A stretch of DNA of 64,000 bases from Phoronis australis (GCA_002633005.1 NMRA01000812.1:1-64000); one strand, 5' to 3'; shown: positions 1 to 64,000, counted from the stretch's first letter. Made by a program: numbers and translations. Notes: generated by a model from the letters alone, not told the origin.

Positions 1-157
1 CCTGCGGTGTGGTAAATGTATTCGGCGTTGTCGGTCTCATTGCTCGACGCCGGAGACCAGCCACGTCTGAATGTCCCCATCTCTTCTATGTCCGAAGAGT
101 ATGTTGGTTTGCAGTTGTTTATGAAGGACGCTACAGCACCAGACATTCTGCAGTTTT
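1..157 (-). CDS. PKD1-like exon (TOP/polycystin domain; runs off the window)
   Basis: Acceptor ttttcag at 158-159; translates (E)NCRMSGAVASFINNCKPTYSSDIEEMGTFRRGWSPASSNETDNAEYIYHTA. Confidence 0.85.
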
Positions 158-3100
158 CTGAAAAGATCGAGTTCCTTACATTTTAAGCGAAAGCATCGTG
201 TTCTAACACCTATCAACTTGTATACAAACACGCCCTTCTAGAGATCTGAACATTCAAGTTACTAGATTTTAGCGGTTGGCATAAAGTACAATGCACGACA
301 AATTATTTACCTTCACGTATCCTTAGCTGCCGAATTGTCGCGTGACCCATAATTCTGGAGACCCTATCATCAAAGTAACCTCTGTGAAATAACGGCTGGC
401 CTCCGTTGTACCACGTTGAAGCACGGACGCCAGGTATAAAAACTTCCTTCAGCCAAGTATAAAAGGAATCAGTTTTGATAATCTGAAATAGCAAGTCAGA
501 ATGCACGTGTACCTTTAGATTTAGAAGAAATACATGGGTAACATGATATTCAGCAATTATAGAAAAAATAATAGCAGGCGGTGTGGTACACGTGCTCCGG
601 TGTGCACATTGCAATGATCTCCGGAACCATTTTTATGCTTTATTACTATACAGGTAACGCTGAGGTGAGTGGCTAGAGACCTGACTCAAGGGTCTGGCAA
701 TGTGCTCTAGAGGGACTAGAACTCACGACCTTCAGTAAAGGAAGCGGGCATCTATCCCATTAGACCACCCCCACTGCCTCCTCTAATGCACCAATCAGGA
801 GACAGTAGTGCCCACACGTGTTGGCTGACCATTGACTTACTTGGATTATACAAGAATAACCAACTGTCCTGTTTACAGGAATTTCACAAAATTAATAATA
901 ACAGCCCAAATTACAGAAATCTACCGTTTAATAACGCCACTTAAAAATCCACGACAGACAATCGTCTTCAATGCATGTCCTTTGTGCGTGAAACGTTACT
1001 CCATGTCGTCTGCATATTAGTTGATTGGGACCTTCAGCGTGGTTTCCGCACTCAAATGTGGTGTCTGCATTCTGACGTAGTTTGCAGGTTTGTAAATATC
1101 CAAGGCTGCGTTCCGTAGACCCAAGAAACTCGCGAAAATTAAGATCAGCAAGACGTAGGGAGACAACGTGATGTATTTAATAGGCGCACCCAGGAGGGCT
1201 TGGGGGGCTCGAACAAGCTCCCCCTCCCACCCCCCACTTGGCGTAGTGGGCAAAAAGGTCCGCCCATGAGAAACAAAAATCCGACAAAATGAGACAAAAG
1301 TCCACCAAACAAGCACAAACACGCAATTCACAGTGGTGTCCCGGTTTTATATTTTAGTCCGNCCCCCCCCCCCCCCATATTGAAGGCTGGGTGCGCGCAT
1401 GAATTACAACCTAAACATGTGCGAGTGTCTTAATCTACAGAAAGCAGCCAAGCAGTGATCGTCAAACATACGAAATTTTTGGTAACTAAGTCTATTGCTA
1501 ATAGATAATACTAGGTTGCTATAGAGAGATAACAACGTTGGTCAGTAGATATTTAAAAGAAATCGCGTGAAAAAAGAAAAAAAAAAACAGGTCCTTAAGA
1601 GTCAAAAGATGTTTACCGTACTTTGACCTTCAAAAGGTATAATTTCCTGAAGTCACATTTGCAAGTTTGAATGTGTGCAGTGGCAGAAAGCTGTTTCGTG
1701 TTTTCGTTACTTATTTCGTCTCCTTCTTAGGAAAACAGTTCTCCTTTTCCGAAGACACGTAGTTCAAAAATTCAAAGATTAGTTGATCGGATGTTAGTAA
1801 ACGAGGATTTCAAACCAAATGATTTCCGGGTAAAAGAATGTTTGTACCGCGGAACATCCCAGTGTCTTTTGATAGTGCTCCATTCGTATTATGTATTTAG
1901 GTTAAGATATTATCGACATTAGATCATTATGATTTATTGTGCAGTGAATGTGTGTATGCACAGCCATTATTGCTAAAATTAGAGCAAGATTTTGTAAACT
2001 TTGTACGTTACCTTCTTAAATTGGGCATTCGGATTGTTTGGAGGGCTAATGAAGAACTTTTCCAGGCCTTCTTTCATTTTGTATGCATTTGGGTCCCTGT
2101 TACTATGGCTAACAACGATGAGTAACCATAGGAATATGACGTAGAAAATTATCTCTCTCAGAATATCGAACATCTTGATTTCTTTCAATCTCTTCTCCCT
2201 TGCTGCCTCCAGGACTGAAGGCTCTGGCGGTTTATAGGCGATCTTGCGTGGTTTGGCCGCTCCGTAGGCTAAATAAAAGGATGGTCAATCGTTACCATGG
2301 TTCTGCAATACCATACTCCAAAATAGTTAAAGACGACATTATACTGTATATTTCCCATCACAGAACCAGTGCTGTGTTGGGGCGTAGGCGCACGTAGGCG
2401 CAGCCAACCACCTTTTGGCGTTTGAACGAAGCGCCTACGCACCGTAAGTTACGTTCAGTGCTCAAGGTGATACGGTGGGCTTAGGGCGCCTACTTACCTC
2501 TAATTTTACCACTACAGCACTGCACAGAACTAGAGGTTTTCGTACCATGTGAGTGTGGAAGTGAAAACGAAACCGAGAATTTGACTATAAACCATGGTTT
2601 CTGACGTCCCTTTGCATGCACAGCCTGGTATCTAATATTCGAACACGACCCTCTCTACTTCGGTACGAACTCAAAATAAATGTCTATGGCTGTGGGTTCG
2701 AGTACATCATGTTTACGAAGAAATTCTAAGTCTACGTTTGCACGTGATTATCCATATGTATAAGTAACTAACTCGAGTCCAGACTAATTTTCTGGACTCG
2801 AAAATAAACTTAAAATGCCGGAGTTGTGAAATGCGGACTAGGATTAGACATTAACCCATGTAAAGCACACACATATACACTAGAAAATGATAATGTAACT
2901 CAAAGAAGAAAATATCAAAATTGATTTGAAGTTCATGCTGTAGTTAGGAGAATAGATCCCGAGTAAGGGCTGAGTCTCGTAGACGCAAGAGTTTCGCAAG
3001 GACGGTAAATGCGATCACGTACTTTGTAAAACATGTCGGTGTCCTGTGAAGTCACGCGTGATCTTGTTTCCGAGAAGTTCTCGCGTGTACGGTACGCACG

Positions 3101-5768
3101 TCCGGTCATCCGTAACTTAATCAAATCAGGAGAAAAAATGCAAGTTTTACAGACCAATGAGAGAACCTAGAATGTCACAAGTACACTATAGTATACTTTC
3201 ACGTGACAAAGAAAATTTCGTGTCAATGTATCGCTCATTTTCCGCCACTCACAAGGATCTTTTTTGTGAAGCCACTGTTCGTCGAAGGAAAGTTGAGGCT
3301 CTTCTTCGTCCTGTTCCCCCTCTTCTTCTTCCTCAGTGGAGGGATTTTTTATAACCAGAGCGAAGAACGCAGCCAACAAGATCACCTAAAGTAATTTAAG
3401 GGGATATAGTTAGTTTTTTAACCAGTTCCATATTCGGAGAATGTGACCTTAGATCTTATACAGTAAATAAGTAAGTAATTTCTTGTTATAGTGACATGTG
3501 TTCAAATGAATTTAAACGATAAATTCGTAACAAAACAGGAACACCCAGCCCACCACGGAGCTTATAAGTCACTTTAGATACATGAAAAACAAAAAGAAAA
3601 AACGTAAGTACTCGCATTGCAAAAGGATCAAAAAGAGAACACAGTGAAAAAAGTGATCATATTCAAATAAATTTTTCCTTACTTCAATAAGTATTTTTGA
3701 TGAAAATTGCAGTTTTTCTGATAACATCTTTTTGTATAACTGAAATTAATTTACTTTTACAGCTTTCTGCACGAAATCGTGGATATTTCATTTCAATTTG
3801 AGAGTGAAAGGTGTTTATGGCTTCTAAGAAAAACAGACACTCAAACTGAAAATATACTTCAGTTCGACCTGGCCAGTGTAACAAAGACAGCAAATTTTAT
3901 ATCAAATTTCTGAGAACGAAAACGCCCAACCTCAATCAATAGCTGCAGGGTTCCGGGTCCAATTTGAGCAAGAATTGACCTACTAAGCCGAGTTAAGTCT
4001 AACTGCAGGTAAGGCTCAAATTCAGAAACATTCTTCATCTTAAGTTAACTTTGGTTTCGAACTGCATTTAAACAACAACCTATTACAAGCCAAATCATGC
4101 AGAATATTCTTGCAGTGAGAGAGATTAACTGAACATAATTTATGAAAACAATTCGAAATCCCTAACTCTTCAAAAATGTTCAAAACTTCAGAAGACCATT
4201 TATTTGTACAGTAGTCCCACTAAAATATTCGCTGTGTTAGTCAATCTTCCTTGAAATTAATAAACGATTCCACATTCTCAAAAGCTCATTTCTCCTCCTC
4301 ACGCTGGATAATTCCCATCCCATCTAACCCATAACAGAGTGACCAGGAGCGAATATGTGAACGCCTAAGAAAATCGACCGGCTCTTTTCCGAATGACATA
4401 GTCCTATAAACTAGAGCCATCTTCATTAGATATCGTCTTGACGGCATTGAGGTGACCCAGGAGGAGTGTTTTTGAATTTCCAATAGCCTGACCCAGTTTC
4501 CAGTGCTTTCATCGACTTTGCTCGTGCGTTTTGTAATGGCCGCTTTAACTTTATCCAAAGAAATCTCGTCTTCTGACACCGACACTGATGCTTTTTTCTG
4601 TGGCAGTTAAGACGTTTTCAACACAGAGAGACTCACATGAGAATAAACAACAAAGTTGAACCAAAAACTGTCTTAAAAGGCACTTGTGCAAAGCAATAGT
4701 GATGAAAATGACACAGAATTCCGAAGGTCGACCTCTCAGCTGCCGAGCACGCGCACCTACAACTGGACATTGCGTGGCTCAACTTAAAGCAACAATTACC
4801 CATGCGTTCTGTCAAAAATATTTTGGCCACTAAACGTTATATCAATTACCTCTCCTTACTTAATTTATAAGGGATTTCGGACTCGGGAAGAATTACTTCA
4901 GAATACGTTTATTAAGTTGCAGGTCACGGCGAGAACACTTCAGCTCAGCTCAGACTCGAAAGATCGAGATATTCAAATGTTGGATATGTTTAGGCGAACT
5001 GCTGCCACCAATTTCACATCTAACATATGACAATAATGTCGCTTTGGAAGCGTTTGGGAACTGGAAAGTTGTCTTGGACACGAGAACATAGTTTACAGTC
5101 GCTTTGATTACATAGTTCTGTCTTATGTACATGTACGGCTGTCAAGCCCTTTTGATTTAGCGATGCTGCAGCATGCATCATGCAATTTTAAAACAACTTA
5201 CCTTCAACGGCTGTGTGAAGAATACAGACATGAAGAAGGAGATCACCATGGAGGTTATCCATGCCCGCGTTTTCTCGTCACCCCATGTGATACCGTAGAA
5301 GAGTACAAATGTACCGGAAGCAAACACGGAGAGCCAAAGGACGATCCAAGAAGGGATGATACACCACCAAGGTAACTCGAATTTTTTCTTGCCTTGCTTT
5401 TTCTCAGGTGACTTTAGCGGCATCTCGACTTCAACTTCTGTAAAGGATGATGATGGGCGAGACTCGGCTGTAATGAACGAAAGTACCTCATCGCCATAAA
5501 TCATCATCATGATTCTTTTGGAGCTTTTTCGGTGCGATCGAAATTTGTTGTCGGTTGATTGAAGCTTGTAGCGTTGCCATATGTATGAGTAAAGAAACAA
5601 AGGATATACTTCAATGAAACAAGTACTTTTATAAGTGACTTGATTGTGGATTGGGAAAAGTCATAGTAGACCAAGTCTTCAAACATATTGCATACCTGTA
5701 CTGTTGATGTCTACCATAGAGTTAGCAACAGCGTTGTACTTCATCGCTTCTGAAATTCTGGNCACTAG
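1..5768 (-). CDS. Polycystin-1 family (PKD1L2-like) gene, internal/3' coding exons; continues past the window start
   Basis: Exons with GT-AG junctions and matching phases: ~5768-5696 (tentative, contains an n), 5467-5202, 3385-3253, 2268-2012, 482-311, 157-<1. They translate to ...KKKFELPWWCIIPSW...FYGITWGDEKTRAWITSMVISFFMSVFFTQPLK/VILLAAFFALVIK.../...REKRLKEIKMFDILREIIFYVIFLWLLIVVSHSNRD.../...FYTWLKEVFIPG...SRIMGHATIRQLRIRE/NCRM.... These are hallmark PKD1-family TM and TOP-domain motifs (LPWWC, QPLKV, RQLR). Confidence 0.9.
311..482 (-). CDS. PKD1-like exon
   Basis: IIKTDSFYTWLKEVFIPGVRASTWYNGG...RIMGHATIRQLRIRE; 172 nt, flanked by tttcag and gtaaat. Confidence 0.9.
650..785 (-). mobile_element. 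tRNA-derived SINE fragment
   Basis: The reverse complement reads ggaggcagtggggtggtctaatgggatagatgcccgcttcc...aaggtcgtgagttctagtccc, giving Pol III A-box-like and B-box-like motifs followed by a non-tRNA body. Confidence 0.6.
1182..1399. mobile_element. MITE-like element
   Basis: Imperfect terminal inverted repeats aggcgcacccag...ctgggtgcgcgc, with G-rich and C-rich subterminal tracts. Confidence 0.5.
2012..2268 (-). CDS. PKD1-like exon (first channel-domain TM helix)
   Basis: YGAAKPRKIAYKPPEPSVLEAAREKRLKEIKMFDILREIIFYVIFLWLLIVVSHSNRDPNAY...; 257 nt, AG/GT flanks. Confidence 0.9.
2367..2522. mobile_element. hAT-type MITE with 8-bp TSD
   Basis: TIRs cagtgctgtgttgg / ccactacagcactg; perfect 8-bp direct repeat CACAGAAC at 2359-2366 and 2523-2530; second copy at 51621-51786. 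Confidence 0.85.
3253..3385 (-). CDS. PKD1-like exon
   Basis: VILLAAFFALVIKNPSTEEEEEGEQDEEEPQLSFDEQWLHKKDP; 133 nt, flanked by tttag and gtgagt. Confidence 0.88.
5202..5467 (-). CDS. PKD1-like exon (two TM helices)
   Basis: AESRPSSS...LPWWCIIPSWIVLWLSVFASGTFVLFYGITWGDEKTRAWITSMVISFFMSVFFTQPLK; 266 nt, flanked by ttacag and gtaagt. Confidence 0.9.
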
Positions 5769-6533
5769 CTGGGAAGTGAAATTTTTGGGACATTATCGGC
5801 TATAAAATGAATTTACTGAGACCAGTTTCAGAGCGGAGTCAACCTGGGATGCTTGCAATCAAAAGCTCTTCTGGCGGAGTTGAACACCGCTCGATTAATT
5901 GCAAAGGAGTGTATTCAAATTTAACTGGAAGGCAACGGCAACTGAATTGACGTGGCTGTTTCATAGCTCTTGTAAACCTAGTAACTTCGAAAGACCTATT
6001 CCGTCCAGCAATAACCCCAAACATGCGTTTAAAACCGAAACCGTCTTGTTAAAGATACTCTGAGATTTCGGCAATACGAACAACTCCGTTAGTGTTTTCC
6101 TAAAATCATTTTCTGATATTCGTGTTTCATAGTATTGAGGTGAAAATTTTGGGGCTCCATAATATTCTCGATATTAGACTGTGAAACAAACTAAATTTAC
6201 ATTTTACTTTTAAATTTTATCGTGTGTTGCGGCATGGCTATTTCATTTGTTTTCTCCATCCACACATTTCAGTACAGTCGAGTTGTGATACTTAGAAAAA
6301 AAATAATCCGCGCACAAGCATCCTGGGTTTTAAACGAATCGCCAGTAGAGATTAAGTAAGGGGTAACCAATTTTGTTCATAGTGACAATTACTATGGATT
6401 CCACGCACATTTTATTATTATATACCCGAGTATAACAAATCGGCGCACTTTGATCACTCACACAAACAAGTGTTGCCTGGTTTATTATCAATAAAGAAAA
6501 AGGTTTTTCGAGGAGGCACTCCATTCTGTTCTG

Positions 6534-7030
6534 TCAATAATCCTTTTGACAGGACCAGCAGCAAAGCGAAAAATGTCCTCGTGGCGGACGGCTGTTACTC
6601 GGTAGACTTTCGCTCGATACGACAGCTGAACTTTGCTTTCTCATCATTTGTCGTGTGAGTCTTCTAAAAAAACTATTTGTCTTGTTGTTGCGCGTGCTTG
6701 TGACTGGTTCCACAAGAGCATTCTCTGACTTAAGGGATTGTGTTGGCACAGGCACAGGTGAACCAATGACTCCCCGCTTCATTTCATCCGGCCAGACAAC
6801 GTCACCCTCGGCCAAACTGACTTTTTTAAACTGCTTCTCGATTTGAGTTGGGTGTTTTCTGTCGCCTGCTTTCTTGTGCCCTCTTACAGATGACTGCGCA
6901 CTGTTTAGCGCTTCTATATTTTGCTCCAAGATTTTCTTCGTTGTACCGAATATTTTTCTCGCAAGTTTCGGCTTCTTTCTCTTATCATTGAAGTTGACAA
7001 GTCTCTTTAGACATTGCCAACTGTACTATG
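6534..7030 (-). CDS. Possible upstream exon (K/S-rich cytoplasmic loop) of the PKD1-like gene
   Basis: About 165 codons open (WQCLKRLVNFNDKRKKPKLARK...GDVVWPDEMK...SSAVVSSES) with coding-like composition. Splice sites are not resolved and there is no diagnostic motif. Confidence 0.35.
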
Positions 7031-8677
7031 TGTGCAGCTCCGTTCACACCACGTTTGTCTTCCTCCCGTTGGTTTTCTTCGTCACCAAAGTCGAATTTTA
7101 TCTCAGTATGGAGGTCGATGGTTTTATAACGACACCTCGAGGAGACTTTCCAGGTATTTGACAATGTCTCTGTTGCAGGTTAACACAGATACGTAAACGT
7201 TCTTTTTCGATATTCACTGATTTAGAATATGTGGAACAAGGCGATGAGACCTCAAAGAACGAGCATTGAATCAGCGGCTCTTTGGCTTCCGCCATTTTGC
7301 TTCAGAGCGTGACCTATTATAGTGAAACTCATTCCGTTTCTGAGCTAAATGTCAATTACGCAATATTTCGCTAAAGGAATGTTCAAACCAATCCTAGTTA
7401 TGTTGAATAAAACTTAGTGTGATCTTTTTGATTTTAATTCACTGACAATTTGGATCATATTTTCATATTTCCTGCTGTCGGCCTATATTGGTGGCAGTAT
7501 GAAATAGGTGAGATGGTTACAGTGTCTTCATTGAAGTGCAAATTCGAGAATTAAGAAGGTGCAGTCCACAAAAATAATGATGTAATGTTCAAAGACAAGA
7601 GCTGTAGCTATCAGAGAGCTTAAATGAGCGACTCGGATTTTGCGGGCTTGAAATACATATGACTCTAACTACAGTAGGTCTAAATGGCTAGCTGGTTCTG
7701 GCCCGTGGAGGCACGGCATTCAAAATTTCTTAAACATATCAAAATACTTCATTCTGATTTATTATTGACATTCTTAATTTCAAAAAGAATAGAAGAGCTC
7801 CACTCAATCAAATTTTGATTTTTAAACCCCTGAAAAGTGGTTTAATTCCCATGAAAATGGGGCATTTTCAACGGTAGCGCACAAGAGGTCATGGCAATTT
7901 TTTCACCCGATTTAGTTATTCGTTATATATTTACAAAATGACAAAAGACATTTTATATTTTTGGAGCAAATTGCCTGATTCTCATGCAGTGACTCTAAAC
8001 GTGTATCAGTTGCGAGCTTTTCACCCTGTTCCTGTAATCTCGTACAGTAACTGAAATCTAATAAAACAATGCAGTCGGTGCCGGACTGAGTGAAATAGTA
8101 CATGTAAGTAACTTTCGAAAAACTTCACTCCGCGAAAAGAAGTCGATAAGATATTACGACCAATGGTGCACTAAAAACTCGGTTAAATCAAAAATGATAT
8201 CTGAATATGTATATTTGTACTCAGTCGCTTATTCTTTACGATGACATAGAAAAAGCATTTCCAGGTCCCTTAAGCCAGACCTACGTTTCTGTTTTTCGCT
8301 TAATTTAGCTGTCCCGTCACGTTGGTTAATTTGATGAGCGATTGACAAATTTCTGAGGATAATTGATGTTCCTCGTTGTGTAGAATAAACTTATGAATGA
8401 ATATAAGGAAATATGCTACTAGACACGATTTTTGTGAGCATTTTGTGTTTCGGTACCCGTAGATTTGTCATCAGCGCAAATACAAATTAATGCATTTAGA
8501 ATGTTAACATATTTTTATATCTACGATAATCTATCATAAGAGCCCTAGATCGATTTCTCAAGAGGTTGGTAAACAGTCTGGTGATTCGTAAAATATGCGT
8601 TTTGAGCATATTTCCTTATAGTTTATGTAGAAGGGTGGACTCAAGAGTTAGTACAACGCAATTTTAAACTTTCCGAC

Positions 8678-9489
8678 ATTGTGAGCATAAAAGGAATAAT
8701 TCTTTTCATTGCCCTGTTCGTCATTGTTCAAGCGAAGAGTTTGAAGAGTGATGCTGAAAAGCAATATGCGAAGCCTTCGAAGACAAAATCGAGAGGATCG
8801 ATCTCTGAAAGCGCGGAAAATGCGTCTCCATCATCTTCATCCTCCACTAATGTTGACGAAGAAAGTACAACAGTGACTAATGACGTAGGTTTTGCCGACT
8901 CGGGTGACGCAGGTAAGATTTCATTTTCGTTTCCTTTGCGATGGTTTTACGTTGTGGTGTATTTGTTGAATAACACACATACAGCTACAATATTCCTTGT
9001 CAATAAGTCATAATTTTGACGACAATGATAATGATGATGATGATAGTGATGATCACAGCCACCATTATCGTCATTATCATCATCATCATCGTCACAACCA
9101 CAGTTATCATCACCACCACATTCACAACCATCATCGTCACCTAAAATTTCCAACAGTACATGTGGCTGAAATTTGGTCATGGAATATTACATGTACACGT
9201 CTTACATAAACTTTACTGATCAGTTGGTGGAGTTGTTATCCCATTTATTGTGTGAACCACCAGATGCGCCATTTTTACGTTTCGATACTTCCACTTCAGG
9301 TTATATTTTGATACTTCCGGCTTAGGTTTCACTTGCTCTCTATCTATTTTCGTTGCTTCGAACAGCGTATGTTCCTGAACAGAAATAGTAAAGTATTGAA
9401 TGATGATTACGTTTTGTATATTTTCAGTGACTACAGGGCAACCTCTTTCCAATACGCGCAAAAGAATAGCCTCCGTGTTTTACGACTAG
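8678..9489 (+). CDS. Small secreted peptide-precursor-like gene, two exons (8678-8912, 9428-9489); start codon non-ATG or mutated
   Basis: Signal-peptide-like IVSIKGIILFIALFVIVQA followed by a Ser/acidic spacer. Strong donor GCAG|gtaaga (8912/8913); phase-matched acceptor ttttcag| (9427/9428) gives VTTGQPLSNTRKRIASVFYD*. No ATG lies between the upstream in-frame stop (8603-8605) and the hydrophobic stretch. Confidence 0.55.
9018..9140. repeat. Degenerate (GAT)n/(CAT)n trinucleotide microsatellite
   Basis: gacgacaatgataatgatgatgatgat... followed by catcatcatcatcgtcac...; lies in an intron. Confidence 0.8.
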
Positions 9490-10044
9490 ACCCTGAAAAG
9501 GAAGATAGAAGCTGGAGAAACTACTGACAAAAGACTCAATCGAATTTAACATTTCAAAAAGGCAAAATCCTGGATTCCAGCCTATTTGAATTAAAGAGCA
9601 GAAGTTTGAAGTAAAATATTTTTCAAACGTACAACAGTGGAGTAAATTGTTCATGCGAGTGAATTTAATCAGGAGATGTGAATTTTGGTGTATTTTACCT
9701 TAACATTATAAGTGTCACGTTTTCAAGAAATATGTACAAGATGGAATGATATAGATTTCAGTAATAGAAAGCTATTGATTATTAATCTTAAAACGGTTGT
9801 TGTACATGTAATTCTGATTCTCATGGACAGTCTCTCCTGCATTATGGACTATCATGTTCCACACACGGCAGTCGGACCTAAATTATATTTGTTATTTTCT
9901 GTTTGCTATGGTTGACAGTGTCACGAGCTTTCATCACCAGTAGTCTAATAGATGTGGCAATATATGGATCATTACGTGTATCTTTGTCCCGTCTTAAATG
10001 GTATAAACTGTTATCCAATGGGTCTCGACCAGCGGAATAATATG

Positions 10045-12719
10045 TGATACGTCGTAAAATGTAAGAATTTCGTAAAATGTAACAACTGTTACATTTTATG
10101 TCATTGTTACATTTTACATTGCTAGGCCTCTCCTAAAATGTAACGAGTTGTTACATTTTATGTAATTGTTACAATTTACGTAGAATGCACAAGCGAGAAA
10201 TGTACAATTGTTACATTTTACGAAAGCGACGTCATATTTTAGGAGTTTGCGTGGTATTTATCACACGGAGGAAAATCGTTCACACACTTAACGCCTTCTT
10301 TCTCGGATTGTATGAATGGAATTCTAGCAAATGTGTCAGGTCGAATTTATAGATGTGTCCCTTGCTTTCCATGGTTTTTTAACATGATAAATTTTGTGGC
10401 AAAGTTGAAGATATACAGCGTACAGCTTCAACTCCACACGAAAGAAGTTTCCTGGATCAGGTAACAAGTTTTTATTGTTAAAGCGTTCTTTGGTTGACGC
10501 TCACAGGTCAAAAACACACTTCTCTTGGTAAGCACAACAATGACATCGTATTTGGCTAATATTTTTCGTATTTTTTTGCTAACAAACGACAATATTTTTT
10601 TTCATGGAGAATTCAATTTCGGATGCCAGTTTGATAAAAAACACCAGTTTTAGTCCATGATAGTTTTGTGTATTTCAGCCAGTGTTTTATTGCCTTGGAG
10701 ACATCGCCAATGCAGTGATTGCCCTGCTCCACACAAAAGGAGCAATACCTAAATTTCTGTCTACCACCTTAGTTACGACTGACAATTTCTTAAAGACATT
10801 GTGGTGAAAGGAAATAAAAGCACGTACATGTATGTATTTGCTGACAAGCTGACAGATTTTGCCAAAGTAACAGCAAAAAAGGGCGAGCCAATAGTTTATA
10901 AATATGGCGGCCTAGTAACGTGCTATACAGTTTAAAAGCTGAAAGAAATGTCATTGATCATACATGTATGATGTCAAGCCTGTCTGAAATACTGGTGGTA
11001 ACAACAGGTCACACCGTGGCGCATACACGTGAAATGGGATGCCTAGCTAGGGAAAAAGAAAATATTTTGATCATTTTTCTCAAACCTGTTCTAGGGCAAT
11101 AGTCCAAAAAGCTGGCCTTCCGGACTATAAAAACTTGCACTTTCTCTTATCTTTTAAGATAAAATATGAATTAAAATTGCTATTTGGTCAATGTTCGTTA
11201 GTTCGAAGTACATAAAAATAAAGACAAAGATTGGACATTCTACTATTATTGGACGTGAAGTCACGTGTGTTATGAGGCGCCATTTATGTGTTACAGCTCG
11301 CTGATAAGATAATTTAGTACATTAACCTTTTGATACATTGCATTAAATGCTCATATTAAACATCGCTGACTTCGAAGTTTGTGGGTTTCGTTCCTTATTA
11401 TCCACTTTCAATAAAACATAGTTCAAATCATTATGTTGAATCACTGTTTTTCTGAGAATATTGGGGCCCGTTCTATATAAAATTGTTGCCTTTTTTGTAT
11501 ATCCGTAACCAGCTATTCTAATGACTCGGTGACTGCAACCGAGTAGTCGCTTGGTCTCAAAATATGGCTGCCTCCAAAGTTCAGCTTAAGGCAATTTTTG
11601 AACTGGGGGCCATGGAACGAGCTCCAGTTCTTTGACAAGGAATGTTTCCAACAAGAGACAAAACTGATTGCACGGTAGGTATCCTAACGTTTAGTTGTAA
11701 GTCTTGGGGAAAATATTGCGGTCTGAATTCAATTCTTCGTGGCAAACTACAGATGGATATAGTTTTATTTACAAACAATACAGTGCTTGCCGATAGTTAA
11801 AAATGATCAATTTTTGAAGTTGGTGCACGTCTTTAACAAGATTTTAAATATCAACCACCTCGTTTCCAAAAAGTAGCCCTACTCTGCATCCACAGCTGTC
11901 AAGACATTTCTCACAATATCGTTAAGGCTGAACGTAGGAACCCCTTTAAAATCCTTTTGGAACAGCACTCGCTGTCCACTATGGAAAACCCGATGAAAAC
12001 ATTAAACCATAAATGAGGTGGTTTTAAAATCTTTGAGAGCCATGATGTATTAGCACTTTGCTAAACATGTATTATGTGCTCGATAAATAAATTTAAAAAT
12101 ATTAATAATAACGATAACGAAAACGATACTTAGTAATAGCAGTGACAGTAGTTATAGCAGTAATAGTAGTAATAATAATATAAATCTAAAAAACTAATAG
12201 GTTGTCAAATTCATGTCATGTCAACTCAGAGGGCATTCCTGTAGAGAAAGTATACGAAAAAATGCATCCCAAAAGGGTGATTTTTCACAGAAAAAATACT
12301 CTCCAAAATGGTGCCATTTTCGGCAAAATTATGTCTTGAACAGAAGTCAATTTTTACACAAAGTTGCCTCTAAACAGGTCAATTTTTTGTCCGAGCCCCC
12401 TCTAAACGGGTACTAAGGTATTCAAATACTCCAGTACCCTCTGGCCTTGTCAGATACCCCTTGAATGTTCGTGATTTTGGTCAGTTTCTTTGCAATATGA
12501 CGTGGGTTTCGTAAAATATAACAATGGTATATTTCTCGCAAGCGCGTTCGACGTGAAATGTAACAACTACGGAAAATGTAACAGATCTTTACATTTTAGG
12601 AGAGGCTCAGCACCGTAAATTGTACCAATGAAAATGTAACAACTCTTACATTTTACGAAATTGTTACATTTTACGAAATTGTTACATTTTACGAAATTGT
12701 TACATTTTACGGCGTATCA
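10045..12719. mobile_element. Non-autonomous DNA transposon with long modular TIRs, TG..CA ends and 6-bp TSD
   Basis: Ends tgatacgtcgtaaaatgtaa / ttacattttacggcgtatca; ~200-bp imperfect TIRs built of (cgt)aaaatgtaacaa repeats; AATATG duplicated at 10039-10044 and 12720-12725; no transposase ORF seen. Confidence 0.85.
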
Positions 12720-13266
12720 AATATGTGGGTGGTGTGATTCGTGGAACAATTTATTGCATCCCTGCAATCACAGAGTGGATCAGAGTATGTTATATCATAG
12801 CTGTTCGGAGGGTTTTAATGCGAAGATTTAAGACGTATTTTGAATAAACTTAACAGGAAATGTAATAGCGACGATTCTCTAGACGTCGGGGAATGCGTGC
12901 TGATCCTTCAACGAAAATTGGCAAATATAGTATTGAGGGACCTTGGCACGGTGTCATTAAAATTGATATTGATATTAATTAGCCATTTACTTTCTACTAA
13001 AAAAACCAACATTAACTTTATTGGGTGTCTCAAGGTCTTTATTGCTTTGCCCATGATTGTAAGCACATGTATAATCTGCGAAGTGGTAACGTAAACAAGT
13101 TTTTTTTTAAATAAAGAGATAACAATAAAACGAAGATAGATACACACACATCTCTTCATGAATTACTACTGACAAAGAACACAATATAGAACACAGATCT
13201 GGTAAAATTATAAACGGAAACAAAATAAAATTCCATAGTGTAAAACATATCTTCGGGGTAAACGCT

Positions 13267-13475
13267 TCATTCTAAGAACCACTTGCAGTCATCGCCTTTG
13301 TTGGCAACACCTGTGAATTTGCCATTGCGAATCGCCAAGTATCTTTTGCCGAAGTTAGCGAAAAGGACGACGGCTCTTCTGCCGCTGGAGTCCGTTTCAT
13401 CGTTAGTAAGAATCCATTCCTCGGCGCCGTGGTGTGAACCTTTTGTGTACATGTAGTCTCCATTTGGGTCGTAAC
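13267..13475 (-). CDS. TIR gene last coding exon
   Basis: GYDPNGDYMYTKGSHHGAEEWILTND...LFANFGKRYLAIRNGKFTGVANKGDDCKWFLE*; acceptor tctcag. Confidence 0.88.
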
Positions 13476-16400
13476 CTGAGATGAGTATTTTGTTGCTAAA
13501 TTATATGCAAACAACTTTTTGTTATGTGTAACAATACAAACGCGAAAGTATCAACATTTGTCTGCGTCATCGTCGTATTTCACTGAACACCGAATCTAAC
13601 ATTCAAGCAGTTCTATCTCTCCGTAAATATGCAAATGAGCGTTTTCCTAAGGGCCATCCTATTCCCGATGCCTGAGCTCAAGTTCACGTGTGACGGTGTA
13701 ATAAAACTGTCTTTGTTAAACAACATTGTTTTTGACAACTTATTGTCATAACTCTGAACTCGCTCCTTGCTAACTTCTATAAAAAAGAGGTTTCAGGCTT
13801 GGGAGGAACCGACAATCCGCTTTTGCTTGAAACCAAGCACCACAAAGTTGCCTTGTCTCGGCAAGCCATGTGCTGAGCTAGGCCTTAAGCAAAAAAAGTC
13901 TTATAGGCCTTCCCAAGCACGAAAACACTTCTAATATTAGTATGGAACAAGTAAATACCAGAATTATAACGTAGAGTGGCCTACTTCCGCAGATAAATTA
14001 AGGAAGCTGGCTCCCCGGAAGCGCGACCAAAAACGCCGTTGCCATGCCGGCTTTCACCAACATTTTTCCTTCATAAATTGTAGTTACACTCCCTAAAATC
14101 ACCTTAGATGGGCAAGATAATTAAGCAACTGCCAATATTTTGACAGGGGTAGGGTTTACACAACCTTTGAGGCACATGTATTAAGTGAATGAGAGTGATC
14201 TTACAGAATTAAAGAATTTGTTATCTAAATCAAGTTCACGTTCGTTCAGCTGTTATTACCGTTTGACATTTGTTCGTGCGAAGAACAGTTTGTGTGTTTA
14301 TTTCCCAAAATGATTTTGGGATGACGGGAAATTGTTTTACTGGGAACTACGATGTTTTTCGTTTTCTAGGAATCCGGACATCACTTCTAAGAGGCACGAA
14401 AAATGACGTAGTTGGCTCTAACTGCAGAGAAACGATGAATGCATTTTTAGACTGAGCGCAGCTGACTCTCGCAGAATTCCCATGCTCCTCAGAAAGAGCA
14501 CTTGCTATTCAGCCGCGACACCTTTTGTTAAAATCGAACACAATTTTGAAATCCGAAAACACAGAAACTGTTATGTTGGATTGTTCTCCTCCAGCTATGT
14601 TGCAAACTCCTCAATAACTGTTCTGGAATTAGAAGAACACAATCAGTTTCCAGTTGAAACTGTATCTTGATTCTTTTATAACAGAATATGTTTGTAAACA
14701 TTTTGGGACATCCTGTAATTCTTTTCGTCGGTTGATAGGTCATAGGTCATAGGTTGTGGTGAATAGAATGTTCATCACGTTTATCCAGTTATTAAAGCTG
14801 GTCCTTTGAAAACGGAAGTCTGATTCTGCAAATTGGAGGAATTCCGAAAGAGTGCCTCACGAAGGAGCGGTCATTGACGGTCATTTGGATATTCCCTTAA
14901 GTTTAATGCAATACGATAAAGTACGAAAATTGAATGAACAGAACCACGTGTCCCGCCTTCTCATTTGCCAATGACATTTCTCAAACGTAACATGTTTTCA
15001 ACGCTGTTTCAGGAAACGAAGATACTTCCTAGCATTTTATTAGCCACTTCACAAAAACGTCAGGCAAAACTGAGAACATATAAATTGGACAGAGTGAGGC
15101 GTAACCACCACAATAGTTACCACTAACTCTTCGAAAAATCTGAACCCCTCCCCCGTCAAATTTGAGGAATGTTAGGTGAGGTAGAATGATAGATTTTGTC
15201 TACTCATTTTCAGTTAAATGACTCCAAGTAAACAGAATAATTAATCCTGTGTCAAGAGACCTCGAAAATAGTTCTTGAAACTTGAATTGGTCGCAAAAAG
15301 TAAATATATTTCCTTAGTTGTCGTGATCTATGTATCCGTATGAAGCAAAATTCCCGAGATGTTTGAATAAACAAGATTCGTACAATTTTCCAGAAATTTG
15401 ACTTTTTTCAAACTACTGAAAAAGCTTATGTGAAAGTACAAACCAACTTGAGTAAAATCATCAGTACAAATCGATTTTCGTGCCATGCCGTATTTCCCTG
15501 AATTTCATTTTGGCTGACAGGGTTCTTGAGCAGTGGCTCTTAAATCGATCAAACTTTAGGAAACCTTCATTACCTTGATTCACACAAAAATAATTCTGCG
15601 AACCATCGTAATTAGAGAAAACAAGAGGAAATATGCCAATGGTCAAATTTAAAATCTCCAAAAAGCACTCACTTGACGACTTTGGCCACGATGGTGATGT
15701 TTCGAGATTTGATTTCACTTACCGTTTATGTGTAGGTTAATCGCGAGCCAGGATCGAGATTCGCAAAGGATTCATTTGCAATCTCTTACTACGTATACAG
15801 CCGAACATACGTCATGGTACCGGTGACCGTGACAAGAATTCGATATTTTGAAATCATATGACAAATGTTGTTAAATGATAAATACTTATAAGAACTATGG
15901 GAAGACTTACATGTAATTTGAATTGAATTATGAAATCTGAGATAAAGGTAGATTTTCAACTTTCGTTTTGAAATTGCGACTTTGAAACATGGCACATTGA
16001 ATCACAGCTGGAAATTCTATATTTGAATCTGTAAATGAAAAATGACTTCATATCCGTGTAAACACGGTAGAATGCGTTTTGTAACTGAAAGGAATATCCA
16101 TGATTTCATGCGACAATTGAACTTTTGCATTTCGGCAAATGTGATAACTGAAGTGGCAAACCAAAATAATCCGATTTTGGGAGAAGACGCCTAAGAGTAA
16201 AACTAGGATTCAACATAAGAGTCTGAATCCTAGGTATCCCAAAGTAAGTGTTTGATCATAACTGTCATACACAGTGAATATTTATCCCTCACATCCAGGC
16301 ATGGGACAGAATTTTGACAAAAGGTCAACACTGTGGTGAAGATTTTATCGTATGTAAACATCCATCTCTCTTTTGAGTATTGGTGTGCTATCTTGGCTGC

Positions 16401-19400
16401 GATTGTTTGGTTGTAGGCTACCTTGCTTTAAGATAAAGCCATGTGCCGATGTTTATGGTGTCCAACAAGTGATTAAAATGTGTACGTTGAAATTCAGAAA
16501 ACATACCGAGGTATCCTTTGGTTTCATAGTTTTGGAAGAATCTTATATCTGAGCCCTTCTGCTTCACTTCTACCCAATAACTTGTCGTTTGAGGCTTGTC
16601 CGTTGTAGCCAGACTTGATCGGTTGCCGCTCTGAGCGTGGAACTTGACTTGTCCTGAAAACGATTACAAAGGAATACTCTGTATGTACAGTACCGTATCG
16701 ACTATTATACATTGTATTGAATAATGAAGCGACAAATACTGTGGAAAACTTTAAACGGGAAACATTAAAATTGGACGTGGTTTAAACAATGGTCGTCACC
16801 TAAAGTACAACGTTATCAACTTCATTTTGGTTGAATAGTGTTGGACTAATAACAGTGCCTTAATTGTTTGTGAGTTGCCTTACGCTTAAGAAAGTGAATA
16901 ATTTTAAACAAATTGACATCAACAAATTAAAAAGTAATACAAGCACCAGTACCCCAGTTCAATTATTGTACATCTTGAAGACGTTTACATATGTGCCAAC
17001 AAACCTTTCAATGTATTTCCAATTTTGTTTCCATGACTAAAATTGTGATTTTGTAAATGTTTAACAGATACATGTAGCCAATATTTTATTTGGATATTTA
17101 CACAAACGGTTTTATCCCGGCTAAAGTCAGACGCACAGATGACAATATCAAACACATGTACATGCACCAGATTAACCTTTTAAAAAGAACTGCAGAACTT
17201 TACCCTATATTATTATATCCACTCTGGTCATGTTACAATAATGGGATTGCGGGATTTTATCAGACATTCGTGTAAAACCAACGGACTCTGCATTCTGTTG
17301 CATAATCTCGCTGGCCTGTAAAACACATTTGATGGACGCTCGCTGTCAGTATCGTATTTTTCTACGCAGCTTTGAGCTCGACGCCAACCGACAGGGCACA
17401 CGCAAGACAAGTAGTGAATTGATGGGTGAGAGAGGACGAGCTTACACCATGGCAGATCCAGATTTCCTCATGCCAATTAATACTCCTCGTCACGTTTTGA
17501 TTAACTGAACGCTTTTGTAACAGCTAGTATGTGTAGATAATTGTAAGCTTCATTTGAAATTTGGTTTACTTACCAGTTTCAGCCAGAAATTTGCCAGTGA
17601 TGGCATGCCTGAAAGCTCTGCCAGGATTTTTCTTCAACACCACCTTTGGCGTCGGTGTTTTTTGCGCTTTGGGTAGAGGCTTTGGGGCCCCTACTTTGAC
17701 AATGTCACCTGCCTGGGAAATAATTTCTTTAGCCAAAGATTCGACGCGATTCGCCATATTGTTGTTATCCCTGAAAGGATGTGATAAGTTTCGTTATTTG
17801 CTATGACAGGTCAGACAAAATCCTTACAATACATGTTCCACTGTTTGTAAACTCCTGATGTCAAAAGAATACTTCACATGTTTTAGTCGGGGTACGTATT
17901 TGAAGAATTGAAACTTACAGTACATGTATATGTAAGAATTATCAGTTTCCTTGTATGCCAAATGTTGGTCGCATCACGTGACCAAACTTAAGTCTGAAAA
18001 GACCCCTATCTTCACCAGGCTCAAACCTGGGACTTTCTGATAACCATTCAGACGCTCTAGTCATCCGGGTTATCGGAACCACCGGTCGATTGCAGTGCGA
18101 TTGGATTTCAATAATCGATAGATGGCCCTGATAGTTGAGTGATCTAGAGTGCCTGCACGGTTAGCAAAAGTCCCGTATTCGAGCCTGGTCGGGATAGCTA
18201 TCTTTTCAGAGAAAACTATAGGTCACAGGGTGTGACGAATAGATGGCGTGTAAGAAGACTAGTAGTTTGCTTAGCGTGATGTCTCTTCCTAGACATGCAT
18301 ACGATATATGCCCACTCTAGTTTCGTTTTCATGAGGTTTTGACCCAATTGTTTTTTTGGACGAGTAGACTACCATAGCGTATTTTTGGGTAAACATCCCA
18401 TACAACCATTGAACGAGAGCAACTTGCCTTATTTCATATGCTTAAAATTAATCAAAACTGGCATTTGAACTACACGTTTCAACCAATTCAGTTGTCACTG
18501 GCTGATTGGGAGCCCAGGGTGTAAACACGCATTTCGGGTATTTCATCTACACTGTATAGTGTTTTTCAAGTGAACTTTGGGAAGGTTGTCAGTTCGTAAA
18601 CATCCGATCTGAATACCACAGGTAACTTGATGATGTGAAAAAGATATGACGGAAAACTGCGTTTGTCACTTGAGTGCATCGGAATTAAACTCACTTGTCC
18701 ATTCCACATTCTTTTTAGTGCCAATACTACTAAGTAACCTTCACAAAAATACAAAAATGGCATTCATTGAATAGGTGTATAAATAAGTAATTTGGTGGTC
18801 GACATCCAGAGAGCACAAACTGGAATAAAAGTCTCTGAGTAGTTTACGGATCTGGATAAACATCGGTGGTCATGGGCTCTGGTTAGACGTTTCTAAGTTG
18901 TATGTGACGTCACCGGATGTTTACGAGCCGAAAACCGTCCCTCAAGGTATTTGAAAACGACAGCAGCACAGCAGTTGACATTCATTTCACAATAATCTAA
19001 TAAAATACACTGTTTGTGGTTGGCAGTAGTTTGACTCGAGATGCAAATTATAGGCGCCGTCTGTCAGTCATTGGTTGGATTGCAGCGTCGAATAGCGCTG
19101 ACTAAAAAGTCCGAGTCTGGAGTGGCTGGCTCTGTTGCAGTTGTCACAGGTGTGTAGTAGATCCTGTTGAGTAGGAGTAGAGGCTGCTCTCTGGCGGCTG
19201 TGTTCTTTAAGTAGTGTCCGTCATCTTTGCGCACTGGTTCTAATTCACGACTTGACACTTGATAGTGTTTGTATTGCTTCTGTTAGATCGTCAAAATGTG
19301 ATTGATTTAGGATACATTGTCAGGGATAGCGTAACATTGTTCTTTACCTGAAATCAATCCAGAGAGCTCCAGCTGTTATTATACCCAGCCAACCGCTTGC

Positions 19401-21468
19401 TTTGAAGCTCTTAGCTGCCATTATAGGTACTATAGCTTTGTCCTGTTGGTCGGCATAGTTTAACTCTTTCTTGCAATTCTTTGACTCCTGAAAGACAAAA
19501 CGACGAAGTAAATTAATTCAATAGTTAATTCTTACTTGGCCTTTTACAACCAATCAGATTAAATACCTTTTTATAAAAGATTAATTAACTCAGAAATAAT
19601 GAGTCTATAATAGAAACTACTTTTAATGTTTTTATAAAACCCTGCAGTGACCTCCGAATAATGACAATTTCATGGATGTGAACAACTGGCAGTGATCTAC
19701 CACAGGAAAGTCTCAATGGAATGCCCTAACCTGGTATTTTGGAGTCATAAACGGGCAGACGACAGCAGCGCCCTCCACGCCAGCAGCCATTCTGAAATGA
19801 GAAAAAAAACACCCAGTGAAAGAACCTTCTAGTGCCTTGCTACATATATGAAGCATCTAGCTATGGGTTAACGCCATTCAACGGATTTCCAAAATAGCTC
19901 TCGCAGCCAGAATGGGTACCGTTTCTTCTGAAACAAGGATATTTTTTCGGATTCTAGTTTACTAGGCCTGGCACAAGTAACTTGGGCCTGTAAGTCGAAA
20001 ATGTGTTCAAAATGTCGTTAATTTATCAATATTTGTCTTTAAATGGATAGTTAAAATATTTCAAGCTAGTCAAATGCCAGAGACTTCTATTTGGTAGGTC
20101 AACTGCCAACAAAGTGAAGCCTGGTCAGTTTCAAATTCACGACTTCGGATCTGTGTGCCGCGACCTTCAGATACCATTTCTCAAAACAACACTTTTCCCG
20201 AAAGAGCCACCAGAGGGCACGCCTTCATTTTGGTGGAAAGGAAGTCAGTTTAATTATGCTTTTAAAAACAGCCTTTGGCTGGGATCCTGTGAGAATCGAT
20301 TTAATTTGGATGAACAGAGCTATACATGTATTTGTGAGACCCGGAAGTTATACACCTATACAAAGTAGCACCTGTATTCGGATTTAAAAGCCAAAGGGTA
20401 TGTGTAAAATATTTGTACAAAATCAAAGAGCAAGTCTTTAAAACAGCCTGTGAGTTAGGTTCTTCTACAGTAGTTTCATGGTTTGACTTACTTATGCAAA
20501 AGCGGTTATTTTGAAGGGGTTTTCTTTCGACCAATAAGTAATTAATGAAAGATAGGACTACTAAGAACTGAGTCACAAAGTTTTAAACTCTGATTAAATA
20601 AATGAAGTGTGAATTTACAGTGAACTGTTAAGACCATCTGCGCCCATGTGCGAAAAAACGTCTTCAAAATTTGACGCACTACTTAGGAAAAATACGGACA
20701 TGTACGATACATAGTGTTATTCATTGAAAAGTCAATATATATTGTGCATATGCTTCGTATAAATGACTTACTGAATGACGAAAATCATTTTGGTACTGAA
20801 ATTTTAAAAACGAAAATTGATACAAAGAAACCTTTTACGTTATATACCATTAATAAGAGCGGTCAAAAGATGTCTTAGAACCTCATCTATAAGCATTGAA
20901 AGACTCAAAAATCGTTCCTCGAAGTGTATGTTTGCTGTTGAATTACTTACTTACTTAATAGCTCAACTTACAAAATCATAAATGATCTGTTATGTGAAAA
21001 TGACATAACGCCAACTTCACAGTGAACGTACTTGACAAAGGGTTTCCACTTAGATGATAATACATGAAAAATATTATCTAATTCCCTTTAATTGTACACT
21101 AGACTCTTCATTGCCATGGTTATAATACAGAACATTACGCAGGATTTTGACTACCAATTCGTTCTTTTTTGAAATAAATATATCTGATTGTGAAAACTAT
21201 ACTTTCTGAAATGTTGAAAGAGACACTCTACAACATACAGTACATGTATATTTTTTAATGCATGCCATTGAAAATTTTCTGTCAGATGTTAGTTTGTAAT
21301 AACGTACAGTGTTTGCACTTACGAGTCGTTCACGTTGCCTGACATTCCTCCTTGCATGTCCATCCAAACTGGCATACCCATGGCGTTCAGGTGATCATAA
21401 ACCTGCTTGACCAACGACTGGATATCCCATTGGTATGACAACATCACGTGCTTGGAACTGGACGCCAT
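13267..21468 (-). CDS. TIR domain (TIR_2/SARM1-like) + C-terminal beta-trefoil protein, 6 exons, 299 aa
   Basis: Exons 21468-21323, 19791-19731, 19487-19348, 17770-17574, 16653-16507 and 13475-13267 total 900 nt, are all GT-AG and stay in frame to TGA. TIR motifs: MLSYQW, WMD, MAAGVE, FMTPKYQESKNCKKELNYA, IVPI, GWLG, LWIDF. The C-terminus has three x-x-(F/Y)-L...W repeats. Confidence 0.9.
16507..16653 (-). CDS. TIR gene coding exon 5 (not in the supplied ORF frames)
   Basis: GQVKFHAQSGNRSSLATTDKPQTTSYWVEVKQKGSDIRFFQNYETKGYL; phase 1-1, flanked by ttttcag and gtatgt. Confidence 0.85.
17574..17770 (-). CDS. TIR gene coding exon 4 (end of TIR, Pro/Lys linker, start of trefoil)
   Basis: DNNNMANRVESLAKEIISQAGD...PKPLPKAQKTPTPK...RAFRHAITGKFLAET; flanked by tttcag and gtaagt. 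Confidence 0.88.
17957..18247. repeat. Inverted pair of degenerate tRNA-like sequences
   Basis: The right arm ggccctgatagttgagtgatctagagtgcc...gtcccgtattcgagcctggtc...tcttttcaga mirrors the reverse complement of the left arm ggttccgataacccggatgactagagcgtc...gtcccaggtttgagcctggtg...tcttttcaga; spacer ~40 bp. Confidence 0.65.
19348..19487 (-). CDS. TIR gene coding exon 3 (carries the catalytic-position Glu)
   Basis: ESKNCKKELNYADQQDKAIVPIMAAKSFKASGWLGIITAGALWIDF(R); flanked by tttcag and gtaaag. Confidence 0.9.
19731..19791 (-). CDS. TIR gene coding exon 2
   Basis: (S)MAAGVEGAAVVCPFMTPKYQ; flanked by tttcag and gttagg. Confidence 0.9.
21323..21468 (-). CDS. TIR gene coding exon 1
   Basis: MASSSKHVMLSYQWDIQSLVKQVYDHLNAMGMPVWMDMQGGMSGNVND; donor gtaagt. 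Confidence 0.9.
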
Positions 21469-22639
21469 TGCGTGCTGTGGGTGACTAAAATACAACTTCA
21501 TTCGTTCATAGAGTGCCGCTGAATAAGCATTTGGGTAAAACAAAGCAAATACAGTGTCGACCTTAAATGTAGTACGTTGTGTTTTGGTTGATTTAGGAAG
21601 GACAATAAAGACTGATACACGGTAGTTTACCACAAGAGCACTGACGAGACTTGGAAACGGTTTTGATGCGTACAGTTTACTATTTCGATGGGTATTTATT
21701 ATGAAAGAATTAGAACATTCTCAGTGACCGATAAATTTTCCAGTAAGGGCCAGGAGTGCAACTATCTCGACGAGGCATCCAAGCGCGTTCATTCTCGTCG
21801 TATTCATTTCTCTTGTTGTAATTTTACATGCACGATCTGATAGAAATAGTATATTGGTTATAGATGCACGTACACGCACACACACACATATACACATGTA
21901 GCTACAGCTTGTTTTTTATCTGGGATCAGTGCCCATAGTTGTCGTGGGAGCAAAGTTGTTTGTTCGATCGTTGCTCAAGTACATGTACGTGTACATGTAC
22001 TGACATTGACCTGAGTACAGGTGCTATGGATTTATTTTGAAACAACCTGTAAGTAAAGATTCATATGCAGACAATCTTAATTTATGCGAGTAGAGGGAAA
22101 TTGGATCAAAGTCAAATTCAGCTCAACAGTTTAGGGCTGTTGATGCTCTAAAACAGATACAGATATTACCAAGCCTACTTACATCTGCGTGTGCAGCAAA
22201 CGGCCCTGCACCTGATCAATATATAGCTCACACCTACAGTTCTACTGCACTGTTCTGCAACGCTACGCATGTACAGTTTACCCGGTGTCATGGGAACAAT
22301 GATATGAATGGAAATTATGACAAAAGGAGTACTAATAGAGTTATATGTCAAGCTTGGAAGTCAATATTTGCTCAAAACGCCGAGTCCAGCTTTCAACTAA
22401 TTCAACTGAGTGACATGCAGTGAAAAGTGAAAAATGAATTATCGGGTATGGTATTTACGTTTCGCACGAAATTGTTGCGCAATGAAATACGTTTCCAAAC
22501 GCCTGGGTGGAGACGATGTAGTCCCATACGTATGTATAGAACGCCAACGTCAAATTGAGAACGCGTGTACTGCACTCCGGCGTTCTGTATCATTCGATAC
22601 ACTTTGGGTATTTACGTACCTCAAATTCCCCTCGGATCT

Positions 22640-23234
22640 CTCGCTGGTTCCCTACGTGCCTAACTAGCACGCAGGTATCACGCAGTAGCACGCGCTTTAG
22701 CACTGGTTGATGTAACCTTGGCACTCATTGCGACGGTTAGCTTTACAACAACGTGAAAAATGGCGGATTATGAACGGTTTTATCTTTGTCATGCAAGTGG
22801 CGTAGCAGCAACTATTTCGTTTTTGCAGTATATTCTGCAGTAATGTTTAGTAGCCGCTTGGCTTGAAGCACACACTGTACGTTTACAATAAGCACATATC
22901 TGGCCGATTTTACAGGTGTGTTATTCATACTGTATGAATACAGGACAGTATCGTAAACAAAAGTCTTGACCCTAGAAAGATGCACTCCGAAAAGGCGGAA
23001 CCACAATTTCTGGGATTCACATTTCCTAAACATAAATTTTAAGCACCGATTTGTCAGTACAACAGACCACATTTGCACTTACACCACCAGTCATGCCAGT
23101 TTGTTTGCGTAAACCACTGCCTGTAGAGAATTTGACCAGCTAATCAGAAACGCCAGTGTAAAAAAGTCTCGAGGAAAATTAAGTGATACCTGCGTGCTGG
23201 CTACCACTTCAGCGGCACGTAGGGAACCAGCGAG
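22640..23234. mobile_element. MITE (~595 bp) with CTCGCTGGTTCC termini
   Basis: TIRs ctcgctggttccctacgtgcc...agcacgcaggtatcac / gtgatacctgcgtgct...ggcacgtagggaaccagcgag; CT dinucleotide on both flanks. Confidence 0.8.
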
Positions 23235-23899
23235 CTCGGAGCTTATTGCTATCTACGCCTGTACAAACTTCATGCAACCAGGAGCCACGTGATTTTCAAA
23301 TTGGACAATGATTAGCCCTATGACTGAAGTTCTCATTGGCACAGATAACGTTCACTAAGGGAAATTCTGAGACCACAGTACTAACGCAATGAATGGTCGC
23401 TGCACAAGGCTCGCGTGAATCGCGAAGTCGCTCAGTGATAGAACACGCTCAGACTATATACAGTACATGTACATGTATATAGTACAAAGGCGGAGTTTGT
23501 AGCTGCTTGGCAGACACTATATGTCTTATCATTAGAGACAGAAAAAGTGTCAAGTTAAGCAATGTTCATTCACACCATCTTCCGATGAAATGTGTACAAA
23601 TTACACAGTTGGATTTTATTACTAGTCTTAATCTATTTTAATAAACATTAAAAAGTCGAAGCAATTATATGCACAAGCAAAACAGCAAAACATTCTTGAA
23701 AATTGTTTACACCTCTATTCCAGTAACATTTTATTTTACGCATTCGAGCCTGTCTCCCAAATCCAACAAAAGTTGGTGTACCTTGATTGATTACGAAATG
23801 ATAGGATGTCCTGCTTGGGTGGATCACCGATCCCAGGCGAGATATAATGTAATCCACGTCCAGTCTTGTGCGAAGTGACGTCTGTCCGAACGGTAGGTC

Positions 23900-26800
23900 C
23901 CGATAAATCACCGCTTATAGCTCATTTTAATATCACACCACTCCAAGACACATGGGCAGATACAGGAAACGAGTTTTGCGTCAGATGGGTATGTACATGT
24001 ATACATGTATGTTTCAGCAAACCAACAGCGAAAATATAACCCAATATGAGGAACTCGGTGGACTGTTGAATTTTGTAAAGAGTGAATTATCTGTTTATGT
24101 GTGTGAGGTTGCATCAGACTCAGAAAACATGAATTGGATAAAATTTGATGTTGGTTTAAATATGCCACCTCTGTATTTAGGGAATGTTTACATGTATATT
24201 TCCCCTCAAGGTTATCAGCACGTAAACGAACCACCCTCGACACAACTGAATCCCTGATTGCAATTTGAGTCCTGTCATCCGAATAGTGGTTTCATGCTGT
24301 GCGGCGATTTCAATGCGCAAACAGCCACACTAGACAAATTTGCCAACGATGAAACTGCTGTTCAATTTCTTGAAAACATTTTATATGATAAGGGATGGTG
24401 TACAGATACCACACAGAGTGTCTCAGGAAAGGAGTGTAATAATTATTGTCATGAGTTATTGTACCTTTGTAAAAGCCGTAAAATTAGAATTTTAAATGGA
24501 CACTGTGGTAGCGATAAAGAAAGCGGTAAAGTTACTTTGATGAATACAAATGGAAGTAGTGTAGTAGACAATGTCATGGTAAATGAGGAACTTCTGACTT
24601 CAGTCAGTCATTTTCAAGTTGGTGAGAAAATTGCGTGTCTCCGATCATTTTTCGTTAGCACTTGCTTTAAGCTGAGAAGTACATCATAACCTTCAAGTAA
24701 ATAACAATAGATGGGAAACTCATGACTTAGATAGAAAAATAAACAAAGCCATAATCTGGAAAGAAAAAAGTAAAAACAATGATTTTGAGTGCTCACAGTT
24801 CACTAAAGATAACGGACGCCTGGAAAATGTTGCACGAAATCTTCAAAATAACATTTGTTCTGTTAATGAGGCCTTGGATAAAATGTATAGTTTGGTTTTA
24901 AATTCTATTACAAGCTCTGGAATGATAAAATCTGAACCATCGAAACGTAGATCAAAACATTTAACATGGTTTGACAGGGAATGTCATAATCAAAAGTTTC
25001 TGGTACGTACATGTTGTTATTCAAGGAAATATAGAAGGCATGGTTCCGATTAAAATTTTGCCATGGCTGAATATAGAAACTAAGAAGCGATATAAAAAAA
25101 TGATCAAAACTAAGCAAAAATATTCCGAGAAAGACTAACCAAATCATTGTTAGACTCATCTACATGTACATGTACATGTATGAGCGAGAACAAAAAACAG
25201 TCTTGGAACTGAATATTATCCACAGACAGTGGTATGATAGTTTTAAAAATGTCTATACGTCTCAGATTGGAGATTCACATAGATCCATGCCTACGTGTAT
25301 GTGGAACAATTTAACCCGAATCTACATGTATGAGTCGGTGATACCTTACATAATACGGAGAACCAGTCAGTCTTTAATTGAATTTAACTGTAGATAAATG
25401 TACATGTATTAATGATGTGAAACTGGGTAAAGCGGCTGGAAATGATAGCATTTTTTGGAGTTTTTCAAGTTCACAACAACTACATTTTAAGAATAGCTCG
25501 TTTGTCGATCTGTACAATAAAAATTTTGATACAGGGAACTATCCGTCTTAATGGAATTCAGGTGGAATAAAGTCTGTGTTAAAATTTGAAGTTAGGAATG
25601 ACCCAGATAACTACAAAGATATCACACTGTTACAGGTGGCAGACAAAATTTTCGCCCGGCTGTTAGGTAACCGACTCCACCCACGGGCAGATGAAAACAA
25701 TACTCTGTGTGAGGCTCAAGGTGGCTTCAGGAAGGGATATTTCACAGTTAATAACATGTTTATTCTATATACACTAATTAACAACTAATTACTGAAACAC
25801 AGAGGCCTTTTCTTTTGTTTTTTATCGACTTCAAAAAAGCGAGAGCTAGGGCCTTAAGTACAAAATGTCAAGTTTTGGAATACATGGAAAATGCATTAAA
25901 TTCTAAACGACATGTATAAAATGTGAACTCATGCATTTTGCTGAATGGGGACGGTTACGTAACCGATTTCTTCCAGCGTAGGAAGGGAGTAAGACAAGGA
26001 TGTGGAAAGAGATTTACAAAATTAACAAGGCTCGTGTGTAACTATTGGTCTAGTTAATTTTTATTCAGTCTTGTCCGCCGATGACTTGGCTCTCGTTGCA
26101 GAAACCGTTGTTGCTATGCAAAGATTAATTACCTAACTGGAAGAATGTTGTATAAAATGGAAGTTTCATGTGAACATGATGTCAAAAACAAAGGGTACAG
26201 TCTTTTCATGAAGAGGAATATATAAGAAATTATTAAAAGTGGAAATTATTAGCAAACAGTGCCAACGATTTCAGAGTATTTAGGAATCAAAATTGACTTC
26301 CCATGGTGTGTTTTACAAAGGCGCAGCCGAAAACTTCAGCTGATAAAGCGGCAAAAGCTAGATTAAATACATTGACGTTCCTGAGCAAGTGTGGTTGTAA
26401 TTGCTCGATGTAAAAGTATGCTGTATGGTCCTGAGATTTGGGGATTTCATCCTGCACAAGACATTGGAATGGTACACAATAAATTTTGTAATTTCTTACT
26501 GCGACGTGGACAGTACATGTATGTTTCAACCGTAGCAGTGAAAGGAGAGCTTGGGAGAGTGACGATGAACAAACATTTATATTGAGAATTGTTGAATACT
26601 GGTTAAAGTTCAAGTGAAAATGCCAAATCACCGTTATGTTAGCGTGTGCTATAATATTCAACATGAAGTGGCTGAACAAAAGAAGTGTTGGTGGGCTCTA
26701 AACACCACTGCCTCATTTACTTGTATATGTGATGAAGTTCAGTAACGATACTGCAGTAGTGGAAAGGTGGAATCAAAAATGCACTTTCTTTTCGAATATA

Positions 26801-26960
26801 AATTATATTCTGATTTGCGCATACAGTTTTTACCTAGATTCGATAGGGTGGACGGAGCTGTATTCAGGGATTATTTACAGACCCACGATTTTTATAACTT
26901 GAGAAATTTGTTAAATATTTAATTAATGCTGAGAAATGTCGAAACGACAAGTTTTTTATG
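23900..26960 (+). mobile_element. Degenerate non-LTR retrotransposon (CR1/RTE-like ORF2: APE endonuclease + RT), pseudogenised
   Basis: Motifs spread over several frames: YISP, LCGDFNA, RILNG, SSVVDNV (APE); GKAAGND, NYKDITLL, QGGFRKG, FIDFKKA, GVRQGC, ADDLAL, YGPEIWG, VKGELG (RT and C-terminus). Many stops and frameshifts. Confidence 0.9.
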
Positions 26961-27069
26961 TAAATTACATGTAGTATTGGTGTAGATATCCTGTACTCTC
27001 TGTTTACTGTATACTTGTAATGTGGGCCGAAGTCCTGTTTACGTGAAATGCATTTTAATCTATCAATGT

Positions 27070-27311
27070 TCATTGTTCATCGCGTTCTCCTTTCTTCCTC
27101 ACGTCTACAATGGAATGGATTTCATCAAAGTGATAGTCATCCGGTTTGTCTGTTACAGCGTCCTCCAGCCACGTATAGAAAAGGTCAACTAAAGCCGTGC
27201 ATTCTTCACCAGAACGATGTTTGGACAAAGCGTCCATGAAAACCCAATTGGTCCAATAGCGTATGCTACCAAGGAACCACTTAGCTTGCCGGCGTCGGGC
27301 GTTAGCATCGT
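27070..27311 (-). CDS. SABATH gene last exon
   Basis: DDANARRRQAKWFLGSIRYWTNWVFMDALSKHRSGEECTALVDLFYTWLEDAVTDKPDDYHFDEIHSIVDVRKKGERDEQ*. Confidence 0.88.
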
Positions 27312-30300
27312 CTTAAATGAAAAATAAATGCTTTGATTATTGATTGTAACTGATTGAACATTGAAGTGCACACAGAGGTACTATAGGTAATAAAAAGTAT
27401 CACAGTCGTACCAGCAAGGAGCATCTAGTACCTGCATGTACAATGTAGTACAGAATATGACCAAAAGCCCGACGTCTAATAGAACGTGCCTTACCAGCTA
27501 TTGAAATAAGGGGTGTATATATACATGTAAAACACTGGTTATGACTTACATATTCTTCAGAAATTTTGTATTAAAGTCCGTACAACTATTTTCAATTCAT
27601 TCTTACTCATGTACAGTACGGTATCTGAAATATTGCTATTGTAAATGAAATTAGATAAATGAGTGGAGATAAGTGCTAATCTGTGTTGTTGTAAACATTA
27701 CATGGCAAACTTAAATTACTAACCAAGAAGGAATATTGGACAAATATTCTGAATAAAGATTGAACTCTCGGAAAGCCATCCCAACTGCCTGGCAGTCTTC
27801 AAAAACACGACAAAACTTAAACATGTTTTACATTCATTTCCAGCTGTTTTCGCTTTCCCAGTTAGATAGCTTATACCATAATACTAAGGTTGTTTGGCTA
27901 TAATTGCTTTTGATTACACTCAAAACTGTATCCGTTAGCTGCTAATGCAGTTGCATTGAGAAAATAAAACATTATTCATCTGATTTACATATACTGCGTG
28001 TTGCAAAATGGATCAGTAAGTAGACAGGAATCTGCCACGGTCTTGGGTAACACACCTGCCAAAGGGCGGTAGTCACGCTACCAATTAGACACTCCAAACT
28101 TTATAACGAAGTTGAGGAATTTTCCAAACCGCTGTCGGCAGAGAACTGTCGCGGAAAGTCGTTTTCAATATATGTTAATAGGCCAAAACCGGGTGTGCGT
28201 TCAGTAACGCTAGGACCTACTCTAGGACCTAGCTAAAATCTAGTTAAGGTCACGTGTTCTCATTTAAAATGCACAGCAACATCTCACATAATCTTGCTTT
28301 TTAGCAAGGTCCTAGCATTACTGAATGGGAGGTGGGTTTGGTATCCTTTTAAGGTATCTAGTCAGTGCTAAGAAAAGATAAGCAAGCTTTAAAATCCTTT
28401 TAAAAAATCGCAGTTTTATAAAGTGACATTACAGAGACTTGCAGATGGCTGGTAAAGTGAAGTGGATTAATATGGCATCACTCTTCTTTAGCTATGACGT
28501 ATCCGTCGTTTGCTTCAATTCAACATGCACAAGCGGCCGTAAACGCAAGGTTTGGTTTGCCTGTTTGGATACGGATTAGATGTTTGAAGGAAAGATGTAA
28601 GTCAAACGTCACTATTTTATCATTTGAAATGTTATCTTTCTGTGAAAGTGATGCCTTTTCTTTGGGAAACTTTAGTTTTTACAACGGAAATTCACTGACT
28701 GAATAAAACCCACCATCCGGAATCACCAAAAATGCAAGTCCCCAGCTTGCAAACTGATTACCTATGCCCTCACTATAACATGCCATTTATTTTAAGCAGC
28801 CTGCTTAATGAATTTATTTGAGTTTAGCCTATTATCGAGTATCTTTCATACGATTTTCTCTGTGCAAAATTGACCCAGCGATGTGAAGAAGTAAAAATGC
28901 ACACGTATTCATCAAACAGTTAACATATGCAAAGAAAAGACGCGCGCATTCAAGGAGATTATGCTAGGCACGAAATTACATGTCCTCTTCCCGAGAGCTT
29001 AATACTGTATTATCGCAGACTAATCATGATGATGACATACCGTGGTGGTACACCTAAACAGACGTATTAGATAATCGATGTCCTGTTACATACCGTCTGA
29101 AATCTCTTTAAATCTGAGAGAAAGGTAATTTTCTGAGATCAGCTGCTGCGAGTATTTGAACCTGCAACTTGCGTTCAAACTACTCTCTGCAGGCGGAGCT
29201 AAACTCTATTTCATAAATGGATGCGTAGAACAGGTAACGCACAGGTCTTAATTGCACCGAATGTACATGTATGGCTAGCAATGACTTGAATTGGTGATTT
29301 CTAATAAAATTGCAGAAACACAACGACTGTCGTTTTATAGCCTTGGTCAAAAGCAAGTAACTTCAAGCAGTCTATCCCATCCAATTCAAAAACTGCGTTT
29401 ATGGCACGAAACCGGTAATATCCCTTCATAGTCTTGACATTATGCTGTAAGCCCTCGAGAAAATGCATCACGACACAAAACTGCCCGAGTGGGTTACACT
29501 AGCCTACCTCCGTCTCCGTCCCGCATCCACTTCTCGTGGTAAGGGCATCGTACCAAGACACATTGAATGGACACCAATTCCAGCCCAGCCTTTGATACCT
29601 CAGAATCTGGATTTCGGAAGGGGGCACGGAATTCTTCTTCAGTGCGATAATACTGCTTGAAATTGGTGTCGTCGAATTCCTCCTAAAGTACAAAAGGCTT
29701 AGCAGGGGTCAAATGTTGATGTGATGTTATGAAAATAAGAGATGATTTGTATATGTTTAATAGGTAAATCACCAACTGAAAATCATTGAGAGTCTGGTGA
29801 GTCTGACGTTACCTGATTCTAGAATTAGGTCGTATAACGCTGGGAGCTGTAACCCTCAATCCCCGTTCAAATTGGTGTGTTCGGTTTTAATGTAGACGGC
29901 TTCCTTGAACTTTCTTCTATGTACATTAAAACTAGACGCCCAAATTGGAACAGGGATCAAGGTTACAGCTCCCATCGACGTAAGACCTAACTCTAGAACC
30001 AGGTCAACCTGACACTGGAAATCCAATCAGTGAACAAGATCCTTAGAGAGTGGGCAGAAAACAGTATATGGGAAGCGAGATCTGCCTTCAAAGGCACAGA
30101 CAGATACATGATCGAAGATCTCCCAGGGAGATGGTGGCTAGATAAAAATGTCCCGCAAAAGTACATGTAAATGAAAGCGTCGAAGAATTGTCGTTATTTA
30201 ACGACTACCAATTATACCTGCGTGATTTTACCATCACTCAGCATCCTTTTCCACAGAGAAGTCATCAGTTGAAACATGCTTCCTTTCGCGTTCCTCGATT

Positions 30301-33300
30301 TCCCCATGTATTGTCCATCGTCGTCAGTCATGCCGGCGCCGATGATGAAATGTCCACCTAAAGGAGTCTTGTATATTATCAAACACTCAGGCGAGACCTT
30401 AAAAGCAATTCCATATAAAAAACAGATAGTAGGCTATATATGCAAAATCCCCAATTTTGAAACTTAGCACATCAGCTGGACTTGTCAAAAGAAACCTGAT
30501 CCTGATTTTTTAAGAGTTTCCGAGTTTTTTTAACCCTTTTTACGACCACTTTGTACTTTTTCTGAAAAATAGCAAATAAAAGTACTGGGAAGTAGGTAAC
30601 TTTTTGTCAGCAACAACACATCATCGCTTCACGCTATTGAAAAGATACTATATAGCAGAAAGAAGAAAGAATAACATACGAGAAAAATTAGTTCGGATGG
30701 ATTTATTGATTTTTGATGTCCTCCCATTTTAGCCTAAAAAATGTCATTTTCACTGCTTATTATTAAGGCCATTCTTACGCATAATTAGCGCTCTCCCAAA
30801 TCTATATCGGACTCTTTTGGAATATGAGTAAACTTCCATCTGTTACTGCTTTCTTTGCTCAGCCCAACGCAAGAATAAACAATCTTGTCTCTTTCATAGT
30901 TTTTGTGCAGTCAGTTTTTTTACCTAACTCACTTACATACTTTTCTGCCAATCTGTGACTGTCAGTTAGACTAAAAGACTCTAGGAGGCGCTACTCGAGT
31001 GTGCAATTATCTATCGACCAAGATGCCAAATAGAACAAATATCAGTCGTTTTGCTACATCAGTGACGAAGAAGATCATGGGAAGCTATATGAGTGATTTT
31101 TTCTTCGCGGATTTTCAGTTTTGCTGGTGCAAAAATAAAAATCTATTATAGGATTAGAGAACTCAAAAAAGTCAATTTTAATGTACTGGTGAGTTATTAA
31201 TGCAACCCCTTTCACCATCTCATACTTCGGAGAAGCAGGTTTTATTCTTATTAAGGGTGCCCATTCCCCCTTGCTTGGTCAGTTTTTGAACACCGTAATG
31301 GACTAAGAATGCCACGCACTGCCTGCAGTGCATGCTGGTCCAATTTCAGACCTCCTTGACAAGTCCCTGTACATGTATATGCGCCTGAAAAAGTCCTCTC
31401 AAACTGTTAGCAAAGTTCATACTAAAACTAATCAAGATCTTCGAGATCACAAGTGAAAAGAGGACGGTGGATACGAGCAGAAGTGTCGTGTTATTGGACA
31501 TACAAAGGGTCAAGCAATGCTTCTTGGACTGTACAAATGCGGCCGAGCATGGTGACAGTACGCCAATGGAATTTGCAATTTCAGAAAAATAACAGGTACG
31601 GATATTTAGGATTGAAAACATAATACTTTCAGTGATATCCAAGTTACCGGCTTTCCAAACCAGTATTTAAACATTTGGGTGTTGTTGCGACTTACCAGCT
31701 AAAAGTTTCACAATATGTAAATTCCGTTCATGCGGCGGACTCAAAACCACAGTTTTTTGAAGGTAGGCTAGGTTTAGTGTATGATGCATTTCTACACAAT
31801 ACTTCACAAAACCGCAAAATACGTCGAATCCATCCCAAAACGGGAACATGTCACTCTTTTTTTAATCGAAAGCTATTAAGCAAATCACATAAAAATCCGT
31901 TAAAAAACTTAGAAGTAAACGAGGAAAACAAAAAAATGAAATTGCCACAAGGGTGCACAGATTCATTGGAAAGTCATCGTCGTCCGTTGTTAACTTCACA
32001 TCAATACACTTACTAAAATTTATCAAGATCCTGCAGTGGGTTTAAGAGATAAAGCTATGGGCGCAAAAAACAAAACTACCACTAGGAGGTGCCACAGTAG
32101 TCGATGTCGTTGGAAAATCATCATTAACCGTCCTCTTCACACTAAGAACATGTATGCTAATTTTCAAAATTATGCTTAGAGTGGTTTGGTTGACAGAGGT
32201 GCGGACGCCAAAAACAGACTAGGGAACAATAAAAATGGCCCTTAGATGGCGTAAAATATGTCAAATCATCCAAAAACGCCGTTTCTGTAATAGAAAGCTG
32301 TTTGCCAAATTTCATAAATTTCTATCAAGGAACAGGGGAAAATGGAAAAATTGAAATTGCCACTAGGGGGCACAGCGTTTGTTAGATCCGTCTGAAAGTC
32401 GTCTTCGTCCGCTGACAACTTCATATATATACACTAACTAAATTTAATATAGATCCTGCAATAGAGAAGTTCATGTTAACTCAACCTTTCGTCTTACTCA
32501 ACAAGACATCATCAGGATATGTACAGTAGGACAACAAGTGTCGATATTCTTTCAAGTCGCATCCATGTGGTGCAATGAGAGTGAGAGATACAGAGATAGT
32601 AAGCGGGTCATTACCATAGTTGCAGGGTCACTGAGCTCTGCATGTTATTGAGAGAACCAGTAGCATGCTGATCCTGAATGGCCAATGACTCCTTGATATA
32701 CAGTAATTCATTAGCATGTTTCTCACAAATACTACTGACTGAATTGGCTTGATGTTTGTTGCTAATACAATGCCTATAAATGTTACATTTGTCGGATGTG
32801 TTGTGTTCGTTCAGCGTGTCACAGAGGCGTCTCTGGGTGAGTCCAATATAGAATTCCTTACATTTGTCACATTCAACCACATACACAACATTGCTTCTAT
32901 TTAATAAAGGGATGGGTGATTTCAGTTTACAAAGCATATTGGAAAGTTTGCCAAGAGGTTTGGAAACAACTACTAGCTGAACGGCTGGGTATATGCAATT
33001 TATAAGGCGAGATAACTGACGTTTCAATTTTAAACTACTTGGTCCAGTGTAGCCAAGAGAAAAAACGTTCTTTTTCTCAGGTCCACTAACAGCTACATTA
33101 GCCGCCTCAGTCATTTTAGAAATGAAGTGTCTTTTGCAATTATTCAAAAATTTAAGAGGGTAACCATTGGCACGCAGTAACTGGAAAATCCTAGCTACGT
33201 CACTATCAAAAATTTAATTGGGAGAACAAATTCAGCATGCTACTGATTCTCTCAATGACAGGCAGAGCTCAGTGACCCTGCAACTATGGTAATGACCCGC

Positions 33301-36300
33301 TTACTATCTCTGTATCTCTCACTCTCATTTCACCACATGGATGTGACTTGAAAGAATATCGACACTTGTTGTCCTACTGTACATATCCTGATGATGTCTT
33401 GTTGAATAAGACGAAACGTTGAGTTAACATGAACTTCTTTATTTGCGCGACAATTGTCTGTTTTCTAATCGTACTTTCAGGAAAGGTCTGTTCCACTATT
33501 TAGTCATTCATGACATTTTCGTACATTTTTTATCAAAATATAATCAATAAAAATAAACCTCCAAATCGGAAGTGTGACTTTGTGAGCCAGTCGCATAATG
33601 CAAACACTTTACGTCAAAAGTTACCTGGGTAGAGTTGAGTATCAGTCTACCGGGTAGAAAATCTAGCCAAAATTACGTGTTGTCATTTGAAACACACCGC
33701 AATATCTCGTGTAATCTCGCGAAGTCTTGCGTGACTAGCGAGGTCCTAGCGTTATTGAAATCTACCGTCTCTAGCATGACTACCCCAGGCAAATGTTAAC
33801 TTGTTACGTATGTGCCGAGGTTGAATCGGCGAGCGCCACTCAGCCGCCATTGAGAATAGCCATTAGAGAGAAATAAGTAGGACCGGCTGACGGCACAACA
33901 TACCCAGTGCAGCACACTACCCGCTTGAGAAATTGCTGCTTGAGAGCTATGTAGGACCCTAGAACAGTGTTCGAATTTGGCTAACTTTGGAAAACCGTCT
34001 CAAAAATGCCTGATCGGATTCGCATGAAACTTTCAAATTACACTATGGTTTGTGCACCCTTCCCCAAATGCTGCACTGTTGCAAGAGGGGGTGATTTTCA
34101 TGAAATACAGTAATGTTGCATAAAACGAGAAAGAAACACCAGTTTAGAAAAGTGTCATCTTAAACATTTATGACAAATGAATTTTGATCATGTTATTGAT
34201 TTCGTTTTTTGCTATCAAGGCACATTTCTATTCTGTCAAATTTTACGAAAAAACACGGTCACGTGATCCAATTAATGACAGACAGGAAAAAATCAACTTT
34301 TATCAGGTTGCCTAATTAAGCAGACTCGTCAAAAAAATTTCACATAATCTTAAGCAATTTTTCATAGAAATTGGCTGTAAGGTTCGCAACATCTTTTAAG
34401 AAGAGTAAAATGTGCCAAACTGACTACAACAGACATTCATTCAAAAACACGAAGTTCCCTTAAGGTCCCTGTCTTTTCTATCCGCTGTAAATAAAACGTA
34501 GTCTCTTTGCACCCATATTCGTATACCTAATCCTTTTCATTTACGCCACAGCAACATTTAACCAAACAATGGGCAGGATCTTAAAAGATAGTTTTGTTGA
34601 TTTCTAATCCGTATCACTCCCGTCGCTTTTTAATATGGTTTAACATAATTGAAGTTTCCCTAATGACGACGAAGGCAGATCTAGGAAGGTAAGGGGACAA
34701 CACCCCTTTCCAGACGTAACCAAACACACCAAAGAGCATTGTAACATACCTGGTGCCAACTCTTTCGCTCGTGCCAGCAGCAGCTTTTCCCATTCGTCGG
34801 CTGCCTGTCTTCGAAATAGTCCTATCTCATCGGGCGCTGTCAGTTCAGAGCTGTGGATAGCTCCGGATATGTTGCATGGACTGTCAAGAAAAATGGAGAA
34901 TTGGTGATAGAAGCAGATTGTCTAACTTTGAAGGCAATAGAAACTCGGCCTCTTTCAAACAATTGTACTTCGTCAATAGATTTGTACAATTACGGCGGTC
35001 TTAAAGAAGACTGTTTATCAGTACATCTGATCTACGATGCAATTGTGGTGTGCATTAGAGCAATTGACGCATTCACAATGGTATCATGGCATTTAACATA
35101 TCCGGTGTGATATATCGTGTAATAAAACTTGTATTATTTTCGAGCTGGTTAGTTTCCGAAATTAAATTCCTGGAAATTTCAATCTAAGACCATTATCCGC
35201 CAAAGACGTACGATAAAAATTAGGCAAAACATATGTGTTAGATACCGGTAAACAGGTAAAACCTCATGAGTGATTTTAGAAACTCTTTGAACGGTGGTAA
35301 ATAATCGGCCGGTGAGTAGTGATCCTGATAAAAGACCACGGAAATGCTTACAGTGGACTAGATTAATATCTACACGTAGACTAAACTCAATTTAGACACC
35401 GCTGTAGACTGGAATTGAAACTACGGGAGATTTAATTTTTATTGCTGAACTGTATAAAGAAAGATAGCAAAATGGTAACTGTATCTTGTGAGAGTCGCTT
35501 TTCTACGCAACATACTTACATCGTCTGCAGGTAATGCATGGCGTTGGTTGAAAATCCCACCAACAGTGTTTCGTGGGGTACGCACACCTCATAGAAAGAT
35601 TTGGTGACGATCACGACGAACACATTGGGGAATGTATTCAGATTGTCTGGGTCCACTTGTGGTAGTAAACCTGAAGAAAATCGTCATGATATGCACGATG
35701 CACATTGTTGGCAGGTGTGTCTTATCTTGAAGGAAAACTGTCCAGGAAAGAAATTAATATATCCGTGAACATTGGTAACCGGAATTCTTTTAGACATATA
35801 TGTCGTATTCGTACTATTTCAAGTTGAAATCCGACAAGACTTTCTATAGCGTGTAATACCTAAGTCCTTTACTGGTGTTTGAGTCTGATTTGGCTTCGCA
35901 CGCAAAATGATAAGTACACTTGATTTACCTCGCCGGATCCGCTTGGTCAACCGGCTAAGACATCTGGCGTGCCTTCAGTGGCGCTAAGACCCACCCTAGG
36001 ATCTAGCTAAATCTTGCCAAAATCACGTGTTTTAATTTAAAATACACGACACTATCCCACGTAATCTCGTGAGGTCTTGCTTTCTAGCGATGTCTTAGCG
36101 CTACTGAACGGGAGGCTGATTAGTTTATAAGCCGGAAGTCGTCATCGAGCACCAATCAGGGCCTGGTCTCCAATCTCCGTACTCAGACTCGAATCAAACT
36201 CACACTTCATACTCAACTCGAGTACAGACTCAGCTTTGGTGTATTCAATGTCATACTTGAAAAATCTGTACTCGAAATTTCGAGCACGAACTCAGTTTTC

Positions 36301-39300
36301 GAGTGTACTCGAACTGAAGTGTATCTCATCTATATTTCGAGTACGATTTTGAGTAAAAATTCGGAGATAGTATGCTCAAATTTCAAGTTTGGTATGGCAG
36401 TGTGCTTGAAATCGTACTCGAAAATAAATACGAGCCAGAGAACAAAATATCGAAAGGGAACCAAGAAACACAGCAAATCTAAAAAATATGTCCTCTTACC
36501 GTATCTCAGCACTTCAATTTCAGTTCAGAGATAATAGTTTTCATGTTAAATCTTCTTATTCTTCACCTTATTAAACCGCCGTATCACTGTATGTTATGGC
36601 TGCCATTCTATCTCTACAATTCCTGGCAACAGGTGCATTGTAATCCCTTGTCGGCGAGTCATAACAAGCGTCGAAAGCAGTTGTGGGAAAAGTGGTGTGA
36701 GAAGTTTATGCTACCCTTATTTCGGTATGTGTGCCTACGTTTTGTAGGGTTTCCAAAAGACTCGAGGAGGGGGTGGAAGTTAAAAACAGTTCGCTTCCAT
36801 GTCAGGTACATTTCTCATCATAACTTAGTCATCTATAATTTCTCAATCCCCAAATGGAATTCCAGATTTTGTTTGCCGATTTCTAAGTAGACGTCTCTTC
36901 CCGTTCACTGCCACTGGTGAACTCTGAATGCTTGCACAAGTATTGTTTTTTGACTCATGTGCCAAATGTGAACTCACTTGATACATCCCGGTAAAATACA
37001 AAGATACAGTATCAAAGTTTGACCTCAGCGTAGGCCTACACAGCAATGGGTTTTATGTCAAGACTAAATTAGCAACAGAGATGTGATGTGATAAGCTGTT
37101 ACAAATTTCTTAAGACATTTTCGGGACTGGGTGAGGAACTCCAGAAGTAAAGCTTAATAATTGCCAAATGTATCAAAGAAATGGCATATATTTATTGAAA
37201 CTAAAAAATGAATAACAGTTACAGAACACTCAGAATTTCACGTTATAGACACACTCTTGTGGTTGTAGCGATAGCAGACGATAATGTACATGTAGGCCTA
37301 GTTCCTGGGGTGGTCTATTCCAATAGGGAGCGATGAATCAGCGCGGCTTTGCGTGATCTTGCAGTTCACATCATAAAGAGTTCCATAGCAACTGGAGTAT
37401 GAGTGTCAGATTTGAGTACGTTTGGCATTACCAGCAATATTGAAACCGTGAACTGCGCATGCGCGAAAATCACTCAGCCCCCTTCGGGATACATGAGATT
37501 CGCAGAAAATACAGCGTGAGGGTCTTATTTATGAATCAATCACATTTGCCGATAGCACATAAAATAGATAAGTATTTTGTTAAAAACGTGGCCAAGTTTC
37601 AGCAAAATTGGAAAAAAAATATGTTTAACATGGTATGGCCAAAGTTTTGGCTTATTTTGTCGCTTCAATCAGTGGAATCGCCGCTAAAAACCCGAAAGTG
37701 CATGTGAGAAAACGATAATTTTCGACCAAGCCTTTCATGTGCGGTTAGTTGCCGATAGACCCAACAGATGTCAGTATAATCAAGATTGAAATGTAGGAGT
37801 TTGAAGAAAATTAGACAAAATTTTGTATTTAACATGGGGTGGCCGAAAATTGCCAATTTTGGCCTTTTGATATCAGTTTATCATCATAGACTATCATTAG
37901 TGGGTCTAGTTAATTCGTCGGAAGTTTTTGGTTAAATCACTGATAATATTCACACCAGTATACTAATAAACGTTTTCTCTATATATATCAGTTTGATACC
38001 AATGCTCTAAGCAGTGCGTACAACAAGGATTGGCCCTTAATTGACCGGCCCAGCCCATAGTATGGGAGCTACTAAAAATTCAGCTCGAAACCAACCATGT
38101 GCGGAAAACTCACCTGAAGTGTTTACGATCCACTTCAGAGAAAAAAAACCTCGTTGTACCTAACAATAATTTGTTTCCGAGTACTTCGGGCATGGTTTAA
38201 AATTGAAAGGGGTAATTACAAGTTGAATTTATGAGAATTGTGTTGTTGCATTGCGAACTGTAAACTAGTCGATTGAGGTAGTGTGAGATAAGGCAACGAG
38301 TAAGGACAGCTTTGGTTTGCTTACGAGTGGTGACTCATGATATTGGCCAGACATCTGTAATAATATGTTTTGTCTTTCATTTTTAACAGAATATATTTGA
38401 ACTTTGGTAATTTTGGGCTACAAAATGTAGAACAACCTTCCTGGTGCTTCTCTCCAGTAGACACGCGGAGAGTGAAGCGCTAACTGGTCCATACGCCGCG
38501 CGATGACCTAGTTTATGCAGAGAACCTGGCGGATGTCCTAGTTTACGAATTGCTGGTAATGAGTCTACTCGAAATACGACATTAGATACGCTTTTTTGAG
38601 TACGACTCCAGTGAGCACGATTTTGAGTATGATATCTCGAGTATGAGTATGAGTCTGAGTACGGAGATTGGAGACCCCGGCCGGGCCCAGATGTCTTAGC
38701 CGGTTGACCCGACGGAACCGGCGAAGTCTATCAAGTGCAGTCATAGACAAACCCAAAGCAAGACAAGAAGTCCAAAGTGTTTTTTCCAGATATAATTTGA
38801 TTGATTCGTGGCGTCTTGCTCATCCAAATGTAAAACAACTTACTTAGAACAGAAAGGATCCAGTTAAAAAGACACGATTGGATTTTTGTTCTTGTTTCAA
38901 AACAGTTGTTTGTTGGAATCATGCAGAGTTGATCTTGGATACAGGGCTGACCATTTCAGTATAAGCATTTCTTTTCGTATTACAGACTTCTCCAAATGTC
39001 AGGGGCCTTGGCGATTTAACAATTCTCTTCCCAATGACAGTAATTATGTTAACTTAGTTACCATTATTGTACGTGAAGTTTGGAGCGAGTACACAAGATT
39101 TCCCTACAAAGAGAATCTATATCGAAAATTTACAATTGATTTTTGAAAGCCTCTTAATAAAAAAGAGATCAAACTATTCATGTTGTAAAAGAAAAATTTA
39201 CTGAAGGTAGGATTTTTATCAAGAATTTAGGGGACAAAAGACCCTTATTGTTTACTTCCTCACAACAAGACCATCCATTGCTAGTGTAGATACACTTTAA

Positions 39301-42300
39301 GACCAGATAAATAGAGAATTAGAAAATTATAAGGACGAACGACTGATAAGATATATTATACACCTCAGCGCAAAGTAGATAGTACCTGGTGAGAAACCGT
39401 CAAAATATTAGCAACACGACCTTTGTAGTTTAACCTGCGTGTGACATAATTCGCCTCAAGCTTCCAGAGCACGAAAGGCCTATGGGATGGCTACTCTACT
39501 GCTCGTTGAGACGGTCGCACTCTCAAATTCAGCAGCTCAGCAGAAAAATTCATAGCGCACATTCAAAAAAATATCCCTTTGCAAACCAAAAATTAAATGC
39601 AGACATATGCTCGGGCGTAAAGTGGATATGACGAATACACACTTGGGTGTACCCGGCGCGCAAACGAAAAGATCCCGGGACATTTTCCTCACCGAAATGC
39701 CGTTACAAAAACTGTTTGATGCATAAGTCTGAAGACTCAGCGTATACCTAATTTTGATGTCCTTAAATTGAATGAACCTGGGAGAATATTATGGAATTAA
39801 TTGTGCATACTTTCTTCCAAATGCACGCCCAGTGCGTCTTTGCTGTAACATTCCTTACGTACGTCTACGTGTACATGTGTCTAAGGCAGGTATGGTAACA
39901 CAAAAACTAAGATTATTTAAACACGCGTGACACTCTAATGCTTACCGTGGATTCTTCTCACGAGCAAGTTGTAGTTATTCAGTGGCTGGTCTTCATAAAC
40001 AACTTGTATCGGCATGGAAGCTTCATATTTTGTCCTCAGAAAACCTGAAAGGAGTACAATTGTGGAGCTTCATTATATATCTACATTGTATTCCTTTTAA
40101 ACAGGTTATGCCAGGGTTGTGTTTAATCAAAGTGACGCAAGACTAAAGACAGACATTTGGTATCACTTTCTAAAACTATTTCTAAAAAGTAATTTAAATT
40201 CACTCTAGCAAAAAATTAAGTGATTATCTGCGGGTGTAACTATCAGGTTTTCATTTGATGACTTGGTTGAGGAGTTATTTTCATTGTAAGAATTATTCCT
40301 GCCTTTGAAATAAAAGGAATGCATAAACATTCACTACATAGCATTGAACTCACGTATGGCTTCTTTGATATTAGAAAGGGAAACGCATCCGTCACCGGTG
40401 GCAAAGTCGCCAATGGTAAAAGGACGTAGACCATCGTGAGGCACGTTATCTAAAACAAAAAACAGAAGAGGCAGTGAGATAGTGACCCGGAGACACGTTA
40501 ATTACAAGCTTGTTCTACTGAACCCAGCCTGTGTTTAATAGCATGCTTTTAAGCATTTAAAATGCACAAAACTAAATATTGTTTTGTAAGATATGTGGTT
40601 AACTCGTGTTAAGCTATCAGGGATTCTCCGATACAGTATTCGTTGATTTCCGTAAGTCTTTATCGTCTATTGTACATCTGCGACACCTCGGGTATTTGTT
40701 TTGTGCTGAAGCGTGTACAGTTTTTAGTGCACCCGGAACACCTCGGGTATTTTCGTAGCCTCAAATTATCCCTCGGAGGTGTTCCATGTCTGCGCATGTG
40801 CGCACTTGAAGAATTGCAAAACAATATGACTCTGAAATGGATAATGCTGTCGAATGTGTGATTAAAAGGCTCTGTGTTGATGTTCGCAAAACTTTTCAAA
40901 AACGAAATCTTGAAGAAATTTTCAAGTATTCAGTTTTGCTTCTTGCATACCAGTGTCACAAAGAGTTGGGATTACATTACTCTGTGTTCAAGTTTCTCAT
41001 ATTTTCTCGGTCCTCACGCTAATTTCTTCAAATTTGGGTGTTGAGTTGTTAACCTGGTCGAGATCTTTCTTTTTCCTACTGTTTACAGCAGACTTCCATT
41101 CCTACTTTATCATACTTTTATTAAAAAAACATCACCATCCTACCTATAATCTCAACAGTAACAAAATCAAATGTCGTCACTTGTTTAGTATAAACATAAA
41201 AGTGGTCCAGATACATGTATTATTGCATTCTACCTTTAGATGGCAAAGTGATTTAAAAGTTTTTCTGCTATAATGCCCCACTGCATCCGTTTTTGTTTTG
41301 TTTAAAGTGACCAACAGCGGTAAATAAATCTGTTAAAATGCAAACTTGTAAAAAACGTAAAATAAAACGACGAGCTTCGGTACTAAATTATACTAAACTA
41401 TTCGCATTTCGAGTGGTGTGCTCTTTATCGAAGAGAAAAAAAAACGGACTGTCGAATAGATGGATATCGCTTTATATGTTTAAATATGTTTTAGTACAGA
41501 CGCTCGTCGTTTTTTATTTTTTACTATTTTACAATCTTATCCGTCAAATAACTGCACAGCATTCCAGCATCTATTTTATTTATTTGTTAAAATGCCTGGG
41601 ACATATTTTTATCAGTAATGACATAATGTACAGTGTACATGTACGTGAACTCTAAATTTCAACATTTTGCAATTTTTCTCCAAATTTATTACCGAGTTTG
41701 ACCATAATGAGTATCTTTAAACAAGGTAACATTTTACACTAGTGAGAAGTAAGTACATGTATAATCTTAAATGAGGTTCCGGAAGAAGTCGAAATAAAAT
41801 TGCCTGTTGAAATTACTCACGAAACCTACTTCGAAGCCCCTATAGAACTCGGAGCAGGTCCGTAGCCGGGGGGCGGGGGGTTCGTGGGGTTCGATCGAAC
41901 CCCCCCAGAAGAGGTCCAGCTCCAGCATATCTGCTAAAGATAACGATACGGATTGGACAACAACAACAATATTGTTCCAGCTACTGGTACTATTAACTAC
42001 AATAATAACTAAGTTAGTAATAATTTTGAATTTGCTTCCGATTCAAATTGCCACACGTAATTAGCAGGTAGTACCAGGCCACCTCGCCCATAGTTTTTTG
42101 AGTAGATGCCAGGATGGCGCAGACAATTACAGGAGGCTTAATTGTGCTATTCATCGGCACTGAACGCGCGTGGTGGCAACAACATAAGGTAACAACGGAG
42201 TTTAGATGTAAATGTCTATACCTAGCTAAGCTATAAAGCAGCAAGAGAGCACCCAAAAAGTGCAATGTGAATGCTTTAAAATCGACTTGCTGCCATAGCA

Positions 42301-45300
42301 CTGTAAAGTGCAGGCATTTTCAAATTTGTAATAGAAAGTTATCGTTAAATAAATGTATGTTGCAGACCCGTAGCCAGGAAGGGTTAGAGGGGTTCGATCG
42401 AAACCCGCGGAATAGGTCTAGCCCCATCATATCAGTTGAGGATACAGATGGATAACAGCAAAATTTTTGTAGCTACTGGTAGTACTAACTACAACGATAT
42501 AACTGAGTTAGTTATCATTTTGATTTTGCTTCTGATTCAAAGCACTTCACGTGGTATTCGGCCGTACCCTACCAACTTCGTCCGAGTGGTGTTTGTGTAG
42601 ATAACACTGAGGGCTTCATGTTATTCACCAGCATTGAACGCGCGTGGTGGCTACACCATACGGTAACAAAGGAGTCTATAAGTGAATGTCTATACCTACA
42701 TGTACATATAGGTATAAATGTCTAGGCTACGTCATACGTAAGCTATATAGCAACGAAAGAGCTTCCAAAAAGTAGTGCGATATGAATGCCTTAAGAGCGG
42801 CAAGACATAAACTTCTGTTTTGGTTTAATTGCTAGCATAGTAAGGTAAAGAGCATTTTCAAATTTTTAATTGGAAGAGATCCTCGAATATGCAATTATGT
42901 TGTTCATCCAATGTCCACTTTGATTTTGGATTGCTGGATTGACACGCATGCGTGTACACATGTGTGCGTTTCCGTTCTTATAAATTCAGTTCACGCTGAT
43001 GGTACAGTACGTTCACTGTAAGCAGTCCTCCGTCGTGCTCAAAAAACAGACTTTCAACTACCGTGTTTTCATGCACTGAGATTATCCGTCAAGCATTTTC
43101 ACTTTATTAGGGAAAAGTAGGCCTAACCCTCAACTTTGGTAAATGAAGAAATTCTTTTCTTGTTAATCAGTGTCAATGGTGCACCGACCCGTAAATTTCA
43201 AATGTGATGGAAAAGATTTCCATGGTAACATGTCACTATGCTGAACGTTCAACACTCCCCGAAGGTCCACTACTCCGAAAGTCTATCACTCCGAAGGCTC
43301 ACTACTCCGAAGGTTCTCTACCTTCGAATATTCACTACTTCGAATTTCCCCAATTCCGAAGACCAGAATTCCCACATTTCTGATTGTCTGCTCACGAATC
43401 ATTCTCAAGCATTCAGGGACAACATCTGGGGCGCCAGTCAAGGCTGCGGTGACCAACGTCGCCGGGTTTTAAATTCAAGGAGACTGAAAGGGACTACCTG
43501 ACTTCGTGAGGACTGGCAGGGACAGGGTGGCCTACTACCTACATTTAGTTTCGACCCGGCCGTGCGCGTCGTTCCTTGGGTGAGGTTGAGCGACGAAGGG
43601 GCCCCAAAACTTTTCAGTTGAGCTGCGATGCGAACTGAATTGACATGGATTTGATGAATGTATCGTGGTTGATAATTCATTAATATTCATACTTCATATT
43701 CTTGTAATGCAAATGCATGCTCATTTGTTCGTGTTCAGACATGAGGGCAATTTCGCATGCACATTGAAAATGAATCGTATTGGCCAGCTAGACTCTGGTC
43801 ACTGTCTACACGAAATCCAAACAAAATGTTTTAGTACACGGGAGTTGTTTTCGATGTAGGTCCATCTAATAACCGAAGTATAGTTTATTTTTGCATGAAA
43901 AAGTATAAAAATTACCCCTGAGTGAAATTTTAAATATTTTTGGAGCAGTGGACCTTCGGAGTAGAGAATCTTTGAAATAGTGAGATGTTCCCATTTACAA
44001 CGATGTGAGAAACTCAGTAAAATGAAAAAACACAATCAGATAAACAACTTCGTAAAGTCATTCTCCGACTTAACTTCATAATTTTGTCCGAGTATATAGT
44101 GGGGCGTAATCACTCATTTAAGAATGCCTAATTTTAAATTTTCGCAGGTCGGAGGTAAGGAGAGAACGTTCACTTGCTGGACCACCATTTCATCCATATG
44201 TGTGTCCCGTTCTTTGAGAGCAACCTTCACAGCATCCTCATTTCTGGTACTACAGGTTCTGTCTCTTCTCAGGAACGTAGAGCTGAGAGTCATTGTGGTG
44301 TACATGTATACTTCACCCTAAGCTGCGTCAAAGGTCTCACCGAAAATTCAACAGTATCGACGTTGGCAAAATATTAGAGGTCCGCCGTTTTAGAAGTTCG
44401 AACCTCCCCCCGCTCAATGCTGGCTACGGGCCTGTGTTGTTCATCCAGTGTCCACTTTGATTATGCATCGGTGGATTGACATCCATGAGTGTAAACGTGC
44501 AGACTTTATGGCGAGCAACAAACTTGATGGAAAAGATTTCCAAGGTTACATGTCATTATTCCGAATGTTCACTACTCCGAAGTTTCACTACTCCGAGGGT
44601 TTGCTACTTCGAAAGTTCAGTACTTCGAATGCCCACAATTCCGAAACTAGACTAACTCCGACAGTTCATTACTCAGATTGCCTGCTAATGAGTCGGAACT
44701 GACATGGATAAAGTACTGTATTTATGTCCTATTGGTTACTGTTTAAGGGTGTGTAAAAACTGAATAGTTCTTAAAACTTCAATATCACTATTAACAAATA
44801 AGCCCAGTTCCAATCACTACGACTCGTGATTCTTGAATTCAAGTACATGTAACGTCTCATTCTCAAGCAGGGACAACACCGGGTCAAGGCTGCGACGACC
44901 AACGGCGGTTTTAAAATTAAGATGAATGAATGGGACTCTGTGACTTCGTGAACACTGACAAAGACAGGGTACATGTAGCAAACTGACTACATGTACATTT
45001 AGTTTCAACCCGGCCGTGTGCGTGGTTCCGGTGGGTGATGATGAGGTGCAGCGACCCTAAACTTTTCATTCAAGCTGTGAAATGATGCGATCTTGACATG
45101 ATTCTATGAATGTATCATGATTGATAATAGGTTCATTCCGGACTACACGTCGATAACTATCCTTTGTCCTGGAGATAAAAAAGTGCGCGACCCAGCATTG
45201 GAAATCAGGCAGATTTTCGTGTCTCTCATTGATGTCGGGAAGGCGCATAATTTCAAATCACGCATTCTCGGGTATTTTTCCTGTATATCAAACTTTTTCA

Positions 45301-48300
45301 CGCCGGAATTTTTCAGCCCACAGCACAGCAGTACACTTCGTGGGAATTGGAAGGACGAATAGAGCAAAGCAATCGCGAAAAACTTGTAATGAATCAGACA
45401 CCTACAACTAACACGTGAAATTCCAGTGACACGAAAACTAGGCAGTACAGAATGTGCCACGGATGTTTACGGCATTGTGGGTAAATACACCAAGATGCGC
45501 GTGTCGCTGTGTAATACGGGAAAGCCCTGTTTACTTCATATAACTTAACTGAAAAATGCAAGCACCTACTCATTCTTTGTAAGACATGCTGGCAATTTTG
45601 CATACGCATGAAATCCGGGCGTTGGTTTAATTGGGTAAAGGTACACCGCTCTGTGAATCTAATCACCGAAGTATTGTTTATTTTTGCGCTTAAAAGTATA
45701 AAAATTACACCTGAATCCGAAGTTTTAGTTATTTTCGGAGTTATGAAGCTTCAGAGTAGTGAACCTTCGGAATAGGGGACTGTTCCCAATTCCGTCGATG
45801 TAAGCAACTTAAGTAACACGCAAAATACAACCGGATAAAAAATCAAGTCATTTTCTCGTTAAATATTTAATACCGAGTATATAATGAGGTGCAATCACTC
45901 ATTTAATCACGCCTAATTTGAAATTTTGGCAGGGGGTAACGCTTGGACGTTCTTTTTCTGGACCACATTCCATCCGAATTTGACTCGAGTTCGTTGTGAA
46001 CCACGGCATCCTAACTTCTCGTGTTATTGCGAATTCTGTCTCATCTCAGGAATATAGAGCTGAGAGTCATCGTTGTGTATGCAGATTCCCCTCCCCCTAA
46101 ATAAGCTGCGTCAACGGGCTTACCGAAAACTTTACAATGTCGACAGTTGCAAAGGTCCGTCGTTCTAGAAATTCGAACCACCCCTCCCCGTGCATAGTCC
46201 CTTTCACAGACCTCGAGATTGGTTGGGGTCTGCTAAAGGGCACTTTTTGATGCGTCTTCTTGGAATATCATTGGCTGTTCCGATTTCAAGAAACATGGCA
46301 TTCTATTGGTCAGTTGTATTATAGGTCAAACTAGTTCATCAACATGGCGACTTCCAGTGGAGGAATGGCGATGAAGTTACAACTGTTTAAATCTCTGTTT
46401 TAATGAAACTCCAGCATTTCAAAGCTAACGAGTCAAGGAATGCATCACCAGTAGCAATTACTAAACATTTAATGATAATTATCTTGTATACTATGCTGGA
46501 TTCTGAAGTAATGTGATTTTTACGAAATAATTTGTGGAAAAGATAGGTACACTGTATTAGACCACCCACAAGTCATTTTAGGCATGCTACGGATGATAGC
46601 ACCGAATAGCGGTAAGGAAGTAGCTAAGTGCGTAGCGGCCACGGGAGATTGACCCGGCTAGTTTTTTTCCCAGAGTCTAAATGTAATGTTAAGATTTTTT
46701 TAACAAATGAAAAAATGACCTGGCGCCCGTGAAAACCCGTCCCGTCATTATTCAACCGTTCCTGGGGCGGATCCAGAATTATAATTTAGGGGGTCTAAGG
46801 CAGAGGATCACATGCGCCCACCCAGCCTAAAATATAGAGGGATGGGGCTCGACTTTCGTGGTCAGGTGGACCTCTTACTGGAACAAGAAGACAAGTACTA
46901 AAAAACGGGCTACTAGGTAAAACCCGGTGCATTGTGCATTAGCGACGAAATCCTGTGGATTTTTTTCATTCGAGACCCCCCTCCCCGAAGTGCGCGCATG
47001 TATTTACCCGGATTTTGCCCGTCGTTCTTTTGCACCCCCCACTGCCAAATGGAATCTGGGAGAATTTTAGGGGGGTCTTGGCCCCCTCTAAATCCGCTAC
47101 TGGGTTCCTCCTAACAGGATGTTGGCCAGATAAGCAGTCACGATACCTGCAATTGGCGATCTTTCAGCAGTTCGAATCGCGGATGTTTAGGTCTGGGCGT
47201 CACCTGAGTAGCGCACGGCAATGGATATCTTGTTTTTTCAATATATGCCGTAATTAGGGAGTGAAAGTACTGAACGGCGTGCAGACCAGGATTATGATGG
47301 GGCGAAGTTGGGCTGAAGCGAAAACAATCACAACTTTTCGAACAGTCCTTCGTTCGTTTGCCCAACTTGGCAACTGGCCATTTTTACCCTGCTCGTGCCA
47401 GGATATATCTGACTACTGAACTGCATGAACAATAATCCAAAATACTTGGCAAAATGTCAAGAATCTTCCAATCTTCATTCGCAGCCAAGTTTTTTACTAT
47501 AAGAGTCAAATTTGGAACCGTGAAGACTGAGGCAAAGCGTGCGTGGGTGAAGAATTTATTTTAGATTTGAATTCTCTGAGGCTGAGGGACTTGCAGTGCG
47601 TACAGGATAGGAACGGTTCGAAATAAGGTGTGGGAGCGTAACTTATCTCTTTGTGAGCACATAATTACACGGTGTGGGGATACTACAAAACGCCGACAAG
47701 TGCCTGGTGCTTGATCGGGGGTGACTTCAGATCGGTGAGAGAGCCCAGTAACACATGTACATGTACCTTGCGTGAGAGAAGAATATTTGTCCATTGGCAA
47801 GCCCGAGCGATGAACAGGAGAGGAATTGAGTTTGTGTTCAAAGCTTTTTACATTACGGAGTTCTCCAGTTTAGCCTAACTTGTTAGGTTGTGTAGCCAAT
47901 ATTTTACACCGACGGCTGATTAAGTCCATTCTGGCAATTAGGGTTGGAGGGTCAGCTCTCTGAGAGAGATTAGAACAACTATCGGCGATAGTTGTTCTAA
48001 TCTCTCTCTTATTGACTCATTGGGCTGCGGTGTTAAAAAAGTTAAATTATAAAATGTTTGAACATAAACCAAATACATTTCTGAATTTTCATCAAATACT
48101 TGTCATGCTTAAAGTTTTTGAATCACCAAAATCGCCCAACTATACAATCGAAGTTAAGACTATCACACGCTCACAACCTTTCACGTCTGGTAAAGTCACG
48201 TAATGGGAGAACGTCCTAATGAACATTAAAATTTTAAAATTTATCTATATGACTCCAATGAGATCATTTTCCACAGTAGTTCACACTAAATTTAGATCCT

Positions 48301-49078
48301 CCTGGTCGTTTCAGTTTGGGTAGCCTGCCTCCCGTTCTGTAACGCTGGGACCTCGATAAAAAGCATGCGAGACTGCATGAGCTAAATATAGCGGTGCATT
48401 TTAGATGAGAACACGTTACTGGTTAGATTTTAGCTAGGCCCTAGATTAGGGCCTAGCGTTACTGAACGCATATCAGTTGACATTTATTGTAGTACTTTAT
48501 CTAATCGCTTTGTTATCTAGCTCGTTGTATTTACACGACTAACGGCTGTGTCGTTTGCGGGGCCTTGTTGCAATACACTTTTCATGTTATAACGTGGCGT
48601 TATAACGTGAAAAGTAAGGTGGCTCGTCAGTTATCCTATGTGGAAACTAAGAATTTAAGATGCGTCAAACTTCAGTTTGTGTTTCCGTTCGCATAAAGCA
48701 GATGAAATTGTCTACGGTTGGTGACGCTTCGTAGTATATCTTACAGGTCGTCGTCTTTTATATCACCGCAAAAGGCCATGTAAATGTGAAACCCAGACTC
48801 AGAGTTACATGTATATGTAGGCTGAATACAAACAGGGCATAGCCTCTCATGCTGAGGGTTATAGAAATCAAGTCTAAAACAAGACTGTAAGTTAGGGCCA
48901 CTTCTCGCGATCTGCCATAACCTCTGAACTGGTGGGCGAGTTGTAATAAGTACTTACCGATTGCTTTTAAAATAACAGGTCTGATAAGTCTAGCGAAAGC
49001 AGCGCATCTCAGCAGATGATCATCACTGAACCCTTCGTTTTCGTCAACATAAGGGGTGTAGCCATCCGTTGTTGCCAT
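27070..49078 (-). CDS. SABATH/Methyltransf_7-family SAM-dependent methyltransferase, 8 exons, 384 aa
   Basis: Exons 49078-48958, 40449-40354, 40044-39946, 35670-35520, 34880-34750, 30357-30218, 29682-29508 and 27311-27070 total 1155 nt, are all GT-AG and stay in frame. Family motifs: FTIGDFATGDG, VVYEDQPLNNYN, SFYEVCVP, FSTNAMHYL, QAADEWEKLLLARAKELAPGG, DGKITQEEFDDTNFKQYYRTEEEF, LVDLFY. Confidence 0.92.
28197..28333 (+). mobile_element. ~135-bp MITE family, copy 1
   Basis: Inverted ends ttcagtaacgctaggacct / aggtcctagcattactgaa; homologous copies at ~33655-33760, 35970-36116 and (reversed) 48327-48471. Confidence 0.75.
29508..29682 (-). CDS. SABATH gene exon 7
   Basis: EEFDDTNFKQYYRTEEEFRAPFRNPDSEVSKAGLELVSIQCVLVRCPYHEKWMRDGDG; flanked by ctttag and gtaggc. 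Confidence 0.9.
29811..30004. mobile_element. Near-palindromic MITE (~195 bp) in SABATH intron 6
   Basis: acctgattctagaattaggtc...gggagctgtaaccctcaatccccgttcaaattgg...gttttaatgta pairs with tacattaaaac...ccaaattggaacagggatcaaggttacagctccc...gacctaactctagaaccaggt. Confidence 0.8.
30218..30357 (-). CDS. SABATH gene exon 6
   Basis: GGHFIIGAGMTDDDGQYMGKSRNAKGSMFQLMTSLWKRMLSDGKITQ; flanked by ctttag and gtataa. Confidence 0.9.
31935..32463. repeat. Degenerate tandem repeat (~130-140-bp units), Helentron/HINE-like
   Basis: The unit start aaattgccactagggggcacag recurs (31940, 32072, 32354), as do aagtcgtc..cgtccg.....aacttca...tacac..actaaa..t..t..agatcctgca blocks. Confidence 0.5.
32461..33445 (-). 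mobile_element. 5'-truncated Penelope-like retroelement with GIY-YIG endonuclease and inverted pLTR
   Basis: ORF 32611-33147 contains SNVVYVVECDKCKEFYIGLTQRRLCDTLNEH...LYIKESLAI...LN, and upstream LLRANGYP. The ~210-bp 3' terminal segment (32466-32671) is repeated in inverted orientation at 33232-33437. Confidence 0.92.
33380..33426 (+). ncRNA. Minimal hammerhead-ribozyme-like core in the Penelope pLTR
   Basis: cCTGATGAt-gtcttgtt-g-aataagac-GAAAcgttgag: conserved CUGAUGA and GAAA boxes flanking a stem II. The mirror copy lies on the minus strand at ~32478-32520. Confidence 0.7.
33655..33760 (+). mobile_element. ~135-bp MITE family, copy 2 (partial)
   Basis: aaaatctagccaaaattacgtgtt...aatctcgcgaagtcttgc...aggtcctagcgttattgaa is homologous to 28197-28333. 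Confidence 0.65.
34750..34880 (-). CDS. SABATH gene exon 5
   Basis: IPCNISGAIHSSELTAPDEIGLFRRQAADEWEKLLLARAKELAP; flanked by tgacag and gtatgt. Confidence 0.9.
35520..35670 (-). CDS. SABATH gene exon 4
   Basis: GLLPQVDPDNLNTFPNVFVVIVTKSFYEVCVPHETLLVGFSTNAMHYLQT; flanked by cttcag and gtaagt. Confidence 0.9.
35929..38726. mobile_element. Composite/nested non-autonomous TIR element (~2.8 kb)
   Basis: Outer TIR cgccggatccgcttggtcaaccggctaagacatctgg / ccagatgtcttagccggttgacccgacggaaccggcg. Inner TIR ggtctccaatctccgtactcagactc (36165) / gagtctgagtacggagattggagacc (to 38676). A MITE copy lies at 35970-36116. Confidence 0.8.
38760..39410 (+). mobile_element. L1/Tx1-clade LINE ORF2 remnant (end of endonuclease and linker)
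   Basis: DLGYRADHFSISISF...QGPWRFNNSLPNDSNYVNLV and downstream GEKPSKY match Tx1/L1 consensus motifs (SDH, G.WKFNNSLL.D, GEK..KYF); frameshifted. Confidence 0.75.
39946..40044 (-). CDS. SABATH gene exon 3
   Basis: RFLRTKYEASMPIQVVYEDQPLNNYNLLVRRIH; flanked by tttcag and gtaagc. Confidence 0.9.
40354..40449 (-). CDS. SABATH gene exon 2 (SAM-binding motif I)
   Basis: DNVPHDGLRPFTIGDFATGDGCVSLSNIKEAI; flanked by ttttag and gtgagt. Confidence 0.9.
41855..42898 (+). repeat. Diverged tandem duplication A1/A2 (~510-540-bp units), each starting with a cagg/cagacccgtagcc TIR-like end
   Basis: 41855-42362 and 42363-42898 share ggggttcgatcgaa, agctactggta, tgaacgcgcgtggtggc and gcattttcaaattt blocks in the same order. 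Confidence 0.75.
42899..46190 (+). repeat. Diverged tandem duplication B1/B2 (~1.5/1.75 kb), each containing an internal TIR element with actactccgaa repeats
   Basis: Both units begin tgttgttcatcca.tgtccactttgatt (42899, ~44433) and share gatggaaaagatttcca, tcaaggctgcg.gaccaac, cccggccgtg, aaaagtataaaaattac, agagctgagagtcat and taagctgcgtcaa. Internal TIRs lie at ~43224/43991 and ~44544/45788. Confidence 0.8.
46763..47103. mobile_element. MITE-like element
   Basis: Imperfect TIRs ggggcggatccagaatt...agggggtc / ggccccctctaaatccgctactg. Confidence 0.5.
47962..48008. repeat. Perfect 23-bp-arm palindrome with 1-nt spacer
   Basis: gagagagattagaacaactatcg-g-cgatagttgttctaatctctctc. Confidence 0.9.
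48327..48471 (-). mobile_element. ~135-bp MITE family, reverse-orientation copy
   Basis: gcctcccgttctgtaacgctgggacctcg...gggcctagcgttactgaacgca is the reverse complement of the 28197/35970 copies. Confidence 0.7.
48958..49078 (-). CDS. SABATH gene coding exon 1
   Basis: MATTDGYTPYVDENEGFSDDHLLRCAAFARLIRPVILKAI; donor gtaagt; phase matches exon 2. Confidence 0.8.
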
Positions 49079-49462
49079 GCTGGACAATCCCAGGTGGCAA
49101 TCCTGACGATAGTTCTGAGCGAACTTAAAGTACAGCCGACCGAGCTCTGAGCTCGTTATATTGAGTATGAACTTCCCTTGTCTGGACAAATCCTTATCTC
49201 AAAGGCCAATGTAATGAGGAGGGGACAGCCTCTCGAACACTACTTTTTTTTACTACTGTAGTAACAACATGTTTTTGCAATACAATTGTTCCCACTTTTG
49301 CCTGATATTCTCGCGCAGTCACTCTTCAAAACGTGTTACAGTATTAAAGAAAAGAAGTTACATTTGGCCTACATGGAGACTGTAGGCCCTAAAACAGGTG
49401 TGTATACGTAACTTTCGAAAAATTACTCATACATTGTAGGTAATTGCTTAGCAAAGTGTTTT

Positions 49463-49547
49463 GTGTGTGTGTGTGTGTGTGCGTGTGTGTGTGCGTGTGT
49501 GTGCGTGTGCGTGCGTGTGTGTGTGTATGTGAGTGTGTGGCGTGCGC
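49463..49547. repeat. (GT)n/(GCGT)n microsatellite upstream of the SABATH gene
   Basis: tgtgtgtgtgtgtgtgtgcgtgtgtgtgtgcgtgtgt... Confidence 0.9.
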
Positions 49548-51620
49548 ATTGTAACTGGTTTCAATTTTTATGATTAATTAATTTGTTTGCCTGCTGCCCA
49601 TATGCCGTTTTGTTGTCAATTTTGCTTCTGAGTAGGCCAACTCTTATTTGCAGTACCTACACATACCCTTCAAACAAATTTTTAAAAAATAAAAAGTTAA
49701 CCTTACAAAAGAACCTAGTCCGAAACTTCGTGTTGGTGACAGCGTACAAATTATTTGCCAATAACCTTTTGGCGAACTGTCCCACCGCCACACCGTCTAA
49801 AGGTCCTGCTTTTGGACACCCTGCCAAGTTCAGTTAGTGACGAGTACATTACTTCGAGCAAGCTTGCTGCAAAAGTTTCTGCAACCCAGCCGCAAACATT
49901 GCTGCATGTTTGCCGCAAACATGCAGCAAACTTTACCATGCAAATGAAGTTTGACACAAGCTTGGTGCAAACATCTCTATGTCCTTATATGGAATAGTTC
50001 CTGCAACCCAACTGCACACCTGAAAAAAATATTGCTGCAAGACTACAACACTTGAGTTGTGGCATGAATAATTTAATGCAGAAATGTCCTTGGCAAATGC
50101 ATAATTTTATTGCATGCCCGCTGGTTATAACAAGAAAATACAGAATCAGCTGCATACTGGATTTAACATGATAGAGTTTAATCTTATGTATAATGACTAG
50201 AAATGAAACCAAGATCACATGACAATGAATAACAGAAAATATACATGTAGAAGTGTCTACAGTGGCAATTGGTAATCATACTTGTATTACAATCAAAATT
50301 GTGTCTAAAGAGAACAACTTGATGTATGCAAGCCTTAATTACAATATACCAAGATGTTTTATTCTTAACGCACGAGGAAGTCTATGGTAATTGTAACAAT
50401 CATACTATTTACCTGACTAAACTAACAACAGCAACACAGAGCGTTGAAATGCGCCCACGGCTGCGCTGCCAACGGGGTGTTTATTAGCATTGAAAATGGC
50501 GCAAAATATGTTGAATGCCGGTGGAGAAAACCATGAAATCAGACTCTCCCTCCATGGAAAGGCATACTTAGAACAGCATGTCGAGCATTTTTAAGTATTT
50601 TATTTTAAATAACCTCATTACTTGTCAACGGAAAAAATCACTCTTAACAATTATAAACATACTTATTTTTCCCATGTTAATTTAAAATAGTTGAAAACAG
50701 TCTAACATTTCATTGATTACTAGTTTTGCTTCCCAATATGGTTTCAGGAAACATCAGTCTACTGAATCGGATATTATTGAAATTTGAAATATTTCGACTA
50801 TAGTGATATCTTCTAGCAGCAACATTTATTTATCTAAGGCATCAAACATAAATCATACCTTTCGATTCTACCATGGTGTTGAAAAGAACAACTACAGAGT
50901 TTGTCCAGTTACCAGTTAAAATTATATTAGTAGACGTTCTAAACACATTCTACTTTAGATTAATCTGCATTACAGCAATCAGTGGTGTTTCATAGCGATC
51001 ATGGGATGATCGCTCCAGTTTTCTTCCTTGTTTGCTCTAACCAACCTTGAGATGCTGGGTATGCCATTTGTTCCGGTGTTTTCAACTCAATCTTGTTGCC
51101 TCACAACCTCTGCAGTGTGTCTGGCTTTCATCAAATACATTAAGTCGCTCAATATTCACAATTCTAAAATATGAATGCTATTTCACTTTCCACAAAAAGG
51201 CATTTGTGATAGCAATATTAGAATCTCAATTACGTTTTAGCTGACTGAATTTGCTATTGCTCATGTATGAACAGGCAGTTGAACTTGTGTTCAAAGTAAC
51301 CAGTATGACCGCAGAGACTGAGAACTGGCGTTTGACTGAAGGTGATGGCAGTTAAAACATTTACCGGTAGTTAATATACAATATGAAATCTTTATTTGTG
51401 CCCAATAGTTACCATGCATTAAACCAAAATAAAACAGTGAATCAAACAGTCAGCGAGTGATGTGAAAATTGACACAAAATCAAGTTTTACAGTCTCAATT
51501 AAGTGATAAATTAGAAGGTCTGGTTACATGTAACTTGACAACGACTTGGAAACTTGTGAGTTCTGGTGTCAACCCTAACTCATTTTGAAATCTGTGCTGT
51601 ACTTTTCTCTAACCATTATA

Positions 51621-51786
51621 CAGTGCTGTAGTGGGGCGTAGGTGCACGTACATGTAGGCGCAGCCAACCACCTTTTGGCATTCCAACGTAGCACCTACTC
51701 ACCGTAAGTTATGTTCAGTGCACAAGGTGATACCGGCAGTGGGCTTTGGGCGCCTACTTACCACTAATTTTACCACTACAGCACTG
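51621..51786. mobile_element. hAT-type MITE, second copy
   Basis: Homologous to 2367-2522; TIRs cagtgctgtagtgg / ccactacagcactg; TSD not preserved. Confidence 0.8.
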
Positions 51787-52055
51787 CATGACCTCCAATT
51801 TGGCTGAATCAGTTAGAAAAGCAACTTCCATCCTTTTGCTTGTAGACCAAAACTACTGATTCATGAATGAAATCTAAGTAATGTTACTTAACAATCACAT
51901 CAAAATAAATACAATTTTAAAATCAAAACTCACATCCATACAGTTCTTCAGTTATCGATGTAGAGTCTATGCTGTATCAAAACCTGTTTGAATAGGGGTC
52001 AAATGAAAGTTTGAAAGGATTTGAAGCCATCATGTACATATGGATGTTATCAGCG

Positions 52056-53920
52056 ATGTGGTAGCGATAAAGAAAGCGGTAAAGTTACTTTGATGAATAC
52101 AAATGGAAGTAGTGCAGTAGACAATGTCATGGTAACTGAGGAAATTCCGACTTCAGTCAGTCATTTTCAAGTTGGTGAGAAAATTGCGTGTCTCCGATCA
52201 TTTTTCGTTACGCTGAGAAGTGTATCGTAACCTTCAAGAAAATAACAGATGGGAAACTCACGACTTTGATAGAAAAATAAACAGAGACATAATCTGGAAA
52301 GAAAAAATAAAAACAATTATTTTGAGTTCTCACAGTTGACAAAAGATAACGGATGCCTGGAAAATGTTGCACGAAATCTTCAAAATAACGTGTTCTGTTT
52401 TAGAGGCCTTGGATAGTATGACTGTATAATTTGGTTTTAAATTCTGTTACAAGCTCTGGTATGACAAAATCTGAATCATCGAAACGTAGATCAAAACCTT
52501 TAGCATGCCATAATCAAAAGTTTCTGGTACGTACATGTACATGTAGTTATTTAAGGAAATATAGAAGGTTAAAATTTTGCCATGGCTGAATATAGAACCT
52601 AACAAGCGACATAAAAACTGATCAAAACAAAGCAAAAATATTCAGAGAAAGACAAATCATTGCTACACTCATCTACATGTATGAGCTGGCTGTACTTCGG
52701 GAGCAAGTTTTCGGATACACAGAATTGATTAAATGCACAATTTTCATTGTTGAGAGTCTTTATTCCGTTAAGTTTATACATTCGGAACAAAACTCTACTC
52801 TCAACTGAATGAAACATGTATGTTTCGAAATATCGTGTGCCTTTTAATTATGTCGCTAGGTCAGTTATTTTATCTATGTTCAGGCTGGCTTCAGGAAGGG
52901 GTAATGCCCAGTTGACAATGTTTATTCTCAATACTCTTATTAACAAATATTTACTGAAACAGAGAGGCCTCTTCTTTTGTCTTTTTATCGTCTTTAAAAG
53001 AGCGTTCGACTTTTGTGGCGAGAGCTACGGACTTATGTACAAAATGTCAAGTTTTGGAAAAATGTATCAAATTATAAACAGCATGTATAAAATGTGAAGT
53101 CATGCATTTTGCTGAATGGGGACGGTTACGTAACCGATTTCTTCCAGTGTAGGAAGAGAGTAAGACAAGGATTTGGAGAATTACAAAAACAACAAGGCTC
53201 GTGAGTAAATATTGGTCTAGTGAATTTATATTCACTGATGTTTGCCGATGACTTGGCTCTCGTTGAAGAAACCGCTGTTCCTATGCAAAGATTGATTACC
53301 TAACTAAATGGAAGTTTCATTTGAACATGATGTCAAAAAGAAAAGGTATTGTCTTTTTATCAAGAGGAATATATAAGAAATTATGAATAGTGGAAATTAT
53401 TAAACTGTGCCAACGATTTCAGAGTATTTGGGAATCAAAATTTACCTCTCAGGGTGTGTTTTACAAAGGCGCAGCTGATAAAGCGGCAATAGGTAGACTA
53501 AGTACATTGACGTTCCTGAGAAAGTGTGGTTATAATTGTTCGATGTAAAAGTATGGTGTAAAGTCCTAAGATTTGGGGATTTCATCCTGCACAAGACATT
53601 GAAATGGTACACAATAACTTCTGTAAGTTCTTACCGCGACTTCAACAGTACATGTATGTTTCAAACGTAGCAGTGAGAGCAGAGCTTGGGAGAGTGACGA
53701 TGAACGTACATTTATTATTGAGAATTGTTGAATACTGGTTAAAGTTCAAGTAAAAATGCCAAGCCATCGTTATGTTAGCGTATGCTATAGCGTTCAACAG
53801 GAAGTGGCTGACCAAAAAAACTGTTGGGCCCTGAACACCAAACGTTTGTTATTTACGTACTGTTTTGGAATTTTGGGGCACAACAAGGCGTACGCAGGCG
53901 ACAGTGCCTCATTTACATGT
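52056..53920 (+). mobile_element. Second, truncated and internally rearranged copy of the degenerate LINE at 23900-26960
   Basis: Near-identical from tgtggtagcgataaagaaagcggtaaagttactttg (cf. 24504) to ctgcctcatttac (cf. 26708). 52690-52880 replaces the segment ~25185-25720. Confidence 0.9.
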
Positions 53921-56900
53921 ACATGTACAGTGCTGATCGAATCCAACGTCCTATCGAACGCGGCTAGGCCGCGTCCGGATACGGGTTCCAAACCGCGGTT
54001 GGACCGAGGCTAGCTCAGGTCCGGACTTCGTCTGACCGCGGTTAATCCGAAGTGAAGTCGCGTCCGTGCTATGCCTTGGCTTTGTTTTTACTTCGCTCGG
54101 AAAGCTGGAAATACTGGGGGGTTACTGTAAGTAAGCGTATGATGAGGCGATTAAATGTTCTATGGCACATTGTAAAACAGTTCATTATCAGATTTCGGTC
54201 GGGGTTACAGACGTACGTGTGGGATATGTAAAGTTACTAATTCGTTACTTTTAATCTGACGTATAGCCAGTATCATCGACGTTGTACCTTTCCTGATCTC
54301 CGGGCCTGATTGCGATTTCATAATTGAACTTTCAGTTAACAGACTGAGTCAGTAGTGGTTATAACAGCGTGTGGCTGAGTTGTGTGTGAGAGGCATACAT
54401 GTACAACATGTAGTGGTTAATAAAATAATTATTTTAACTCACTTCTTTGGCACATGGCATCTATTGTACTTTGGACAAAGTACAGTAGTTTGTTTTCCAG
54501 ATAGATGATTTTGAAAGTGTTTTGCGTAAACGACATCCCCGTCACAGATTACTTATTAGTTTCATCTCCAGTAATGTTTCTGCCTTGTAAAAATTTAACA
54601 CAGATCAATGGCGAGAAGAAAAAGAGACGTGGTGTAAATTAAAAAAAAAAATTCTACTCTTGTACCACGGACTATCTAGTGCAATAGGCGAATCTCACAA
54701 TTTTTATTTTCAATTTTGATATTTTCTTTTTCTTTAAATCGCGACACTACAATAAATAGGGAGGCGTGCGTGTAGAGTTTGAGCGAACTGATCAAATAAT
54801 TATTATAAAGACGATCGGATCTTAAGTCGTTGTCCTTCACTCCGTGTAGTAACAAATCTGGGTCACTAAAAGGCAAGTCATCATGAATACCAACAGTTGC
54901 AACAAAGAAACTAGGCCATGGATCTTATCAACAGCAACAACAAAAGCAATATTGATCAACTGACCCGCAGTTATAGGCCTACTTTATACACGTAGGGGGA
55001 AATCTGACCGTACGCCGAAAACGCGGCCTCTTACAGATCCTCCGTACGAGTAAGGTGAATTCTAGACCAATGGTACACGGAGTAGGGGTTCGTGTTTATA
55101 GTTTACGGCATGGTCGTATATAGCGCCACTAAAGTCAACAAGCGCCGGTCCAATCGTTATCTATAGCACACCGTACATTAATTGTTGGAAGAAACGTGTT
55201 TTAAAGTACTACTTTGAAATAACGTGAAATGTACGAGAACCATTGTGCGTTGAAACCCCATCGACAACTTTGTGCATTTAGACAAATATTTCCAAAATTA
55301 TTGAATTATTAAAACACAATGAAAAGAATCTGTTTTTAACGTACCGGGCAATCTCCGACAGCCATTACCGGAGTTAATTGATCACGAACTCTGTTAAATT
55401 CGAAAATGAAAGAATACTAAGGCATGTGTACGCATATTGCATCCATATTCTTATTTTTGACCGTATTTTATTAATTTACCAAATACTCACAATGAAATCT
55501 AAAAAAGTTATTTCAATTTTTCGAATTGTCATTGTCGGTTTTGTACAAATTTTTGTAAGAATCACAAGTTTCGTTTTAATAAACATGCGGTCTAATACGC
55601 TTACAAGGAACTGAGGAAGTCACGCATTTCTAAAGATATGCGTGAATTTTCACCTTTCGTCCTTCNTAATACGCTTACAAGGAACTGAGGAAGTCACGCA
55701 TTTCTAAAGATATGCGTGAATCTTCACCTTTCGTCCTTCTAAACGGCTTTACCAGGATCAATGAGAGCGCGGCACCGGAGTTTGAAACAGTTGTGATGAC
55801 CGCAATTAAGTGCATTTACCGGACCATAAACGTTAGTAAACATCTCTGCCTGTACAAAATGGCAAACTTTCAAATTGCATGAACCAAAAAATGTCGTTAA
55901 AATGAACACCACGCTGTATTTAGCTGGAAAAAGCGACCACGTATGGTTTTCGTTTTTTAAAAAATCGATGAACTAATAAGCTAAAAACTACAAACATTGA
56001 GTACAGTTGAAGATAAACGATCGTGCGTATTGATATACTCGGTGGATTGACACACACTGATCAGAGTTTACAATATCACATGCATTTTTCTAGTATTTTT
56101 TCAATCTATTTTAACCAGATTGTTAATTTGTTGTAATAAACTTGTGCCCATTCTCCATTTTTATGACTGACAAAAAGCTAAATTAGTTTTGCAGTCAGTA
56201 CAACCGAAATTTTCCAGAGATTACAAATTCCATCTTGGCTATCACCATATTTACACTTTCGCATATTTTAGGCTAATAAAGATCAAACTTGAAATAATGA
56301 CTAATGTTTAATGTAACTAAGTTTCGCTGACGATCATAATTTACCACTGTTTCAGTACTTCAAGTTTAAAAATAAAATGTAAAAGTATCAATCCGTTCCC
56401 AGTATGAGAAAAACCAAGTAGACAGGAGTATTAAAAAAGAAATCGAATACCAAAAACTGGTATTAAACAATTTTTAAAACCGTCTTTCCTTTTGGGAAGT
56501 GTCTTTTTGTGGAGATAAAAACGAATTAACATTCTTAGTCATATTGTGTACCAAGTTAAAACTACTCTCCACAGCTGCAGGATGTAACTCTGTAATAATG
56601 CCAGAGAAAACCTGTTTGGGTGTAATAACAAACACGATTGTTGAGACAGTAGTGTAAGTTATTGCCTTTAGACTTCATTAGTTCAGGTCTACATCAATAC
56701 AAAAGGCGAGCTGAATAGGCATCGTTAAAGTTGTTTGGGGCTAAGAGAACCTGAGCGGTGACCAGTGTAAGCGAGAAAATTTCCACATAAATGCTCACAC
56801 AAGAGTGGAGAATCTTAAAAACTCCGTNAAGGCGAGCTGAATAGGCATCGTTAAAGTTGTTTGGGGCTAAGAGAATCTGAGCGGTGACCAGTGTAAGCGA

Positions 56901-57239
56901 GAAACTTTCCACATAAATGCTCACACAAGAGTGGAGAATCTTAAAAACTCCGTAAAATAGCGTTTTGGACAATATCTGCAAGAAGCCTGCAATATACTTA
57001 ACAAAAAGCAAATCAGCTGTGTCTCAGGTACTATTTTAAAAGTTAGCTTTAAGTTTGAACATGGTATATGATGTGCAGTGAAAATCATGATTGCGCATCA
57101 AGGTCAGGCACGCTATTCAGTTTCCCTGGGCCCATGGCATATGGACATAATACAGAGCGTATTTCCATGGCGTAGTCTCGAAATTCTCCATTTTTCTTTT
57201 GGCCGAGTCCTTATAAGCGGGGTGGGTGAGGCGGTACTA

Positions 57240-59628
57240 CCGTATTCGCCGTAATAACAGCCCATGCCCTATAAGTGCCCCCACGCGTTATCAGACTTCG
57301 CTGAAATAAGCGCCCAGTCCATGAACGTGTACATGCGAACAATGACGTACGCAAAGTCCGAAAACTCGGTTACAGTAACGTCTTCAATTTATCAAAAAAT
57401 GTTTGCGCGGGTCTTTTAGACCACCAGCGGCACTGCTACATGTACGTTTGTATTTAGCCGTGACTATACGCTCCAAAGTAACGCCACGCTTCAAAAAAAA
57501 AAACGCAACAGCGTTGCTACTCTCGCGACGAACGTGTCCCGCTTATGGTCTGACCTTTCAGTACAGAAACATCGACGGTCTCATGAATAAAAATAACTTG
57601 GTGTTAAACGCACGTGGCCAGGAAGCGCGTGCTACATACATGAACCTGTCATCAAAGACATCAGTCGGGAACTATCCTGACTCATAAGTATGTCGCACGC
57701 GCTGCCCCAGAAACAAAACAGGGTTACATAATATATCACCTGCAGTCTTTTGTGTTTGGTTAGCGAACAGTTAACGGGAACTTCGTTGCGCACCAAAGGA
57801 CATTGCGAATAATCAGTCAAGGCGTGTTACACGACAAATATATACCTTATTTCCTATCTTTGCGAGTCGCTTCTGTTCATGGTCAGCAACATCTCCGTTT
57901 ATGCTCGCGTCAGCAACTATCACAAATCTGCGCGCAAGTTCAAGCCGTCTAAAACGGAATAGAAAATTTGTCGACACCCGATCGCATGAATTCTAAGATT
58001 TCGGACACCGTCAATTTTTGCCGACTTTCTCGGCACATTTCACGAGTTTCGGACGGCCAATATTGCCTATTTCTAAAACTTCGGACAGGTTCTGACTTTA
58101 CAAGTCGATGCTGAAGTTTATTACCCGATTTTAAATGCTCGCGCGGAAAGAGTTCTCACTGAGACAATTAAAAATGGTCGACATTCTTTCAATTACCGTA
58201 ATTGGCAAATTTATCGAGAGAATGATGTTCAAGGGATCTGAATGGAGACTGTCCATGTTTGAAACGTTTATTCAACAAAACTGAAAAAATAGGACTCAAG
58301 CCGTGTAACCTGCGTACTAATGCCTCAACGCTAAATTGTCACCAGTTCTTTGTTTCTCGCAAGCTGTGCATCAATTTTTGCCAATCGATGACTGTATATG
58401 ATCGGGTTTAATCAAGATTGAGCAACATGGAACTAAATTTTTGAATAAATTCCTAAGTAGTTATAAACGTGAATTCTACTCTGATGTGTTCTCAAGGCCT
58501 TGTCAATGATTACGTAATACTGCACAAGCGATTTGTGTGGTTGGCTGGCTCTCCACTGAGCTATTGTTAGGAAGGATTTGTCATGAGGGACAGCGGGCAA
58601 CTGGGTAAGGGAAGCAGTCGCCCCTGAGGAGGCTGACCCTCATTAAGTTCATGAAACGGGTAGCATAGCATCGGTAAGAAATGAATATTGGCACTTATTT
58701 CCGACAATTTCTAATACTATAAAAATGTTTGCGTTATTTCTGAGATGGATTGTTTGATAAACCATAATTCGTGCTTTTAAGCCAAATATCCGATAGATGG
58801 TAACTGACAGTGAATGCTTACACAACCTTACACCGAAAAATAACTGTCAGATAGTTACGTACGCATCCAGCTACACGGCGAATAATATGGGCCTTACCGA
58901 GACAAATTTCGAACGTTTTAGTAGCATCGAGATCGGCAAGTGCTGAATGAAACACGCTCTGGTTTAGGCCTACTGCTTGTGTAAATTTCTTTTGGCACAA
59001 TGCACATCTAGCTCGTTAGATTGCGTGGCTCTGGCTGGCCAAAAGACGGTCTCTGCTTTTGCAAATGAACTCTGGTGACACGCGCGCGCTCGCTTACTCA
59101 CACTACGCAGACAAACTTCAAAACGTGGCAACAACATGTGTGCGTCCAGACATTCTTCTCGTGTTGCCGATCATACATGGAACGATGTCACTGAGCACAG
59201 ATTTCTACTTAAACCTGCAATCATTCCCAACTCCACGGGAACTTAAAAAAATCTTAGGGACGCTACTTGGAAAACTTAGTGAGGATTTCACGTAACTTAT
59301 GATTTAATTACTTGAGTCGAAATTAACTAAGCATTGAAGTCGTCATATCGACCACGACGATTTTGAGGCAGTTAGTCGGCGAGTTTTCGCCCTGGGATTT
59401 CACTACAATTTTTTGTAAAATAATCGTAATTTAGCAGCAAAGTTTGTTAGCAAAGCACCATAGTTTTGTAGAAAGTCTTTCATAGATTACAGATACACTG
59501 TACGTCACAGAGCGTAAATTTGATGAATCACCCGTTTCGGAGACCGGGTTTCAACCGCTTTGGGTTGTAATAAGCGCCCTGAACCGAGCTTTTCTTAGCG
59601 CCCTGGGCGGTTATTACGGCGAATACGG
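57240..59628. mobile_element. Non-autonomous Tc1/mariner-pogo-like element (~2.4 kb)
   Basis: TIRs (ta)ccgtattcgccgtaataacagccca / tgggcggttattacggcgaatacgg(tg), with internal taagcgccc repeats; TA on the left flank; no transposase ORF seen. Confidence 0.75.
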
Positions 59629-60642
59629 TGTCGCGTAAAATTTCTTCCCAGTGATTATGTCGTCCCACTCCGACTTTGCGCATGCGCAGATTGGCCAGGA
59701 ATGTATACATCCGGTTTTGAGAGCGTGAAATATCTTCCCACGGCAATTCTGTACGCTACAGTGAGACATTTGAGTCGTTATCTGCTACGAACACGAATAT
59801 TTCAGACGTTTTTTTCCAAAGATGCATGGTCGTAAGTACATAGAGAGTGATGTGAATAAGTTTTTGGAGGATGGATCCCTTCCGTTGACTTTGACGAACA
59901 GTCAGCTCAAGGCTGTACGAAGTTGGGGCAGTTGTGCCAAGCCCAAGGACTTTCGCCGTTTCAGTTAGGTAAGTCGACTAAAATGATACTTCAATAATTT
60001 AAAAAATACGCGAAATATGCTGAGGCTATATTTGCTATAACTACCAGGCAAGCCCTGCAGTGATTAAGATATTACTAAAGTAAACACTTAAGTTGGTTGT
60101 CACTGTTGTTACCAGTTCTCATGGAGAATATTGTACAGTTGTTGTTCAGCAGTTAATGGATTTTGTGCCATTTAGTACTCATCTTGTTGTAATGCCTTCC
60201 TTTATTACTTATCGAGTTTAGCAACAGTTCATAACATTTCTCTTGTAGTTGTGGTGTGTATGCTATTGCATGCTGTTGTACCTCGTTAACCGCTGATGAA
60301 GACTCCACAGTCATAGAGCATGATGCCAAAAGCTTGTCTTGCTGCATGCCTTCAATTCGGTATAGTATAATCTGCGGAACTGGGTGTTTGTACGGAAAAC
60401 TTCTTCATGATAATGAGTCATACATTCTAATGTGTTCAGTGTCCTGAAATTAAGTTGATGGTGATACTACGGACCGGATCGGGATTTGCCTGCATTAGAA
60501 TAATTAGGTCATTCTAATATGGACAGTCTAGGCTTGTGCTAGCCATTTGCCACCATTGGTGAATTCTGAGTGACACTGGCGATGGTATGGCTAAGTCCAT
60601 TCGCCATCTTGGCAAATGAGTTTGCAGCTTCAAAAATAAATT

Positions 60643-63600
60643 TTGGGGAAACATACTCGTGTTTCGACTCACTGTCAGCTCGAATCGAGTCATGCTGCAA
60701 ACAACATTAGTCGATTCGGAGTCTTAATAATTAACAAGCAAATGCTCCATTTCATGTCCATCACTCCCCCTGAAATCACTCTTTTACCTCAACGAAATGT
60801 TCAACTATGATAATGTATTTGGGGAGTACATGTTGTCACTTGTCGCCTGCAAGTGACAATGTCAAAACAAAGAACAGAGGACTATTTTTCAGCAGCAAAT
60901 GCAATCCAGTCTCAATAACTTTTTACCCTCACAACATGGTGTGGGCGAATCCGAAGTATTTTAATACCGTATCTTTGGCATAAATCTGACCTAAGTTGAG
61001 ATGTCTCAAACATGAAATATTAACTCAAGCTTTTAATTTACTATTTTCATCAGAATCTCCTTATTCATTAAGTAACCATAACATTTTTCATCTCACAANA
61101 ACTATGATAATGTATTTGGGGAGTACATGTTGTCACTTGTCGCCTGCAAGTGACAATGTCAAAACAATGAACAGAAGACTATTTTTCAGCAGCAAACGCA
61201 ATCCAGTCTCAATAACTTTTTATCTTCACAACATGGTGTGGGCGAATCCGAAGTATTTTAATACCGTATCTTTGGCATAAATCTGACCTAAGTTGAGATG
61301 TCTCAAACATGAAATATGAACTCAAGCTTTAAATTTACTATTTTCATCAGAATCTATCCTTATTCATTAAGTAACCTTAACATTTTTCATCTCACAATTT
61401 GTCGGGTCAAATATTAATGGAGACTTGACACTGGCAGCTTTTTTCAAGGAGTATTGGAATACGATCGTTTTGCTCATAGTTGTGCTTGTTATTAGCCAAT
61501 GTTAGGTCAGTTGTGTAAGGGCTCTGTATATTCTTATTTTGCGTGCAAATTTCTTGTATATTTTACAAATAGTCAGGTACTATAAATCTCGACTTCTATT
61601 GTGCTTCCTTTTTTTCTTTCCATTTAAAGACTATGTTGTTGTTCAGGTTTTCAATCGTTCAATTTATTTTTCAGTTTTATTACATTTCATCTGTTCTCTG
61701 GCCTGGCACCATAGCCCATGGGTACTATTCATCATATGCACATCAGTCCAGGAATAGCCGTGAAATCTCTGATGAAAAGTGTCAAAAAATGATTCAAATG
61801 CTGAGAGGTGAGGAGTTGTCAGATGGCCTGGTCAGTTTTCCCAAAATCAAATGGTGGATTGGAAACAAGCATATCGGCCTGCTGTAACTGCTTGGTTCGA
61901 ATGTCGCTGACAGGCTGGGTATTAACACAGAAAGGTACCCGCGATTTTACAGCAATCGGAATGAAACATCTGACTGATAATGATGAATGACGTAGTTTTA
62001 ATTATGTGCTTTTGTTATACATGTGTTTTAATGAGTTACACCACCAAATTGTATGACCACTAAGGTATGTGTGAATATCTATTATTTGTATTTATGCATG
62101 TGAATTTTTTGATAGGCTGTAGGCTCATCCATCATGCAGTCTGTCCTTAATGTTGTCAGAGCAAGAGGAGTCAGCAATATACGTCGTGTCCACGCAACAT
62201 TGTCCATGTCATCTGCACACAGCAGGTACTTTAGTGCAGCAGACTTCTTGGATTCAAATGCAAAGATGTTTCTATACCTACATGTCGGTTTAATGTCCAA
62301 CAAAATACTGCAAACTTTTATGGCAGTTTGATGTGTGTGTCTAGGCGTTATACTACACACCTGCATAAATTTGTCACTGTCTTACCATCATANTTTGGGG
62401 AAACCTACTCGTGTTTCGACTCACTGTCAGCTCGAATCGAGTCATGCTGCAAACAACATTAGTCGATTCCGAGTCTTAAAAATTAACAAGCAAATGCTCC
62501 ATTTCATGTCCATCACTCCCCCTGAAATCACTCTTTTACCTCAACGAAATGTTCAACTATGATAATGTATTTGGGGAGTACATGTTGTCACTTGTCGCCT
62601 GCAAGTGACAATGTCAAAACAATGAACAGAGGGCTATTTTTCAGCAGCAAACGCAATCCAGTCTCAATAACTTTTCACCCTCACAACATGGTGTGGGCAA
62701 ATCCGAAGTATTTTAATACCGTATCTTTGGCATAAATCTGACCTAAGTTGAGATGTCTCAAACATGAAATATGAACTCAAGCTTTAAATTTACTATTTTC
62801 ATCAGAATCTCTCCTTATTCATTAAGTAACCTTAACATTTTTCATCTCACAATTTGTCGGGTCAAATATTAATCGAGACTTGACACTGGCAGCTTTTTTC
62901 AAGGGGTATTGGAATACGATCGTTTTGCTCATAGTTGTGCTTGTTATTAGCCAATGTTAGGTCAGTTGTGTAAGGGCTCTGTATATTCTTATTTTGCGTG
63001 CAAATTTCTTGTATATTTTACAAATAATCAGGTACTATAAATCTCGACTTCTATTGTGCTTCCTTTGTTTCTTTCCATTGAAAGACTATGTTGTTGTTCA
63101 GGTTTTCAATCGTTCAATTTATTTTTCAGTTTTATTACATTTCATCTGTTGTCTGGCCTGGCACCATGGCCCATGGGTACTATTCATCATATGCACATCA
63201 GTCCAGGAATAGCCGTGACATCTCTGATGAAAAGTGTCTAAAAATTATTCAAATGCTGAGAGGTGAGGTGTTGTCAGATGGCCTGGTCAGTTTTCCAAAA
63301 ATCAAATGGTGGATTGGAAACAAGCATATCGGCCTGCTATAACTGCTTGGTTCGAATGTCACTGACAGGCTGGGTATTAACACAGAAAGGTACTCGCGAT
63401 TTTACAGCAATCGGAATGAAACATCTGACTGATAATGATGAATGACGTAGTTTTGATTATGTGCTTTTGTTATACATGTGTTTTAATGAGTTACACCACC
63501 AAATTGTATGACCACTAAGGTATGTGTGAATATCTATTATTTGCATTTATGCATGTGAATTTTTTTGATAGGCTGTAGCTTCATCCATCATGCAGTCTGT

Positions 63601-63960
63601 CCTTAACGTTGTCAGAGCAAGAGGAGTCAGCAATATACGTCGTGTCCACGCAACATTGTCCATGTCATCTGCACACAGCAGGTANCTGTAGCTTCATCCA
63701 TCATGCAGTCTGTCCTTAATGTTGTCAGAGCAAGAGGAGTCAGCAATATACGTCGTGTCCACACAACATTGTCCATGTCATCTGCACACAGCAGGTACTT
63801 TAGGGCAGCAGACTTCTTGGATTCAAATGCAAAGATGTTCCTATACCTACATGTCGGTTTAATGTCCAACAAAATACTGCAAAGTTTTTATGGCAGTTTG
63901 ATGTGTGTTTCTAGGCGTTATACTACACACCTGCATAAATTTGTCACTGTCTTACCATCA
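60643..63960 (+). repeat. Near-identical tandem duplications (60643-62391 vs 62394-63960, with internal ~290-bp and ~110-bp repeats), joined at single n bases
   Basis: The copies differ by scattered substitutions, and each junction coincides with an n (61099, 62393, 63685). Confidence 0.85.
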
Positions 63961-64000
63961 TACTTGGAGTAAAAAATAATAGGTGAAGTAAATTCTGACT

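Follow-up and report, generated by a model that had tools for sequence, protein, structure and literature searches.

The gene and its transcripts

The locus studied here lies in a window of 64 kb (the whole stretch of Phoronis australis DNA that was analysed) and raises two questions: whether a TIR domain and a C-terminal domain of another fold are joined in one protein, and what such a protein would do. The initial annotation had proposed six phase-consistent exons encoding 299 amino acids, and the results agreed with it: six minus-strand exons (21468..13267) formed an open frame of 900 nt, i.e., 299 codons plus the stop; all five introns started with GT and ended with AG; the phases were consistent across the six exons; and the translation aligned end to end with homologues (see below). 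The coding features were the following:

21323..21468, minus strand: coding exon 1, aa 1-49; ATG at 21468-21466; GT donor; TIR beta-A strand, alpha-A helix and BB-loop region
19731..19791, minus strand: coding exon 2, aa 49-69; TIR beta-B/beta-C region; placed by AG acceptor, GT donor and phase; collinear with homologues
19348..19487, minus strand: coding exon 3, aa 70-116; SKNCKKEL helix with Asn73 (19476-19478) and Glu77 (19464-19466), the candidate catalytic residue
17574-17770, minus strand: exon 4 as a whole, spanning the last TIR helix, the linker and the first trefoil strands
17713..17770, minus strand: start of exon 4, aa 116-135; last TIR helix (helix 118-136 in the model of homologue P0001)
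17623..17712, minus strand: middle of exon 4, aa 136-165; Pro/Lys-rich linker, unconserved
17574..17622, minus strand: end of exon 4, aa 166-182; first beta-trefoil strands (RAFRH..GKFLAE); the trefoil matches cover model residues 166-301
16507..16653, minus strand: coding exon 5, aa 182-231; remainder of trefoil subdomain 1 (..TSYW, Trp208) and start of subdomain 2 (FFQNYETKGYLG)
13267..13475, minus strand: coding exon 6, aa 231-299 and stop (13267-13269); trefoil subdomains 2-3 (..AEEW, Trp251; ..DCKW, Trp296)

A second in-frame ATG was located 11 codons upstream (21501-21499); the homologues begin where the 21468 ATG lies. The translation contained SKNCKKELNYA together with AFRHAITGKFLAE..SYW, FFQNYETKGYLGYD..EEW and LFANFGKRYLAIR..CKW, and exon 6 alone, used as query, matched 43 database proteins with 57-76% identity. 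A tblastn search with the 299-aa model found no further copies within the 64-kb window, where the gene is single copy.

Twenty RNA reads, from three RNA runs with the same species label, were present in 8 of the 9 bins that contain exons and in 3 of the 21 that do not; the exon 6 bin and the 3' flank are among the parts covered. The first mate was on the plus strand in all 20, as expected for a minus-strand RNA provided that the library is of the usual stranded type. No splice joint reached the listing threshold of 3 reads in these three runs (20 reads).

Conservation and distribution of the family

In BLASTP searches the 299-aa protein was collinear, over residues 5-299 approximately, with about 30 full-length database proteins at 54-73% identity, and it scored 506 bits against a profile built from 29 homologues. 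The 29 sequences share 78 invariant columns, of which the window protein keeps 77; the exception is residue 246, where Tyr is replaced by His. These data bear on the reading that no such protein is made, the six-exon model being artefactual or the gene a decaying pseudogene. The small number of RNA reads, with no spliced read listed, would be compatible with it, but the frame is open through six exons with canonical splice sites, nearly all family-invariant residues are present, the family profile is matched over its full length, and the reads concentrate in exon-bearing bins; this reading is highly improbable. The gene is intact and encodes a TIR and beta-trefoil protein, a point that we consider confirmed.

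Among the matches listed, the carriers were cnidarians, annelids, a flatworm, a nemertean, an acoel, a filasterean and many teleosts, and in every case the annotation goes no further than uncharacterised or TIR-domain protein; the same matches included no named tetrapods, arthropods, nematodes, molluscs or echinoderms and showed no lineage expansions. No relatives came up in a motif scan covering 185,579 prokaryote species genomes, and the literature searched yielded no paper on a TIR and beta-trefoil family. Identity to the window protein in nine full-length homologues was 56-77% over the TIR, 37-75% over the trefoil and 13-43% over the linker (64%, 68% and 23%, respectively, for Nematostella), and both domains were about 57-68% identical between the window protein, the cnidarians and the filasterean. 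For the trefoil, the values were 65-68% to cnidarians, annelid and nemertean and 57% to the filasterean. The TIR and the trefoil are under strong purifying selection that is absent from the linker. The gene is no lineage oddity: its family is an old orthologue group, annotated but unstudied, that is widespread though patchily distributed and strongly conserved between cnidarians and teleost fish. Since both domains are highly conserved, a conserved ligand or partner fits better than a fast-evolving pathogen receptor.

Domain layout

The protein is organized as a TIR_2 domain (residues 1-135), a Pro/Lys linker (136-165) and a beta-trefoil (166-299). The linker, described as Pro/Lys-rich in the initial annotation, indeed has 6 Pro and 7 Lys in its 30 residues. 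The earlier statement that signal peptide and transmembrane segment are missing was also upheld: the Kyte-Doolittle 19-residue mean peaks at 1.23, and therefore no membrane segment is present, and a signal peptide would not fit ahead of the TIR beta-A strand, which begins at residue 8.

The proposal that this is not a TLR, IL-1R, MyD88 or SARM1 architecture stood as well, on domain content and hydropathy. A SARM1 orthologue, defined by ARM repeats and two SAM domains ahead of the TIR, was ruled out: the TIR begins at residue 8, and Pfam found no ARM or SAM. The same hydropathy maximum and a Pfam search that found no LRR, Ig ectodomain or death domain ruled out TLR, IL-1R and MyD88 types, defined by a transmembrane segment with LRR or Ig ectodomain, or by a death domain.

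The TIR domain and its candidate NADase site

The assignment of the N-terminal domain to TIR_2, and of a Glu to the NADase catalytic position, had both been claimed from the sequence and both were supported. The Pfam TIR_2 model (PF13676, gathering score 28 bits) was matched above the cut-off by all 29 full-length homologues (best E 1.8e-22), vs weak matches to the receptor-type TIR model in 7/29. P0001, to which the window protein is 77% identical over the TIR, scored 70.3 bits. Single exons of the window also matched TIR_2: exon 1 at profile positions 1-32 (E 2.2e-4, 22.1 bits) and exon 3 at positions 64-108 (E 0.048, 14.6 bits).

Folds were taken from a model of P0001, a homologue with 73% identity, rather than of the window protein (AlphaFold2, pLDDT 90.5, pTM 0.87). 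Residues 2-130 of this model, which has a flavodoxin-like TIR fold, aligned with the SARM1 TIR over 125 residues (Z 15.6, rmsd 1.9 A, 22% identity), and the best structural TIR match was the Hydra TRR-2 receptor TIR (Z 16.2, 124 residues aligned), whose sequence matched the family profile with E 0.0035. Because TRR-2, of the signalling type, matches as well as SARM1, the fold cannot separate an enzyme from an adaptor. The solved sequences closest to the family profile were TIR enzymes, Cat1 being the best (E 7e-5) and the SARM1 TIR following (E 2.4e-3); bacterial defence TIR effectors in PADLOC matched weakly (SAVED-TIR 9e-7, ThsB 3e-5).

A profile alignment to SARM1 and Cat1 placed Glu77 (K-E-L) opposite SARM1 Glu642 (H-K-E-I), and this Glu was retained in 80/80 family members. 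The counts came from 81 proteins of 270-330 aa; the 81st, a kinase-TIR protein, is not a member and was left out. At the positions of SARM1 Y568, D594 and G601 the family has Y, D and G, with D34 of P0001 (the D594 position) nearly invariant and the Gly of the BB-loop G(N/D)(I/V)N identical in 29/29 rows; the F603 position is Ile, and R569/R570 correspond to Gln/Trp. Four residues before the Glu, where SARM1 and Cat1 carry Trp, 46 members have Asn, 34 (teleosts) have Ser and none of the 80 has Trp; the window protein has Asn73. No TIR NADase is known to dispense with this Trp. Its absence at the SARM1 W638 position weakens the NADase reading. In the excerpted kinetics of PMC8266388, SARM1 W638A is among the mutants with kcat lowered about 100- to 400-fold, and its Km is listed as raised.

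The missing pocket Trp and the top structural rank of the Hydra receptor TIR would suit a non-catalytic adaptor, whose TIR only makes contacts with the TIRs of Toll/IL-1R-like receptors or MyD88-type adaptors, with the trefoil recruiting a conserved partner protein or glycoconjugate and no NAD+ chemistry involved. Against this, the Glu at the E642 position is kept throughout the family, from filasterean to teleosts, and Pfam prefers TIR_2 over the receptor-type model. We also count against it that an E642-type Glu is not known to be generally retained in mammalian adaptor TIRs. In its favour, conserved invertebrate TIR proteins are discussed as possible adaptors in portions of PMC6321704 and PMC5094078. 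On balance, an adaptor role seems possible, if somewhat unlikely.

The C-terminal beta-trefoil

A beta-trefoil had been predicted for the C-terminal part, and the modelling of P0001 bore this out. The model presented 12 strands, in three pseudo-symmetric units, within residues 168-300; Foldseek aligned it with Symfoil/FGF1, SeviL and BEL lectin (E about 1e-7, probability 1.00, TM 0.72-0.86), and VIA-align gave Z 15-19 against at least 40 trefoil entries, among them Symfoil (FGF1-derived, 19.1), fascin-1 (18.2), FGF4 (17.2), SeviL (17.1) and the IP3-receptor core (15.7). Residues 166-299 are thus predicted, on the homologue's model, to fold as a beta-trefoil, with Trp208, Trp251 and Trp296 lying one per subdomain, 43 and 45 residues apart.

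The type of trefoil is less easily assigned: lectin-, fascin- and FGF-type trefoils tie structurally, fascin-1 being within about 1-2 Z units. No Pfam family spanned the domain in the 29 full-length homologues scanned. Among these, the R-type lectin models Ricin_B_lectin (PF00652) and RicinB_lectin_2 (PF14200) reached at best E 0.096 (RicinB_lectin_2), in 1/29, and none of the Fascin, FRG1 and FGF models gave a significant match (best FGF, E 0.14, also in 1/29); a divergent member, P0146, scored 19.5 bits vs the R-type lectin cut-off of 25.6. Of the (QxW)3 motif, the Q is missing in all three subdomains and the W is kept, TSYW, AEEW and DC(V/I/K)W being the commonest forms. SeviL was the only beta-trefoil entry among the PDB sequence matches, with E 0.48 for the single sequence and 0.15 for the profile, neither of them significant. 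TIRs 47-56% identical to that of the window are fused elsewhere to RicinB_lectin_2 (P0112) and to Tectonin (P0121).

The conservation of the trefoil from filasterean to cnidarians, annelid and nemertean, the 78 invariant columns, the single copy in the window, the lack of lineage expansions among the matches listed, and the fascin-1 and IP3-receptor scores would all suit a housekeeping or cell-state sensor as opposed to a pathogen sensor, whose trefoil would bind an endogenous target (actin; inositol phosphate or another metabolite; or a cytosolic glycan on damaged organelles) while its TIR would deplete NAD+ locally. However, the structural scores favour neither fascin nor MIR over lectins, related TIRs are paired with lectin-type domains, and the absence from named tetrapods, arthropods, nematodes, molluscs and echinoderms among the matches listed is unusual for a core function; we consider such a role unlikely. 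Models for it are fascin (actin), the MIR/IP3-receptor trefoils (inositol phosphate) and SARM1 in injured axons (NAD+ depletion).

Proposed mechanism

Of the interpretation given in the initial annotation, the gene model, the two folds and the placing of the Glu were supported; NAD+ cleavage, clustering driven by a ligand and an immune role are proposals. The reading that we prefer, with a probability of about 0.4, is that ligand binding by the trefoil controls self-association of the TIR and thereby NAD+ cleavage by Glu77. The trefoil would likely bind a conserved ligand, for which the first guess is a glycan or small molecule; binding would govern the self-association of the TIR, tethered by the flexible linker; and the self-associated TIR would cleave NAD+ with Glu77 or make an NAD-derived signal. 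The output may be immune, cell-death or metabolic. This proposal is favoured by the TIR enzymes being the closest solved sequences, by the Glu of all 80 members and by the fusion of related TIRs to sugar-binding-type modules; the Asn/Ser at the Trp position, the differences at F603 and R569/R570, and a trefoil that fits no lectin family model speak against it.

A broader version, which we hold to be distinctly unlikely, would make the protein an ancient one-component cytosolic sensor predating animals, in which a trefoil of a dedicated, previously undescribed family reads a conserved glycan or metabolite and switches on the TIR enzyme, giving an NAD-derived signal or NAD+ depletion. If true, plant TIR-only proteins and bacterial Thoeris or Cat1 would have their animal equivalent in this sensor, which would have hardly changed between filastereans or cnidarians and teleost fish. 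Its active site, with Asn/Ser where other TIR NADases have Trp, might yield a different product.

Comparison with known systems

The SARM1 TIR (PDB 6o0q, 9hq0 and others) shares with the window protein the TIR_2-type fold, the E642 Glu and the residues at Y568, D594 and G601. SARM1 has ARM and SAM domains, with the ARM region as N-terminal regulator, whereas the window protein has neither and carries a C-terminal beta-trefoil as its proposed regulator; the W638, F603, R569 and R570 positions also differ, and the NADase function is here a candidate one.

R-type lectins such as mussel SeviL (PDB 6lf1/6lf2) have the same fold (Foldseek E 3.7e-7) and a Trp closing each subdomain, but the window trefoil has no significant Pfam Ricin_B or RicinB_lectin_2 match and lacks the Q of QxW. 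In SeviL the weak sequence match falls on residues 46-128, outside the alpha subdomain (21-39), which binds asialo-GM1 according to an extract of PMC7744527. SeviL is a free dimeric lectin, while the window trefoil is fused to a TIR. Fascin and FGF-type trefoils tie with lectins in structural score, but at 9-15% identity and with no Pfam match.

Arabidopsis PP2-A5 likewise joins an N-terminal TIR and a C-terminal lectin-type domain in a single protein. It belongs to another kingdom, its lectin domain has a PP2 beta-sandwich fold instead of a trefoil, and the likeness considered here is one of architecture; in the section of the review PMC12355970 on PP2-A5 (Santamaria et al. 2019), TIR catalysis and carbohydrate recognition are both given as uncharacterised. 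CRISPR-associated Cat1, CBASS TIR-SAVED and Thoeris ThsB also unite a TIR and a ligand-binding domain in one protein, but these prokaryotic effectors match weakly and in the TIR only, their sensors (CARF, SAVED) being unrelated to the trefoil. Finally, ecTIR-DC, compared by description only from parts of PMC6321704 and PMC5549309, is likewise a cytosolic TIR family found across invertebrate phyla, with function not known. The class is described in that portion of PMC6321704 as absent from vertebrates; unlike ecTIR-DC as so described, the TIR and trefoil family is present in many teleosts.

Gene structure and transcription

We examined a minus-strand gene whose initial annotation proposed six phase-consistent exons encoding a 299-residue protein with neither a signal peptide nor a transmembrane segment. 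That description was correct, and the gene is genuine and intact. Its coding exons are as follows:

21468-21323, minus strand, exon 1
19791-19731, minus strand, exon 2
19487-19348, minus strand, exon 3
17770-17574, minus strand, exon 4
16653-16507, minus strand, exon 5
13475-13267, minus strand, exon 6

All the introns start with GT and end with AG, the exon phases agree, and the reading frame of 900 nt gives 299 residues and a stop codon; the peptides originally quoted are all present. There is an in-frame ATG 11 codons upstream, and the starts of the homologues coincide with the ATG at 21468. Comparison with 30 full-length database proteins showed that the spliced product (the window protein) is collinear with them over residues ~5-299, at 54-73% identity. 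A profile of 29 homologues matched it at 506 bits, and it retained 77 of the 78 columns that are invariant among them; that the six-exon model is an artefact or a pseudogene is very unlikely. The maximum 19-residue hydropathy mean was 1.23 and the first TIR strand begins at residue 8, so the protein lacks both a membrane segment and a signal peptide. One copy of the gene is present within the 64-kb window.

Three runs of raw RNA reads labelled with the same species were used, about a fifth of each being read. A total of 20 reads mapped to the gene region, in 8 of the 9 exon-bearing bins and in 3 of the 21 other bins, one of these three being the 3' flank. In all of them the first mate was on the plus strand, which fits minus-strand RNA if the library is of the usual stranded type. 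No splice joint of the gene reached the listing threshold among these 20 reads from the three runs. The reads hint at expression and exon use, but do not prove the junctions. In one run, X2, the differences A>C and T>G at 13207 and 13226, immediately 3' of the stop codon, occurred in 3/3 reads; transcripts therefore run beyond the stop codon, and the differences are probably 3' UTR alleles. Note that a few X2 reads lay within introns 5 and 3 (15256-15562 and 18019-18325, depth 0.98 and 0.71), and could derive from precursor RNA before splicing, from a repeat or from a different transcript.

Other features of the window were the following:

12646-12711, 3.7 perfect tandem copies of an 18-bp unit, ~550 bp 3' of the stop codon of the gene
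24258-25053, plus strand, open frame with a below-cut-off Exo_endo_phos_2 (endonuclease/reverse-transcriptase) match, E 6.5e-5
32611-33213, minus strand, open frame with a below-cut-off GIY-YIG nuclease match, E 0.0031
5178-5660, minus strand, open frame of 160 aa without a Pfam match, hydrophobic in stretches that resemble membrane segments

Judging by their matches, the frames at 24258-25053 and 32611-33213 are probably decayed retroelement copies, the latter possibly Penelope-like. The frame at 5178-5660 had Atlas matches to unnamed eukaryotic clusters only (0.90), and is possibly one exon of an adjacent gene for a membrane protein.

Domain organization and predicted fold

The protein consists of a TIR_2 domain (residues 1-135), a Pro/Lys linker (136-165) and a C-terminal domain (166-299). 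Pfam TIR_2 was found in 29/29 homologues (best E 1.8e-22), and exons 1 and 3, each scanned by itself, matched TIR_2, in agreement with the N-terminal TIR domain first described. Beyond residue ~130 Pfam gave no significant match in the homologues, and none of its models covers the C-terminal domain of these 29 proteins. For the structural prediction, the closest homologue, P0001 (73% identity overall, 77% in the TIR and 75% in the C-terminal domain), was modelled in place of the window protein, which is a joined sequence, with the 29-member family alignment as input.

The AF2 model of P0001 (mean pLDDT 90.5, pTM 0.87) has 12 beta-strands in residues 168-300. The top rows of a Foldseek search of the PDB were beta-trefoils only (Symfoil/FGF1 designs, SeviL and BEL lectin; E about 1e-7, target TM 0.72-0.86). 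VIA-align, which compared 48,161 chains, placed Symfoil (Z 19.1), fascin-1 (18.2) and SeviL (17.1) against the same domain, with many lectins, FGFs and MIR domains at Z 15-18. On account of these matches the C-terminal domain is a beta-trefoil, as the initial annotation had it. In the predicted structure the kind of trefoil is not separable, since lectin, fascin, FGF and MIR types all match. The pTM of 0.87 hints at a fixed arrangement of TIR and trefoil in the model; a two-copy homo-oligomer prediction of P0001, run without controls, scored 0.00 and is evidence neither way.

The trefoil as a sequence family

With the trefoil-only fragment P0024 as query, phmmer gave 46 matches at E <= 1e-3 among 1.84 billion representative sequences. 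Nearly all of them were pieces of the same TIR+trefoil family; the others included P0146 and P0043, both described below, and a few short unnamed proteins. The long matches P0161, P0176 and P0177, repeat proteins of MucBP, cadherin-like and fn3 types, were judged spurious. Among solved trefoil structures, the only one linked by sequence was the mussel lectin SeviL, through a non-significant match (E 0.15-0.48) that spans its beta and gamma subdomains only. According to the accessible part of PMC7744527, the sugar-binding part of SeviL is the alpha subdomain; we rejected a transfer of the SeviL sugar site to the window trefoil because the aligned part lacks the binding subdomain. Each subdomain closes with a Trp (208, 251 and 296) and the Q of the R-type QxW is absent; by its sequence, the window trefoil fails the tests for R-type lectins. 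Protein Atlas features were also tried for typing the trefoil, and RicinB_lectin_2, Fascin/FRG1 and Inhibitor_I66 all scored 0.94-0.96, with no discrimination.

TIRs 47-56% identical to the window TIR are fused to RicinB_lectin_2 (P0112, 511 aa) or to Tectonin (P0121, 445 aa), so by analogy a sugar-type sensor is a reasonable guess for the window trefoil. A divergent TIR+trefoil protein, P0146 (344 aa), has a hydrophobic stretch before the TIR, read from the sequence, that looks like a membrane anchor. The records of P0112, P0121 and P0146 come from metagenomes or assemblies.

The putative catalytic site

The solved sequences nearest to the family profile were TIR enzymes, Cat1 (E 7e-5) and the SARM1 TIR (2.4e-3). 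In the profile alignment the Glu of the family K-K-E-L (Glu77) sits on the Glu of SARM1 H-K-E-I, numbered E642 in the accessible text of PMC8266388, and the positions of SARM1 Y568, D594 and G601 are Y, D and G in the family. We surveyed 81 database entries between 270 and 330 aa long. One, a kinase-TIR protein, was not a member; Glu occupied the E642 position in 80/80 family members, which upholds the earlier assignment of a Glu to the NADase catalytic position. A TIR needs this Glu for NADase activity, but having it does not prove that activity.

Four residues before the Glu, at the position of SARM1 W638 (Asn73 here), the family carries Asn in 46 members, Ser in 34 (teleosts) and Trp in 0/80, whereas Cat1 and SARM1 both carry Trp. 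The same text of PMC8266388 lists W638A among the SARM1 mutants with a kcat ~100- to 400-fold lower and a raised Km. The SARM1 F603 and R569/R570 positions also differ, and the family's predicted pocket, as aligned, departs from the canonical one. This partly undercuts the reading of the protein as a predicted NADase sensor, which is plausible. The main alternative, a non-catalytic TIR adaptor, is favoured by the missing Trp. It is also favoured by the structural comparison, in which the N-terminal domain of the model matched a receptor-type TIR, that of Hydra TRR-2 (Z 16.2), as well as it matched the SARM1 TIR (Z 15.6, rmsd 1.9 Å over 125 residues, 22% identity). We regard the adaptor as possible, if on the whole unlikely.

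Distribution and conservation of the family

Members were found in anthozoans (Nematostella, Exaiptasia, Porites, Desmophyllum and Oculina), the scyphozoan Rhopilema, the hydrozoan Clytia, the annelids Owenia and Dimorphilus, the flatworm Macrostomum, the nemertean Tubulanus, the acoel Convolutriloba and about fifty teleosts ranging from elopomorphs to percomorphs (P0060-P0110, P0179-P0182). A filasterean member, Pigoraptor chileana P0048, comes from an EukProt transcriptome and may be contamination. All the named members bear the label uncharacterised or TIR domain-containing. Among the 120 matches listed and the 111 of a second search, no tetrapod, mollusc, arthropod, nematode, echinoderm or other invertebrate deuterostome was named, nor any non-teleost fish (shark, gar, sturgeon), ostariophysan (zebrafish, carp) or salmonid; the vertebrate members among the matches listed were teleosts only. 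A narrow motif scan of prokaryote genome contigs with two peptide patterns gave 138 pattern matches and 0 confirmed relatives.

A quick maximum-likelihood tree (43 rows) grouped the teleosts into one clade with a long stem (0.72), within which the branching follows fish phylogeny. The window protein paired with P0001 (support 98), and the order of the invertebrate phyla was not resolved. The teleost pattern would follow from either numerous separate losses or an ancient transfer into the stem of the teleosts, and the patchy distribution poses a question for comparative genomics, repeated loss versus gene transfer.

Identity of the window protein to three homologues, by domain
Nematostella: TIR 64%, linker 23%, trefoil 68%
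Pigoraptor: TIR 57%, linker 27%, trefoil 57%
Megalops: TIR 61%, linker 27%, trefoil 48%

These identities indicate strong constraint on the TIR and the trefoil, and none such on the linker. A pathogen receptor would not usually be so highly conserved, a point in favour of a third reading, an enzyme whose ligand would be endogenous (actin, an inositol phosphate, a metabolite or a damage-exposed glycan); we consider this one improbable.

A second Pigoraptor chileana protein, P0043, carries the same trefoil behind a different N-terminus of ~110 aa without a TIR. This N-terminus had no Pfam match and, read from the sequence, gives a SAM-like impression; the single-sequence AF2 model of P0043 (pLDDT 39.4) was unusable. 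If the Pigoraptor records are not contamination, the family would predate animals and the trefoil would be a movable module. The TIR+trefoil proteins form an unstudied family that is widespread and strongly conserved, not a one-off.

Proposed mechanism and relation to known TIR systems

From the observed folds, Glu and selection pattern we infer, with a probability of about 0.4, a one-protein sensor-effector for which the ligand, oligomerisation, chemistry and biological role are predicted. The trefoil would bind a conserved ligand, binding would alter the self-association of the protein, and the assembled TIRs would act on NAD+ via Glu77.

To our knowledge, NAD+ cleavage is established for no animal TIR other than that of SARM1. 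The family offers a compact test case for animal TIR enzymes, with 300 aa, two domains and predicted solubility; the Glu at the catalytic position has been preserved for >600 million years, and the carriers include the laboratory animals Nematostella, Exaiptasia, Clytia and Macrostomum and several farmed fish. There being no Pfam model for the trefoil, Pfam-based surveys would score these proteins as 'TIR-only' and overlook the sensor half. The accessible parts of papers on cnidarian TIR repertoires (PMC5094078) use Pfam-based classes and include TIR-only proteins, with no mention there of a C-terminal trefoil. We did not find the family in the literature examined on animal TIRs, TIR NADases and TIR-trefoil fusions; it may be one of the ecTIR-DC families of Gerdol et al. 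2017.

The window protein lies outside the SARM1, TLR, IL-1R and MyD88 architectures, as had been noted from the sequence. In its predicted way of working, the protein would resemble the ligand-controlled TIR enzymes SARM1, Cat1, TIR-SAVED and the plant TIR proteins, among them the Arabidopsis TIR-lectin PP2-A5 (PMC12355970).
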